From Pseudomonas aeruginosa PAO1 (GTDB lineage: Bacteria > Pseudomonadota > Gammaproteobacteria > Pseudomonadales > Pseudomonadaceae): 64,000 nucleotides of DNA. The DNA is taken from the NCBI RefSeq assembly GCF_000006765.1, contig NC_002516.2; one strand, written 5' to 3'. The position numbers and the translations under genes are program-made. The notes beneath the pieces were generated by a model. The model saw only the letters and a program-made list of their open reading frames with translations, did not search any database and had not been told where the DNA came from. How positions within the stretch are numbered: position 1 is the stretch's first letter; each line of letters begins with the position of its first letter. Of this stretch, positions 1 to 64,000 are shown piece after piece.

Positions 1-60
1 GCCTACGAGATGGGTTTTTCTCTCTATCACGCCGGTCAATGCTTGCGCGTGGTTCTCTAG
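1..60 (+). CDS. 3' end of upstream gene (probably PA1028 oxidoreductase), partial
   Basis: Frame 1 is open from base 1 to TAG at 58-60 (AYEMGFSLYHAGQCLRVVL*). Identity rests on recalled synteny only. Confidence 0.4.
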   Translation, partial: AYEMGFSLYHAGQCLRVVL

Positions 61-76
61 GCTCGACCGAATCAAG

Positions 77-118
77 GTGTGTTTTCAGCAAAATAATGAT
101 AGTTTGTTGTAAACACAC
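77..118. promoter_or_regulatory. AT-rich promoter region of the TA operon with 8-bp inverted repeat (candidate antitoxin operator)
   Basis: GTGTGTTT (77-84) and AAACACAC (111-118) flank an AT-rich 26-bp core, just upstream of RBS GAGGAGG (121-127). Confidence 0.45.
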
Positions 119-132
119 ATGAGGAGGTCGTC

Positions 133-500
133 ATGAGCGCTCTCATCAAGGAACGTCCCAGCGCCGATGCCGTCCTGGCCAAGGCCGTCCTGGCCGCGCG
201 CGAGCAATTGGGGTGACGCAGCTCGAACTGGCCGGCATCGTCGGCGTCGATCGCAGCGCCATCAGCCGCTGGAAGACCCAGGGCTTGCGGGTGGACAGCA
301 AGACCGGCGAGCTGGCTCTGCTGCTGGTGCGAGTCTATCGCGCACTGTATGCCCTGTTCGGCGGGCAGCAGGAGGACATGCGCCACTTCCTGCGCACTCC
401 CAACCATCACCTGGCGGGCGAGCCGCTGGCACTGATGGGACAGGTGCAGGGCCTGGTTCATGTGCTGGAATACCTCGATGCGATCCGCGGCAAGGTCTGA
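133..500 (+). pseudogene. natR: Xre/MbcA-ParS-type antitoxin (NatR, PA1029), split by an apparent 1-bp deletion at ~213
   Basis: Strong RBS and ATG133 give MSALIKERPSADAVLAKAVLAAREQLG, then TGA at 214-216. The HTH continues in another frame from 213 (TQLELAGIVGVDRSAISRWK...LEYLDAIRGKV). The span 133-500 is 368 bp, one base short of a 122-aa gene. It may be an assembly error rather than a true pseudogene. Confidence 0.85.
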
Positions 501-634
501 TACCCGGCGCGCCTGTACGGGGGCCTACGCCTGTCACGGAAAAGGCTGGCAGCCAGAGGCGACAAGCCTGGCTGAATGGAGACTGCGGTGCCGCTACGCT
601 GGCATCCGACACCACAGGAAGCGAGGGGCGGAAG

Positions 635-1390
635 GTGAGCGAGATCTGGCGACAGTGCAAGGGTGAGCGGCATATCCGACCGCTCCAGGGGCGCCTGGTG
701 CGGTTGGTGGAGAGCCAGGAGCAGGTGGCGACCCTGCAATTGGTCGACACCCTGGAAGAACAGGCGTTGCTCGAGGAACTGCTCGAGTCGAGCAAGCCGC
801 CGGTGCCGGCGGATGCCGAGCCATTGCATTACCTGTTGAAGACCCCGTTCCGTTATCCGCCCTTGCGCTGGGGGTCGCGGTTTGGCCGTCGCCACGAGCC
901 AAGCCTGTTCTACGCCGCGCTGAAGCTGGAAACGGCCATGGCCGAAAGCGCGTATTACCGTTGCGTCCTGTGGAGTGGCATGGTGGTGCCGCCACCGAGC
1001 GGGAGGATTCTGTCCGAGCACGCTTCGTTCGAGGCGGGCTGGAAGGTGGAGCGGGGAATCCGTCTGCAGGCGCCGCCTTTCTCCGATCACGAGGCTGCGC
1101 TGACCGACATCGCCGACTACCGCGCTCCCCAGGAACTGGGAAGTGCCATGCGCAGCGCCGGGGTGCAGGCATTCGAATACCGTTCGGCGCGTTGCCCGGA
1201 GCGCGGCTGCAATGTCGCCCTGTTCACGCCCGCGGCCTTCACCGAAAAGCGTCCTCGCAACCTGACGCCCTGGCTGTGCGAAACCACGGCCGGTTACGTG
1301 GCCTTCAAGCCGGCGCATGTGCCGGGGTCGCCGAAAATCTTCTCCTGGGAGCTGTTCCTGGTGGACGGAAAGTTGCCGCATCCGGCGTGA
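635..1390 (+). CDS. natT: RES-domain NAD(P)-degrading toxin (NatT, PA1030), 251 aa
   Basis: GTG635 gives MSEIWRQCKGERHIRPLQGRLVRLVESQEQ. RES-family motifs RLVE, LFYAA..ETAMAES, YRSARCP and NVALF are present. It lies downstream of the Xre antitoxin. Confidence 0.9.
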   Translation: MSEIWRQCKGERHIRPLQGRLVRLVESQEQVATLQLVDTLEEQALLEELLESSKPPVPADAEPLHYLLKTPFRYPPLRWGSRFGRRHEPSLFYAALKLETAMAESAYYRCVLWSGMVVPPPSGRILSEHASFEAGWKVERGIRLQAPPFSDHEAALTDIADYRAPQELGSAMRSAGVQAFEYRSARCPERGCNVALFTPAAFTEKRPRNLTPWLCETTAGYVAFKPAHVPGSPKIFSWELFLVDGKLPHPA

Positions 1391-1531
1391 GTGGAGGGGG
1401 CTCGGTTGCCAGCGATCCGGGGGCACCGTCTGAAGGCCGCCACCTGCCTGTTGGGCAGGGCTGGCCTGCATGCCCCGAGGGAAAGAGCGGCTGAGGATTT
1501 CGAACGGCATTGCCCTGCAATGGGGCGGCAA

Positions 1532-1614
1532 GAGGCTTCGGCGAAAATTTGTGCACAAATGGAAAGCAGCTTGTCAAGGGTTGAGAGCGTTAGGCTCTAA
1601 ACGCTTGATTTTTC
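1532..1614. ncRNA. Possible small RNA (recalled PAO1 annotation P8/PA1030.1); boundaries uncertain
   Basis: Hairpin AGCGTT-N8-AACGCT followed by a T-run at ~1586-1613. The sRNA assignment is recalled, not derivable from the sequence. Confidence 0.25.
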
Positions 1615-1639
1615 ATGTTTGAAACGTAACTTATTGAAA
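1598..1639 (-). promoter_or_regulatory. Two IHF-type binding sites
   Basis: Minus strand AATCAAGCGTTTA (1598-1610) is a perfect WATCAANNNNTTR match. TTTCAATAAGTTA (1627-1639) has 1 mismatch. Both lie in an AT-rich tract. Confidence 0.6.
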
Positions 1640-1724
1640 AATAACGATAAAAATAGTTGGTGAAAAAATCGTCAATCTGTCCCATAGCCCCACTCCATCG
1701 GGGGTTCGGCAGTTTTTTAGGGGC

Positions 1725-1759
1725 TTTTCCACTGGGTTATCCACAGGATCTGTGGATTT
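1725..1759. promoter_or_regulatory. Three DnaA boxes in DARS-like arrangement
   Basis: TTTTCCACT (1725-33), 3-bp spacer, perfect TTATCCACA (1737-45), 5-bp spacer, inverted TGTGGATTT (1751-59). Confidence 0.7.
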
Positions 1760-2043
1760 CCCAAGCGCTTGCTCGACAGCACATCGCACGCTCCAAGGCA
1801 AGCCCTGTAGCCGCGACAAAAATGCCGTGGAAGCAGAAATGTCCTGGCGGCGAAGGGCGCAGGGCGATGGCTTCCGTTACGGAAGTATCTGAGATGTCCT
1901 GCGCATGGGGTACGCACAGCTCGGAAGCGGAGTGCTCGTTCGGCGCGGCGCTATTCGCTCGACGGTCTTTTCCCAAGAACCTAGAATCCGCTGCACGCGC
2001 GCCTGCCAGGCGGGTGTTGCGTCGTTTTCCGCTGGAGTGCCCC

Positions 2044-3519
2044 ATGCCCGTCGATCTACCGAACCTGTTGCTTGGCCTGCTGGCTGCCGCGATTCCCCTG
2101 GCCGGCCTGGCATGGCAGCTACAGAGAAGGGCCAGCCTGGCGGAGCGCGAGATAGCCTTGCTCGGCGAGCGACTGGCGACCGCGCAACTGGCCCAGGACG
2201 GGCTGAATGCGCAGTTGGAGACCAGCAGGGAGGCTTACCAGCAACTCGGCGAGCGCCATGCCAGGTTCGCCGGTGAGGTCGCCGCGCTGCGTCGGGAAGC
2301 CGAGTTGATGGGGGAGGAGCGGCAACGGGCGTCCCAGGCGGAGGCACGTTGGGCCAGCGAGCGCCAGGGCCGGGAAGAGGAATTGCGTCGCCTGGCTTCC
2401 GAACGGGCTGCGCTGGCTGCGGAACTGCGCGAGCAGCAGGAAAGCCACCAGCAGCGCCTGACCGACCTGCAGTCGGCCCGCGACGAGTTGCGGGCACAGT
2501 TCGCCGAACTGGCGGGAAAGATCTTCGACGAACGCGAACAGCGTTTCGCCGAAACCAGTCAGCAGCGCCTGGGGCAGATGCTCGATCCGCTCAAGGAGCG
2601 CATCCAGGCGTTCGAGAAGCGGGTGGAGGAAAGCTACCAGCAGGAAGCGCGCGAGCGTTTCTCCCTGAGCAAGGAACTGGAGCGTCTGCAGCAGCTCAAC
2701 CTGCGCCTGGGCGAGGAAGCGACCAACCTGACCCGCGCGCTCAAGGGCCAGAAGACCCAGGGCAACTGGGGCGAACTGGTGCTGGAGCGGGTGCTCGAGC
2801 ATGCGGGCCTGGAAAAAGGCCGGGAATACGAGACCCAGGTCAGCCTGAAGGGCGCCGAGGGCGAACGCTTCCAGCCGGACGTGCTGATCCGCCTGCCCGG
2901 CGACAAGCAGGTGGTGGTGGATGCCAAGGTCAGTCTCACGGCCTACCAGCAGTACATCGCCGCTGACGACGATCTGCTGCGCCAGCAGGCGCTGAAGCAG
3001 CACGTAACGTCGTTGCGCAACCATGTGAAAGGCCTCTCCGGCAAGGACTATCGACGCCTGGAAGGGTTGCACAGCCTCGACTTCGTCCTGCTGTTCATGC
3101 CGATCGAGGCGGCTTTTTCGACGGCCCTGCAGGCCGAGCCGAACCTGTTCCAGGACGCCTTCGCGCAGAATATCGTGATCGTCAGCCCGACCACCCTGCT
3201 GGCCACCCTGCGGGTAATCGACAGCCTCTGGCGCCAGGAGCGGCAGAACCAGAATGCGCGGGAAATCGCCGAACGTGCCGGTTCGCTGTATGACAAGTTC
3301 GTGCTCTTCGTCCAGGACCTCGATGAGGTCGGTTCGCGCCTGCAGCAACTGGACAAGGCCTATGCCGCGGCGCGCAACAAGCTCACCGAGGGACGTGGCA
3401 ACCTGATCAGTCGCAGCGAGCAACTCAAGCTGCTCGGTGCCCGCGCCAGCAAGAGCCTGCCGACGGACTGGCTGGACCGGGCGCTGGTGGCGCCCGTGGA
3501 AGAGGCCGGAGAGGAGTGA
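2044..3519 (+). CDS. rmuC: DNA recombination protein RmuC (PA1031)
   Basis: GGAG RBS before ATG2044. N-terminal TM helix, coiled coil, then RmuC motifs QGNWGELVLERVLE, PDVLIRLP, VVDAKVSL and DFVLLFMPIE. Confidence 0.92.
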   Translation: MPVDLPNLLLGLLAAAIPLAGLAWQLQRRASLAEREIALLGERLATAQLAQDGLNAQLETSREAYQQLGERHARFAGEVAALRREAELMGEERQRASQAEARWASERQGREEELRRLASERAALAAELREQQESHQQRLTDLQSARDELRAQFAELAGKIFDEREQRFAETSQQRLGQMLDPLKERIQAFEKRVEESYQQEARERFSLSKELERLQQLNLRLGEEATNLTRALKGQKTQGNWGELVLERVLEHAGLEKGREYETQVSLKGAEGERFQPDVLIRLPGDKQVVVDAKVSLTAYQQYIAADDDLLRQQALKQHVTSLRNHVKGLSGKDYRRLEGLHSLDFVLLFMPIEAAFSTALQAEPNLFQDAFAQNIVIVSPTTLLATLRVIDSLWRQERQNQNAREIAERAGSLYDKFVLFVQDLDEVGSRLQQLDKAYAAARNKLTEGRGNLISRSEQLKLLGARASKSLPTDWLDRALVAPVEEAGEE

Positions 3520-3576
3520 GATCAGTTCGATCCCGTGCCCGGGCTTTCGAGAAAACGGAGGCTTTCCGGGAGGGGG

Positions 3577-3606
3577 ATAAAAGAAGGGCGTCCGGAAGGA
3601 CGCCCT
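3577..3606 (-). terminator. Intrinsic terminator downstream of quiP
   Basis: GGGCGTCC-GGAA-GGACGCCC stem (3586-3605) with a U-rich tail on the minus strand. A second hairpin lies at 3644-3668. Confidence 0.7.
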
Positions 3607-3673
3607 GAAGATGATCATGGAGTAAGTCGGCTGTTCAGAGCCACGGCGCGGAGGAAAGTTCCGCGCCGTCCGT

Positions 3674-6217
3674 TCAGCGAGCGGGAGTGAGCGTCAGCCG
3701 CTTGTTGCCGTAAACGCGATCGAGGTTCTGTGGCTGGAACGGGAAGCTAACGTAGCGCCCCTTGAGCCAGGCGTCGATACCGTCGGCGTAGTGCGGGCTG
3801 GCCGGATTGCCGGATTGGCCGCTGCTGTTCACGCCGATCATCGGTTCGCTCTGGCCGAAGTCGACGATCAGCCGCATCGCCGGGATCAGCCAAGTGTCGA
3901 AGTCCTGGCCCCAGCCGTAGGCCGATACGTCCAGCGTGGTGTGGTCGCCGCCGGCCGGATAGGGTCCGCGATCGAGATAGCCCTTGATCGCGCCGAGTCC
4001 GGCGCGCTCGCCGGCGCCCAGGTAGGGGGCCATTTTCGAGCTGTCGCTCTGCCATTCGTAGGTGTGCAGCTTGCCCCATTGCCAGGCCTTGCGCTCGCTC
4101 CCCAGTCGCTGTTCGCAGAACTCCACGGCGGCGGCGAGGCTGCGCGCGAGGATTGCCGGCTTGTCCTCCTTCTGCGGAGTGCGGGTATCGTCCCAGAACG
4201 GACTGTCGTCGCGCCCGAGCAGGTGGTCGGCTTGCGCCGAGTAGGAGAGGTTGGCGGTCTCGACGAAGGCTTTCCAGGCAGGGCCGTCCTCCGGTCCTAG
4301 CTCGTCGAGGAATATCTGCCTGGCGCTCTCGTGGAGGAAGGCGCCGTACAGCGCGGCGTCGCTGGAGCTGGCTGTCAGCTTGCCGTCGAACGCCATCAGC
4401 CGGTCGTAGGCCTCCCGCGCCCGGCTGCGTTGCGCCTCCGGCAAGGCGTCGATGGCCTGGCGCAGCGGCAGCGCCATGCCGGGATTGTCGAACATGGCTT
4501 GCAGCTTGGCGACGAACAGCGAGGTCTGGTCGTACTGCATGCGGATCATGCTCTGGGTGTCGTGGCTCTTGCTGGCACCGGCGAGCTGGGCGATGCGCTC
4601 GGCGCGCTCCGGGTAGTACCAGGAATTGGACAACTGGGCGCCGTAGCCGGGCTGCACGGTGCGGTGGTTGGCGGTACCCAGCCAGCCCTGCTGCGGGTCC
4701 TGGTCGGACGGGTGGAGGATCGGGTCGGCATAGCCATCCCAGTCGTAGCGGCCGTCCCAGCCAGGGGAGGGCAGCAGGCCACGACCTTCCTTGCGGTTCG
4801 GATAGCGTCCGGTGACCTGCCAGCCGATGTGCTTTTCGTCGGCGAACACGATGTTCAGCGGCATCGCGCGAATCTCGCGGGTGGCGTCGAAGGCCTGCTC
4901 GATGGTCTTGGCCCGCGACAGGTCGAAGAAGCCGTCCAGGGTCTTGTCGGCTTCCTGCTGGATGCTCCGGTAGGCCAGTCCGTAGCCGCTCTTCAGCGGC
5001 AGCGGCTGGAGGATGTTCTTGCGCTCGCCCAGGGCGCTGTTGAGCAGCGGGCCATGGCGGGTTTCGTGGATGACCTCGCGGATCGGCCGCTGGCCCTTGA
5101 TGAAGAAGGTTTCCTGGCGTTCGCGGGTTGGCTGCCACTTGCCGTCGGCCAGGTAATAGAGCCGGTTGCCCTGGCGTCGCAGCTGTTCCAGGTAGAGATC
5201 CTGGTTGTCGCCCAGGACCATGGTCATGCCCCAGGCCAGCTTGCCGTTGAAGCCCGCCACCACGCCCGGCAGACCGGCGATGGAAACGCCCGCGGCCTGG
5301 TACTTGGGCGAGCGGATCTGCACGTAGTTCCACACCGACGGCATGCTCAGCGGCAGGTGGGTGTCGTTGGCCATCAGGCTCTTGCCGCTGCGGCTGCGTT
5401 GCGGCGCGATAGCCCAGTTGTTCGAGGCGGCGACCCCGAGCATGCTCAGCGCTGCGACCTGCCGCGCCGCGCCCTCGACGCCCGCGAGGCCGGGAACCTG
5501 CCCGTCCAGGCGCAGGCCCTTGAGCTTTTCCGCCTCGTCGAACGGCAGGTTTTCGTCGGGATAGGTCGGCGTCAGCCAGGCCAGCTTGTCGCTGCCGACC
5601 TTCTGCGCGAGCGTCAGCGAGGCGATTTCTTCCTGCAGGTTCACCGCCAGGCCGAAGTTGAGCAGGGCGAAGACCAGCGCCGAGTCCTCGGGCTTCCAGT
5701 ATTCCGGACGGTAGCCGGACTGGGCCAGGTCCATCGGCAGCTTGTCGCGATAGCGATACAGGTAGGCGTTGACCCCGCGCGCGTAGACCTCGAAGAAGCG
5801 TTGCAGGCGCGGCGAGGCGTTCCTGTACTGGATCTCCGCAGCCTGGCGCAGGTTCACGGTACGCATGAAACGGTCGATCTCCAGCGCGCCGGGGCCGACC
5901 ATCTCGGCCAGCCGTCCCTGGGCCAGCAGGCGCAGGCTGACCATCTGGCTCAGGCGGTCGGAGGCGTGTACGTAGCCCAGGGCGAACAGCGCGTCATGGA
6001 AGGTGCCGGTTTCGATCAGTGGCATGCCCAGCGCGTTGCGCCGGATCGATACGTTTTGCGCCAGGCCCTTGATCGGTTGTACGCCGGAGGTCGGCGGCAG
6101 GCTGTCGGCGTAGCGATCGTCGAGCCAGGACTGGCAACCGGCCAGGCCCAGGAGGGTGCCGAAGGCCGCGGCGGCGCCGCAACGGGGAAGAAAACGCATG
6201 AAGGCTGGCGAGGCCAT
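3674..6217 (-). CDS. quiP: Acyl-homoserine lactone acylase QuiP, Ntn hydrolase (PA1032), 847 aa
   Basis: Penicillin amidase family. Beta-subunit start SNNWAIAP, then ANDTHL; N-terminal lipoprotein-like signal. Confidence 0.93.
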
Positions 6218-6339
6218 GGGGTGGGGGCTCCTGCGGGAGTGGTCGCGTCGAGAGGCGCTACGTTAGTGAGGAGCGCAGGGCTGCGCAAGCTCCGCCTGCG
6301 GTCGTCCGCGAGGACGTCCGCAGGCCGGCTCGGGACTCG

Positions 6340-6981
6340 CTACTTCGGCGGATTGATGCGCTCCACCAAAGCATAGGCGCGTTGCGTCGCCGGACGCTGG
6401 CGAATGCTCTCGAACCAGCGCTGCAGGTGCGGGAAGTCGGCGAGATCCTGCTCCTGCCACTGGTGCGGGACGATCCACGGATAGATGGCCATGTCGGCGA
6501 TGCTGTAGTCGTCGCCGGCGACGAAGGCGCGGTCCGCCAGGCGCTGGTCGAGAACGCCGTACAGGCGCGCGGTTTCCTTGACGTACCGGTCGATGGCGTA
6601 GGGAATCTTCTCCGGGGCGAAGCGGTTGAAATGGTGGTTCTGCCCGGCCATCGGCCCCAGCCCGCCCATCTGCCAGAACAGCCACTGCAGGGTTTCCTGG
6701 CGCGCGCGCAGGTCCTTGGCGAGGAAGCGTCCAGTCTTTTCCGCGAGATAGAGCAGGATGGCGCCGGACTCGAACAGCGACAGGGGAGCGCCGCCGTCGG
6801 CCGGTTGGCGATCGACGATGGCGGGAATCTTGTTGTTCGGCGACACCTTCAGGAAATCCGCCTGGAACTGGTCGCCCTGGCTGATGTTGATCGGATGGAT
6901 GGCGTAGGGCAGGCCGGTTTCTTCCAGGAAAAGAGTAATCTTGTGGCCGTTCGGGGTGGTCCAGTAGTACAGGTCGATCAT
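6340..6981 (-). CDS. Glutathione S-transferase family protein, YfcG-like (PA1033)
   Basis: MIDLYYWTTPNGHK, PNNKIPAI, LFESGAIL and SIADMAIYPW motifs. Confidence 0.92.
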   Translation of the reverse strand: MIDLYYWTTPNGHKITLFLEETGLPYAIHPINISQGDQFQADFLKVSPNNKIPAIVDRQPADGGAPLSLFESGAILLYLAEKTGRFLAKDLRARQETLQWLFWQMGGLGPMAGQNHHFNRFAPEKIPYAIDRYVKETARLYGVLDQRLADRAFVAGDDYSIADMAIYPWIVPHQWQEQDLADFPHLQRWFESIRQRPATQRAYALVERINPPK

Positions 6982-7098
6982 CGGTGCGTCTCCGGCTCGT
7001 CGATGGGCTACGAACGGAAGACTCTACGCCAGGAACGTAGGTTCGATGCAAACCGCTGTCGCGCATGACGCCCCGGCGGGGCTGGTGGCGCGCCAACG

Positions 7099-7124
7099 AA
7101 AAGGCCCGCTGCTCAGCGGGCCTT
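7099..7124 (-). terminator. Intrinsic terminator after the SEC-C gene
   Basis: AAGGCCCGCT-GCTC-AGCGGGCCTT with TTTT on the minus strand. Confidence 0.7.
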
Positions 7125-7147
7125 CGGATGCCGGCGCGTGCGAAGGG

Positions 7148-7348
7148 TCAGGCGCCGTGGCACTTCTTGAATTTCTTCTCGCTGCCGCAGGGGCAGGGAT
7201 CGTTGCGGCCTACGGCCTTGAGCGGATTGCGCACCGGCTCGTGGCTGTGGTTGCAGTGCGGACCATGGACATGACCATGGCCATGATCGTGATGATGATC
7301 GTGGTCGTGGTTGCAGTTCGGGCCGTGTACGTGGGGTTCCTGACTCAT
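7148..7348 (-). CDS. His-rich SEC-C metal-binding small protein (PA1034), 66 aa
   Basis: HVHGPxCNH twice, poly-His/Asp stretch, C-terminal [19 protein letters not shown]. Confidence 0.88.
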
Positions 7349-7355
7349 GGTGGAC

Positions 7356-7850
7356 CTATTCTGGGATGAAATCGCCGGGAATTATCTCGCCATTTCGTCT
7401 CAGGTGCACGCTGCGGCCGAACATCAGTCCGGTCTTCACTTCGCCTTGCAGGCGGTAGCGGATCGGCTCCTCGGGACGCTCGAGGAGCTTGACGATGTAT
7501 TTCATGTGGCGCCAGAGATTGGTTCGCACCGGCACGTCGAATACCTCGTGGCCGTGGGCGGGAACCGTGAACCACTGGCCGGACTCGCCTTCTGCGAGCT
7601 GGATGTCGTTCAGTTGCACGGCGTACTGCAGGCCGCGTACCGGCAGGCTGAAATCGTTGGGGTTGTCGATGCGGAAGCGCATCACGAACTCCTGTTCCAG
7701 CAAGCGTGCCTTGACCACTTCCACCTTCAGCAGCTTGACGTCGGGGTCTTCGAAGCTGCCGGTCATCCAGCTGCAGCCCGAGAGATGGGAGAGAACTCCC
7801 CACGCCATTATTAGGCTGATAATTCTTATCATTTGCGCCTGGTAATTCAT
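7356..7850 (-). CDS. LEA type 2 (WHy domain) lipoprotein (PA1035)
   Basis: Lipobox LSGC; [18 protein letters not shown] motif. Confidence 0.85.
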
Positions 7851-8164
7851 GCTATTCCCCCCGAGACGCCCCAGTTTAACAAGCAGTGATTGTGCTGCAA
7901 CTTATTGTTGTATAGAGGAAAGATGTTTCAGGTACAGGCCTGTGTCCATATGTTTCCCATAGCGCAGTCGGGGGAGCATGGAGAAGCGCGTACGCCCGTG
8001 CAAGTCTTCCCGTCGGCTGGCGTGACCGGCTCGGCTAACCTGAACGGACCCGCCGGCCGATTTGCCGGACCCAGTCACTCCACGCGTGGCTGTCGATGGG
8101 TACAATCGCTCGACGAAACGCCAGGGCCGCCATGCCGAGCGGCCCTTCACTCGGAGAGATGCCA

Positions 8165-8725
8165 ATGAGCCGCTTTGAAATCGCCTTTTCCGGCCAGTTG
8201 GTCGCCGGCGCCCGTCCCGAGGTGGTCAAGGCCAACCTGGCCAAGCTGTTCCAGGCCGACGCGCAGCGTATCGAACTGCTGTTCTCCGGCCGCCGGGTGG
8301 TGATCAAGAACAACCTCGATGCCGCCTCCGCGGAAAAATACCGCAGCGTGCTGGAGCGAGCGGGAGCGATCGCCGTGGTCGCCGAGATGGAGGTCGAGGA
8401 GGTGGTCATGGCGCCGCCGCCTGCGCAGACGACTCCCGTGGAGGCCCCGCAGACCCGCGCCGCTACTGGTACCAGCGCGCCCGCCGGACGCTTGCAGGTA
8501 GCGCCGCGGGACGGCTACATGGCGGCGTTCGCCGAGGTCGATGCGCCGGATTTCGGCCTGGCTCCGGTAGGCGCCGACCTACAGGACGCCAAGGCCGAAG
8601 CCGAGGCGCCGAAACTCGACCTGAGCCGCTTCAGCGTCGCCCCGGTCGGTAGCGACATGGGCCAGGCACGCTCCGAGCCAGCGGCTCCGGCTCCGGACAC
8701 CAGCCACCTGCGCCTGCAGGACTGA
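8165..8725 (+). CDS. Hypothetical protein (PA1036): L7/L12-CTD-like N-terminus and Ala/Pro-rich repeat tail
   Basis: GGAGAG RBS 6 nt before ATG8165; typical codon usage. Confidence 0.8.
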   Translation: MSRFEIAFSGQLVAGARPEVVKANLAKLFQADAQRIELLFSGRRVVIKNNLDAASAEKYRSVLERAGAIAVVAEMEVEEVVMAPPPAQTTPVEAPQTRAATGTSAPAGRLQVAPRDGYMAAFAEVDAPDFGLAPVGADLQDAKAEAEAPKLDLSRFSVAPVGSDMGQARSEPAAPAPDTSHLRLQD

Positions 8726-8844
8726 GGCGGGCAGCGGCCTGCGACAAGCCAGGGCGTGGGGCGGATAACCGCGTCGCGAGGCCGTGGCATCGGGGACAGG
8801 CGAGGGGTTGGAGGAACGCGTCGGCCAGGGGGCAGGCGCTTGCT

Positions 8845-9465
8845 TCAGTGGTCGAAATCGTCCTGGTAGACGAACTTGGGCATTTCCCAGTGGAAGCGGA
8901 TGGCCAGCAGGCGGAACAGGAAGCCGCTGAACAGGGTGATCAGCATCGCCTGCTCGGAAGGCAGTTCCAGCTCCACGCAGATCAGGTAGCACCAGGCGCT
9001 GGCGAAGGACACGCTGGCATAGAGTTCGCGGCGGAATATCAAGGGTACGTCGTTGCACAGGATGTCGCGGAGAATGCCGCCGAACACCCCGGTGATCACC
9101 CCGCTGATCGCCGCGATCAGCAGGCTGTGGCCCATTTCCAGGCTGACCTGGCAGCCGATCAGGGTGAAGGCCACCAGGCCAACCGCGTCGAGTACCAGGA
9201 ACAGCGAGCGCAGGTGGCGCATCAGCGGCGCGATGAACACTGTCACCAGCGCGGCGACTGCGGTCAGCGCCAGGTATTCCGGGTGACGGACCCAGGTCAG
9301 CGGGTAATGGCCCAGCAGCATGTCGCGTACCGAGCCGCCGCCCAGGGCGGTGACGCAGGCGATCAGCACCACGCCGAACAGGTCCATGCTGCGCCGGCCG
9401 GCCGACAGCGCACCGGTCATGGCTTCGGCGGTGATGGCGATGATGTAGAGCACGGTCAGCAGCAT
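8845..9465 (-). CDS. UPF0126/TRIC-family membrane protein (PA1037)
   Basis: Two repeats with TALGGGSVRD and ITGVFGGILRD; about 7 TM segments. Confidence 0.9.
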   Translation of the reverse strand: MLLTVLYIIAITAEAMTGALSAGRRSMDLFGVVLIACVTALGGGSVRDMLLGHYPLTWVRHPEYLALTAVAALVTVFIAPLMRHLRSLFLVLDAVGLVAFTLIGCQVSLEMGHSLLIAAISGVITGVFGGILRDILCNDVPLIFRRELYASVSFASAWCYLICVELELPSEQAMLITLFSGFLFRLLAIRFHWEMPKFVYQDDFDH

Positions 9466-9547
9466 GGGGATGGAGCCCGGATGAAAAGGCTGCGCATTCT
9501 ACCCGAGCGCTCGTCAACGCCCAAACCGCGCAGCCTGGCGCAGCATC

Positions 9548-9865
9548 TCAGGCGTGCATGCGCAACCAGAAGCGTTCCTGGCAGGCGTTGACGAAGTGCT
9601 TGTAGCGTGGGCTGATTTCCTGCCCGGCGGAATCCAGCACTTCGTAGCCGATCCAGCATTCCTCGCAGGCCCCGCTGCTCGGCAGGAGGTCGCGCTCGCA
9701 GTGCTGGCGCAGGCGCACGCCGTTGTCGAAACGGTAGAGCGCTTCGCAGCTGTGGATCTCGACGCCGTCCTCGCAGCGCTGTTGCTCTTCGACCTGCGCA
9801 TCGCTTATCGAGACCGGCGAGGGCAGGGCATGGATGGCGCGGATATAGCTGGCGAGCGAATGCAT
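9548..9865 (-). CDS. Cys-rich hypothetical protein (PA1038), 105 aa
   Basis: ATG overlaps the ychJ stop (ATGA); [15 protein letters not shown]...FWLRMHA. Confidence 0.75.
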   Translation of the reverse strand: MHSLASYIRAIHALPSPVSISDAQVEEQQRCEDGVEIHSCEALYRFDNGVRLRQHCERDLLPSSGACEECWIGYEVLDSAGQEISPRYKHFVNACQERFWLRMHA

Positions 9866-10338
9866 CAGGTGATCCACGGACCGCAGCATTTCTTCAGCTT
9901 GCCGCCGGCGCCGCAGGGGCAGGGATCGTTGCGGCCGAGTTTCAGGGCCACGGTCGGATCGAGGAAGTACCAGCGACCGTTGCGCTGGACGAAGCCGGAA
10001 CATTCGCGATGGGCATGTTCCCCGTCGGCGTCGTGCCAGCGCGCGACGAAGGTGACTCGCGCATGCTCCGGCTGGCCGCCGAGCACCTCGTGGTTTTCCA
10101 CCTCCAGACCGAGCCAGGTGCTGCCGTGGCTCCAGGCGCGGATGCCGTCGAGATCGAGGCCGGCCTGTTGCGCCGGCAGCGTGGTGTCGCGCAGATAGTC
10201 CACCAGTCCGAGGGCGTAGGCGCTGTAGCGCGAGCGCATCAGGGCTTCCGCGGTAGGCGCGGGATGTCCCTGGTGATAGCGGCCGCAGCAATCGTCGAGC
10301 GGGTCGCCGCTGCCGCAGGGGCAGGAGGGTTGGGTCAT
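9865..10338 (-). CDS. YchJ-family SEC-C/NTF2-like protein (PA1039), 157 aa
   Basis: [41 protein letters not shown]-terminal GRNDPCPCG. Confidence 0.9.
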
Positions 10339-10340
10339 GG

Positions 10341-10838
10341 TTACCACCAGTACTTGCCGAAGTTTTCCGGGTTGGCCCAGAACTTGGCGTTCAGCCAATC
10401 GGGGACCTGCTTGTATTCGTACAGGTCGTAGGTGTACAGGGTCAGCGTCTGGCCTTCGCGCTGGAAGCGTTCGCTGTTCTGCATGGCGAGGGCGAAGAAG
10501 TCGGTTTCCTGCCAGTCGCTGGCCTCGAGGTCGACCAGTACGGCGACCCGGCTGGCGTTCAGGTTGCGCACGCCCGCGAGCAACTGCAGACCGGTGCGCT
10601 GCGGCAGGTGTTCCAGGCAATCGACGAACAGCGCCAGGTCGAAGCGCTGGCCGGCCAGTTCGGCGGGCAATGCCGCCGCCGGGCTGTGCGCCAGTTGGCA
10701 CTGGGGATGGTTGTGGATGAAGGCCTCCACCGCCGGCAGCCGGCTGGCGCCGACCAGCAGCAAGTGCTTCGGCGCGTAGCGGGCGAGCAACGCGGCCAGG
10801 GCCTGCTGCGGGGTGCGGGGAGAAATCGGTTCGCTCAT
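10341..10838 (-). CDS. Hypothetical protein, DUF6231-like with possible degenerate methyltransferase fold (PA1040)
   Basis: [14 protein letters not shown] motif; conserved-looking C-terminus [24 protein letters not shown]. Confidence 0.8.
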
Positions 10839-10968
10839 GGGAAAACACTCTCCTGGGATTCGCCAAGACTAGCCTGAAGCGCCTGCATGGCCTAGTGCTG
10901 GCGCTTTTTTCGGCTGGGGTCTTTACTCCCTATTTGTCGGTTACAACCGATCCACGAGGAGAGTTCCA

Positions 10969-11601
10969 ATGAGCATCACGAGGACCGCTTTACCCCTGAT
11001 TCTGGTCAGCGGCTTGCTGACCGGTTGCGCAGGGTTGCAGAAAAGCGACTGGCCGACCTGTGCGGCGGTCGGTGGTGTTACCGGCGCCGGCCTGGGCGCG
11101 ATCGAAAGCAGCAGCTGGGCCGGCTGGGGCGCCCTGATCGGCGGTGGCGTCGGTGCCGCCTATTGCTGGGTGCACGGTGCCGGCGAACAGGTCGCGCCGC
11201 CGCCTCCGCAGCCGGTCGAGGAAGTCGCGCCGCCGCCTCCCGTCGTCAAGGAAGAAACCATTGTCGTGCGCGACCTGCACTTCGCCTTCGATTCGTCGAA
11301 GGTGGACGCCGCCGACAGCGAGAAGCTCAACGGCATCGCCGAACGCCTGAAAGGCGAGGCGGCCAGTACGCGCCTGAGTATCACCGGGCATACCGACAGC
11401 GTCGGTTCCGATGCCTACAACCAGAAGCTGTCGGAACGGCGCGCGAATGCCGTTGCGAACTATCTGATCGATGCCGGGGTGCCTTCGAGCATCATCGTCG
11501 GCGTGCAGGGATTGGGCGAAAGCCAGCCGGTCGCCGACAACAAGACTCGCGAAGGGCGGGCCGAGAATCGCCGGGTGGAAATCCTCATCAAGCGCGAATG
11601 A
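10969..11601 (+). CDS. OmpA-family peptidoglycan-binding lipoprotein (PA1041)
   Basis: Lipobox LTGC, glycine zipper, GHTDSVGSDAYNQKLSERRA and NRRVEI. Confidence 0.93.
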   Translation: MSITRTALPLILVSGLLTGCAGLQKSDWPTCAAVGGVTGAGLGAIESSSWAGWGALIGGGVGAAYCWVHGAGEQVAPPPPQPVEEVAPPPPVVKEETIVVRDLHFAFDSSKVDAADSEKLNGIAERLKGEAASTRLSITGHTDSVGSDAYNQKLSERRANAVANYLIDAGVPSSIIVGVQGLGESQPVADNKTREGRAENRRVEILIKRE

Positions 11602-11620
11602 CGCAGGCGGCGCGGAGCAG

Positions 11621-11647
11621 AACGGGGGCGTCGAAGCCCCCGTTTTC
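11621..11647 (+). terminator. Intrinsic terminator after the OmpA gene
   Basis: AACGGGGGC-GTCGAA-GCCCCCGTT-TT. Confidence 0.7.
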
Positions 11648-11716
11648 GTTCATGGCTGGCGCCGCGGCGGGCTGGCGAGTATGTTCCCCCGCACACGATG
11701 TCTTGGGGGGAGTTCC

Positions 11717-12016
11717 ATGAAAGCGTTTCTCGGGCTGGGCAAGCTCGTGACCCTGGTGTTCTGGGGCGCGGTGCTGGTCAATCTGCTGCATCCGTTCGCC
11801 TATCCGCTGAACTGGCTGTTGTCGATAGCCGGCGGCCTGATCCTGTTGATCCACCTGATCGAGATTCTCGTCCTCGGAGGACGCCTGAAAGCGCGCGCGC
11901 ATCCCTGGCTGGATCGTCTCCAGGTCTTGCTGTTCGGGGTCTTCCACATGCTTGCGTTGCCGGCGTTGAGCCCGGCCAGCGAGTTACCGCAGGACAAGGA
12001 GGACGATCATGCGTAA
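11717..12016 (+). CDS. DUF1145/YhhL-like small membrane protein (PA1042), 99 aa
   Basis: GGGAG RBS; two hydrophobic helices; LQVLLFGVFHML. Confidence 0.82.
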   Translation: MKAFLGLGKLVTLVFWGAVLVNLLHPFAYPLNWLLSIAGGLILLIHLIEILVLGGRLKARAHPWLDRLQVLLFGVFHMLALPALSPASELPQDKEDDHA

Positions 12017-12818
12017 GGCCATGCTCGGATTGTTCCTGGTCGTTCCCCTGGCCTGGGCTGGCGCCGTGTTTTCGGCCGAGGCGCCGCCGGCACGCCAGCA
12101 GGGTATCGGCGGAACCGTGAAGGTGCAGGCGAACTCGGTGATGCGCCTGCCCAAGCGGGCCCAGGAGCTGCGCCTGCGCAGAGTGGAGATCGGCGAGGAT
12201 GCCGCCCTGCTGATTCCGCTGGAGGTCAGCGTCCTGCGCATCGAGGAACTGCACATGGCGAAGAACGCCCGGATCGGCGTGGCGCCAGGCGAGGAGCGAA
12301 TCAGCATCGAAGTCGTCAGCGGCCGCCTGGCCGATGGCAGCATCATTTCCGCGCCCGGCGCGACCGGCACCTTCCGGCAAAGCGCCGGTAACGGCCGCGA
12401 CCTGACCTTGCGCCTGCAGGCGGTGGAGGTGGAAAGCCTGCTGCTGGACGCCCGCGGTGGCGTCGGCGCTCCAGGCTACGATGGCCTGGACGGGGCTTCC
12501 GGCAAGGCCTCCGGCTGCCTCTGGGGCAGCGCGCTGAAAGGTGGCGACGGCCAATCCGGAAGCGACGGCGGTCCGGGCGGGGCGGGCGGTCGGATTCGTC
12601 TGGAAGTGCCGGGCGATTTTCCTCTGGAGCGCTTGCAAACCCGTCTGCAAGGCGGCGTCGGCGGCGCTGGAGGCAAGGCCGGCAAACCGGGTGCGGCGGA
12701 TAACGCCACCGGTTGCTGGATCTACTCGGTGGATGCCGGTCGTGCGGGGCGCAGCGGAGAGGACGGCGCGAACGGCACCAACGGCAGCGACGGCAGCCTG
12801 GACGTCGTGCGCTTCTGA
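12009..12818 (+). CDS. Secreted collagen-like (Gly-X-Y) protein (PA1043)
   Basis: Signal peptide and several GXXGXXG tracts. Start overlaps the upstream gene by 8 nt. Confidence 0.85.
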   Translation: MRKAMLGLFLVVPLAWAGAVFSAEAPPARQQGIGGTVKVQANSVMRLPKRAQELRLRRVEIGEDAALLIPLEVSVLRIEELHMAKNARIGVAPGEERISIEVVSGRLADGSIISAPGATGTFRQSAGNGRDLTLRLQAVEVESLLLDARGGVGAPGYDGLDGASGKASGCLWGSALKGGDGQSGSDGGPGGAGGRIRLEVPGDFPLERLQTRLQGGVGGAGGKAGKPGAADNATGCWIYSVDAGRAGRSGEDGANGTNGSDGSLDVVRF

Positions 12819-12856
12819 GGAGAGGCCGGCAGCACGGCTTCCGGCGCATCGCCGGT

Positions 12857-13321
12857 TCAGAGGCTCGGGCGTGCCGCTACCAGGGCTATCAGCAACAGGC
12901 CGAGGAGCAGGTTGAAGCCGACGGTGCGGCGGATCTTCCCCAGCGCCTGCCCGCCTGCCGGCCAGTCCTGGGCCTGCACCGCGCGGCGCAGTTCCGGCAC
13001 TTGCAGCGCCTGCACCCGCAGGAACAGTGCCAGCATGGCGACGTAGAGCCCCATCATTACCTGTACGTAGCGCGGCGCGCCGGCGAAACCGTTGAAGCTC
13101 AGGTGCAGCATGCCGACGCCGCTGATCGGTAGCAGGATCACCGCCGCCCAGACCCAATGGAAGAAACGGCGGAACACCTCCAGCCACAGGCCCAGGCGGG
13201 CTGGGGCCTCCAGCGCGGCGACGGCCGCCGGACGAAGTATCGTCCAGGCGAAGAACATGCCTCCGACCCAGACCAGGGCGGCCAGGACATGCAGGGCGTA
13301 GACGAGGGCGTAGGGGGTCAT
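12857..13321 (-). CDS. CopD-like membrane protein (PA1044), 154 aa
   Basis: LHVLAALVWVGGMFFAW motif; 4 TM segments. Confidence 0.85.
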   Translation of the reverse strand: MTPYALVYALHVLAALVWVGGMFFAWTILRPAAVAALEAPARLGLWLEVFRRFFHWVWAAVILLPISGVGMLHLSFNGFAGAPRYVQVMMGLYVAMLALFLRVQALQVPELRRAVQAQDWPAGGQALGKIRRTVGFNLLLGLLLIALVAARPSL

Positions 13322-13450
13322 TCGGCGATCTCCGCTGGCGGTTGTGACGAAGCGCGTTATCATAGCCGCCCTGTCGAACCACTGAAAATTTATCCAGCTA
13401 TGGCGCGCCGGCGGATTCGCCTTCCGCTGCGCGCCGGGCCCAGGAATTCC

Positions 13451-15595
13451 ATGCTCAGCGCCGAACTCAAGTCCCAGATCCAGGGTGCCTACACCCGCTT
13501 TCTCGAAGCCAAGGAGCTGAAGCCTCGCTATGGCCAGCGCCTGATGATCGCCGAAGTGGCCAAGGCCCTCGGCGTGATCAAGGAGGACGAGGAGGGGCAC
13601 CGCGAGGGCGAGCCGGCGGTGGTCGCGGTGGAGGCCGGAACCGGTACCGGCAAGACCGTGGCCTACAGCCTGGCGGCGATCGCCTGCGCCAAGGCCAGTG
13701 GCAAGCGCCTGGTGATAGCCACCGCGACCGTCGCCCTGCAGGAGCAAATCGTCCACAAGGATCTTCCCGACCTGCTGCGCAACAGCGGGCTGGCCTTCAG
13801 CTTCGCCCTGGCCAAGGGCCGCGGGCGCTACCTGTGCCTGTCCAAGCTCGACGTGCTGCTGCAGGAAGGCCAGGCGCAGAGCGCGACGGCGCAACTGTTC
13901 GCCGACGACGGTTTCAACATCGATGTCGACGAGACCAGCAGCAAGCTGTTCAACCAGATGATCGAACGCCTGGCCGGCAACCGCTGGGACGGCGACCGCG
14001 ACAGCTGGCCGGAGGCGATCGACGACGCGCATTGGGCGCAGCTCACCACCGATCACAGCCAGTGCACCAACCGACATTGCCCGAACTTCCAGCAGTGCGC
14101 CTTCTACAAGGCGCGCGAAGGGATGACCAAGGTCGACGTGATCGTCACCAACCACGACCTGGTCCTGGCTGACCTGGCCCTGGGCGGCGGCGCCATCCTG
14201 CCCGATCCGCGCGAGACCCTCTACGTGTTCGACGAGGGCCATCACCTGCCGGACAAGGCGATTGGCCATTTCGCCCATTTCACCCGCCTGCGCGCTACCG
14301 CCGACTGGCTGGAGCAGATCGCCAAGAACCTCACCAAGCTGCTCGCCCAGCACCCGCTGCCGGGCGACCTCGGCCGCCTGATCGAACAGGTGCCGGAGCT
14401 GGCCCGGGAGATCAAGACCCAGCAGCAGTTCATGTTCACCGCCTGCGAAGAGATCGGCGATTTCCGCGCCGGCGAGGACATGGAGGGTCGCGAGCGGCCG
14501 CGTCACCGTTTCGTCGGCGGGGTGGTCCCCGAGCATATCCGCGAGATGGGCATCGAGCTGAAGAAAGGCTTCTCCAAGCTGACCGACCTGTTCACCCGCC
14601 TCACCGATATCCTCAAGGAGGCGATGGACGGCGAAGGCGCCGGCGGCATCGCCAGCCACCAGGCGGAGGAGTGGTACCCGCTGTTCGGTAGTCTTTTGGC
14701 GCGCGCCCAGGGCAACTGGGAACTGTGGACCGCCTTCACCTGCGAGGACCCGCAGGACAGCCCGCCGATGGCGCGCTGGCTGACCCTCGCCGAGAGCGGC
14801 AGCTTCTACGACATCGAAGCCAACGCCAGCCCGATCCTCGCCGCCGAGACCCTGCGCCGCAACCTGTGGAACGTCGCCTATGGCGTGCTGGTGACCTCGG
14901 CGACCCTGACCGCGTTGGGCACCTTCGACCGCTACCGCATGCGCGCGGGCCTGCCGCGCAACGCGGTCACCGCGGTGGTGCCGAGCCCCTTCCACCATGC
15001 CGAGGCCGGGGTATTGCGGGTCCCCGACCTCAAGGCGGATCCGCGCAACGCCGCCGAGCACACCGCGGCGATCATTCGCGAGCTGCCGGAACTGGTGAAG
15101 GGCGCGCGCGGCAGCCTGGTGCTGTTCTCCTCGCGCAAGCAGATGCAGGAAGTCTTCGACGGTCTCGACCGCGACTGGCGCAAGCGGGTGTTCATCCAGG
15201 GCAACCTGTCCAAGCAGGAAACCCTGAACAAGCACAAGTCGCGAGTCGACGACGGCGAGGACAGCGTGCTCTTCGGCCTCGCCAGTTTCGCCGAAGGCGT
15301 GGACCTGCCGGGGGCCTATTGCGAACACGTGGTGATCGCCAAGATTCCCTTCGCGGTACCCGACGACCCGGTGGAGGCGGCGCTGGCCGAGTGGATCGAG
15401 GCGCGCGGCGGCAATCCGTTCATGGAGATCGCCGTGCCAGACGCCTCGCTGCGGTTGGTCCAGGCCTGCGGGCGGCTGCTGCGCACCGAGCAGGACCGCG
15501 GCACCATCACCCTGCTGGACCGCCGCGTGGTCACCCAGCGCTACGGCAAGGCTATCCTCAATGCATTGCCGCCGTTCCGCCGGGAAATCGCCTGA
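13451..15595 (+). CDS. dinG: ATP-dependent DNA helicase DinG, 714 aa
   Basis: EAGTGTGKT, Fe-S Cys cluster (LCL..SQCTNRHCPNFQQCAF), DEGH, FAEGVDLPG and QACGRLLR. Confidence 0.95.
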   Translation: MLSAELKSQIQGAYTRFLEAKELKPRYGQRLMIAEVAKALGVIKEDEEGHREGEPAVVAVEAGTGTGKTVAYSLAAIACAKASGKRLVIATATVALQEQIVHKDLPDLLRNSGLAFSFALAKGRGRYLCLSKLDVLLQEGQAQSATAQLFADDGFNIDVDETSSKLFNQMIERLAGNRWDGDRDSWPEAIDDAHWAQLTTDHSQCTNRHCPNFQQCAFYKAREGMTKVDVIVTNHDLVLADLALGGGAILPDPRETLYVFDEGHHLPDKAIGHFAHFTRLRATADWLEQIAKNLTKLLAQHPLPGDLGRLIEQVPELAREIKTQQQFMFTACEEIGDFRAGEDMEGRERPRHRFVGGVVPEHIREMGIELKKGFSKLTDLFTRLTDILKEAMDGEGAGGIASHQAEEWYPLFGSLLARAQGNWELWTAFTCEDPQDSPPMARWLTLAESGSFYDIEANASPILAAETLRRNLWNVAYGVLVTSATLTALGTFDRYRMRAGLPRNAVTAVVPSPFHHAEAGVLRVPDLKADPRNAAEHTAAIIRELPELVKGARGSLVLFSSRKQMQEVFDGLDRDWRKRVFIQGNLSKQETLNKHKSRVDDGEDSVLFGLASFAEGVDLPGAYCEHVVIAKIPFAVPDDPVEAALAEWIEARGGNPFMEIAVPDASLRLVQACGRLLRTEQDRGTITLLDRRVVTQRYGKAILNALPPFRREIA

Positions 15596-15697
15596 CGCGC
15601 TGGCCTGCGCGGGAGGGCGCCAGCCTTCACGTCCGAGCCGCATCAGGAATTCCCGGCATTTGCCCAGGCCGGGATGGAGTTAAGGAAAACAGGCTTC

Positions 15698-17947
15698 ATG
15701 ATCCGTTCGCGTTGGCATCTTCCCCTGCTTCTCGGCCTGCTCGCGGTGGCCACGCCGCTGGCGGCGAGCGACACCCAGCAGGTGCTGTTCAACTTCGTCA
15801 AGCCAATGGCCGTGGTCGGCATCACCCTTGAGGATGCCGACCTGCCCAGCGCGACGGCGGAGGCCACCCCGGAGGGCGACATTCTCCGTCGCGTCACCTT
15901 CAGCCCGGCGCAACGGCCCACCTTGCGCATGAGTCCGGCGCTGGGCCGTTGGGACTGGTCCGCAGCGGACTACGTGAGCCTGCGCATCCAGAACGCGATG
16001 AGCTGGGACATGACCCTGGAGGTCGCGATCGAGGGCGAGCAGGGCGCGCCGGGGCTGCAGGCATCCATCGAGCTACCGGCAGGCCCGCCGCAGACCCTGC
16101 TGGTGCCGTTGCGGGCGGTTTCGCCAGAGGCTCTGGGCATGCGTGCGGGGCCGCCGATGCCACAGATGGTCGAAGGCCAGCGGGTGCTGCTGGCGCCACG
16201 CGTGGAGGGCTCGCTGGACCGCGCCAGGGTCGGAGCGCTGAGCCTGTCCCTGCGCTCGCCGCAAGCTCCCCAGAGTATCCTGCTCGGACGTTTCGGCATA
16301 CGCACAGGGAGGGCGGTGGAGCGGAGCATCCTGACCGGCCTGATCGATCGCTATGGCCAGTACAGCCGCGCCGACTGGCCGGAAAAGATTCGTTCCGACG
16401 AACAGTTGCGCAGCGCCTATGCGGCCGAGGCCGCACAGCTCCGCGACTGGGAACGGCAGACACCGGCGCGCGACCGTTTCGGCGGCCTGCTGGGTGGGCC
16501 GGTGTTCGAAGCCAGCGGTTTCTTCCGCACGGAAAAACGTGGCGGGCGCTGGTGGCTGGTTACTCCGGAAGGACATCCGTTCTGGTCGCTGGGCGTTAAT
16601 GCGGTGACCGCCGACGGCAGCCGGACCTACGTCGAAGGACGCGAGCCGATGTTCGCCGAACTGCCGGCGGAGGGTGAGCCGCTGGCCGCATTCTTCGGTG
16701 AGGGCGACGACCGCCGCGGCGTCGCCGCGCAGGCCGGGCGGCGCTTCGGGCATGGCCGCTGGTTCGATTTCCTCGGTGCCAATCGCCAGCGCATCGCTCC
16801 CCAGGCGAGTGCCGACCAGCTCGCCGGCGAATGGCGCCAGCGCACCCTGGAGCGCCTCTCGGCATGGGGTTTCAACAGCCTCGGCAACTGGAGCGATCCG
16901 GCGCTCGCCGCACAGGCGCGGATGCCCTACAGCCTGCCGCTGTCGATCGCCGGCGACTACGCCACGGTCAGCAGCGGTTTCGACTGGTGGGGAGCCATGC
17001 CCGATCCCTTCGACCCGCGCTTCGCCATGGCCGCCGAGCGCGTCATCGCCATCGCTGCTCGCGACCACCGCGACGATCCCTGGCTGCTCGGCTACTACGC
17101 CGACAACGAACTGGCCTGGGCCGGGCGCGACGGCTCGGCCCAGGCGCGCTACGGCCTCGCTTTCGGAGCCTTGACGCTGTCCATGGACAGTCCGGCGAAG
17201 CGCGCCTTCGTCAAGCAATTGAAAGCCAAGTACCTGGGCCATGAGGCATTGGCCGAGGCCTGGGGCATCGAGCTGGCCGCCTGGGAGGCCCTGGAGGCGC
17301 CGGGCTACGCGGCTCCGCTGCCGGGCGAGGGGCATCCGGCCATCGCCGAGGACTACAGCGCCTTCCTCCGGCTGTATGCCGACGCTTACTTCAAGACCCT
17401 GCGCGACGCCCTGCAATGGCACGCACCGAACCACCTCCTGCTCGGCGGCCGCTTCGCCGTCAGCACTCCCGAGGCGATCACCTCCTGCGCCCGGTATTGC
17501 GACCTGCTCAGTTTCAACCTCTATACGCCGTTGCCCGGGCAGGGCCTGGACGACTCCCTGCTGGCGCGGCTGGACAAGCCGGTGCTGATCAGCGAGTTCC
17601 ACTTCGGCTCGCGGGATCGCGGTCCGTTCTGGGGTGGTGTCAGCGAGGCGGCCAATGAGCGGGCGCGCGGCGACTCCTACCGAACGTTCCTGGAGGCGGC
17701 GCTGAAGAGTCCGTATATCGTCGGCGCCCACTGGTTCCAGTACCTCGACCAACCGGCCAGCGGGCGTCTGCTGGACGGCGAGAACGGCCATATAGGCCTG
17801 GTCGGGATCACGGGCTTGCCGTTCGCCGGCTTCGTCGACACGGTGCGCCGAAGCAACCTTGCCGCCCTGTCGCGACTGTCGGCGATGGCCAGGTCCATGC
17901 CTGCCGTCGAGCCTCTGCCGCCGCGCGAGGATTCAGCCGGTTCATGA
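15698..17947 (+). CDS. Secreted GH50 (beta-agarase-like) glycoside hydrolase (PA1046)
   Basis: Signal peptide, CBM-like N-domain, WGFNSLGNWS, LLGYYADNELAW, PVLISEFHFG and GAHWFQYLDQP. Alternative start at 15674. Confidence 0.88.
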   Translation: MIRSRWHLPLLLGLLAVATPLAASDTQQVLFNFVKPMAVVGITLEDADLPSATAEATPEGDILRRVTFSPAQRPTLRMSPALGRWDWSAADYVSLRIQNAMSWDMTLEVAIEGEQGAPGLQASIELPAGPPQTLLVPLRAVSPEALGMRAGPPMPQMVEGQRVLLAPRVEGSLDRARVGALSLSLRSPQAPQSILLGRFGIRTGRAVERSILTGLIDRYGQYSRADWPEKIRSDEQLRSAYAAEAAQLRDWERQTPARDRFGGLLGGPVFEASGFFRTEKRGGRWWLVTPEGHPFWSLGVNAVTADGSRTYVEGREPMFAELPAEGEPLAAFFGEGDDRRGVAAQAGRRFGHGRWFDFLGANRQRIAPQASADQLAGEWRQRTLERLSAWGFNSLGNWSDPALAAQARMPYSLPLSIAGDYATVSSGFDWWGAMPDPFDPRFAMAAERVIAIAARDHRDDPWLLGYYADNELAWAGRDGSAQARYGLAFGALTLSMDSPAKRAFVKQLKAKYLGHEALAEAWGIELAAWEALEAPGYAAPLPGEGHPAIAEDYSAFLRLYADAYFKTLRDALQWHAPNHLLLGGRFAVSTPEAITSCARYCDLLSFNLYTPLPGQGLDDSLLARLDKPVLISEFHFGSRDRGPFWGGVSEAANERARGDSYRTFLEAALKSPYIVGAHWFQYLDQPASGRLLDGENGHIGLVGITGLPFAGFVDTVRRSNLAALSRLSAMARSMPAVEPLPPREDSAGS

Positions 17948-18023
17948 GCGCGCATTCACCGCCGCCCTCTTGCGGCGAACCCCTCTTATGTCAGGGTTCA
18001 CAAGGCCGCCGAGGGCTGGAAGA

Positions 18024-19202
18024 ATGCCCCGACCACTTTCCCACCGGAACTTGCCCATGACGCCCCAAGGCCACTGTGACAGCCGTTTCGCCCCGCTTGC
18101 CGAGGCCTTCGCCCGGCTTTTCGACAATCCGCAGGAGCGCGGCGCGGCGTTGTGCCTGGAGGTCGGTGGCGAGACGGTGGTCGACCTCTGGGGCGGCGTC
18201 GCGGACAAGGACGGCGAGCAGCCCTGGCAGCGCGACACCATCCTCAATCTGTTCTCCTGCACCAAGACCTTCACCGCCGTTGCCGTGCTGCAACTGGTGG
18301 CCGAGGGCAAGCTCGAACTGGACGCGCCGGTGGCACACTACTGGCCCGAGTTCGCCGCGGCCGGCAAGGCAGCGATCAGCGTGCGCCAGTTGCTCTGCCA
18401 TCGCGCCGGCCTGCCGGCGCTGCGCGAGCAGATGCCGCCCGAGGCACTCTACGACTGGCAGGCGATGACCACGGCACTGGCCGCCGAGGAGCCCTGGTGG
18501 ACGCCTGGCGAAGCGCACGGCTATGCACCGATTACCTATGGCTGGCTGCTCGGCGAGGTGATCCGCCGGGTCGACGGCCGCGAGCCGGGCGAGGCCATCG
18601 TGGCGCGCACCGCGGCACCGCTGGGCCTGGATTTCCATGTCGGCCTGGACGACAGCCAGTTCGGCCGCGTCGCCCACATGGCACGGAGCAAGGGCAGCCT
18701 CGGCGACGCTGCCGCCCAGCGCATGCTGAAGACCATGATGAGCGAGCCATTGGCGCTGACCACCCGTGCCTTCACCAATCCGCCGTCGATCCTCACCAGC
18801 ACCAACAAGCCGGAATGGCGACGCATGCAGCAGCCGGCCGCCAATGGCCATGGCAACGCGCGCGCGCTCGCCGGCTTCTATAGCGGCCTGTTGCAGGGAC
18901 GTTTGCTGGAAGATGAACTGCTGGGCCAGTTGGCCCACGAACACGCGGTAGGCGAGGATCGGACCTTGCTGACCCGGACCCGCTTCGGCCTCGGCACCAT
19001 GCTCGACCAACCGGGCGTGGCCAATGCGACCTACGGACTCGGCCCCAAGGCCTTCGGCCACCCTGGGGCGGGTGGCTCGATCGGCTTCGCCGATCCCGAG
19101 CGCGACCTGGCTTTTTCCTTTGTCAGCAACGCCTTGGGGCCGTATGTGCTGATGGATCCGCGGGCGCAGCAGCTGGCGCGTGTCGCGGGGGAGTGTCTGT
19201 AA
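18024..19202 (+). CDS. Serine hydrolase/esterase, beta-lactamase class C fold (PA1047)
   Basis: SCTK (SxxK), LLCHRAGL, HGY, FGHPGAGGS. Alternative start at 18057. Confidence 0.9.
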   Translation: MPRPLSHRNLPMTPQGHCDSRFAPLAEAFARLFDNPQERGAALCLEVGGETVVDLWGGVADKDGEQPWQRDTILNLFSCTKTFTAVAVLQLVAEGKLELDAPVAHYWPEFAAAGKAAISVRQLLCHRAGLPALREQMPPEALYDWQAMTTALAAEEPWWTPGEAHGYAPITYGWLLGEVIRRVDGREPGEAIVARTAAPLGLDFHVGLDDSQFGRVAHMARSKGSLGDAAAQRMLKTMMSEPLALTTRAFTNPPSILTSTNKPEWRRMQQPAANGHGNARALAGFYSGLLQGRLLEDELLGQLAHEHAVGEDRTLLTRTRFGLGTMLDQPGVANATYGLGPKAFGHPGAGGSIGFADPERDLAFSFVSNALGPYVLMDPRAQQLARVAGECL

Positions 19203-19407
19203 TCCGTTGGTTAACTTTTAACCGCTTGTCGGCTCGACGCTAAATTTCATTGCCAAATAATGGCTTAGCGACACAATCTAAAGCGTCGTATGAGATAGGG
19301 CGTTGCCGGGGCAGTGGATCGACTCCGGCATCGCTGCGATGTGACCGGCGGTTGAGCCGAACGTTCCATCGGGCTCGCCTTCTTTCACTTCCAACGGACC
19401 CCGACGT

Positions 19408-20289
19408 ATGAAACTGCTTAAGACCTCGACGCTTCTTCTCTGCATGACCGCCTCCGGCTGCAGCTATTTCCAGACCCAGGACGCTTCCTCGCAGCCAGCC
19501 AAGGCTCCGGCCGAGCAGGCTTCCAGCCATTCATGGTGGCCGTTCGGCAAGGACGACGGACAGACCGTCGCCAAGCAGGCCACGGAACAGAAGGCCGAAG
19601 CCGAGCATGTCGGCTCCAGCCACTGGTGGTGGCCGTTCGGCAAGGACGAAGGCGGTCGGGACGTAGCCGCCAAGGCTGCGGAGCAGAAGGCCGAGATCGC
19701 CGCGGCGAAGAAAGAAGTCGCCGCCGCAGCCGAGCCGAAGGCCGCCAACCCCTGGTGGTGGCCGTTCGGCGCCAGCTCGGCGAGCAAGGCGTCGGGCAAG
19801 CCGGCACTGGTCCAGCAGAAGGTCACCAAGGAGTGGCTGGATGCCCATGAGAAAGCCCTGCGCGAAGCGATCGCCGGTAGCGAGTTTACCCTCGAACGCC
19901 GCGACAACGCATTGATCGTCATCGCCCCCGCCGACTACTCGTTCAATCCCAAGCGCCACACCATGCTGATGCCGATCACCCTCAACCCGCTGGGCAAGGT
20001 CGCCAAGATGGCCCAGGCCGATCCGCAGAGCGGTATCCTGGTACTCGGCCATACCGACAGCACCGGCAGCAAGGCGGTCAACGACAAGCTGAGCTTCGAG
20101 CGTGCCCAGTCGGTGGCGGCGATCTTCCGCCTCAGCGGCCTGAAAGGCGACCAATTGCGCCTGAAGGGGGTCGGTTCCGACATGCCGCGCGCGGACAACG
20201 CCAGCGCCGCCGGCCGCGCCCAGAACCGTCGCGTCGAAGTGCTCTATACCCAGCGCGCCAGCCTGCTGTCCCTGGCCCAGGGCAACTGA
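19408..20289 (+). CDS. OmpA-family lipoprotein with three WWPFG repeats (PA1048)
   Basis: Lipobox ASGC; [17 protein letters not shown] and NRRVE. Confidence 0.9.
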
Positions 20290-20387
20290 GCCGAACCGGG
20301 GCAGGGCGCTTGGCGCCATTGTCCCGGATCAAGCGCGAGGCGGAGTCTGCGGTTAAGCTATGGCGCATTTCCCCCTGGAGATGCGCC

Positions 20388-21035
20388 ATGACCCAGTCCC
20401 TGGCCGATATGCGCCGCGAGTACACCCGCGATGGCCTCAGCGAGGCCAACGCCCCTAGCGATCCCTTCAGCCTGTTCCGCCAGTGGTTCGACGACGCGGT
20501 GAAGACCGAGCGCCTGCCGGTCGAACCCAACGCCATGACCCTGGCCACCGTCGACGCCGACGGCTATCCGCATTGCCGTATCCTCCTGCTCAAGGGCCTC
20601 GACGAGCGCGGCTTCACCTTCTTCACCAACTACGAAAGCGCCAAGGGCCGGCAACTGGCGGCCAATCCGCGGGCGGCCATGACCTTCTTCTGGCCGGCGC
20701 TGGAGCGCCAGGTGCGCATCGAAGGCAGCGTCGAGAAGGTCACTCCCGAGGAATCCGACGCCTACTACCAGGTGCGTCCGCTGGGCAGTCGCCTGGGCGC
20801 CTGGGCCTCGCCGCAGAGCCGGGTCATCGCCGATCGCGCCGAGCTGGAACGGCTGCTCGCGGACACCGAGCGGCGTTTCGCCGACCAGCCGCCGAGCTGT
20901 CCCGAGCACTGGGGCGGCTACCGTCTCCTGCCGCAGCGCATCGAGTTCTGGCAGGGGCGGCCGAGCCGCCTGCACGACCGTCTCGACTATCGACGCCAGG
21001 ACGGCGGCTGGCTGCGCGAACGCCTGGCGCCCTGA
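20388..21035 (+). CDS. pdxH: Pyridoxine/pyridoxamine 5'-phosphate oxidase, 215 aa
   Basis: [23 protein letters not shown] and [13 protein letters not shown]. Confidence 0.96.
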
Positions 21036-21042
21036 ATCCTCC

Positions 21043-22155
21043 ATGTTCGAACTGGATTCGACGCTGGCGCAGCACATCGTCGATCGGGCGATGGCGATCC
21101 TGCCGCACAACATCAATGTGATGGATGCCCAGGGCATGATCATCGGCAGCGGCGATCCATCGCGCCTGCATACCCGCCACGAAGGGGCGCAACTGGTGCT
21201 GGCCAACCGGCGGGTGGTGGAAATCGACGAGCAGGCCGCCGCCTGCCTGCGCGGGGTGCGGCCAGGGGTGAACCTGCCGTTGCTGCACGCCGAGCGGCTG
21301 GTCGGCGTGCTCGGCATCACCGGCGCGCCGGAGGTGGTCCGGCCCTATGCCGAGCTGGTGCGGATGGCAGCGGAAATGCTCATGGAACAGCGCCAGATGC
21401 AGGACGAGCGACACTGGCAACGCCAGCGTCACGAAGCCTGGCTGCGCCAGTTGCTCGATCCCGGCCACGGCCTCGGGGCGCTGGCGGCCGATGCCGAACA
21501 CCTGGGGCTGGCCATGCACTGGCCGCGCCAGGCGGTCTTCCTGGAACTGCCCGAGCATGCCGATCCGCTGCCTTGCCAGGCTCGCCTGCTGGCGGCACTC
21601 GGCGGCCGGGCGGAGCACTGGAGCGCGGCGCTGGGCGAGCGCCTGGTGTTCTGGTGCCGGCCGGTAGCCCACGCAGATACGCTCGAGCACTGGCTGGAGC
21701 GCGCCGACGCGCGCGGCTGGGGCGTGGCGCGCCTGTGTGCCGGCGACCCGGCGCACGACCTGGCCGAGCTGCGCGCCTCGGCCTGCGCCGCACGCGACCT
21801 GCTGGACTATGCGCGCAGCCGGTTGCCCGGTCGGCGGGTCGTGACCCTGGACGGACACCGCCTCGCCAGCCTGCTGTTCAGCCAGCGCGACAGTTGGCAG
21901 GTGCGGCAGCTGCTGGCGCCCTTGCAGCGGTTGCTCGACCACGATCCGCAAGGTTCGCTGGCCGCTACCCTGGAGTCCTGGTGCGCCCATGACGGGCACG
22001 CCCAGGCCTGTGCCCAGGCGCTGGGGATCCATCGCAACAGCCTGCGCTACCGACTGGAGCGCATCGCTTCGATCAGCGGGCTCGATCTCGCTCGCCTGGA
22101 GCACCGCCAGCAATTGTTGCTGGGGCTGCAATTGCTCGTTCCGCGCCGCGGGTAA
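21043..22155 (+). CDS. CdaR-family sugar diacid regulator (PA1050)
   Basis: NINVMDAQGMIIGSGDPSR..HEGA; C-terminal HTH LGIHRNSLRYRL. Confidence 0.92.
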   Translation: MFELDSTLAQHIVDRAMAILPHNINVMDAQGMIIGSGDPSRLHTRHEGAQLVLANRRVVEIDEQAAACLRGVRPGVNLPLLHAERLVGVLGITGAPEVVRPYAELVRMAAEMLMEQRQMQDERHWQRQRHEAWLRQLLDPGHGLGALAADAEHLGLAMHWPRQAVFLELPEHADPLPCQARLLAALGGRAEHWSAALGERLVFWCRPVAHADTLEHWLERADARGWGVARLCAGDPAHDLAELRASACAARDLLDYARSRLPGRRVVTLDGHRLASLLFSQRDSWQVRQLLAPLQRLLDHDPQGSLAATLESWCAHDGHAQACAQALGIHRNSLRYRLERIASISGLDLARLEHRQQLLLGLQLLVPRRG

Positions 22156-22175
22156 CGGGCGATCAATCGATTCAC

Positions 22176-22233
22176 TGTGCAGTCGCACAAAATGTTCCCC
22201 TTCCAGCGCCGTCTTCCTCTGGCCGTTGCACAA
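22176..22233. promoter_or_regulatory. Candidate CdaR operator half-sites
   Basis: TGTGC-AGTC-GCACA (22176-89) and TTGCACAA (22226-33), upstream of the permease. Confidence 0.45.
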
Positions 22234-22313
22234 GGCGTGTCCGGTCCCGACGGAGCGAAAATGACCCGCCCCTGGGCGCCCATCCCACACCCATAACAAC
22301 AAGGAGGCGGCTC

Positions 22314-23672
22314 ATGACCCTGGTCCTGATCCTGCTGGCGTTGATCGCCTTTATCGTCCTGTCCACCACGCGACTCAAGCTGCACCCGTTCCTCGCCCTG
22401 CTGGCGGCCGCGCTGATCGCCGGCTTCGCCTACCAGGTACCCACGGCGGAAATCGTCAAGACCGTTACCGGCGGCTTCGGCAGCATCCTCGGCTACATCG
22501 GCATCGTCATCGTGCTCGGCACCATCATCGGGGTGATCCTCGAGCGCAGCGGTGCGGCGATCACCATGGCGGAAAGCGTGATCCGCCTGCTCGGCGAACG
22601 CTTCCCGACCCTGACCATGTCGATCATCGGCTACCTGGTGTCGATCCCGGTGTTCTGCGATTCCGGCTTCGTCATCCTCAACTCGCTGAAGAACGCCCTG
22701 GCGGCGCGGATGAAGATATCCACCATCGCCATGAGCGTGGCCCTGGCCACCGGTCTCTACGCCACCCACACCTTCGTGCCGCCGACCCCGGGACCGATCG
22801 CCGCGGCCGGCAACCTCGGCCTGGACGCCAGCCTTGGCCTGGTGATCGTGGTCGGCCTGGTGGTCGCCTTCGTCACCGCGATGGCCGGCATGTGGTGGGC
22901 CAATCGCTTCGTCGGCAAGGACATTCCCCTGGTCGACGACGGCCAGGTCGTCCAGACCGAAGAGGACTTCAGCGAGCTGCGTGCCCGCTACGGCAAGCTG
23001 CCCAGCGCGACCCAGGCGTTCGCGCCGATCTTCGTACCGATCCTGTTGATCTGCCTTGGCTCGGTCGCGGTATTCCCGAGCAAGCCGCTGGGCGAGGGCG
23101 TACTGTTCGCCTGCCTGAACTTCCTCGGTCAACCGGTGATCGCCCTGCTGGTCGGCCTGGCGCTGGCCTGCACCCTGCTCAAGGGCCAGAGCAAGCGCGA
23201 GGAATTCCATGAGCGCGTGGTGGAAGGCATCCAGTCGGCCGCGCCGATCCTGCTGATCACCGGCGCCGGCGGCGCCTTCGGTGCGATGCTGAAGATCACT
23301 CCGCTCGGCGACTACCTGGGCAGCACCCTGTCAGCGTTGGGCATCGGCCTGTTCATGCCGTTCGTGGTGGCGGCCGCGCTGAAGACCGCACAGGGCTCGA
23401 CCACCGTGGCGCTGGTCACCACCTCGGCGCTGGTCGCTCCGCTGCTGCCGCAGCTCGGCCTGGACAGCGAGATGGGCCGGGTGCTGACGGTCATGGCGAT
23501 CGGTGCCGGAGCGATGACGGTGTCCCACGCCAATGACAGCTTCTTCTGGGTGGTCACACAGTTCAGCCGCATGACCGTATCCACTGCCTATCGCGCCCAG
23601 ACCCTGGCGACCCTGGTCCAGGGTATCGCCGGTATGCTCGCGGTATGGCTGCTCAGCCTTGTGCTGCTCTGA
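22314..23672 (+). CDS. GntP-family (glycerate/gluconate) permease (PA1051)
   Basis: KLHPFLALL, FVPPTPGP, ALKTAQGSTTVA and SHANDSFFWVV. Confidence 0.92.
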   Translation: MTLVLILLALIAFIVLSTTRLKLHPFLALLAAALIAGFAYQVPTAEIVKTVTGGFGSILGYIGIVIVLGTIIGVILERSGAAITMAESVIRLLGERFPTLTMSIIGYLVSIPVFCDSGFVILNSLKNALAARMKISTIAMSVALATGLYATHTFVPPTPGPIAAAGNLGLDASLGLVIVVGLVVAFVTAMAGMWWANRFVGKDIPLVDDGQVVQTEEDFSELRARYGKLPSATQAFAPIFVPILLICLGSVAVFPSKPLGEGVLFACLNFLGQPVIALLVGLALACTLLKGQSKREEFHERVVEGIQSAAPILLITGAGGAFGAMLKITPLGDYLGSTLSALGIGLFMPFVVAAALKTAQGSTTVALVTTSALVAPLLPQLGLDSEMGRVLTVMAIGAGAMTVSHANDSFFWVVTQFSRMTVSTAYRAQTLATLVQGIAGMLAVWLLSLVLL

Positions 23673-23713
23673 TTGAAGCGGGGCCGGGGACTCCCGGCCC
23701 TGCGAGGTGACTG

Positions 23714-24859
23714 ATGAAAATCGTGATTGCTCCTGATTCGTTCAAGGAAAGCCTGTCCGCGCCCGACGTCGCCGAGGCTATCGCCCGCGGCTGGCGGCGA
23801 GTCTTCCCGCAGGCCGAGGTGTTGCTGCGGCCACTGGCGGACGGCGGCGAAGGCACGGTCGATGCGGTACTCGCCGCCACCGCCGGCGAACGTCGCGAAT
23901 GCCGTGTCGAAGGCCCGCTCGGTGAGCCGACCCTGGCGCACTGGGGCTGGCTGGACGACGCCACCGCAGTGATCGAAATGGCTTCCGCCAGCGGCTTGCA
24001 CCTGGTCCCGCGCGACCGCCGCGACGCCACGCGCAGCAGCAGCCGTGGCACTGGCGAGCTGATCCGTGCGGCGCTGGACGCCGGGGCGCGGAAGATTATC
24101 CTCGGCCTCGGCGGCAGCGCTACCAACGATGCCGGCGCCGGCCTGCTGGGCGCGCTCGGCGTGCGTTTCCTGGCTGCCGACGGCGAGGAACTGGCGCCCG
24201 GCGGCGCCGCGCTGGCTGGCCTGCACAGTCTCGACCTGGGCGGGCTGGATCCGCGCCTGGTGGATGTCGCGGTGGAAGTCGCCGCAGACGTCGACAACCC
24301 GCTATGCGGGCCGCGCGGCGCGTCGGCGGTGTTCGGTCCGCAGAAGGGCGCCAGCGCCGAACAGGTGGCGCAACTGGATGCCGCCCTGGCGCACTTCGCC
24401 AAGGTGGTCGCGGCGACCCTTGGCGAGGACTTCAGCCGGGTGCCGGGCGTCGGCGCCGCCGGCGGCCTGGGTTTCGCCGCGAGGGCATTCCTCCGCGCGC
24501 GTTTCCGCCCAGGCATCGAACTGGTGGCGGAGCTGGCCGGGCTGGCCGATGCGCTGGTCGGTGCCGACCTGGTGCTGACCGGCGAGGGCCGTCTGGATGC
24601 GCAGAGCCTGCACGGCAAGACCCCGGTGGGCGTGGCGCGGATCGCGCGCCAGGCCGGCGTTCCCGTGGTAGCCCTGGCCGGCAGCCTGGGCGACGGCTAC
24701 CAGCGCCTGCACGACGCCGGCATCGATGCGGCGTTCAGCCTGGCGCCGGGACCGATCAGCCTGGAGCAGGCCTGTGCCGGAGCGGCGGCGGAACTGGAGG
24801 CGCGCGCCGAGCAGATCGCCCGGCTCTGGCGCCTGGCTCAGGCTTCGCGGGAAGGGTAG
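23714..24859 (+). CDS. Glycerate kinase, GlxK/GarK family (PA1052)
   Basis: IAPDSFKESL, PLADGGEGT, GLGGSATND, GAAGGLG and TGEGRLD. Confidence 0.95.
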   Translation: MKIVIAPDSFKESLSAPDVAEAIARGWRRVFPQAEVLLRPLADGGEGTVDAVLAATAGERRECRVEGPLGEPTLAHWGWLDDATAVIEMASASGLHLVPRDRRDATRSSSRGTGELIRAALDAGARKIILGLGGSATNDAGAGLLGALGVRFLAADGEELAPGGAALAGLHSLDLGGLDPRLVDVAVEVAADVDNPLCGPRGASAVFGPQKGASAEQVAQLDAALAHFAKVVAATLGEDFSRVPGVGAAGGLGFAARAFLRARFRPGIELVAELAGLADALVGADLVLTGEGRLDAQSLHGKTPVGVARIARQAGVPVVALAGSLGDGYQRLHDAGIDAAFSLAPGPISLEQACAGAAAELEARAEQIARLWRLAQASREG

Positions 24860-25080
24860 TCGGCGGCGGCGCGCTCCAGCCAGGCCGGCAGGTCGCGCCG
24901 CTTCACCTTGCTGGCCTTGGCCTCGGCCAGTCGCTGTAACAGATAGTCACGCTTTTGCGGGTCGTCGCCGGCGAATGACAGCGCCAGGTCGCGGTCCATC
25001 CAGCGGCGGATGCGCCAGTAGATCCACCAGTGGAAATACAGGCCGGCGGCGGTGGTGACGACGATGATGAAATAGTCCAT
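24838..25080 (-). CDS. Small single-TM hypothetical protein, 80 aa
   Basis: AGGA RBS, ATG, hydrophobic N-terminus and charged tail. 3' end overlaps the glycerate kinase gene by 22 nt. Confidence 0.7.
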   Translation of the reverse strand: MDYFIIVVTTAAGLYFHWWIYWRIRRWMDRDLALSFAGDDPQKRDYLLQRLAEAKASKVKRRDLPAWLERAAADYPSREA

Positions 25081-25267
25081 GGCTGTTCCTTCTGCGGGCG
25101 CTCACCCTAGCCGATCGGTCCCGCCGATGAAAGCGGGAGGGTTCGGTCGAAACTGAACGAACCTGTACCATTGCTGAATCGATTCGATTATCTCGCGCCG
25201 GCCAGGTGACAGGAGCGGCTGCGGGAGAGTCTAATATTCGTCAGTTATCCCTTTCGGAGATGCCGTT

Positions 25268-25732
25268 ATGCGCAAGTCTGCCTTGATCGTTGCTTCCTTC
25301 ACCGCCATGGCCCTGGCTCTTGGCGGCTGCCAATCCAGCCTCACCGGCGATACCTACAGCCGTGAGGAAGCCCGTACCGTGCAGACTGTACGCATGGGCA
25401 CCATCCAGGCCTTGCGCCCGGTCAAGATCGAAGGCACCAAGACCCCGATCGGTTCCATCGCCGGTGCCGGCGTCGGCGGTGTCGCCGGCAGCGCGGTGGG
25501 CGGCGGCAAGGGCAGCTACGTCGCGGCCATCATCGGCGCGGTCGCTGGCGGCCTGCTGGGCGCGGCTACCGAAGAAGGCCTGACGCGCACCCAGGGCGTC
25601 GAGATCACCGTGCGCGAAGACGACGGCAGCACCCGCGCCTATGTCCAGCAGGTCGACCAGGGCCAGATCTTCCGCGTCGGCGAGCGCGTGCGCATCCTGA
25701 CCGTCAACGGCACCAGCCGCGTCGCCCACTGA
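25268..25732 (+). CDS. slyB: Outer-membrane lipoprotein SlyB (PA1053)
   Basis: Lipobox LGGC; glycine zipper 2TM; GVEITVREDDG. Confidence 0.92.
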   Translation: MRKSALIVASFTAMALALGGCQSSLTGDTYSREEARTVQTVRMGTIQALRPVKIEGTKTPIGSIAGAGVGGVAGSAVGGGKGSYVAAIIGAVAGGLLGAATEEGLTRTQGVEITVREDDGSTRAYVQQVDQGQIFRVGERVRILTVNGTSRVAH

Positions 25733-25751
25733 TTCTTCCCACGTTATCCCG

Positions 25752-25777
25752 CGGCCGGCATTTCGCCGGCCGTTTTC
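25752..25777 (+). terminator. Intrinsic terminator after slyB
   Basis: CGGCCGGC-ATTTC-GCCGGCCG-TTTT. Confidence 0.7.
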
Positions 25778-26060
25778 GTTGTAGCGCCGAACCACTGCCG
25801 GCGTTGTCTTGCTAAGCTTCAAGTCGTTGCCGTTGCAGAGTTTTTTTCGGCTTTCCGGCAGTCGGAACGCCTGAATTTTGTAATAATTCAATCCATGACG
25901 TTCGTTCGATAGATTGCGATAATCGTAGTTCCGTCGCGCCGCGCCTGCCGGTGGCCGATGGGGCTTCGAGCTGCTGGCGATCCGGCCGCGCACCGACAAC
26001 CGCGGGGAAGCACCGCCGGCCAGGCATGCCGGGGGCTCCGCCATCGAAGAGGAGTAGCCC

Positions 26061-28861
<2,801 letters not shown>

Positions 28862-28862
<1 letters not shown>

Positions 28863-29200
28863 TGGAAGCCCTGTTCGCCATCACCCTCGGCCTGCTCACC
28901 GCCAGCGGCGTCTACCTGCTGCTGCGGGCGAGGACTTTCCCGGTGGTGCTCGGTCTCACGCTGATCTCCTACGCGGTCAACCTGTTCCTGTTCGCCATGG
29001 GCCGACTCGGCGGCAGCGTCGCGGTGATCGGCACTCCCGGGGAGTATGGTGATCCGTTGCCGCAGGCGCTGGTGCTGACCGCCATCGTCATCGGCTTCGC
29101 CATGACCGCCTTTGTCGTTGTCCTGGCCCTGCGTGGCCTCGGTGACCTCGGCAGCGACCACGTAGATGGACGCCCGGACGAGGAGGAGCCGCGCCCATGA
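28862..29200 (+). CDS. shaB: Mrp subunit C
   Basis: DPLPQALVLTAIVIGF; TGATG coupling to shaA. Confidence 0.93.
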
Positions 29201-30696
29201 GCCATTGGCTGATCCTGCCGATCCTGCTCCCCCTGTTTGCCGGCAGCCTGCTGCTGTTGCCGCTGGCCGAGCGCTGGCAGCGCGGCCTGTCGTTGCTCGC
29301 GGCGCTGGCACTGATCCCCCTGAGCCTACTGCTGATACGTACGGCCGCCAGCGGCGACCTGAGCGTCTATGCCCTGGGCAACTGGGCCGCGCCGTTCGGC
29401 ATCGTGCTCATGCTCGATCGTCTCGCCGCCCTGATGCTGCTGGCCACCGCGGTGCTCGGCAGCGCCGCGCTGATCTACGCGCTGCGTGGCGAGGACCGCC
29501 TGGGCAAGCATTTCCACGCGTTGTTCCAGTTCCAGCTGCTCGGTATCAACGGCGCCTTCCTGACCGGCGACCTGTTCAACCTGTTCGTGTTCTTCGAGAT
29601 ACTCCTGATCGCCTCCTACGCGTTGCTCCTGCATGGCGGCGGCGCGGAGCGGGTGCGCTCGGGCTTGCACTACGTGATCCTAAACCTGGTCGGCTCGGCG
29701 TTCTTCCTGATCGCCGTGGGTACCCTGTATGGCCTCACCGGCACCCTGAACATGGCCGACATGGCGCAGAAGATCGCCATGGCAGATGCCGAGCGCGCGC
29801 CGCTGCTGGCGGCAGCCGGGCTCCTGCTGCTGGTGGTGTTCGCCCTGAAGGCGGCGCTGTTGCCGCTGTACTTCTGGCTGCCGCGCGCCTATGCCACGGC
29901 CAGCGCGCCGGTGGCGGCGCTGTTCGCGATCATGACCAAGGTCGGCATCTACTCGATCCTGCGGGTCTACACGCTGGTCTTCGGCGATGCCGCCGGCGAG
30001 CTGGCCAACCTGGCGCAGGCCTGGCTCTGGCCGCTGGCCCTGGCGACCCTCGGCCTGGGCGCGATCGGTGCCTTGGCGGCGCGGACCCTGCAAGGCCTGC
30101 TGGCCTACCTGGTGGTGGTCTCCGCCGGAACCCTCCTGGCTGGCGTGGCGTTGGGCAGCGAGCGGGCGCTGGCGGCGTCGCTGTACTACCTGCTGCACAG
30201 TACCTGGATCGCCGGTGGCCTGTTCCTGCTCGCCGACCTGGTCGCCCGCCAGCGCGGCGACAAGGCCGGCGACCTGGTCCAGGGCCCGGCGTTGCAGAAT
30301 CCTCGGTTGCTCGGCGGGGCTTTCTTCATCGGCGCCATCGCCGTTGCCGGTCTGCCGCCATTGTCGGGGTTCTTCGGCAAGGTCATGCTTTTGCAGTCGG
30401 TCGCTCCCGGCAGCCAGGCGCTGGCCCTGTGGAGCGTGGTACTGGGCAGCGGCCTGGTGGCGCTGGTGGCGTTGAGCCGGGCCGGCAGCACGCTGTTCTG
30501 GCGCACCGGGCATACCGTGCTCGGTAGCGCCGAACTGGACCACGGCCGCTTGTTCGCCTGCATCCTGTTGCTCTCCGCCGGCCCGTTGCTGGTGTTCGCC
30601 GCGAAGCCGCTGCTGGCCTACGTCCAGGCCACCGCGGCGCAGTTGCACGACCTCGACCTGTATCGCCAGATCATCACCCGCGGAGGTGCCGCATGA
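29197..30696 (+). CDS. shaC: Mrp subunit D
   Basis: DLFNLFVFFEILL, FWLPRAY and MTKVGIY. Confidence 0.93.
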   Translation: MSHWLILPILLPLFAGSLLLLPLAERWQRGLSLLAALALIPLSLLLIRTAASGDLSVYALGNWAAPFGIVLMLDRLAALMLLATAVLGSAALIYALRGEDRLGKHFHALFQFQLLGINGAFLTGDLFNLFVFFEILLIASYALLLHGGGAERVRSGLHYVILNLVGSAFFLIAVGTLYGLTGTLNMADMAQKIAMADAERAPLLAAAGLLLLVVFALKAALLPLYFWLPRAYATASAPVAALFAIMTKVGIYSILRVYTLVFGDAAGELANLAQAWLWPLALATLGLGAIGALAARTLQGLLAYLVVVSAGTLLAGVALGSERALAASLYYLLHSTWIAGGLFLLADLVARQRGDKAGDLVQGPALQNPRLLGGAFFIGAIAVAGLPPLSGFFGKVMLLQSVAPGSQALALWSVVLGSGLVALVALSRAGSTLFWRTGHTVLGSAELDHGRLFACILLLSAGPLLVFAAKPLLAYVQATAAQLHDLDLYRQIITRGGAA

Positions 30697-31217
30697 TCAG
30701 CCGTTCGTTGCCGCGTCCGCTTCTTCGCGTACTGCCTCATCCCGTGCTTAGTGTCCTGCTGTTGCTGGTCTGGTTGCTGCTGGTGGATTCCTTCGCCATC
30801 GGCCACTGGCTGCTCGGCGCCTTCCTCGGCGTGTGCATTCCGCTGCTGACCAACCGCCTGCTGGTCGGGCGCAGCCAGGAGTGGCATCCGTTGCTGCTGC
30901 TGAAGCTGCTGGTGCTGGTGATGTGGGACATCCTCGTCGCCAACATCCAGGTCGCCCGCCTGACCCTCGGACCGATCGAGCGCTTGCGTCCGGCCTTCGT
31001 CGAGGTGCCGATCGAGCTGGAGAACGACCTCGCCATCAGCGTGCTGGTGAGCATCGTCTCGCTGACCCCGGGGTCGGTGTCGTCGGACCTCAGCGACGAC
31101 CGCAAGACCTTGCTGGTGCACGGCCTCGACGTGCCGGACAAGGCGGCGCTGATCGCCGAGATCAAGCAACGCTACGAAGCGCCGCTGAAGGAGATCTTCC
31201 CATGCTCGCTTACGTGA
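30693..31217 (+). CDS. shaD: Mrp subunit E
   Basis: SLTPGS..LLVHGLD; ATGA overlap with shaC. Confidence 0.9.
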   Translation: MISRSLPRPLLRVLPHPVLSVLLLLVWLLLVDSFAIGHWLLGAFLGVCIPLLTNRLLVGRSQEWHPLLLLKLLVLVMWDILVANIQVARLTLGPIERLRPAFVEVPIELENDLAISVLVSIVSLTPGSVSSDLSDDRKTLLVHGLDVPDKAALIAEIKQRYEAPLKEIFPCSLT

Positions 31218-31471
31218 TCCCGCTGTGCCTGGCGCTGCTCGGCCTGGCCCTGTTGCTGACCCTGGCGCGCCTGGTCAAGGGGCCGTGCCTGCCGGACCGG
31301 GCGCTGGCGCTGGACACCCTCTACGTGAACGCCATCGCCCTGCTGGTGCTGTACGGCATCTGGCGCGACAGCGACCTGTTCTTCGAGGCGGCGCTGCTGA
31401 TCGCGGTGCTCGGCTTCGTCGGTACGGTGGCGGTGGCCAAATACATGCTGCGCGGAGACATCATCGAATGA
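31202..31471 (+). CDS. shaE: Mrp subunit F, 89 aa
   Basis: GPCLPDRALALD; LGFVGTVAVAKY. Confidence 0.9.
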   Translation: MLAYVIPLCLALLGLALLLTLARLVKGPCLPDRALALDTLYVNAIALLVLYGIWRDSDLFFEAALLIAVLGFVGTVAVAKYMLRGDIIE

Positions 31472-31815
31472 CTGGCGAACCCCTGAGCCTGTGGCTGGAA
31501 ATCATCGTCTCGGCGTTCCTCCTGCTGGGCAGCGCCTTCGTCCTGATCGGCGCGATCGGCCTGTACCGCCTGCCGGACTTCTTCATGCGCCTGCACGGGC
31601 CGACCAAGGCCACCACCCTCGGGGTCGGCGGGGTGATCGTCGCCTCGCTGATCTATTTCTCCAACCGCCAGGCGGGCATCAGCCTGCACGAATTGCTGAT
31701 CAGCCTGTTCCTCTTCATCAGCGCCCCGGTCAGCGCCTACATGCTGGCCAAGGCCGCGGTGCTGCAGCAGTTGCCGCTGGAGAAGAAGACTCGCGGCAAG
31801 CCCTGGGAGCAGTGA
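31468..31815 (+). CDS. shaF: Mrp subunit G, 115 aa
   Basis: LPDFFMRLHGPTKATTLG. Confidence 0.9.
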   Translation: MTGEPLSLWLEIIVSAFLLLGSAFVLIGAIGLYRLPDFFMRLHGPTKATTLGVGGVIVASLIYFSNRQAGISLHELLISLFLFISAPVSAYMLAKAAVLQQLPLEKKTRGKPWEQ

Positions 31816-31912
31816 GGCCCGGCGCAACAGTTTTGCCCGCTTTCTGTGCCTGTCGGCGCAGCTAGCCGGCTGCCTATACTGGGAGTCCTTTTTCCGGCGC
31901 CGCGCGGCGCCC

Positions 31913-32833
31913 GTGGTGGAGATTCCCTTGACTCGGACGCGCTGGTTCGCCCTGGCCTGCCTGATCCTGGCGATGGCGCTGTGGGGCAGTTCGTACGTGG
32001 TGCTGAAGGTCGCTTTCCGCGAACTGCCGCCGCTCTGGGTGATCTTCGGCCGCATGGCCCTCGGCAGCCTGGTGTTCCTCGTTGCCTGGCGCTGGCGCGG
32101 ACGCATCGACTACCGCCCGGGCGACTGGAAGTACCTGCTCGGCCTGGCCGTCTGCGAACCCTGCCTGTACTTCCTCTGCGAGTCCTTCGCCCTGCAGTAC
32201 ACCAGCGCGGCCCAGGCCGGGATGATCACCGCGCTGCTGCCGTTGCTGGTGGCGGTGGGGGCCTGGTTGTTGCTGCACGAGCGCATCGGCCGGATGACCT
32301 GGATCGGCTTTGGCCTGGCGGTGCTCGGTTCGATCTGGCTGAGCCTCGCCGGCGAGCCCGACCTGCACGCGCCGCAGCCGCTGCTGGGCAATTTCTTCGA
32401 ACTTCTCGCGATGCTCTGCGCCACCGGCTATACCCTGTTGCTGAAGCACCTTTCGGCGCGCTACTCGGCATTCGCCCTGACCGCCATGCAGGCCTTCGTC
32501 GGCACGCTGTTCTTCCTGCCGCTGGCGCTGGCCAGCGCCGACCTGCCGAGCCAGCCCAGCGCGCTGGGGATCCAGGCGGTGGTGTATCTCGGCGTGGTGG
32601 TCACGGTGGGCGCCTACGGCCTGTACAACTTCGGCGTCGGTCGACTGCCGGCCAGCCAGGCCTCGGGCTTCATCAACCTGATCCCGGTCTTCACCCTGGT
32701 ATTCGCCGCGCTGTTCCTCGGCGAAACCCTCAACGGCCCGCAGATGCTCGCTGCCGGCCTGGTCTTCATCGGCGTCGCCATCAGCCAGTGGCGCAGCGCT
32801 CCGCCGCCGCCTCCGGCCGGCGTCCTGAACTGA
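31913..32833 (+). CDS. EamA/DMT-family exporter (PA1060)
   Basis: ALWGSSY, two EamA repeats, 10 TM segments. Confidence 0.9.
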
Positions 32834-32843
32834 AGGAGTTTCC

Positions 32844-33941
32844 ATGACCGTCGACCACCGCCAATGGGCCCGCGAGGCGATCCGCATCATCGAAGCGGAT
32901 TTCCAGCGCAGCGCCGATACCCATTTGATCCCCCTGGAGACTCCCGGCCTGCCTGGCGTCGAACTGTACTTCAAGGACGAGTCCAGCCACCCCACCGGCA
33001 GCCTCAAGCATCGCCTGGCGCGCTCGCTGTTCCTCTATGCGCTGTGCAACGGCTGGCTCAGGCCGGCCGCGCCGGTGATCGAGGCATCGAGCGGTTCCAC
33101 GGCGATTTCCGAAGCCTATTTCGCACGCCTGCTGGGCCTGCCCTTCATCGCCGTGATGCCGGCCAGCACCTCGAAGGAAAAGATCGCCCAGATCGCCTTC
33201 TACGGCGGCCAGAGCCACCTGGTGGAGGACCCCACCCAGATCTACGCCGAGTCCGAACGCCTGGCGCGGGAGAGCGGTGGCCATTTCATGGACCAGTTCA
33301 CCTATGCCGAGCGCGCCACCGACTGGCGGGCGAACAACAACATCGCCGAATCGATCTTCCAGCAGATGCGCCACGAGCCGTACCCGACCCCGACCTGGCT
33401 GATCTCCAGCCCCGGTACCGGCGGCACCCTGGCGACCCTCGGCCGCTACGTGCGCTATCGCCAGCACTGCACCCGGGTACTCTGCGCCGACGCCGAGCGT
33501 TCGGTGTTCTTCGACGCCTATGTCAGCGGCGACCGTGGCCTGACCCTGGATTGCGGTTCGCGGATCGAGGGCATCGGCCGGCCGCGGGTCGAGGCGTCCT
33601 TCCTGCCGGAAGTGATCGACGCGATGGTCAAGGTGCCGGACGCCTGGTCGCTGGCGGCCATGCATTACCTGGCCCGACGCCTGGGGCGGCGGGTCGGCGG
33701 CTCCAGCGGAACCAACCTGATCGGCGCCCTGGTGGCCGCACGGCAAATGGTCGCGGCCGGCGAGAAGGGTTCGCTGGTGGCGATTCTCTGCGACGGCGGC
33801 GAACGCTATGCGACCACCTATTACGATCCGGTCTGGCTGGCCAGGCAGGGCTATGCGCTGGAACCCCTGGTCGAGGCGCTGGCTGCCTGCATCGAGCGGG
33901 GCGTGGCGTTGCCCGACGGGCTGCTGGTGGCTGGACTTTGA
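32844..33941 (+). CDS. PLP-dependent cysteine synthase-like enzyme, probable Cds1-type cysteine desulfhydrase (PA1061)
   Basis: [32 protein letters not shown] and CDGGERY. Confidence 0.88.
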
Positions 33942-33951
33942 AGGAGTGGAT

Positions 33952-34473
33952 ATGCACCGTTTGCGAGCTGCCGAAACCGGCGATATCGAGGCCATGACCG
34001 ACCTGTTGCTGCGCCACGGGCCGAATCCCTGGAACCATTTGCCGGAGGAGGGGGTGCGTGCGCATCTGCGAGCCATCGCCGACGGCGAGGTACGTGCCGT
34101 CCTGGCCGAGCGCGACGATCGGCTGCTGGGGTTCGCCAGCTTCCGTCGCACCGAGGATTTCGCCCATTACCAGCCGCAGCGTGCCGATGCGCCGCGGGCC
34201 TACATCTGCGAGGCGGTAGTGCATCCGGCGGCGGCCGGCCAGGGGCTCGGCAGCGCGTTGCTGGAGGCGGTGCTGGCCCAACTGGCCGACGAAGGCATCG
34301 AGGACGTCTATATCGATCGTCACGAAGAGAACCTGGCGTCGGCGGGAATGATGCGCAAGGCCGGCTTCGTCGAGCTGGAAACCTACGCCGATCCGGCGCG
34401 GCGACCGAACGGCTCGGGGCGCTCGACAGTGTGCCATCGCAATCTTTCCCTCCAGCGCAGAGCCGTGCGATGA
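33952..34473 (+). CDS. GNAT acetyltransferase (PA1062), 173 aa
   Basis: AAGQGLGSALL and NLASAGMMRKAGF motifs; AAGGAG RBS. Confidence 0.88.
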   Translation: MHRLRAAETGDIEAMTDLLLRHGPNPWNHLPEEGVRAHLRAIADGEVRAVLAERDDRLLGFASFRRTEDFAHYQPQRADAPRAYICEAVVHPAAAGQGLGSALLEAVLAQLADEGIEDVYIDRHEENLASAGMMRKAGFVELETYADPARRPNGSGRSTVCHRNLSLQRRAVR

Positions 34474-34721
34474 GTTTCATCCGCCTCAAGGTGCGCGCCG
34501 CCTTCATGGTCCACGGCTACGACGCGGACAACCGGGAAATCGTCGAGCAGATCGGCGAGGAACGCTTCGTCGAGAAACTGCTGCGCATCGAACGGATCCA
34601 GTCGATCAGCGAGAAATACCTGCTGGTCAGCGCCTCCCACGGGCGCGTCGCCTACTGGGAGTACGAGGGCGGCCTGACGGCGCTGCGGCGGTGCCTGGAG
34701 CAGGCCGGATTGCTCTTGTAG
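34470..34721 (+). CDS. Small hypothetical protein (PA1063), 83 aa
   Basis: ATGA overlap with the GNAT stop; typical codon usage. Confidence 0.75.
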   Translation: MSFIRLKVRAAFMVHGYDADNREIVEQIGEERFVEKLLRIERIQSISEKYLLVSASHGRVAYWEYEGGLTALRRCLEQAGLLL

Positions 34722-34749
34722 GGAAAGGGCCGTCGCGCGGCCCCTCGCT

Positions 34750-35415
34750 TCACTTGCCCAGTGCGCCCGGATAGGCGCAGCCGCGCAGCGTCTCGCCATC
34801 GATGCGCAGTTCGGCGGAGTAGCTGCTGAAGGCACCGCTCATGCTGTCGGTGCAGGACGACGGGGCGATCCACAGTTCGACCTTCTTGCCGTTCGCCTCG
34901 CTGGAATAGCTGGTGCTGCCGTTCGGCAGTTCCTCGGCGACGTAAGGCAAGGCCAGGGTCTCGTGTTCCGGGCGGTCCAGGCGCAGGCCCTGGTTGTTCA
35001 CCCTGGCGCTCCAGAAGGGTTCGTTGCCGTTGGCGGCGAAGGTCAGCAGCTTGAAGTTCGGGTCGTCGCAGCCGGGGCCCTCGTTCTGCACGCGGTACAG
35101 TCGGCTGACCTCCAGCTTGCCGTCGGTACCGCGGACCTTGGCCGGTCCCATGGTGCCGCGCAGGTCGACGAACAGGCCCTGGGCGCCGTCGTCGAACAGG
35201 CTGTCGGCTTCGCGGCGCAGGCCGGTATTGGCCACGTCCTCGATGCTGAACAGGCGCTTCTCGGTACAGGGGCGGAATTGCAGCGCGCCGTTGATCTTCA
35301 CCAGTTCGCCCTGGAAGCGGGTGTCTACACTGGTGCTCGGCGATTCGGGCTTCCACACCTGGCAGGCGGCGAACAAGGGGAGCAGGCTGTAGACCAGCAG
35401 ACGGGCAGGGCGCAT
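34750..35415 (-). CDS. COG3650-like lipoprotein (PA1064)
   Basis: Lipobox FAAC; GNEPFW; CTDSMSG..LRGCA. Confidence 0.85.
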   Translation of the reverse strand: MRPARLLVYSLLPLFAACQVWKPESPSTSVDTRFQGELVKINGALQFRPCTEKRLFSIEDVANTGLRREADSLFDDGAQGLFVDLRGTMGPAKVRGTDGKLEVSRLYRVQNEGPGCDDPNFKLLTFAANGNEPFWSARVNNQGLRLDRPEHETLALPYVAEELPNGSTSYSSEANGKKVELWIAPSSCTDSMSGAFSSYSAELRIDGETLRGCAYPGALGK

Positions 35416-35509
35416 AGGGAAGACTCCATCGAAAATGCGCCCACGTTACCGAGCGTCCGGGCCTAGCTCAAGTCCGGATCGGACTTCATCGCAACCAGGG
35501 AGTCGATCG

Positions 35510-35908
35510 ATGATCCAATGCAAGCGTGTATACGAACCGGCGTCGCCCGCCGATGGCCGGCGCGTACTGGTGGACCGGCTGTGGCCGCGCGGCATCCGCA
35601 AGGAAGCCCTGGCCATGGACGACTGGCTGAAGGAGGTCGCGCCCTCCAACGAGGTGCGCAAGCAGTTCTGCCACGATCCGGCACTCTTCGACAGCTTCCG
35701 CGAACACTACCGCGCCGAGTTGCAGGCGCACCCGGAACATTGGTGGGGCCTGCTCGACAGCGCTCGCGAGGGCACCCTGACGCTGCTCTACGGCGCCCAC
35801 GACCAGCAGCACAACAATGCCGTGGTGCTGGCCGAGTTCCTCGAGGAGGAGCTGGACCGCCAGCAGCCGGGCAGTTCGCCGACCTGCTACGCCGACCGCC
35901 TCTCCTGA
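35510..35908 (+). CDS. DUF488/YeaO-family protein (PA1065), 132 aa
   Basis: KRVYE..DGRRVLVDRLWPRGIRKE; HNNAVVL. Confidence 0.9.
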   Translation: MIQCKRVYEPASPADGRRVLVDRLWPRGIRKEALAMDDWLKEVAPSNEVRKQFCHDPALFDSFREHYRAELQAHPEHWWGLLDSAREGTLTLLYGAHDQQHNNAVVLAEFLEEELDRQQPGSSPTCYADRLS

Positions 35909-35918
35909 GAAATATCGC

Positions 35919-36518
35919 TTACCAGATGCGGTACACCTGGCCGGTCTGCGCGCCTTCCACGCTGCGTGCGTAACCCAGCGCGGCGTCCGCCGCCGGAACC
36001 GGCTTGAAGCCACGGAAGTAGGGCGCGTAGCCGGGCAGCGCCTCGCTGACCACGGTCGGGCTGACGGCGTTGATGCGCAGGCCGCGCGGCAACTCCAGGG
36101 CTGCGCCGCGGACGAAGCCCTCGACGGCGCAGTTGACCATGCTCGCCGAACTGCCGAAGCGGATCGGCTGCTCGGCGAGCACGCCGCTGGTGAGGGTGAA
36201 GGAGCCCCCGTCGTTGGCGTACTCGCGGCCGAGCAGTACCAGGTTGACCTGGCCCATCAGCTTGTCGCGCAGGCCGAGCTGGTATTGCGCCTCGCCCATT
36301 TCCTCCAGGGCGCCGAAGTGCACCTTGCCGACCGCGGCGACCAGCGCGTCGAAGCGACCGGTTTTCTCGAACAGGGCGCGAATGGAGTCTGAGTCGCTGA
36401 TGTCGACCTGGAAATCGCCGCTGCTGTGGCCTACCCGGACGATCTCGTGGCGCTCGCCGAGTTCTTTGTCGATACCCTTGCCAAGGGTGCCGCTGGCGCC
36501 GATCAGGATGATTTTCAT
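35919..36518 (-). CDS. Short-chain dehydrogenase (PA1066), 199 aa
   Basis: GASGTLG Rossmann motif; RINAVSP. Confidence 0.9.
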   Translation of the reverse strand: MKIILIGASGTLGKGIDKELGERHEIVRVGHSSGDFQVDISDSDSIRALFEKTGRFDALVAAVGKVHFGALEEMGEAQYQLGLRDKLMGQVNLVLLGREYANDGGSFTLTSGVLAEQPIRFGSSASMVNCAVEGFVRGAALELPRGLRINAVSPTVVSEALPGYAPYFRGFKPVPAADAALGYARSVEGAQTGQVYRIW

Positions 36519-36603
36519 ACAGGCCTCTCGTTGAGTGAAGGTGAGTGGTTTCCAGTGTAGAGTCGCTTTTGCCATGGATAATCCTGTCAATCGACAACCT
36601 ACC

Positions 36604-36619
36604 GTTTTCATAGGGAAAC
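36604..36619. promoter_or_regulatory. Candidate LysR recognition box between the divergent SDR and LysR genes
   Basis: GTTTTCATAGGGAAAC, an imperfect dyad containing T-N11-A. Confidence 0.45.
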
Positions 36620-36623
36620 AATT

Positions 36624-37538
36624 GTGAAGGACCTGGACGATCTCGCCGCCTTCGCCGTACTCCACGACCTGGGCAGTTTCACCCGCGCCGCCGAGCGTCT
36701 CGGTTGCAGCAAGGGCCAACTGTCGAAGCGCATTGGCGTCCTCGAGCAGAAGCTCGGCGTGACCCTCTTGCACCGCACCACCCGCCGTCTTTCGCTGACC
36801 GCCGCCGGCGCCGCGCTGCTGCCCGAGGCGCAGGCCTTGCTGGTGCAGGCCGAGCGCGCGCGGCAGGCTGTGGCGCGCTTGCAGGAGCGAGCGGAAGGAC
36901 GGGTGCGGGTGACCCTCCCGGTCTCGCTGGGCGAGACCCTGTTCGATGCACTGTTGGAGGACTTCCAGGAACGCCATCCGCTGCTGCGCGTCGAGCTGGA
37001 CCTGTACAACGGCCTGCGCGACCTGGTTGGTGAGGGCTTCGACCTGGCGATTCGCTCTGGGGTCGAGCAGGACGCCCGGCTGGTGGCGCGGCCGCTGTTC
37101 GTCCTGCAGGAAATCACCTGCGCCAGTCCCGCCTACCTGGCGCGACACGGCGAGCCGCAACGCCCGGCTGAGCTGGCCGAGCGCGAGTGCCTGCTGAACT
37201 CGCACTACAGCGGCCACGAGGAGTGGCTCTATCACCGCCACCATCGGCTGGAGCGGGTACGGGTTGCCGGCTTTCTCGCCAGCAACCACTACAGCCTGTT
37301 GAAGAAAGCCGCGCTGGCCGGCACCGGCATCGCCCGGCTGCCGTCATACATGGTCCACGACGAACTGGGCGACGGCCGCCTGGCCTGGTTGCTGCGCGAC
37401 TACCAGACGCGCAGCACGCCGATGTTCCTCGTCCATCCGTTCCAGGGCGGCCTGCCGCGGCGCACCCAGGTACTCGCCGATTACCTGCTCGACTGGTTCG
37501 AGCGCAGCCGGCGACAATTGATCGGCCTGGAGGGTTGA
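36624..37538 (+). CDS. LysR-family regulator (PA1067)
   Basis: GSFTRAAERL..SKRIGVLEQKLGVTLLHRTTRRLSLT. Confidence 0.93.
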   Translation: MKDLDDLAAFAVLHDLGSFTRAAERLGCSKGQLSKRIGVLEQKLGVTLLHRTTRRLSLTAAGAALLPEAQALLVQAERARQAVARLQERAEGRVRVTLPVSLGETLFDALLEDFQERHPLLRVELDLYNGLRDLVGEGFDLAIRSGVEQDARLVARPLFVLQEITCASPAYLARHGEPQRPAELAERECLLNSHYSGHEEWLYHRHHRLERVRVAGFLASNHYSLLKKAALAGTGIARLPSYMVHDELGDGRLAWLLRDYQTRSTPMFLVHPFQGGLPRRTQVLADYLLDWFERSRRQLIGLEG

Positions 37539-37636
37539 ACATTTCGCCGCGACGCGGCTCTATTGCACTCCGGGCCGCTTCCATGCGGCCTGAAGCTCAT
37601 CGCGGGCACGTCGTTGCACAAGGAACGTGACGGAAC

Positions 37637-39547
37637 GTGGCAGAATCCCGCACCGGACCGCTCGCGTGCGAGCGGACGCCATTCATCGAACGCTTGGATA
37701 GGGACATGCAAAGCAGCTTTCCGCAATCGAACACTCCCCAGATCCGTCGCGCTGGAGTCGACCTCAACGGCGTGATGTCGGTGCTCAGCAAGCACCTCTA
37801 TTCCACGCCCACCGTGGCGTTGCGCGAGCTGGTGCAGAACGCCCACGACTCGATCCTCCGTCGCCGCCTGGAGCAGCCCGACTGGCAAGGGCCGTCGCGA
37901 ATCGAGGTGATCGGCGACAGTGCCAGCAACACCGTGCGCATCGTCGACACCGGCGCCGGGCTCACCGAGCACGAAATCCACGCCTACCTGGCCACCGTCG
38001 GCGTCGGCTACACCCGCGGACTGCGCCAGTCCGGCCACGAGGACAGCGGGCTGATCGGCATGTTCGGCCTGGGCTTCCTCTCCGCTTTCGTCCTGGCCCG
38101 CCGGGTCAGCGTGCGGACCACGTCCTACCAGCAGCCGGAACTGGGCTTCTGCTACGTCTCCAGCAACGCCGAGCAATACAGCGTGACGCCGATGCCGGCG
38201 CGCCCGGTGGGTACCGAGATCACCCTCGAACTGCAGGACGAATACAGTGCGCTGACCCAGGCCGCGCGCCTGCGCGAGATCCTCGAACGCTACTGCGTGC
38301 TGCTGCGCGAGCCGATCCACGTCGGCGGCGACGCCCAGTCGATCAACCCGGAGCCGCCGCCGTGGCGACTGGCCGCCGACGCCGCGCTGCACCCGCTGCA
38401 ACGGCAGCGCCGCGACCTGGAGTTCGCCGCACGCTTCGAGCACGACTTCGAGCCGATCTGCTGCCTGCCGGTGCGCCCGGACGAGCGGGTCGACGTGCAG
38501 GGCCTGCTGTGGATCCAGGACGGCGGCACCTATGGCACCAGCGACAACCGCAATCTCTCGGTTTTCCTCCGCGGCATGCTGCTCGACGATGACGCCCGCG
38601 ACCTGCTGCCGTCCTGGGCCGGGTTCGTCGGCGGGGTGATCGAATCGAACCGCCTGACGCCCACCGCCAGCCGCGAGGACCTGCAGCGTGACGACCATTA
38701 CGCGGCGATCCAGCATGCGCTGGCCGAGGCGCTGATCGCTGGGCTCGGCGAGGTGGCGCGGCAGCAGCCGGAGGCCTGGCGGCGGGTCCTGCTGCGGCAC
38801 AACGAGGCCCTGCTGGGAGCGGCGTTGTGCGACGAGCGTCTGTTCGCGCTGATGATGGACAGCCTGCGCGTACCCACCTCCCAGGGCGACCTCCCGGCTT
38901 CCGAACTCCTTTCGCGCGGAGCGGTGCATGTGCTGCTGGACAACGACAGCGGCTTCGAGGAAATGCTGTTCCGTGCCATGGGCGTACCGGTGGCCCATGG
39001 CAATCGCTATGCGGTGGTACCCTTCCTCCGTCGCTGGGCGCAGGCCAAGGGGATGCGCCTGGTGGAGCTGGGCACCGAGCAGGGCAACCGCCAGTTGTTC
39101 CGCCTCGACCGACTGCCCGAGCACGAGACCGGCTGGCTGGCCGAACACCTGGGCGGCGCCGAGGAGCAACTGGTGATCGCCCGCTTCAGCCCCGAGGAAT
39201 TGCCGCTTGTGGTGGTGCCCGACCGCGACGCCGAACTCAAGCGGCGACTGGAGGACGACGAGGCCGACAAGCGTATTTCCACCGCGGCGTTGCGCCTGGC
39301 CCGGCAGTTCACCCGCAAGCTCGACAATCGCCAGCCGAGCCGGCTCTACGTCAACCTCGACAATCCGGCGGTGCAGGCGCTGCTCGCGGCCGTCGGCGAG
39401 GAACGCGACGAAGCGGCCCATGCGGCGTTGCTGCTGCGCTCGTTCAAAGTGATCATCGCCGGACAGGGACGCGGCCAGCCCGCGACCTCGCTGAACCAGG
39501 CCCTGGCCGGACTCGCCGATTCGGTGAAGCGCCTGCTGGAGCAATAA
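37637..39547 (+). CDS. Hsp90/HtpG-family ATPase paralog (PA1068)
   Basis: ALRELVQNAHDS, DTGAGL, IGMFGLGFLSAF and GTEITL GHKL motifs. Alternative ATG at 37706. Confidence 0.9.
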   Translation: MAESRTGPLACERTPFIERLDRDMQSSFPQSNTPQIRRAGVDLNGVMSVLSKHLYSTPTVALRELVQNAHDSILRRRLEQPDWQGPSRIEVIGDSASNTVRIVDTGAGLTEHEIHAYLATVGVGYTRGLRQSGHEDSGLIGMFGLGFLSAFVLARRVSVRTTSYQQPELGFCYVSSNAEQYSVTPMPARPVGTEITLELQDEYSALTQAARLREILERYCVLLREPIHVGGDAQSINPEPPPWRLAADAALHPLQRQRRDLEFAARFEHDFEPICCLPVRPDERVDVQGLLWIQDGGTYGTSDNRNLSVFLRGMLLDDDARDLLPSWAGFVGGVIESNRLTPTASREDLQRDDHYAAIQHALAEALIAGLGEVARQQPEAWRRVLLRHNEALLGAALCDERLFALMMDSLRVPTSQGDLPASELLSRGAVHVLLDNDSGFEEMLFRAMGVPVAHGNRYAVVPFLRRWAQAKGMRLVELGTEQGNRQLFRLDRLPEHETGWLAEHLGGAEEQLVIARFSPEELPLVVVPDRDAELKRRLEDDEADKRISTAALRLARQFTRKLDNRQPSRLYVNLDNPAVQALLAAVGEERDEAAHAALLLRSFKVIIAGQGRGQPATSLNQALAGLADSVKRLLEQ

Positions 39548-39583
39548 GAAAATTCGCAACACGCCTGATGGAGACTGAAGCAT

Positions 39584-41878
39584 ATGGATATCTGGAACTG
39601 GGTGGAGAAGCTCCGCGCCGACCTGCGTGAGGCCGGCCAGGAGCAGAGTGCGCGGCTGATCGACGAACTCACCGCGTACGTCTGCGACCTCGAGGTGGAG
39701 CGCGCCGAGGCGCTGTTGCCGGAGGTCAAGGCGCTGAGCCGGACGTTGAACAACCCGTGGCTGGAAATCTTCGTCCGCCACTGGGAAATGCGTAACCGGG
39801 TCGGCAACCAACTGGAGGGTGAGACCGCCCTGGCCGACGCCGTTTCCCTGTTCGAACTGGCCAACCGCGACGACACCCAGGCCTGCCCGCAGTCGGTCTG
39901 CGTGACCCAGGACCTGGCGTCGTGCTACGCCAACGTCGACGGCCCGGGCTGGGTGGAGGAACGCATCGAGGTGTGCGACGAGACCCTGGCGCGGATCGAC
40001 CCGACCTGGGCCTGCTTCCACTGTCTGAGCAACGAGAAGGCCGAGGCGCTGCTCGACGACGGGCGCGGCGAAGATGCCCTGGCCTTCCTGGCCGAACAGG
40101 AGAAGAAGATCCTCGCCGCCGGCGAGGAGGTATTCGACAGCCTCCTGGAGATGCGCGTGGCGATCCTGCTGAACCTGGGGCGCGCGGAACAGGCGCTGGC
40201 CCTGATCGGCGAGATGGAGGAGAAGGTCGAGGGCGCGGAGTGGAACAACATCAGCCAGCCACGGCGTCTGTACAAGGCCCACGGCCTGGCGTTGCTGGGG
40301 CGCGACGAGGAGGCCCTGGAGGCGCTGCTGCCGTTCTCCGAGATTGCCCCGCGCTACCGTACGATCTGGCTGCGCGCCGTCTACCTGCTGCTGCAACGGA
40401 CCCCTGAGCGCAACACCTGGGACTTCGGCGGGCGCCTGCAGCAGATGCTCGAACACTACTCGCAGAAGGGCGCGCACCGGGTGGTCATCGATGTTGCCAG
40501 CCAGGCCATCCGCCTCGCGTTGCAACGCGGTTCGGTATGGAGCGCCAGGCGCCACCTGGCGCTGGCCGAACAGCATGCTCAACAGTTGCAGCGCGATCGG
40601 GGCGCCAGCCAGTTGCTCGCCGGGTTGAGGGAGGAGATCGATGCCGCGCCGCAGCAGCAGGAGCTGCCGGTGCCGGCTGCGGAGTTGCTCGACTGGCTGG
40701 CTGCTCAGGGCAGCGAAGACGCGCCGCGCAACCCGGAGAAAGAAGTGCAGTGGCTGCTCCAGGCGCTGGCCGAGCGGCCCGACGACACCGCCTTGCGCGA
40801 AGTGGCCGCCTCGGCGCTACAGGCCTGCTCCGCCGACGACGAGGCCATCGACCTGCTCTGGGAGTACGTCGAGCGCCACACCGACGAGGAGCAGCAACTG
40901 GCCTACTACCTGCTCAATGCCTTGCTGGCCCGCGGCGAGTACGACCAGGTCAAGCGCCTCGGCCGGCTCTACGCCGACAGCGTGCCGCTGATCGCGCTGT
41001 GGAGCGAAGTCAAGCTGGCCGAGAAACTCAACGACTGGCCGGAGCTGGAGCGCGCCTGCCAATCGGTGCTGGAAATTTCTCCCGGCTCGCTGGGAGCCCA
41101 CAGCCTGCTGGGTAAGGCGCTGATGGAGCAGGATCGCTTCGCCGAGGCGGCGCTGGCCTACCAGCGTCTGGCCGGCAAGCTGGAGGAGCCGCAGTCGGTG
41201 CAGTGGGACCAGATGACCGCCGCCAGCGCCGCGCGCGACTGGACGATGCTGCGCGAGGTCGCTGCCGGCATGGGCATGGAGTTCGCCGCCGGCGACGGAC
41301 CGATCGAGGAAGACTGGGGCTGGGTGATCGTCCGCTACATCGAGGATGGCGAAGCGCTCGACTACTACGCCCGGCGCACCGGCCCGGTGACCGCGCGGGT
41401 CCTCGAGAACGCGCCGGGCAACCGCAGCCAGCGGGTCGGTGACTGGGTGGTGTTCGACGCCGGCCTGATCTATCCGGCTCCGGAAGACGAGGAGGAACGC
41501 AAGCGTTTCGTTCCCACCTATGCGATGGTGCACGTCCTCGAGAGCGGTGGTTACTCGCCGAGCTGGCTGGTGGACGGCGTCTATCCGGGCGACGAGGCCT
41601 TCGACGCCTTCCGCGAAACGCTCGACGCGCGCGGCTGGAAGGTCTGGGTGCACAGCAACCGCGACTACCAGGTCACCGATGCCAGCAGCGGCGAGGAACT
41701 GCGGGCGATCTACTTCACCGTCGCGACACCCGCGCAGCAGGCGCCGCGCGACCTGCACCAGGCGTTGCAGGAGGCCACCGGGCAATGGCCGCACCGCATG
41801 TGCTGGCTGCGCCTGGCGGAAGCGGCGGAGGTCGACACCCAGCCGCACCTGGACGCTATCGAGCGCTACGGCCTGTAG
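39584..41878 (+). CDS. Large TPR-like hypothetical protein (PA1069), 764 aa
   Basis: Helical repeat pattern with a Cys-rich N-terminal segment; 36 bp after the Hsp90 paralog. Confidence 0.85.
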   Translation: MDIWNWVEKLRADLREAGQEQSARLIDELTAYVCDLEVERAEALLPEVKALSRTLNNPWLEIFVRHWEMRNRVGNQLEGETALADAVSLFELANRDDTQACPQSVCVTQDLASCYANVDGPGWVEERIEVCDETLARIDPTWACFHCLSNEKAEALLDDGRGEDALAFLAEQEKKILAAGEEVFDSLLEMRVAILLNLGRAEQALALIGEMEEKVEGAEWNNISQPRRLYKAHGLALLGRDEEALEALLPFSEIAPRYRTIWLRAVYLLLQRTPERNTWDFGGRLQQMLEHYSQKGAHRVVIDVASQAIRLALQRGSVWSARRHLALAEQHAQQLQRDRGASQLLAGLREEIDAAPQQQELPVPAAELLDWLAAQGSEDAPRNPEKEVQWLLQALAERPDDTALREVAASALQACSADDEAIDLLWEYVERHTDEEQQLAYYLLNALLARGEYDQVKRLGRLYADSVPLIALWSEVKLAEKLNDWPELERACQSVLEISPGSLGAHSLLGKALMEQDRFAEAALAYQRLAGKLEEPQSVQWDQMTAASAARDWTMLREVAAGMGMEFAAGDGPIEEDWGWVIVRYIEDGEALDYYARRTGPVTARVLENAPGNRSQRVGDWVVFDAGLIYPAPEDEEERKRFVPTYAMVHVLESGGYSPSWLVDGVYPGDEAFDAFRETLDARGWKVWVHSNRDYQVTDASSGEELRAIYFTVATPAQQAPRDLHQALQEATGQWPHRMCWLRLAEAAEVDTQPHLDAIERYGL

Positions 41879-41895
41879 CCGGTACGCCTCGGCAT

Positions 41896-41921
41896 AAAAA
41901 ACGGCCCGTGAGGGCCGTTTT
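41896..41921. terminator. Bidirectional intrinsic terminator between PA1069 and braG
   Basis: AAAACGGCCC-GTGA-GGGCCGTTTT. Confidence 0.8.
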
Positions 41922-41953
41922 CGTATGCGCTGAAGTCTCCGGCGGGACGGTGC

Positions 41954-42661
41954 TCAGCCGCCGAGGTAGGCGTCGCGCACCTTCGGGTTGGTCAGCAGGG
42001 CGGCGCCGGTGTCGTGCATGACGATCCGGCCGTTCTCCAGCACGTAGGCGCGATCGGCGAGCTTCAACGCCTGGTTGGCGTTCTGCTCGACGAGGAACAC
42101 GGTGACGCCTTCGCGACGCAACTGCTCGATGATCTCGAAGATCTGCTGGATGATGATCGGCGCCAGGCCGAGCGAAGGTTCGTCCAACAGCAACAGCTTT
42201 GGCTTGCTCATCAGCGCGCGGCCGATGGCGAGCATCTGCTGTTCGCCGCCGGACATGGTCCCGGCGCGCTGTTCGTAGCGTTCCTTCAGGCGCGGGAAGA
42301 GTTCCAGCACCTTGTCCATCTGCACCTGGTAGTCGTCCTTGTCGGTGAAGAAGCCGCCCATCGCCAGGTTTTCTTCCACCGTCAGGCGGGAGAAGACCCG
42401 GCGGCCTTCCGGGACCACCGCGATGCTCTTGCGCATGATGGTGGAGGAGGGCAGGCCGACCAGTTCCTCGCCTTCGTAGCGGATGCTGCCGCTGGCCGCC
42501 TGCGGCGAGCCGCAGAGCGTCATCAGCAGGGTCGACTTGCCGGCGCCGTTGGCGCCGATCAGGGTGACGATCTCGCCCTTCTTCACTTCCACGCTGACGT
42601 CGTGCAGCGCCTGGATCTTGCCGTAGTAGGTGGAAACCTTGTCGAAACTCAGCATGCTCAC
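41954..42661 (-). CDS. braG: Branched-chain amino acid ABC ATPase (LivF-like)
   Basis: GANGAGKST, MSGGEQQ and LLDEPS. Confidence 0.95.
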   Translation of the reverse strand: MSMLSFDKVSTYYGKIQALHDVSVEVKKGEIVTLIGANGAGKSTLLMTLCGSPQAASGSIRYEGEELVGLPSSTIMRKSIAVVPEGRRVFSRLTVEENLAMGGFFTDKDDYQVQMDKVLELFPRLKERYEQRAGTMSGGEQQMLAIGRALMSKPKLLLLDEPSLGLAPIIIQQIFEIIEQLRREGVTVFLVEQNANQALKLADRAYVLENGRIVMHDTGAALLTNPKVRDAYLGG

Positions 42662-43425
42662 GCTTCCCCCAGATAAGCCTTGATCACGTCCGGGTTGTCG
42701 CGGATCTGCTCCGGCGTCCCGTCGGCCAGGGGGGCGCCCTGGTTGATCACCACGATATGGTCGGAAATGCTCATCACCAGCTTCATGTCGTGCTCGATCA
42801 GCAATACCGTCACGTTGTGCTCGCTGCGCAGCTTGGCGATCAGCGCCTTGAGGTCGTCGGTCTCCTTCGGGTTGAGGCCGGCGGCCGGCTCGTCGAGCAT
42901 GAGGATCCGCGGGCGGGTCATCATGCAGCGGGCGATCTCCAGGCGTCGCTGCTGGCCATAGGCGAGGGTGCCGGCGCTGCGGTTGGCGAACTCGGTAAGG
43001 TTGACTTCCTCCAGCCAGTGCGCGGCGTACTCCATGGCCTCGCGCTCGCTGCGGCGGAATGCCGGGGTCTTGAACAGGCCGGCGAGGAAGTTGGTGTTGA
43101 GGTGGCGGTGCTGGGCGACCAGCAGGTTCTCCACCGCGGTCATTTCCTTGAACAGGCGGACGTTCTGGAAGGTCCGCACCACGCCCTTGCGAGCGATCTT
43201 GTGACCGGGCAGGCCCTGGATCTCCTCGCCGTCGAGGCGGATCAGGCCGCCGGTGGGCTGGTAGAAGCCGGTCAGGCAGTTGAACACGGTGGTCTTGCCG
43301 GCGCCGTTCGGGCCGATCATCGAGACCACCTGCTTTTCCTCGACCTTCAGGTTGACGCCGTTGACGGCCAGCAGGCCGCCGAAGCGCATGGTCAGGCCGC
43401 TCACTTCGAGAATCGGTCGGCTCAT
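42658..43425 (-). CDS. braF: Branched-chain amino acid ABC ATPase (LivG-like)
   Basis: GPNGAGKTT; [13 protein letters not shown]. Confidence 0.95.
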
Positions 43426-44671
43426 GGCTTCAGCTCCAGGTGCGGGCGTTGCATCGGCAGCAGTCCCTGGGGACGCCAGATCATCATCACGATCATGGTC
43501 AGGCCGAAGATCAGCATGCGGTATTCGTTGAACCCGCGCATTTCCTGGAGCAGCACCATCACCACCGCGGCGAGTATCACGCCGAGCTGCGAACCCATGC
43601 CGCCGAGCACGACGATCGCAAGGATCATCGCCGACTCGATGAAGGTGAAGGACTCAGGCGTCACCAGGCCCTGGCGGGCGGCGAAGAAGCTGCCGGCGAA
43701 ACCGGCGAAGCTGGCGCCGATGGTGAAGGCGGAGAGCTTGACGATGGTCGGGTTGAGACCGAGAGCGCGGCAGGCCACTTCGTCCTCGCGCAGCGCTTCC
43801 CAGGCGCGACCGATCGGCATGCGCATCAGCCGGTTGATCACGAACAGGGCCAGCAGCACCAGCAGCAGGGCCACCACGTAGAGCAGGATGACCTTGTAGT
43901 TGGTGTTGTAGGCGATGCCGAAGAACTCGTGGAAGGTCTGCATGCCTTCCGGCGCGCGGCGTTCGAAGGTCAGGCCGAACAGGGTCGGCTTGGGGATCGA
44001 GCCGATGCCGTTGGGGCCGCCGGTGATCTCGGTCATGTTGCGCAGCAGGATGCGGATGATCTCGCCGAAGCCGAGGGTCACGATCGCCAGGTAGTCGCCG
44101 CGCAGGCGCAGCACCGGGAAGCCGAGGAGGAAGCCGAACAGCGCGGCCATCATCCCGGCGATCGGCAGGGCGGTCCAGAAGCCGAACCCGGCGTACTCGG
44201 CGAGCAGCGCGTAGGTGTAGGCACCTACCGCGTAGAAGCCGACGTAGCCGAGATCGAGCAGGCCGGCCAGGCCGACCACGATGTTCAGGCCGATGCCGAG
44301 CATCACGTAGATCAGGATCAGGGTGGCGATGTCCACCGCCCCGCGCGAGGCGAAGAACGGCCAGACGAAAGCCACCACGACCAGGGCGAGGACCGCCCAG
44401 CGCTGGGTCGATGGCAGGCTGAGGAAGTTCTTCAGGCCGCTGCCGTTGACCTTGTAGCCGACGCCGCGACCCAGCTTGAGCGGGATGCGGTCGCGGAACA
44501 GCTGCCAGACGAACATGGCCAGGGCGGCCGCGGCGATGGTCCAGAGGGTCTGCGCATCGGCGCCGAGGACCTCGAGCTTGATGCCGACGGTGCGCAGCTT
44601 CAGGCCTAGGATCGGATAGGACACCAGGATCACGAGGAGGGCGCTGAACAGCGCGCGCTTGAGGGACTGGC

Positions 44672-44675
<4 letters not shown>
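43422..44675 (-). CDS. braE: Branched-chain amino acid ABC permease (LivM-like)
   Basis: [16 protein letters not shown]. Confidence 0.95.
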
Positions 44676-45595
<920 letters not shown>

Positions 45596-45855
45596 GGGAC
45601 TCTCTCGCTAAACGCCCGCCGTTGTACGGCAGGTAGACGTTCGGCTCGCGGGTGTGGGGCCGGAACGCTGCTGAGACCCGTCACGATCCGGCGCGCGGCG
45701 GGCCGGCGGGAGGCAGGGGAAAGCCGCGCTCCCGTCCACCAGGAGTGAACGCTGCCGGTCTTCGCCTGCCCTTGCCGGGCCGCCGCTCGCGGAATCATGC
45801 GGGTACTAAAACAAAGCCCACGGTGGGTGACGTGGGCTCCGTACTGCAACGATGC

Positions 45856-46977
45856 TTACTTGACCTCGGTCCGGGTGGCGTCCTTGTGCCACTCGTAGAC
45901 GGTGAAGTCGAAGTTCTTCAGGTCGCCCTTCTCGTCGAACCCGAGGTTCCCGGTGGGAGTCTCGAAGGTGTTGGCGCGCAGGGCCTCGGCGACCTTCTCC
46001 GGATCGGCCTCGCCGGCTTTCTCGATGCCCTTGGCGATCACTGTGACCGCGGAGTAGGCGGGCAGGACGAAGATGCCGCTCGGATCCTGGTTCTTCGCCT
46101 TGAAGGCGTCGATCAGGGCCTTGTTCTTCGGATCCTGCTCGAAGGCGCGCGGCAGGGTCGCCAGCATGCCTTCCGAAGCGTCGCCGGCGATCGCGGTGAT
46201 TTCGCTGTTGCCGACCCCTTCCGGGCCCATGAAGCGCGCGTCCAGCCCGGCCTGCTTGGCCTGGCGCAGCAGCAGGCCCATTTCTGGGTGGTAGCCGCCG
46301 AAGTAGACGAACTGCACGCCGGCTTTCTTCAGCTTGCTGATCAGCGCGTTGAAGTCCTTGTCGCCGGCGTTCAGGCCTTCGAAGACGGCAACCTTGATGC
46401 CGGCGTCTTCCACGGTCTTCTTCACCTCGGTGGCGATGCCTTCGCCGTACTGCTGCTTGTCGTGCAGTACCGCGATGGTCTTGTCCTTGTAGCGTTCGGC
46501 GATGAACTTGCCGGCCACCGGGCCCTGCATGTTGTCCAGGCCGATGGTGCGGAAGATCAGCTTGTAGCCGCGCGAGGTGATTTCCGGGGCGGTGGCCGAC
46601 GGGGTGATCATCAGCACGCCTTCGTCTTCGTAGATGTCGGTGGCGGGTTGGGTGGAGCTGGAGCAGACATGACCGACCACGAACTTGACGCCGTCGTTGA
46701 CCACCTTGTTGGCGACCGCCACGGCCTGCTTGGGATCGCAGGCGTCGTCGTAGATCACGCCTTCGAGTTGCGCGCCGTTCACGCCGCCTGCCTTGTTGAT
46801 CTGTTCGATTGCCATCAGCGCACCGGCGCGCTGCATGTCGCCGTACTGGGCTACCGGACCGGTGACCGGGCCAGCCAGGGCGATCTTGATGGTGTCGGCG
46901 GCCATGGAGTAGCTGGCGAACCCGGCAATGGCCATCGCGGCGAACAGGCGGGATAGACGCTGAGTACCCTTCTTCAT
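45856..46977 (-). CDS. braC: Leu/Ile/Val/Thr/Ala-binding periplasmic protein
   Basis: Signal peptide; DDACDPKQAVAVAN; VGHVCSS. Confidence 0.96.
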   Translation of the reverse strand: MKKGTQRLSRLFAAMAIAGFASYSMAADTIKIALAGPVTGPVAQYGDMQRAGALMAIEQINKAGGVNGAQLEGVIYDDACDPKQAVAVANKVVNDGVKFVVGHVCSSSTQPATDIYEDEGVLMITPSATAPEITSRGYKLIFRTIGLDNMQGPVAGKFIAERYKDKTIAVLHDKQQYGEGIATEVKKTVEDAGIKVAVFEGLNAGDKDFNALISKLKKAGVQFVYFGGYHPEMGLLLRQAKQAGLDARFMGPEGVGNSEITAIAGDASEGMLATLPRAFEQDPKNKALIDAFKAKNQDPSGIFVLPAYSAVTVIAKGIEKAGEADPEKVAEALRANTFETPTGNLGFDEKGDLKNFDFTVYEWHKDATRTEVK

Positions 46978-47071
46978 AGTGCTCCACTCTTCTTGTGTGT
47001 TGTCATTGTTGTAGTCTCGCGGCCGCGGGGGCCGGAGGAGACCGGGTGATCGTCATGGACGGACCCCGGGA

Positions 47072-47087
47072 ACTGTACCGGTACAGT
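47072..47087. promoter_or_regulatory. Perfect 16-bp palindrome upstream of braC
   Basis: ACTGTACCGGTACAGT. Confidence 0.55.
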
Positions 47088-47275
47088 GTAGAGCGGCGCT
47101 TCGTCGCTTGAAAAGCACGGCACGGCGAGCTCCCGTGAGTCGTGTCGCCTGGTTGACATAAACGTATAGAAAAACGGCGCGGACCTGCCTCACCTCCCTG
47201 GGCCCGGTTTCCCTTCGGCTGTCGTGGGCTACCGGCGGGCGTTATCATGGCGCCCATGCAATCCAGGTAGATCCC

Positions 47276-47593
47276 ATGACAGAACAAACTAGCACCCTCT
47301 ATGCCAAGCTGCTCGGCGAGACCGCGGTCATTTCCTGGGCCGAGCTGCAACCGTTTTTCGCCCGTGGCGCCTTGCTCCAGGTCGATGCCGCGCTGGACCT
47401 GGTGGAAGTCGCCGAGGCCCTGGCCGGGGACGACCGCGAGAAGGTCGCCGCCTGGCTTTCCGGCGGCGGCCTGAGCAAGGTCGGGGAGGATGCGGCCAAG
47501 GACTTCCTCGAACGCGACCCGACCCTCTGGGCGGTGGTGGTGGCGCCCTGGGTGGTCATTCAGGAACGCGCGGAAAAAGCGACGTTGCACTGA
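47276..47593 (+). CDS. DUF2288-family protein (PA1075)
   Basis: ISWAELQPFFARG; LWAVVVAPWV. Confidence 0.85.
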   Translation: MTEQTSTLYAKLLGETAVISWAELQPFFARGALLQVDAALDLVEVAEALAGDDREKVAAWLSGGGLSKVGEDAAKDFLERDPTLWAVVVAPWVVIQERAEKATLH

Positions 47594-47659
47594 TCCAGGG
47601 CGGTTTTCTTTCGCTCGACCCTGGCTAGACTGATTCCGATTCCCACCAGGAGATTCGTC

Positions 47660-48022
47660 ATGTTCGAACCAGGCCACCTCCATCTGGTCAGCCTGCCCGG
47701 CCTCGACCAGCAGGACATCAATATCCATATCCGCTACGAGGTGCGGCAGAACGCCGAATCCGGCGCCTATGTGCACTTCGACATGGACGGCGAGATCGAC
47801 GGCAAGCCGTTCAGCGACTCCTTCGAGCTGCCGCGCGATACCGCCTTCAACTTCGCCAGCGATGCCACGCGGGTCGCCCAGAAGCACGGCCTGCACCCGA
47901 AGTTCGGCGCGATCACCCGGGTGCACAAGGAATACGATGCGATGTTCGAGGACATTCGCGCCAAGCTGCATGCCCATCCCGGCGAACCAGTGGATCTCGA
48001 GCGGATCATTCGCCACGAGTGA
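47660..48022 (+). CDS. DUF5064-like hypothetical protein (PA1076)
   Basis: AGGAG RBS; MFEPGHLH..YDAMFEDIRAKL. Confidence 0.82.
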   Translation: MFEPGHLHLVSLPGLDQQDINIHIRYEVRQNAESGAYVHFDMDGEIDGKPFSDSFELPRDTAFNFASDATRVAQKHGLHPKFGAITRVHKEYDAMFEDIRAKLHAHPGEPVDLERIIRHE

Positions 48023-48052
48023 GCCGTGTCCCCGGCGGCCGGAAGCATGGGA

Positions 48053-48085
48053 AAGGCCCGATATCGACGATATCGGGCCTTTTTT
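48053..48085 (+). terminator. Intrinsic terminator after PA1076
   Basis: AAGGCCCGATATC-GAC-GATATCGGGCCTT-TTTT. Confidence 0.85.
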
Positions 48086-48213
48086 CGTTTGCCGGAGAAG
48101 CCGTTCCAGGGGCTTGCCACCCTTGCCGGCAAGCGGAAGCGGCTTGCCGCTTGCCGCTTCCGGGTTACCCTTAAATAAACTCAAGTTATTGAATATAAAG
48201 GTTTTTAATAATT

Positions 48214-48229
48214 TGGCACGGGCCTTGCT
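48214..48229 (+). promoter_or_regulatory. Sigma54 promoter of flgBCDE
   Basis: TGGCACGGGCCTTGCT (GG-N10-GC), with an IHF-like site at 48182-48194. Confidence 0.88.
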
Positions 48230-48274
48230 GAAGTGTTGGCGACGAAAGCCACACCGGCAAACAGGTTCGCAGCC

Positions 48275-48682
48275 ATGAGCATCAGTTTCGACAGAGCACT
48301 CGGTATCCACCAGCAGGCCCTCAGCTTCCGCGCCCAGCGCGCCGAAGTGCTGGCCAACAACCTGGCCAACGCCGATACCCCGAACTACAAGGCTCGCGAC
48401 CTGGACTTCGCCGCGGTTCTCGCCGAGCAGAAGGACAAGGCCGCCAAGGGTACCTTCGCCACCCGCACCACCAACGAGCGGCATATCGCCGCCGAAGGTT
48501 TCGGCATGGGCGAGGGCAGCCTGCAGTACCGCATCCCGGTCCAGCCGTCGATCGACCAGAACACTGTCGACGCCCAGATCGAGCAGGCCAACTACGCCGA
48601 GAACGCCATGCACTTCCAGGCGTCCTTCACCTTCCTCAACAGCAAATTCAAAGGGCTGGTCAGCGCCCTGCGTGGAGAGTAA
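48275..48682 (+). CDS. flgB: Basal-body rod protein FlgB, 135 aa
   Basis: LANNLANADTPNYKARD; NTVD. Confidence 0.96.
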   Translation: MSISFDRALGIHQQALSFRAQRAEVLANNLANADTPNYKARDLDFAAVLAEQKDKAAKGTFATRTTNERHIAAEGFGMGEGSLQYRIPVQPSIDQNTVDAQIEQANYAENAMHFQASFTFLNSKFKGLVSALRGE

Positions 48683-48687
48683 CCGCC

Positions 48688-49128
48688 ATGTCCCTCGCCA
48701 GTGTCTTCAACATTGCCGGTAGCGGCATGAGCGCCCAGAGCACCCGCCTGAACACCGTGGCCAGCAACATCGCCAACGCCGAGACGGTTTCCTCCAGCGT
48801 CGACAAGACCTACCGCGCCCGCCATCCGGTGTTCTCCACCATGTTCCAGCAGGCCCAGGGCGACAGCGGCTCGCTGTTCGCCGACCAGGACAGCTCCGGC
48901 GCCGGCGTGCAGGTGCTGGGCATCGTCGAGGACCAGAGTTCGCTGATGCCGCGCTACGAGCCGAACCATCCGGCCGCGGATGCCAACGGCTACGTGTATT
49001 ACCCCAATGTGAACGTGGTCGAGGAAATGGCCGACATGATTTCCGCCAGCCGTGCCTTCCAGACCAACGCGGAAATGATGAATACCGCCAAACAGATGAT
49101 GCAGAAGGTCCTGACCCTGGGTCAGTGA
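48688..49128 (+). CDS. flgC: Basal-body rod protein FlgC
   Basis: SNIANAE; YEPNHP.AD..GYV.YPNVN. Confidence 0.96.
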   Translation: MSLASVFNIAGSGMSAQSTRLNTVASNIANAETVSSSVDKTYRARHPVFSTMFQQAQGDSGSLFADQDSSGAGVQVLGIVEDQSSLMPRYEPNHPAADANGYVYYPNVNVVEEMADMISASRAFQTNAEMMNTAKQMMQKVLTLGQ

Positions 49129-49140
49129 GCGGAGTAGAGC

Positions 49141-49854
49141 ATGAGCATCGATAACGTCAGCGGCACCAGCAGCAACACCGGCAACGTCAACGGCAGCAAG
49201 CGCGCCGCCGGCAGCGGCGCCACCGAGACCGGGCAGAGCGTCAAGGGCAGCAGCAACCTTGGCAAGGACGAATTCCTCAAGCTGCTGGTGGCCCAGTTGA
49301 AGAACCAGGACCCGATGTCGCCGCAGCAGAACGGCGAGTTCATCGCCCAACTGGCCCAGTTCAGCACCGTGGAAGGCGTGCAGTCGCTGAACAAGAGCAT
49401 GGAGAGCATTCTCTCCAACTACCAGTCGTCGCAGGCCCTGCAAGCCTCGTCGCTGGTGGGGCGCAAGGTCATCGTGGCGACCGACAAGTCGGTGGTGGAC
49501 ACCAAGGACACCTTCAAGGCGTCCCTCAACCTGCCGGTCTCCAGCAGCAACGTATGGGTCAACGTCTACGACGACAAGGGCACCGTGGTCAATCGCATCA
49601 ACCTCGGCCAGCAGGCTGCCGGCAGCGTCAGCTTCATGTGGGACGGCAAGGACAGCAGCGGCAACATCATGCCGCCGGGCACCTACAAGTTCGAGGCGCA
49701 GACCTCGATCGACGGCAAGACCTACGGGCTCCAGACCTACCTGCCGGCCAACGTCGACAGCGTCACCCTGGGGCAGAACGGCGGCGAGCTGATGCTCAAC
49801 CTCGCAGGCCTGGGCAGCATCGCGCTGTCCAAAGTACAGATCATCGGCCAGTAA
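49141..49854 (+). CDS. flgD: Hook-capping protein FlgD
   Basis: FLKLLVAQLKNQDPM; QLAQFS. Confidence 0.96.
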   Translation: MSIDNVSGTSSNTGNVNGSKRAAGSGATETGQSVKGSSNLGKDEFLKLLVAQLKNQDPMSPQQNGEFIAQLAQFSTVEGVQSLNKSMESILSNYQSSQALQASSLVGRKVIVATDKSVVDTKDTFKASLNLPVSSSNVWVNVYDDKGTVVNRINLGQQAAGSVSFMWDGKDSSGNIMPPGTYKFEAQTSIDGKTYGLQTYLPANVDSVTLGQNGGELMLNLAGLGSIALSKVQIIGQ

Positions 49855-51270
<1,416 letters not shown>

Positions 51271-51348
51271 TGACGGCGTGCCGGTGCCGTCCGGGCACCG
51301 GCAAGGCCCTTGCCGCCAGCGGCAACCCCTGGCCAGGGGTTGCCCCCG

Positions 51349-51376
51349 AAGCCTCCGAAAGGAGGCTTTCTGTTTT
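51349..51376 (+). terminator. Intrinsic terminator after flgE
   Basis: AAGCCTCC-GAAA-GGAGGCTT-TCTGTTTT. Confidence 0.75.
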
Positions 51377-51390
51377 ATAAAATCCTTTTA

Positions 51391-51436
51391 AATCAATGTA
51401 TTAATTGTTTTTTCGAATTCTGGCACGGCGCTTGCT
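51391..51436 (+). promoter_or_regulatory. IHF site and sigma54 promoter of flgFGHIJKL
   Basis: AATCAATGTATTA (51391-403) is a perfect IHF consensus. TGGCACGGCGCTTGCT lies at 51421-36. Confidence 0.88.
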
Positions 51437-51487
51437 GGATAACCTGCAAGAAAGCCCGGCGGATTGTGCCGGTGCCTGGAGGATTCG

Positions 51488-52237
51488 ATGGACAAGATGC
51501 TGTACGTCTCCATGAGCGGGGCCAGCCAGAACACCCTGGCGATGCGTGCTCATGCCAACAACCTGGCGAACATCTCGACCAGCGGCTTTCGTCGCGACTT
51601 CGAGCAGGCGCGTTCGATGCAGGTGTTCGGCGACAGCTTCCCGGCGCGGGTATTCGCCATGAGCGAGCGGCCCGGTACCGATTTCAGCCATGGCAGCCTC
51701 CAGGAAACCGGCAACGAGCTGGACATCGCCATCGACGGCGACGGCTTCGTCGCGGTCCAGGCGCCGGATGGCAGCGAGGCCTACGTGCGTACCGCCGGCA
51801 TGCATATCGACGCCCTCGGCATGCTGCGCACCGGCGACGGCTTGCCGGTGCTCGGCAACGGTGGGCCGATCGCCGTGCCGCCGGAGGAAAAGGTGGAGAT
51901 CGGCCAGGACGGCACCATCAGCATCCGCGCCCTTGGCGAGAACCCCAACGTGGTCGCCGTGGTGGACCGGATCAAACTGGTCAACCCGAACCTGAAGCAG
52001 ATGGAGAAGGGTACCGACGGCCTGCTGCACTACAAGCCGCAGCCGGGCGAGCAGGCGCCGCTGGCCGACGCCAACGTGAAGGTGGTCTCCGGTTTCCTGG
52101 AAAGCAGCAACGTGAACGCGGTGGAAGAGATGACCGCGATCCTCTCGCTGTCCCGTCAATTCGAGCTGCACGTGAAGATGATGCGCACCGCCGAGGACGA
52201 TTCGGCGGCCATGGCGCGGGTTTTGCAAATCAGCTAA
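51488..52237 (+). CDS. flgF: Basal-body rod protein FlgF, 249 aa
   Basis: GGAGG RBS; ANNLANISTSGFR; LESSNVNAVEEM. Confidence 0.96.
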   Translation: MDKMLYVSMSGASQNTLAMRAHANNLANISTSGFRRDFEQARSMQVFGDSFPARVFAMSERPGTDFSHGSLQETGNELDIAIDGDGFVAVQAPDGSEAYVRTAGMHIDALGMLRTGDGLPVLGNGGPIAVPPEEKVEIGQDGTISIRALGENPNVVAVVDRIKLVNPNLKQMEKGTDGLLHYKPQPGEQAPLADANVKVVSGFLESSNVNAVEEMTAILSLSRQFELHVKMMRTAEDDSAAMARVLQIS

Positions 52238-52283
52238 TCACTTGAGCGTGGTGCCATAAAACCGGCACCCGAGGAGCACGACG

Positions 52284-53069
52284 ATGTTATCGGCACTGTG
52301 GGTCAGCAAGACCGGTCTGTCCGCCCAGGACATGAACCTGACCACCATTTCCAACAACCTGGCCAACGTATCCACCACCGGCTTCAAGCGCGACCGCGCG
52401 GAGTTCCAGGACCTGCTGTACCAGATCCGGCGCCAGCCGGGCGGCCAGTCGACCCAGGACAGCGAGCTGCCTTCGGGCCTGCAATTGGGTACCGGTGTGC
52501 GCGTCGTCGGCACCCAGAAGATCTTCACCCCGGGCAGCCTGCAGACCACCGAGCAGCCGCTGGACATGGCGGTCAACGGGCGCGGCTTCTTCCAGGTCCT
52601 GCTGCCGGACGGCACCGTGTCCTACACCCGCGACGGCAGCTTCCACCTGAACTCCGACGGGCAGATCGTCACCTCCAACGGCTTCGCCCTGGAGCCAGCG
52701 ATCGTGGTGCCCAACGAGACCCAGACCTTCACCGTCGGCCAGGACGGCACCGTCTCGGTGACCACCACCGGCAACGCCCAGCCGCAGGTGATCGGCAACA
52801 TCCAGACCGCCGACTTCATCAACCCGGCCGGCCTGCAGGCCATCGGCAACAACCTGTTCCTGGAAACCGGCTCCAGCGGCGCGCCCCAGGTCGGTACGCC
52901 GGGTCTCAACGGCCTCGGCACGGTTGCCCAGAACACCCTGGAAAACTCCAACGTCAACGTGGTCGAGGAACTGGTGAACATGATCACCACCCAGCGCGCC
53001 TACGAGATGAACTCCAAGGTCATCTCCACCGCCGACCAGATGTTGTCCTTCGTCACCCAGAATCTTTGA
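52284..53069 (+). CDS. flgG: Distal rod protein FlgG
   Basis: SNNLANVSTTGFKR; YTRDGSF; LENSNVNVVEEL. Confidence 0.97.
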   Translation: MLSALWVSKTGLSAQDMNLTTISNNLANVSTTGFKRDRAEFQDLLYQIRRQPGGQSTQDSELPSGLQLGTGVRVVGTQKIFTPGSLQTTEQPLDMAVNGRGFFQVLLPDGTVSYTRDGSFHLNSDGQIVTSNGFALEPAIVVPNETQTFTVGQDGTVSVTTTGNAQPQVIGNIQTADFINPAGLQAIGNNLFLETGSSGAPQVGTPGLNGLGTVAQNTLENSNVNVVEELVNMITTQRAYEMNSKVISTADQMLSFVTQNL

Positions 53070-53114
53070 CGGGCCCTGACCGGGCCCTGGCTGTACGCCG
53101 CGAGGTAGCTTGAT

Positions 53115-53810
53115 ATGAACCGGCTGATGATCGTCTCCCTGCTTGGCATCGCCACCGCCCTGGGCGGTTGCGTCAATCCACCGCCGAAGCCGAACGATCC
53201 GTACTACGCGCCGGTGCTGCCGCGCACCCCGCTGCCCGCCGCGCAGAACAACGGCGCGATCTACCAGGCCGGTTTCGAGCAGAACCTCTACGACGACCGC
53301 AAGGCCTTCCGCGTGGGCGACATCATCACCATCACCCTCAACGAGAAGACCCAGGCGAGCAAGAAAGCCAACTCCGATATCCAGAAGGACAGCAAGACCA
53401 AGATGGGGCTGACCTCGCTGTTCGGCAGCGGCATGACCACCAACAACCCGATCGGCGGCGGCGACCTCAGCCTCAGCGCCGAATACGGCGGCTCGCGCGA
53501 CGCCAAGGGCGATAGCCAGGCGGGGCAGAGCAACAGCCTGACCGGTTCGATCACCGTGACCGTGGCCGAGGTGCTGCCCAACGGCATCCTCTCCGTGCGC
53601 GGCGAGAAGTGGATGACCCTGAACACCGGCAACGAGCTGGTGCGCATCGCCGGCCTGGTCCGCGCCGACGATATCGCCACCGACAACACCGTGTCCTCGA
53701 CCCGCGTGGCCGACGCCCGGATCACCTATTCCGGCACCGGCGCCTTCGCCGATGCCAGTCAGCCGGGCTGGCTGGACCGCTTCTTCCTCAGCCCGCTGTG
53801 GCCGTTCTGA
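53115..53810 (+). CDS. flgH: L-ring lipoprotein FlgH
   Basis: Lipobox LGGC; VGDIITI; [11 protein letters not shown]. Confidence 0.96.
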
Positions 53811-53821
53811 GGACGCTCGCG

Positions 53822-54931
53822 ATGACCAAGTTCAAGCACCTGCTGGCCCTCGCCGCGCTGCTCCTGGCCGCCGGCGCGGCCCAGGCCGAGCGGTTGAAGG
53901 ATATCGCCAGCATCCAGGGCGTGCGGACCAACCAGTTGATCGGCTATGGCCTGGTGGTCGGCCTGAGCGGCAGCGGCGACCAGACCACGCAGACGCCGTT
54001 CACCCTGCAGACCTTCAACAACATGCTGGCGCAGTTCGGCATCAAGGTGCCGGCCAACGTCGGCAACGTGCAGTTGAAGAACGTCGCCGCGGTATCGGTG
54101 CATGCCGACCTGCCGCCGTTCGCCAAGCCGGGCCAGCCGATCGACGTCACCGTGTCGTCCATCGGCAACGCCAAGAGCCTGCGCGGCGGCAGCCTGCTGA
54201 TGACTCCGCTGAAAGGTATCGACGGCCAGGTCTACGCGGTCGCCCAGGGCAACCTGGTGGTCGGCGGCTTCGACGCCGAAGGCCGCGACGGCTCGAAGAT
54301 CACCGTCAACGTACCGTCCGCCGGACGTATCCCGGCCGGCGCCACCGTCGAACGCGCGGTGCCGAGCGGCTTCGACCAGGGCAACAGCCTGACGCTGAAC
54401 CTCAACCGCCCGGACTTCACCACTGCCAAGCGCATCGTCGACCGCATCAACGAACTGCTCGGTCCGGGCGTCGCCCATGCGGTGGACGGCGGCTCGGTGC
54501 GGGTCAGCGCGCCGCTCGACCCGAACCAGCGGGTCGACTACCTGTCGATCCTGGAGAACCTCGACGTGCAGCCGGGCGAGGCGGTGGCCAAGGTCATCAT
54601 CAATTCGCGCACCGGCACCATCGTCATCGGCCAGAACGTCAAGGTATCGCCGGCCGCCGTCACCCACGGCAGCCTGACCGTGAGCATCACCGAGGACCCG
54701 ATCGTCAGCCAGCCCGGTGCCTTCTCCAACGGCCAGACCGCGGTGGTGCCGCGCTCGCGGGTGAACGCCGAGGAGGAGACCAAGCCGATGTTCAAGTTCG
54801 GTCCCGGCACCACCCTGGACGACATCGTCCGCGCGGTGAACCAGGTCGGCGCCGCGCCGAGCGACCTGATGGCGATCCTCGAAGCCCTGAAGCAGGCCGG
54901 CGCGTTGCAGGCCGACCTGATCGTGATTTGA
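53822..54931 (+). CDS. flgI: P-ring protein FlgI, 369 aa
   Basis: [21 protein letters not shown]; [12 protein letters not shown]. Confidence 0.97.
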
Positions 54932-54941
54932 GGACGACGCC

Positions 54942-56144
54942 ATGGATTCCCGTTTGCTCAGCGGTATCGGCGCAGGCCCCGACAGCGGCTCCTATACCGA
55001 TCTCAACCGCCTCAACCAGCTCAAGGTCGGCAAGGACCGCGACGGCGAGGCGAACATCCGCAAGGTCGCCCAGGAATTCGAATCGCTGTTCCTCAACGAG
55101 ATGCTCAAATCCATGCGTTCGGCCAACGAAGCGCTGGGCGACGGCAATTTCATGAACAGCCAGACCACCAAGCAGTACCAGGACATGTACGACCAGCAAC
55201 TGTCGGTGAGCCTGTCGAAGAATGCCGGCGGCATCGGCCTGGCCGACGTGCTGGTGCGCCAGTTGTCGAAGATGAAGCAAGGCTCCAGGGGCAACGGCGA
55301 AAACCCGTTCGCCCGGGTCGCCGAGAACGGCGCCGGTCGCTGGCCGAGCAACCCCAGCGCGCAGGCCGGCAAGGCCCTGCCGATGCCGGAAGCCGGTCGC
55401 GACGACTCGAAGCTGCTCAACCAGAGGCGCCTGGCGCTGCCGGGCAAGCTGGCCGAGCGCATGCTCGCCGGCATCGTTCCCTCCGCCTCGCCGGCCGCCA
55501 GCCAGATGCAGAGCCTGGGCCAGGACAGCTACCTGCCGGCGCAGAGCTACCCGGCGGCGAGCCGCCGCGGTTTCTCCACCGATGGCGTCGACAGCCAGGG
55601 CAGCCGGCGCATCGCCCAGCCGCCGCTGGCCAGGGGCAAGTCGATGTTCGCCTCGGCCGACGAGTTCATCGCCACCATGCTGCCGATGGCCCAGAAGGCC
55701 GCCGAGCGGATCGGCGTCGATGCCCGCTACCTGGTGGCCCAGGCCGCGCTGGAGACCGGCTGGGGCAAATCGATCATCCGCCAGCAGGATGGCGGCAGCA
55801 GCCACAACCTGTTCGGCATCAAGACCGGCAGCCGCTGGGATGGTGCCTCGGCGCGCGCTCTCACCACCGAATACGAAGGCGGCAAGGCGGTCAAGGAAAT
55901 CGCGGCGTTCCGCTCCTACTCGTCGTTCGAGCAGAGCTTCCACGACTACGTCAGCTTCCTCCAGGGCAACGACCGCTACCAGAACGCCCTGGACAGCGCC
56001 GCCAACCCCGAGCGCTTCATGCAGGAACTGCAGCGCGCCGGCTACGCCACCGATCCGCAGTACGCCCGCAAGGTGGCGCAGATCGCCAGACAGATGCAGA
56101 CCTACCAGGCCGTCGCCGCCGCCGGCACGCCGCCTCTGGGTTGA
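54942..56144 (+). CDS. flgJ: Rod cap/peptidoglycan hydrolase FlgJ
   Basis: AQEFESLF..MLKSMR; AQAALETGWG; NLFGIK; GYATDP.Y. Confidence 0.96.
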   Translation: MDSRLLSGIGAGPDSGSYTDLNRLNQLKVGKDRDGEANIRKVAQEFESLFLNEMLKSMRSANEALGDGNFMNSQTTKQYQDMYDQQLSVSLSKNAGGIGLADVLVRQLSKMKQGSRGNGENPFARVAENGAGRWPSNPSAQAGKALPMPEAGRDDSKLLNQRRLALPGKLAERMLAGIVPSASPAASQMQSLGQDSYLPAQSYPAASRRGFSTDGVDSQGSRRIAQPPLARGKSMFASADEFIATMLPMAQKAAERIGVDARYLVAQAALETGWGKSIIRQQDGGSSHNLFGIKTGSRWDGASARALTTEYEGGKAVKEIAAFRSYSSFEQSFHDYVSFLQGNDRYQNALDSAANPERFMQELQRAGYATDPQYARKVAQIARQMQTYQAVAAAGTPPLG

Positions 56145-56162
56145 GCAAGGAGGAACTGACCC

Positions 56163-58214
56163 ATGTCCGACCTACTCTCGATAGGCCTGTCCGGCCTCGG
56201 CACCAGCCAGACCTGGCTGACTGTCACCGGGCACAACATCACCAACGTCAAGACGCCGGGCTACAGCCGCCAGGATGCCATCCAGCAGACCCGGATCCCG
56301 CAGTTCAGCGGTGCCGGCTACATGGGCTCGGGCAGCCAGATCGTCGACGTGCGCCGCCTGGCCAGCGACTTCCTCACCGGCCAGTTGCGCAACGCCACCA
56401 GCCAGAACAGCGAGCTGAACGCTTTCCTGGGCCAGATCGACCAGCTCAACTCGCTGCTGGCGGATAACACCACCGGGGTCAGCCCGGCGATGCAGCGTTT
56501 CTTTTCCGCCTTGCAGACCGCTGCGCAGAACCCGTCCTCGACCGAGGCGCGCGAGGCGGTGCTGGCCCAGGCGCAGGGCCTGAGCAAGACCTTCAATACC
56601 CTCTACGACCAACTGGACAAGCAGAACAGCCTGATCAACCAGCAGTTGGGTGCCCTGACCTCGCAGGTGAACAATCTCAGCCAGAGCGTGGCCGAGTACA
56701 ACGATGCCATCGCCAAGGCGAAATCCGCCGGGGCCGTGCCCAACGATCTGCTGGACGCGCGCGACGAAGCGGTGCGCAAGCTCTCCGAGATGGTCGGCGT
56801 GACCGCGGTCACCCAGGACGACAACAGCGTCAGCCTGTTCATCGGCAGCGGCCAGCCGCTGGTGGTGGGCAATACCGTTTCGACGCTGAGCGTGGTGCCG
56901 GGGCTGGACGACCCGACCCGCTACCAGGTGCAGCTCACGCTTGGCGACTCCACGCAAAACGTGACCCGGTTGGTCTCCGGCGGGCAGATGGGCGGCCTGC
57001 TGGCGTATCGCGATACCGTCCTGGATAGCTCCTACAACAAGCTCGGCCAACTTGCGCTGACCTTCGCCGATACCGTCAACAAGCAACTGGGGCAGGGCCT
57101 AGACCTGGCGGGCAAGGCCGGCGCCAACCTGTTCGGCGACATCAACGATCCGGACATCACGGCGCTCCGGGTCTTGGCGAAGAACGGCAACACCGGCAAT
57201 GTCCACGCCAACCTGAACATCACCGATACCAGCAAGCTGAATTCCAGCGATTTCCGCCTGGACTTCGACGGCACCAATTTCACCGCGCGGCGCCTGGGCG
57301 ACGACGCAAGCATGCAGGTCACGGTCAGCGGTACCGGTCCCTACACCCTCTCGTTCAAGGATGCCAACGGCGTCGACCAGGGCTTCAGCGTGACCCTCGA
57401 CCAACTGCCGGCCGCGGGCGACCGCTTCACCCTGCAGCCGACCCGGCGCGGCGCCAGCGATATCGAGACGACCCTGAAGAACGCTTCGCAACTGGCTTTC
57501 GCCGGGTCCGCTCGCGCCGAGGCGACCACCAACAACCGCGGCAGCGGCGCCATCGGCCAGCCGAACCTGGTCGACGGACCGTCGCCGATCGATCCGGCGG
57601 TTCTGCAGAACGCCTTCGGCGCCAATGGTCTGCCTCTGAGCGCGACGGTCAGCGCGGATGGCAAGACCTACACCATGACCTCGCCGCTGCCGGCCGGTTG
57701 GAGTTATGTCGACAAGGACGGCAACGCGCTGCCCGGCAGTCCGACGCTGAACAGCGGTACCAGCAACAGCGTGCGCATGGCCTATACCGATCCGGGCAGC
57801 GGCCAGACCTATACCTACGAGTTCAACCTGTCCAACGTGCCGCAGACCGGCGACAGTTTCACCCTGAGCTTCAACAAGGACGGCATTGCGGACAACCGCA
57901 ACGCCCTCAACCTGAATGCCTTGCAGACCAAGCCGACGGTGGGCGGTACCGACAGCACGGGGTCTACCTACAACGACGCCTACGGTGGCCTGGTGGAGCG
58001 GGTCGGCACCCTGACCGCCCAGGCGCGCGCCAGCGCCGACGCCTCGCAGACCGTGCTCAAGCAGGCGCAGGACAGCCGCGACTCGCTGTCCGGGGTGAGC
58101 CTCGACGAAGAGGCGGCCAACCTGATCCAGTTCCAGCAGTACTACAGCGCGTCGGCCCAGGTCATTCAAGTTGCCCGCTCGCTGTTCGATACCCTGATAG
58201 GCGCGTTCCGCTGA
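56163..58214 (+). CDS. flgK: Hook-associated protein 1 FlgK
   Basis: HNITNVKTPGYSRQ; SGVSLDEEAANLIQFQQ.Y.ASA. Confidence 0.96.
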   Translation: MSDLLSIGLSGLGTSQTWLTVTGHNITNVKTPGYSRQDAIQQTRIPQFSGAGYMGSGSQIVDVRRLASDFLTGQLRNATSQNSELNAFLGQIDQLNSLLADNTTGVSPAMQRFFSALQTAAQNPSSTEAREAVLAQAQGLSKTFNTLYDQLDKQNSLINQQLGALTSQVNNLSQSVAEYNDAIAKAKSAGAVPNDLLDARDEAVRKLSEMVGVTAVTQDDNSVSLFIGSGQPLVVGNTVSTLSVVPGLDDPTRYQVQLTLGDSTQNVTRLVSGGQMGGLLAYRDTVLDSSYNKLGQLALTFADTVNKQLGQGLDLAGKAGANLFGDINDPDITALRVLAKNGNTGNVHANLNITDTSKLNSSDFRLDFDGTNFTARRLGDDASMQVTVSGTGPYTLSFKDANGVDQGFSVTLDQLPAAGDRFTLQPTRRGASDIETTLKNASQLAFAGSARAEATTNNRGSGAIGQPNLVDGPSPIDPAVLQNAFGANGLPLSATVSADGKTYTMTSPLPAGWSYVDKDGNALPGSPTLNSGTSNSVRMAYTDPGSGQTYTYEFNLSNVPQTGDSFTLSFNKDGIADNRNALNLNALQTKPTVGGTDSTGSTYNDAYGGLVERVGTLTAQARASADASQTVLKQAQDSRDSLSGVSLDEEAANLIQFQQYYSASAQVIQVARSLFDTLIGAFR

Positions 58215-58239
58215 GCGCCTTAACCGAGAGACCGCCGTC

Positions 58240-59559
58240 ATGCGCATTTCAACGATCCAGGCTTTCAACAACTCGGTCAGTGGCATCTCCCGCAACTATG
58301 CCGACCTGACGCGCACCCAGGCCGAAATCAGTGCCGGCAAGCGCCTGCTGACCCCGGCCGACGACCCGGTCGGCGCCGTCCGGCTGCTTCAGCTGAACCA
58401 GGAGCAGGCGCTCAACAGTCAATACAAGTCGGGCATCACGGCAGCGAAGAACAGCCTGCAGCAGGAGGAGACCATCCTCAATTCGGTCGGCACGGTCATC
58501 CATCGTATCCGCGAGATCGCCGTGCAGGCCGGCAACGGCGGCCTCGACGCCTCGGACAAGAACGCGCTGGCCACCGAACTGGCGCAGCGCGAGGACGAAC
58601 TGCTGAACCTGCTCAACAGCCGCGACGCCAGCGGCAAGTACCTGTTCTCCGGCAGCCAGGGCGATACCCAGCCGTTCGTTCGCAACCCGGACGGTACCTA
58701 CTCCTACAACGGCGACGAAGGCCAGCGAGAGGTACAGATCGCCAGCAGCACCTTCATTGCCATCAGCGACAACGGCAAGATCCTTTTCGAAAGCGGCAGC
58801 AACGCCAACCGGGTCTCCACCGGCAAGGACGCCGCAGGCCCGGACGCCAGCGGCAACCCCAGCGACAGCAGCATCTCCCTGGGCCTGGTGACGGACAAGG
58901 AAGCCTACGACACGGTGTTCCCGTCGAGCACGCCACCGCTGGCCAGCGATGGCGTCGGCATCCACTTCACCGACGCCAAGAACTACGTGGTCTACGACCT
59001 CAAGACGATCCCGCCGGGCTACGACTGGAGCACCAGCGACCCCAACCCGCCGAGCTTCGCCACGCTCGCCAGCGGCAAGATCGACGACAACGCCCAGACC
59101 AGCGACTTCATCACCTTCGGCGGCGTCAAGGTACAGATCGACGGCGAGCCGCAGGGCGGCGACACCTTCAGTATCAAGCGCCAGCCGGACCAGGAAAAGC
59201 GCAGCTTGCTCAATACCGTGTCGGACTTGCGCAAGGCCCTGCTCAGCGCCGAGGACACGCCGGCTGGAAACCTGGCTATCCGCGACGCGGTGGGGGTGGC
59301 GATCTCCAACCTGGACTCTTCGAACTCGCAGATCCTCACGGGCCAGGGACGCATCGGCGCGCGGATGAACGTCGCCGAATCGACGGAAACCTTCATCGAC
59401 GACGTGACCCTGGTGAATACCGCCGTGATCTCGCAGATCCAGGATCTGGACTACCCTGAAGCGCTGTCACGGCTGACCCTGCAATCCACCATCATGGATG
59501 CGGCGCAGCAGAGTTTCGTCAAGATTCGCGGCTTGAGCCTGTTCAACTACCTGAGTTAA
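58240..59559 (+). CDS. flgL: Hook-associated protein 3 FlgL
   Basis: MRIST; PADDP; LLNSRDASGKYLFSG; LSLFNYL. Confidence 0.96.
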   Translation: MRISTIQAFNNSVSGISRNYADLTRTQAEISAGKRLLTPADDPVGAVRLLQLNQEQALNSQYKSGITAAKNSLQQEETILNSVGTVIHRIREIAVQAGNGGLDASDKNALATELAQREDELLNLLNSRDASGKYLFSGSQGDTQPFVRNPDGTYSYNGDEGQREVQIASSTFIAISDNGKILFESGSNANRVSTGKDAAGPDASGNPSDSSISLGLVTDKEAYDTVFPSSTPPLASDGVGIHFTDAKNYVVYDLKTIPPGYDWSTSDPNPPSFATLASGKIDDNAQTSDFITFGGVKVQIDGEPQGGDTFSIKRQPDQEKRSLLNTVSDLRKALLSAEDTPAGNLAIRDAVGVAISNLDSSNSQILTGQGRIGARMNVAESTETFIDDVTLVNTAVISQIQDLDYPEALSRLTLQSTIMDAAQQSFVKIRGLSLFNYLS

Positions 59560-59613
59560 GCGGATGACAAGCGATAGCCCTGTAGGGGCGCGGAGTCGAC
59601 AGCAGGCTACGGA

Positions 59614-60375
59614 ATGACCGACAAACAACGGATAAAGGGCAGGCCTGTCGCTATCGACTACGAAAGCACGCTGGCTTTCTTCGAAGGTCGGGCCGCCCGC
59701 GAATATCGCAATGCCCTGAGTTCGACGATGTATCAGGACCAGCAGCCGGAACTGGTCGAGGAGCGCGATCGGCGCGAGAAACTGCGCGTCGCTCCGGGAC
59801 TCGCCCTCGGTATGGCCCGGCGGGTCCTCGACATCGGCTGCGGTATCGGGCGCTGGGGCTGGCTGCTGGCCGAGGAAGCGCCGCAGGCCGATTACCTGGG
59901 CATCGACTTCTCCGCCGCGCTGGTGGAGAAAGCCTGCGACGAGGCACGGCAGCGCGGCTACGAGCGGCTGCTTTTCCAGCGGATGTCGGCGACCGACATC
60001 CGTCCCGCCGAGCTGGCGCTCAGTCCTCCCTACGACCTGCTGCTGGTCTCGGGACTACTCATCTATCTCAACGACAGCGACTGCCAGGAACTGTTGCGCC
60101 AGGCGCTGCAGCTGTGCGCACCGGGCGGGCGGATCTACCTGCGCGAACCGGTAGCCGTGGAACAGCGCCTGACCCTGGATCGCTTCTTTTCGAAGGAACT
60201 TGAACACGAGTATTCGGCGGTCTATCGCACCGTCGCCGAACTCAAGGACATGCTCGTACAGGCCGGCGGAGGGGAAGGGCCTGCGATTCTCGAAGAGGAC
60301 TGCCTGTTCGCCGAAGCGCTGGAAAAGCGTGTGGAGACCCGCCAGTACTTCATGATCCTGCAGCGACGGGGATGA
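59614..60375 (+). CDS. SAM-dependent methyltransferase of the flagellin glycosylation island (PA1088)
   Basis: VLDIGCGIG motif I; YDLL; PGGRIYLRE. Confidence 0.9.
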   Translation: MTDKQRIKGRPVAIDYESTLAFFEGRAAREYRNALSSTMYQDQQPELVEERDRREKLRVAPGLALGMARRVLDIGCGIGRWGWLLAEEAPQADYLGIDFSAALVEKACDEARQRGYERLLFQRMSATDIRPAELALSPPYDLLLVSGLLIYLNDSDCQELLRQALQLCAPGGRIYLREPVAVEQRLTLDRFFSKELEHEYSAVYRTVAELKDMLVQAGGGEGPAILEEDCLFAEALEKRVETRQYFMILQRRG

Positions 60376-60379
60376 CTCT

Positions 60380-60982
60380 GTGCGCACTGCCTACTGCTTC
60401 GACCTGGATGGAACCCTGACCCGTCAGGAACTGTTGCCGCTGATCGCGTCGTCCGTCGGTCTCGAAGACGAGATCGAGGTGCTGACCCAGGCCACCATCG
60501 ACGGTTTCCTGCCGTTCGACAAATCCTTCAAGCTGCGTGTCCGCTTGCTGCGCGACGCGAACCTGGAGTGGATCCACAGCGCCCTGCGTCAGCAGGTGGA
60601 GCTGGACCCGCATATCCAGGCGTTCATTTCCGCGCGCCCTCGGCAATGCTTCGTCGTGACCGGCAACCTGGACCTCTGGGTCGAGCCGGTGCTCGAACGC
60701 CTCGGAGTGCGCAGCTTCACCTCGCGGGCGCGGATGCGCGACGGACGTCTGGAGGGAGTCGAGGAGATCCTCCACAAGGGCGATGCGGTGACCTCCCTGC
60801 GCGGCGAGTTCGAGCGCATCGTCGCCGTCGGCGAAGGGATGAACGACGTGCCGATGTTCGAGGCCGCCGATCTGCGCGTGGCCTACGGCGGAGTGCATGT
60901 GCCGAACCGGGTGCTGACCGGCCTGAGCGATTTCGTGGTCCATGAAGGAGAAGCCCTGTGTCGCCTATTGAACATGCTGTGA
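60380..60982 (+). CDS. HAD-family phosphoserine phosphatase-like enzyme (PA1089)
   Basis: FDLDGT, VTG, K and GEGMND HAD motifs. Confidence 0.9.
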   Translation: MRTAYCFDLDGTLTRQELLPLIASSVGLEDEIEVLTQATIDGFLPFDKSFKLRVRLLRDANLEWIHSALRQQVELDPHIQAFISARPRQCFVVTGNLDLWVEPVLERLGVRSFTSRARMRDGRLEGVEEILHKGDAVTSLRGEFERIVAVGEGMNDVPMFEAADLRVAYGGVHVPNRVLTGLSDFVVHEGEALCRLLNML

Positions 60983-61620
60983 TCAGCGCGGCGGGCATCG
61001 GCTCTCGTCTGGGACTGAACAAACCCAAGTGCCTGGTCGAGGTTGGTGGCAAGACGCTGCTGGCCCAGCACCTCGAGCGCCTAGCGGAGATCCCGAACGT
61101 CTGGGTCGTGGTGGGGTTCCAGGAGGAACTGGTCATCGAGCAGGTGCGCAACCTGCGCAGGGACGCGATCATCGTGCGCAACCCCGATTTCGACCGAACC
61201 AATACCTTGCAGAGTATCCACCGGGTTTCGCGTTATCTCGACCGGCGCTTCCTCGCCGTGGATGGCGACACCTTCATCGAGAATCGCTCGTTCGAACGCT
61301 TTCTCCGCGCCGCCGCCGGGCAGGCGGGCCTGATCGGCGTCTCGCGCTACACCACCAGCGATGGCGTGCGCGTTCTGCTGGATGCGGGTGGCGAGGCGGT
61401 CACCGCTTTCACCCGCGAGCCGCAGCACGCCTACGAATGGACGGGTATCGCGATTCTCCGGCCGGACATGGTGGTGGACCGGCCGATATACGTGTACCAG
61501 GCGCTCGAACCGTACCTGCCGCTGCCCGCGCAGGAACTCGACGCCTTCGACATCGATACCGCCAGCGACCTGGATATGGCGCGGCGCGTGCACCTGAATA
61601 ACTGGAACCTGAATGATTGA
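60958..61620 (+). CDS. Nucleotidyltransferase, LicC/cytidylyltransferase-like (PA1090)
   Basis: AAGIGSRL..KPKCL; DGD; DIDT..DL. Confidence 0.9.
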   Translation: MSPIEHAVISAAGIGSRLGLNKPKCLVEVGGKTLLAQHLERLAEIPNVWVVVGFQEELVIEQVRNLRRDAIIVRNPDFDRTNTLQSIHRVSRYLDRRFLAVDGDTFIENRSFERFLRAAAGQAGLIGVSRYTTSDGVRVLLDAGGEAVTAFTREPQHAYEWTGIAILRPDMVVDRPIYVYQALEPYLPLPAQELDAFDIDTASDLDMARRVHLNNWNLND

Positions 61621-64000
61621 GGACAGCGTGAGCGAACCCGACCGGCGCGACGGCGGGGATGCCGGGAAACGATTGGCCTGGCTGCAGCGGCAGGTCTTGC
61701 CGGTGCTGGAGGAGGGGGGCGCGGTCTGGGTTTCCGGGCTGGACGGCGCGCCGTTCGCCGGGGGCGCACACAAGGTCGTCGAGGCTTCCGTCGCTGGCGA
61801 GCTGCCTGGCAACGAGCGTTTCCGCCTGGCTTGCCTGGGCGGGGCGGTGGGAGGCGTGGCGGACGACTGGCAGGCCATGCGCCTGCTCCTGCGCGCGGTG
61901 GAGAGCCTGGAGGATCGCGGCTGGCTGCTGCTGGAGGAGGCTCTCTCGGTATCCGCCGCAGGCGCTTGCCGGAGTCCCCAGGCGCAGGCCCGCCTGGCGC
62001 TTTCCCTGGGCTTGCGGCAGGTCGCGGAACTGCGCCTGGGCGCGCCGGACGACGGCGGACGCCAGCGGGTGCTGCAACTGTTCCGGCAGGACCTGGCGGT
62101 TGCGCGCATGCAGCGCTACTCGGGCCTGAGGGTCGCCTGTTACGGCAACATGCCTTTCCACTACCGCTCGTTGCGTCCTTTGGCCGAGTGTTTCGAGGAC
62201 AGCCTCCTGAGCCTCGACATCGATGAAGTCATGGCCTGGAAACCGGACGTGATAGCGGTGGCCGACGGCTGGTCGGTGGAGTTCTGGCGCGACTACTGCG
62301 ATGCGCACAACGTATTGCTGGTCGGCATGCGCCATGGCTCGGTCACCCGCTACGGATTCGCCGAGGGCACCTACCGCTACGCCGACTATCTGTGCGGCAG
62401 CGCATGGGACATCGACGACACCCTGGCTTCCTCGGTGATGCCGCGCAACGGTTTCCTGCTGACCGGCAACGCCTGGTGCGACGAGGTGTTCCGGCTGCCC
62501 GCGAGAACCCCGGCGGAGAACGCGCCGACCATCCTCTTCGCCCCCACCTACAACCCCGAGATCAGCGCCGCCGTCCACCTCGGCGAGCGTGTGGTGGCAT
62601 TGATCCGCAAGGTCTATCCCGCGTCGCGGATCATCATCAAGCCGCATCCCGCCATCGTCCAGCACGAACATGCGTTCGTCAGCGACAAGGATCTGTTCCG
62701 CGACCTCATGAAGCTCTGGCGCGAACAGTCACGCACGGACCCGCTGGTCACTCTGGTGGACGACCCCGAGGCGAGCATCGCGGCCAGCTTCGCCGAAGCC
62801 GACATTCTGCTGGCGGACCGTTCTTCGCTGATCTTCGAGTTCATGACGCTCGACCGACCGATCCTGCTGTTCTCCCGCGAACAGCGGATCGCCCGCTGGG
62901 CCTACAACCCGGAGGCTCCAGGGAACGCCTGGCGCGATATCGGACTGGAGTTCGCCGACGACGAGCAACTGCTCGACCTGCTGGCCAATGCCTTTACCCG
63001 GCACGCGGAGAGTCGCGATACCCAGGAGAACCGCACGCAGCAGCTGTACGGCCGGTTTCGCGACGGACGCAGCGTCCAGAGGGTCGCCGCAGCGATCGCC
63101 GAGGCGCCGCGCTTGCAGATCGTGCTCGACGCGCGGGCCGCTGCGGATGGCGGGCAGCGCCTGGCCGAACATTATGCGGCCTGCTTCGCCCATCGCCGTA
63201 TCGACCTGATCGCTCCGTCCGGCGCGGCATTGCCGGCCGACGTGCGGCGCTTCGATTCGTGGCGGGCCTGGTGCGACGCGGAGGCTGCCACGCTCGAACG
63301 CAGGGCTTCGGCGGTGCTTCTGGTGGAAGACGACGGCCAGTTGCTGCCGGGCAGCGCGCATCAGGTAAGCGCGCTCCTGCCGGCCATCGCCATGGGCCAG
63401 TTGCGGCATGCCCGGCTGGCGTTGGAGGAGCGCGAGGCCGGGCCCGCTGGCGAAACCGACTGGAGCGCCCGCCGCCTGCACAGGTTGCTCGCGCGCCTGC
63501 AGCCGAAGCCGGCCTGGCGTCTGCTGGCGCCCGCGCTGTTGCGCGAGGAACTGGCCGACCTGCCGGACGAAGCGGAGCAGCCGTTGTGGCTGCGCGCCGT
63601 GGCGGCAGCCGAGGCGCCGGTCGAATGGCCCGTCGGGCAGTTGAACCTGTTCGCCGAAGAGGGACTGTTGCGCCAGGGCGACGTGCATATGCTCTGCGCG
63701 CGCGCTCGGCTGCGCGCGGTTCCTTGCGTGTCGGGCCTGCCGCTGCGCCAGCGCCAGGTCGTCCTGCAGGTCACGCCCTTCGCCAGCCAGCTTTACGACC
63801 GTTTCCCGTTCCAGTTGCGCGTGTGCCTTAACGGCCAGCTCTTCAGCCGCGTGAGCGTCGAGGACGCGCGAGCGAAGTCGCTGGTCCTGCCGTTCCGGGG
63901 TGACGAACGCGGTGGCATGACGATCGAACTGGAGTGCGACGGCAGCTATCCGGCTTTCGAAGGCGTTTCCACGCCGGTCTCCCTGCTGCTCCAGACCGCG
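61613..64000 (+). CDS. fgtA: Flagellin glycosyltransferase FgtA (PA1091), 5' partial, runs off the window
   Basis: Hand translation from ATG61613 gives 796 codons with no stop to base 64000. It contains a TagF-like phosphotransferase segment (ILFAPTYN, IKPHP, ADILLADRSSLIFEF..DRPILLF). Confidence 0.9.
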   Translation, partial: MIEDSVSEPDRRDGGDAGKRLAWLQRQVLPVLEEGGAVWVSGLDGAPFAGGAHKVVEASVAGELPGNERFRLACLGGAVGGVADDWQAMRLLLRAVESLEDRGWLLLEEALSVSAAGACRSPQAQARLALSLGLRQVAELRLGAPDDGGRQRVLQLFRQDLAVARMQRYSGLRVACYGNMPFHYRSLRPLAECFEDSLLSLDIDEVMAWKPDVIAVADGWSVEFWRDYCDAHNVLLVGMRHGSVTRYGFAEGTYRYADYLCGSAWDIDDTLASSVMPRNGFLLTGNAWCDEVFRLPARTPAENAPTILFAPTYNPEISAAVHLGERVVALIRKVYPASRIIIKPHPAIVQHEHAFVSDKDLFRDLMKLWREQSRTDPLVTLVDDPEASIAASFAEADILLADRSSLIFEFMTLDRPILLFSREQRIARWAYNPEAPGNAWRDIGLEFADDEQLLDLLANAFTRHAESRDTQENRTQQLYGRFRDGRSVQRVAAAIAEAPRLQIVLDARAAADGGQRLAEHYAACFAHRRIDLIAPSGAALPADVRRFDSWRAWCDAEAATLERRASAVLLVEDDGQLLPGSAHQVSALLPAIAMGQLRHARLALEEREAGPAGETDWSARRLHRLLARLQPKPAWRLLAPALLREELADLPDEAEQPLWLRAVAAAEAPVEWPVGQLNLFAEEGLLRQGDVHMLCARARLRAVPCVSGLPLRQRQVVLQVTPFASQLYDRFPFQLRVCLNGQLFSRVSVEDARAKSLVLPFRGDERGGMTIELECDGSYPAFEGVSTPVSLLLQTA

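Follow-up and report, generated by a model that had tools for sequence, protein, structure and literature searches.

The window, i.e., the whole stretch of 64,000 nucleotides from Pseudomonas aeruginosa PAO1 analysed here, harbours an intergenic region upstream of rmuC that contains a trio of DnaA boxes, candidate sites for IHF and Fis, a further DnaA box and the sRNA P8. The features are as follows (offsets with a plus sign are counted from box III; the strand is given where one was assigned):

1532..1609, plus strand: sRNA P8 (Rfam RF01682), full-length match, 108.5 bits versus a threshold of 60
1547..1776, minus strand: whole conserved module of about 230 bp, running from box I to box III and on into the regulatory arm, delimited in the 79-locus alignment
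1547-1560: 14-bp palindrome ATTTGTGCACAAAT, with the distal DnaA box as its palindromic core
1549..1557: distal DnaA box, TTGTGCACA / TGTGCACAA, at +167
1553..1567, minus strand: match to the Fis consensus, GCTTTCCATTTGTGC, one mismatch, at +157, overlapping the distal box
1598..1610, minus strand: second match to the IHF consensus, AATCAAGCGTTTA, perfect, at +114, serving also as the 3' terminator stem of P8
1627..1639, minus strand: IHF-like site, TTTCAATAAGTTA, one mismatch to WATCAANNNNTTR, at +85
1657-1675: wider Fis-like dyad, TTGGTGA-N5-TCGTCAA
1659..1673: Fis-like dyad, GGTGAAAAAATCGTC, at +51 to +65
1725..1733, minus strand: DnaA box III, AGTGGAAAA, in the orientation of box II and 3 bp from it, two mismatches
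1737..1745, minus strand: DnaA box II, TGTGGATAA on the minus and TTATCCACA on the plus strand, perfect consensus
1751..1759, minus strand: DnaA box I, AAATCCACA, in the orientation opposite to that of boxes II and III, two mismatches
1759..1774: Pseudomonas-specific conserved block just outside box I, TCCCAAGCGCTTGCTC
1762-1771: 10-bp palindrome within this block, CAAGCGCTTG
2044..3519, plus strand: rmuC (Pfam RmuC PF02646, E = 1.4e-108), the downstream neighbour, outside the element

Direct reading and a scripted scan both gave AAATCCACA-GATCC-TGTGGATAA-CCC-AGTGGAAAA for the minus strand of 1725-1759 (PAO1 1,117,725-759, i.e., at ~1.1177 Mb), in agreement with the inverted box, perfect box and third tandem box described in the initial annotation. 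A 5-bp spacer separates box I, which consistently lacks TT at positions 1-2, from box II opposite it, and a 3-bp spacer separates box II from the tandem box III (layout 9-5-9-3-9). The scripted scan detected a single copy of the trio within the 64-kb window. The analytic expectation for a trio with at most two, zero and at most two mismatches is 2.7e-8 per 64 kb and 2.6e-6 per 6.26 Mb, while the one perfect DnaA box in the window, taken alone, is not unusual. Five of the 14 relaxed DnaA-box matches in the window cluster at 1549-1745. The GC content amounts to 31-35 % over 1580-1700, compared to 66 % for the whole window.

The three 9-bp boxes occur in the same order and orientation in the two DnaA-reactivating sequences of E. 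coli MG1655: the DARS1 core (813107-813141) reads TTATCCACT-ATTCC-TGTGGATAA-CCA-TGTGTATTA, and the DARS2 core (2969135-2969169) reads TTATTCACC-TTTTC-TGTGGATAG-AGT-TGTGAAGAA. The 9-5-9-3-9 geometry and the box orientation of both are identical to those of the P. aeruginosa core. The DARS1 core given in the initial annotation is letter-exact, and the claim of shared orientation, spacer lengths and central box holds against the MG1655 reading. The high-affinity box of a DARS core is represented by TTATCCACA at 1737-1745, which is perfect and invariant, and, as for DARS sites, the location is intergenic and outside oriC. The head-to-head pair with its 5-bp spacer is a DARS feature tied to ADP release (PMC6868365). 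No 9-5-9-3-9 trio was found in the oriC and datA regions of E. coli.

The trio is located beside rmuC in 78 of 80 Pseudomonas species, so that boxes and spacing are retained, and synteny with rmuC is preserved, in other members of the genus, both of which had been named as points to be checked. In the two remaining species the contig ends before the upstream DNA; hence, all 78 informative species are positive, and one P. syringae contig also contains the trio. Alignment of 79 Pseudomonas loci (9-kb pieces, mostly from draft contigs) revealed box II to be identical in 79/79 loci. All 78 of 78 informative species have either CAATCCACA or AAATCCACA as box I, with a constant 5 bp to box II, and box III occurs in other species as AGTGGACAA, AGTGGAGAA or CGTGGATAA. 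Spacer lengths are constant across Pseudomonas, including the 3 bp between boxes II and III, whereas spacer letters vary. A role of Dam/SeqA via the GATC in the spacer between boxes I and II was rejected, since most species have GAAGC at this position and Pseudomonas stands outside the Dam clade. An RmuC-based genome scan and a protein search reached close Pseudomonas relatives only and no outgroups. The distance from core to rmuC ranges from 110 to 520 bp in Pseudomonas, and an extra ORF lies between the element and rmuC in the fluorescens group. Because of this intervening ORF, the element is, on sequence grounds, independent of the rmuC promoter.

The module extends from the core into an arm on the box III side. 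It is nearly free of indels among the 79 loci (shifts of at most 1 bp in a few of them), with conserved blocks at fixed spacing and divergent DNA between and outside these blocks. Those at +51, +85 and +167 keep their distances, within 1 bp, in 75-79 of 79 loci: (i) the Fis-like dyad at +51, whose distance to box II is exactly 78 bp in 79/79 loci, has a co-varying outer pair, doubles as a one-mismatch DnaA box (TTTTTCACC) and differs in 75/79 loci by two mismatches from GNNYANNNNNTRNNC, a weak consensus derived from E. coli; (ii) the IHF-like site at +85 is kept at fixed distance in 77/79 loci and represents, at the level of consensus, an IHF site of DARS2 type, with a set spacing on the side of box III; and (iii) the distance between the distal DnaA box and box II is 188 bp in 77/79 loci. 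In most Pseudomonas species, each of the sites at +51 and +85 deviates by two mismatches from the consensus derived from E. coli. The Fis match at +157, again judged against a weak consensus, has no mismatch in 38 and one mismatch in 30 loci (68/79). On the other side of the core, GCRCTTGC of the block outside box I is found at fixed distance in 74/79 loci. Both IHF matches of the initial annotation (1598-1610, perfect; 1627-1639, one mismatch) were recovered. The latter is in register with the family described below, whereas the perfect match coincides with the P8 terminator and is present in only about 10/79 loci. Similarly, the 14-bp palindrome at 1547-1560, pointed out before as a DnaA box on both strands, is present with a conserved core (TTGTGCACA), but it is situated inside P8 and forms the first hairpin of this RNA.

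The Rfam match of the Pseudomonas sRNA P8 (Livny et al. 2006) covers the sub-region of the distal box, not the DnaA trio, and ends about 15 bp before the IHF-like site; the terminator occupies 1585-1606 and is followed by a T run. P8 was assigned to PAO1 1,117,532-1,117,609 and was detected on Northern blots as a band of ~130 nt, both in exponential and in stationary phase (PMC1524904). Scanning of 12 related loci with Rfam disclosed no family besides P8. Conservation of TTGTGCACA is independent of the P8 hairpin, the flanks of which are not conserved. The family-wide fixed positions of Fis site, IHF site and distal box (see below) suggest that the conservation underlying the P8 prediction reflects in part a constraint on the DNA, namely on the conserved distal box, as opposed to the RNA.

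Several other assignments were considered for this region and rejected. A small protein gene (62-aa minus-strand ORF at 1631-1819, or a long TTG-initiated ORF from 1657) was dismissed, since no frame is open in 79 species. A structured RNA over 1620-1780 was discarded on account of a covariation term of only -0.49 in RNAalifold, the apparent helices consisting solely of the DnaA boxes, which are inverted and invariant, and of the Fis-like dyad. Inspection by eye of the block next to box I for a sigma-54 or sigma-70 promoter provided no convincing match, with the spacing in P. aeruginosa being 1 bp off.

In a metagenome scan, the core reappeared at more than 100 unrelated loci, including Chromatiaceae and Beggiatoa relatives. 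Of these loci, 105 are mutually unalignable (median arm identity 29 %); the opposite side of the core served as control. An IHF consensus with at most one mismatch was found at +81-89 in 53/105 loci versus 0/101 on the control side, and a perfect one, oriented like the Pseudomonas +85 site, at offsets 82-87 in 33/119 loci. The Fis consensus occurs at +48-53 in 72 loci versus 13 controls and is exact at the +51 dyad offset in 27/101 metagenomic loci. A distal DnaA box with at most one mismatch is present at +150-171 in 61/105 loci versus 1/101 on the control side; its motif TGTGNAWAA appears in the metagenomic loci at offsets 154-182, with a mode of 167-170. Enrichment of IHF sites, Fis sites and distal boxes is confined to the box III side. 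The block outside box I was not seen in the metagenomic loci sharing the core. The IHF/Fis part of the DARS2-like reading put forward in the initial annotation is supported, at the level of consensus for IHF and more tentatively for Fis, by fixed candidate sites in 79 Pseudomonas loci and more than 100 metagenomic loci.

Taken together, the region 1547-1776 of the window probably represents a DARS-type, more precisely DARS2-like, DnaA-reactivating element, the architecture of which points to ADP release as its activity. This reading is based on the match of core geometry and orientation to DARS1 and DARS2 at a chance expectation of ~3e-8 per window, on the presence of the trio in 78/78 informative species, on the rigid module and the one-sided enrichment of IHF, Fis and distal-box sites, as well as on the non-coding nature of an element that is not a structured RNA, is far from oriC1 and oriC2 and displays a part order like that of DARS2. 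By analogy to E. coli, ADP-DnaA would bind to the perfect box II and recruit further protomers, in head-to-head arrangement at box I and head-to-tail at box III. Bending of the arm by IHF may bring the distal DnaA/Fis site back alongside the core. ADP would be released by the head-to-head pair, and apo-DnaA would depart and rebind ATP, raising the level of ATP-DnaA before initiation at oriC. More speculatively, ATP-DnaA at the distal box could compete with Fis and so exert the kind of negative feedback seen at DARS2 in E. coli. Likewise more speculatively, P8 transcription, which crosses the distal box and stops ~15 bp before the IHF-like site, could modulate assembly of the complex.

A DnaA/IHF/Fis-controlled promoter region, i.e., an operator that makes transcription of rmuC, of P8 or of the small ORF of the fluorescens group depend on DnaA status and takes no part in the nucleotide cycle, would be a rather unlikely explanation. 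Recurrence of DARS-type cores next to replication and repair genes in metagenomes (priA at 10 loci, xseA at 8, uvrB at 5-7 and rmuC at 4) agrees with it, as does the position of the distal box within P8. Moreover, DARS1 and DARS2 of E. coli are themselves situated in the uvrB and mutH promoter regions, known DnaA-binding sites (PMC5835720). However, both the distance to the neighbouring gene and the side facing it vary: apart from the variable spacing and the intervening ORF upstream of rmuC in Pseudomonas, box I faces priA, whereas xseA, uvrB and mutH are faced by box III, and convergent neighbours occur as well. In addition, the sole sigma-70 match in the promoter scan is at 1959-1987, with none in or beside the core, and a fixed 230-bp geometry including a head-to-head pair exceeds the needs of an operator. 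Promoter control is also compatible with the DARS reading.

Quite improbable is a datA-like or titration site, which had been offered as an alternative in the initial annotation and at which DnaA and IHF would bring about DnaA-ATP hydrolysis or sequestration, making it a negative regulator of initiation. An IHF site between DnaA boxes, with a bend joining distant boxes, is part of the logic of datA too (PMC5742627), and five box-like sites are present within ~200 bp of the P. aeruginosa locus. The layout of E. coli datA is nevertheless different, comprising TTATCCACA, ~55 bp, the IBS, ~85 bp and then TTATTCACA-3 bp-TGTGGATGA in the MG1655 region; an arrangement of this type (boxes 7, 2, IBS, 3, 4) was not found at the P. 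aeruginosa locus, and datA is devoid of the trio. The head-to-head pair linked to ADP release (PMC6868365) and the Fis sites are characteristic of DARS and DARS2, respectively, rather than of datA.

It is very unlikely that the conservation solely reflects the P8 gene, from its promoter through the body to the terminator, or a binding site for an unrelated transcription factor. While P8 is a detected transcript overlapping 1532-1609, and CAAGCGCTTG as well as the dyad TTGGTGA-N5-TCACCAA could be sites of dimeric regulators, hits of the P8 model of Rfam were confined to the window and P. paraeruginosa (L003) among 13 sequences scanned, and it is TTGTGCACA that is conserved and not the hairpin flanks. 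The most conserved stretch (1725-1776) stands 115 bp past the P8 terminator, and genus-wide conservation of 1625-1776 is left unexplained by P8.

It is exceedingly unlikely that the locus is a replication origin, be it a secondary one (chromosomal oriC2) or a relic (the origin of an integrated plasmid), despite the low GC content next to the boxes and the two autonomously replicating origins reported for P. aeruginosa, since oriC1 (at rpmH-dnaA) and oriC2 (upstream of mnmG) are ~5 kb apart (bioRxiv 10.1101/2025.08.05.668638) and the locus at 1.1177 Mb is far from both, a rep gene and iterons are absent, the AT-rich tract is taken up by the conserved Fis-like and IHF-like sites, none of 119 core-bearing loci is placed beside dnaA, dnaN, rpmH or mnmG, and E. 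coli oriC lacks the trio. Identity with oriC2 in particular was ruled out by its published position.

Beyond the assignment as a DARS-type element, it is possible, though this broader view is tentative, that the P. aeruginosa site is one representative of an old gammaproteobacterial module (DARS core, Fis at +51, IHF at +85 and distal box at ~+167) that has moved among intergenic regions of rmuC, priA, xseA, uvrB, mutH and other genes. IHF/Fis-gated recharging of DnaA in cis would then be general, also in organisms without Dam/SeqA, enterobacterial DARS2 would be derived, and P8 synthesis across the distal box would gate the element. The latter is likened to E. coli datA, from which tRNA read-through evicts IHF. 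Growth of E. coli is almost normal even when the four extrinsic DnaA regulators are all missing (PMC11331064), so any phenotype of the element may be subtle.

Recycling of DnaA-bound nucleotides by DARS sites has, to our knowledge, been functionally demonstrated only in E. coli. Fujimitsu et al. 2009 reportedly list DARS candidates for other species. No paper on a DARS-like element in Pseudomonas was found in the literature searched, although this list may already include the P. aeruginosa trio. Reviews go no further than stating that similar sequences are present in many proteobacteria (PMC10380432). With ~230 bp, precise delimitation and genus-wide occurrence, the candidate offers a handle on initiation timing in an organism without Dam/SeqA, and the family-wide fixed positions of Fis site, IHF site and distal box provide geometric constraints for models of IHF/Fis-triggered ADP release.

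Among the known systems, oriC1 and oriC2 resemble the element in combining DnaA boxes with an IHF site near AT-rich DNA, but their arrays are of the origin type and include a DNA-unwinding element, whereas the element is more than 1 Mb away and carries a DARS-type trio. E. coli datA likewise consists of a DnaA-box cluster with a functional IHF site outside oriC; it differs in having no Fis requirement and the opposite biochemical outcome. DARS1 (bioD-uvrB intergenic region), with which the ColE1 DARS is grouped, has a core closely similar to that of P. aeruginosa: TCC-TGTGGATAA-CC is identical in the two, box II being perfect in both. In contrast, DARS1 is active without IHF or Fis, with a regulatory region of ~50 bp (PMC5742627), and the 260 bp after its box III contain no IHF consensus match with at most one mismatch.

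In case of DARS2, function is demonstrated for E. coli only, and its flanks cannot be aligned with those of the P. aeruginosa element. Synteny or alignable homology with enterobacterial DARS2 was not observed: the neighbour is rmuC instead of mutH, offsets are ~10 bp apart, and box V differs in orientation. Specifically, the part order in E. coli is IBS at +58/+74, Fis match at +158 and box V at +176, as compared to IHF at +85 and a distal box at +167, in opposite orientation to box V, in P. aeruginosa. Box II has one mismatch in DARS2 and is perfect in P. aeruginosa, and the best-conserved Fis-like site of Pseudomonas (+51) lies between core and IHF site, where DARS2 has the dispensable FBS1. 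Given the differences in offsets and box V, the likeness may reflect homology with DARS2, convergence or a shared older module. This likeness nevertheless extends well beyond the core: DARS2 (mutH-ygdT/rppH, 2.97 Mb), which requires IHF and Fis for ADP release (PMC4245941; PMC11724364), is also intergenic, far from oriC and next to a DNA repair gene, and its box III-side arm contains IHF and Fis sites, for which the Pseudomonas arm has candidates, and, ~170 bp off, a further DnaA box overlapped or flanked by Fis (PMC4245941; PMC11724364).

The 653-bp intergenic region upstream of rmuC, at ~1.1177 Mb on the PAO1 chromosome, harbours a trio of DnaA boxes in the gene context listed below. Window coordinates equal PAO1 coordinates minus 1,116,000, since the position of sRNA P8 and both neighbour-gene distances (PMC1524904) fit the window.

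213-500: Xre-type antitoxin gene, at the window start
635-1390: RES-domain toxin gene
1391-2043: intergenic region (653 bp) between the RES-domain toxin gene and rmuC
1532-1609, plus strand: sRNA P8 (Rfam, 108.5 bits)
2044-3519: rmuC (Pfam RmuC, E = 1.4e-108)
convergent with rmuC: 847-aa ORF

The antitoxin gene (133-500) appears split: an ATG ORF from 133 ends at ~214, and the Pfam-matching ORF begins with GTG at 213, aligning to just positions 25-63 of the Xre-like HTH model (63 positions). Either a frameshift or merely a short annotated start may account for this. Between rmuC and the 847-aa ORF, a sub-threshold match to Burkholderia ncS025 (3577-3644, minus strand; Rfam score 24.7 bits, threshold 46) is most likely an ordinary terminator, consisting of a GC-rich hairpin and a T run.

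The trio on the minus strand at 1725-1759 reads AAATCCACA-GATCC-TGTGGATAA-CCC-AGTGGAAAA (boxes I to III), as claimed in the initial annotation, and lies near a GC drop to 31-35 %. Given the base composition of the window, the expected number of trios this good is 2.7e-8 per 64 kb. The match to the E. coli DnaA-reactivating sequence DARS1, as given in that annotation, was borne out by the MG1655 sequences: DARS1 (TTATCCACT-ATTCC-TGTGGATAA-CCA-TGTGTATTA) and DARS2 (TTATTCACC-TTTTC-TGTGGATAG-AGT-TGTGAAGAA) share orientation and 9-5-9-3-9 geometry with the P. aeruginosa trio, and TCC-TGTGGATAA-CC is common to the latter and DARS1.

Conservation and synteny were assessed at the RmuC loci of 80 Pseudomonas species. 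Upstream of rmuC, 78 of them carry the same trio in the same strand orientation, the remaining two having <550 nt of upstream DNA; it was also found on one P. syringae contig. Box II is invariant and box I is either CAATCCACA or AAATCCACA, while the spacers between boxes I and II (GAAGC, GAACC, GATCC) and between boxes II and III (CTC, GTC, CCC, CTT) vary in letters but never in length, a pattern characteristic of sites bound by protein and not of RNA or coding DNA. Further conserved blocks begin 188 bp (TTGTGCACA, 77/79 aligned loci), 110 bp (TAAnTnnnTGA, 75/79) and 78 bp (GGTGAAAAA, 79/79) ahead of box II, and GCRCTTGC follows at +28 or +29 (74/79); stretches between and outside these blocks are unalignable across species groups. 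No reading frame is open in all species compared, and RNAalifold revealed essentially no RNA covariation. The module (1547-1776, minus strand) represents a genus-wide, non-coding, non-origin element combining DARS core geometry with a fixed arm in which predicted DnaA, IHF-like and Fis-like sites are arrayed.

A perfect 10-bp palindrome (CAAGCGCTTG, 1762-1771) begins 2 bp outside box I; the GCRCTTGC of this palindrome block occurs in most Pseudomonas species, but not in family members of other taxa. Which gene lies to the left of the module depends on the species group. On the other side, fluorescens-group species have a further gene: a conserved ORF of ~107 aa, absent from P. aeruginosa and without Pfam match, is located between module and rmuC (3616-3936, plus strand, in L014; ~38 further loci). 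One contig titled 'Enterobacterales bacterium' (L012, JBKYMN010000001.1) encodes an RmuC with 81 % identity to the query, together with a Pseudomonas-type module; its taxonomic label is probably wrong.

The regulatory arm comprises the following sites, with offsets counted from box III in box I to box III direction:

+51: Fis-like dyad GACGATTTTTTCACC, 2 mismatches to the Fis consensus, outer pair co-varying
+85 (1627-1639): IHF-like site TTTCAATAAGTTA, 1 mismatch to the IHF consensus
+157: Fis consensus overlapping the distal box, with at most 1 mismatch in 68/79 Pseudomonas loci
+167: distal DnaA box TGTGCACAA

Both IHF matches and the palindrome at 1547-1560 noted in the initial annotation are present. 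The one-mismatch site at 1627-1639 occupies the family register (+85), whereas the perfect match at 1598-1610 (+114) is perfect in only ~10/79 species. The latter forms the terminator stem of P8, and the palindrome its first hairpin. P8 (PAO1 1,117,532-1,117,609) gave a Northern band of ~130 nt in exponential and stationary phase (Livny et al. 2006, PMC1524904). Since the Rfam P8 model matched only the window and P. paraeruginosa (2 of 13 sequences scanned), the genus-wide conservation is not that of the sRNA. A conserved pentamer (TGTCA, 1577-1581; TGACA at +143 in box I to box III direction) is located between distal box and IHF-like site.

Scanning metagenome contigs for TCCAC-N6-TGTGGATAA-N4-GTG yielded 119 loci (GC 31-72 %), with box I at its free positions being TTATCCACA in 54 of 121 matches and deviating by at most one mismatch in 96. 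The 180-nt arms past box III cannot be aligned with one another (median ungapped identity 29 %; 105 clusters at 60 %), yet consensus sites accumulate at fixed offsets on the box III side only. The exact Fis consensus is found at +51 in 27/101 loci, and with ≤1 mismatch at +48-53 in 72/105 (control side 13/101). The IHF consensus at +82-87, in one orientation throughout, is perfect in 33/119 loci and has ≤1 mismatch in 53/105 (control side 0/101). TGTGNAWAA occurs at +154-182, with ≤1 mismatch at +150-171 in 61/105 (control side 1/101). By this shared architecture, the Pseudomonas element is a member of a broad family. Three loci (L112 1624-1664, L148 6530-6570, L162 5362-5402) carry the core pattern on both strands, 10 bp apart, forming symmetric arrays of an inverted pair with a third box on either side.

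Family neighbours include a radical-SAM gene (11 of the 119 loci), priA (10), xseA (8), uvrB (7, including exact E. coli DARS1), rmuC (4) and rppH (1). P. aeruginosa oriC1 lies at rpmH-dnaA and oriC2 upstream of mnmG; neither dnaA, dnaN, rpmH nor mnmG adjoins any of the 119 loci. Among the priA-linked loci, one comes from a Chromatiaceae MAG and another from a Beggiatoa relative. In its ten loci, priA is on the box I side, its start being ~85-120 bp away in the three checked for distance (L135, L146, L155), and xseA is on the box III side in its eight loci. The bacteria in which cores adjoin mutH/rppH, uvrB, rmuC, priA and xseA are unrelated (loci L083-L201, e.g., L146, L155, L118, L179). The recurrence of replication and repair genes suggests common DnaA-linked regulation or a preference for those intergenic regions. 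Their repeated adjacency to DARS-type cores also favours the main rival explanation, a transcriptional operator, which would be compatible with a DARS role; the variation in side and distance relative to the neighbour genes speaks against it.

In the favoured reading, a DARS2-type DnaA-reactivating element, ADP-DnaA would bind boxes I-III, and an IHF-induced bend would fold the distal DnaA/Fis site back beside box III, both being ~80 bp from the IHF-like site centre. The head-to-head pair would then release ADP, regenerating ATP-DnaA; such a pair with 5-bp spacer is the feature tied to ADP release (PMC6868365). More speculatively, P8 transcription across the distal box, ending ~15 bp short of the IHF-like site, could act as modulator, resembling the ejection of IHF from datA by tRNA read-through (PMC10950094). 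Equally speculative, competition between ATP-DnaA and Fis at the distal box might provide feedback.

Fujimitsu et al. 2009 reportedly lists DARS candidates in other species; this list lay outside the literature searched, in which no paper on a Pseudomonas DARS-type element was found. The Pseudomonas element would represent an uncharacterised instance of the DARS class, with the family-wide Fis/IHF/distal-box register as its most probably new aspect. According to reviews, DARS1/DARS2-like sequences are kept in many proteobacteria (PMC10380432), and conservation of the IHF and Fis sites has been published for Enterobacterales, Vibrio, Shewanella and Aeromonas (PMC4245941, supplement). The DARS-type trio is absent from E. 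coli oriC and the datA region, and the layout of datA is unlike that of the Pseudomonas element. In E. coli DARS1 the core is present, but the 260 bp past box III contain no IHF match. A uvrB-linked DARS1-type locus (L197 1220-1254 and downstream; UvrB 87 % identical to that of E. coli), by contrast, has a perfect IHF consensus at +86, so that loss of the IHF arm may have occurred in the E. coli DARS1 lineage. ADP release by DARS2 requires the core, IHF sites IBS1-2 and Fis sites FBS2-3, Fis being displaced by ATP-DnaA on boxes overlapping FBS2-3 (PMC4245941; PMC11724364). In MG1655 DARS2, two IHF matches (+58, +74) precede a Fis match (+158), with box V beyond it (+176). This succession is the one seen in the window, but with offsets displaced by about one helical turn and box V in opposite orientation.
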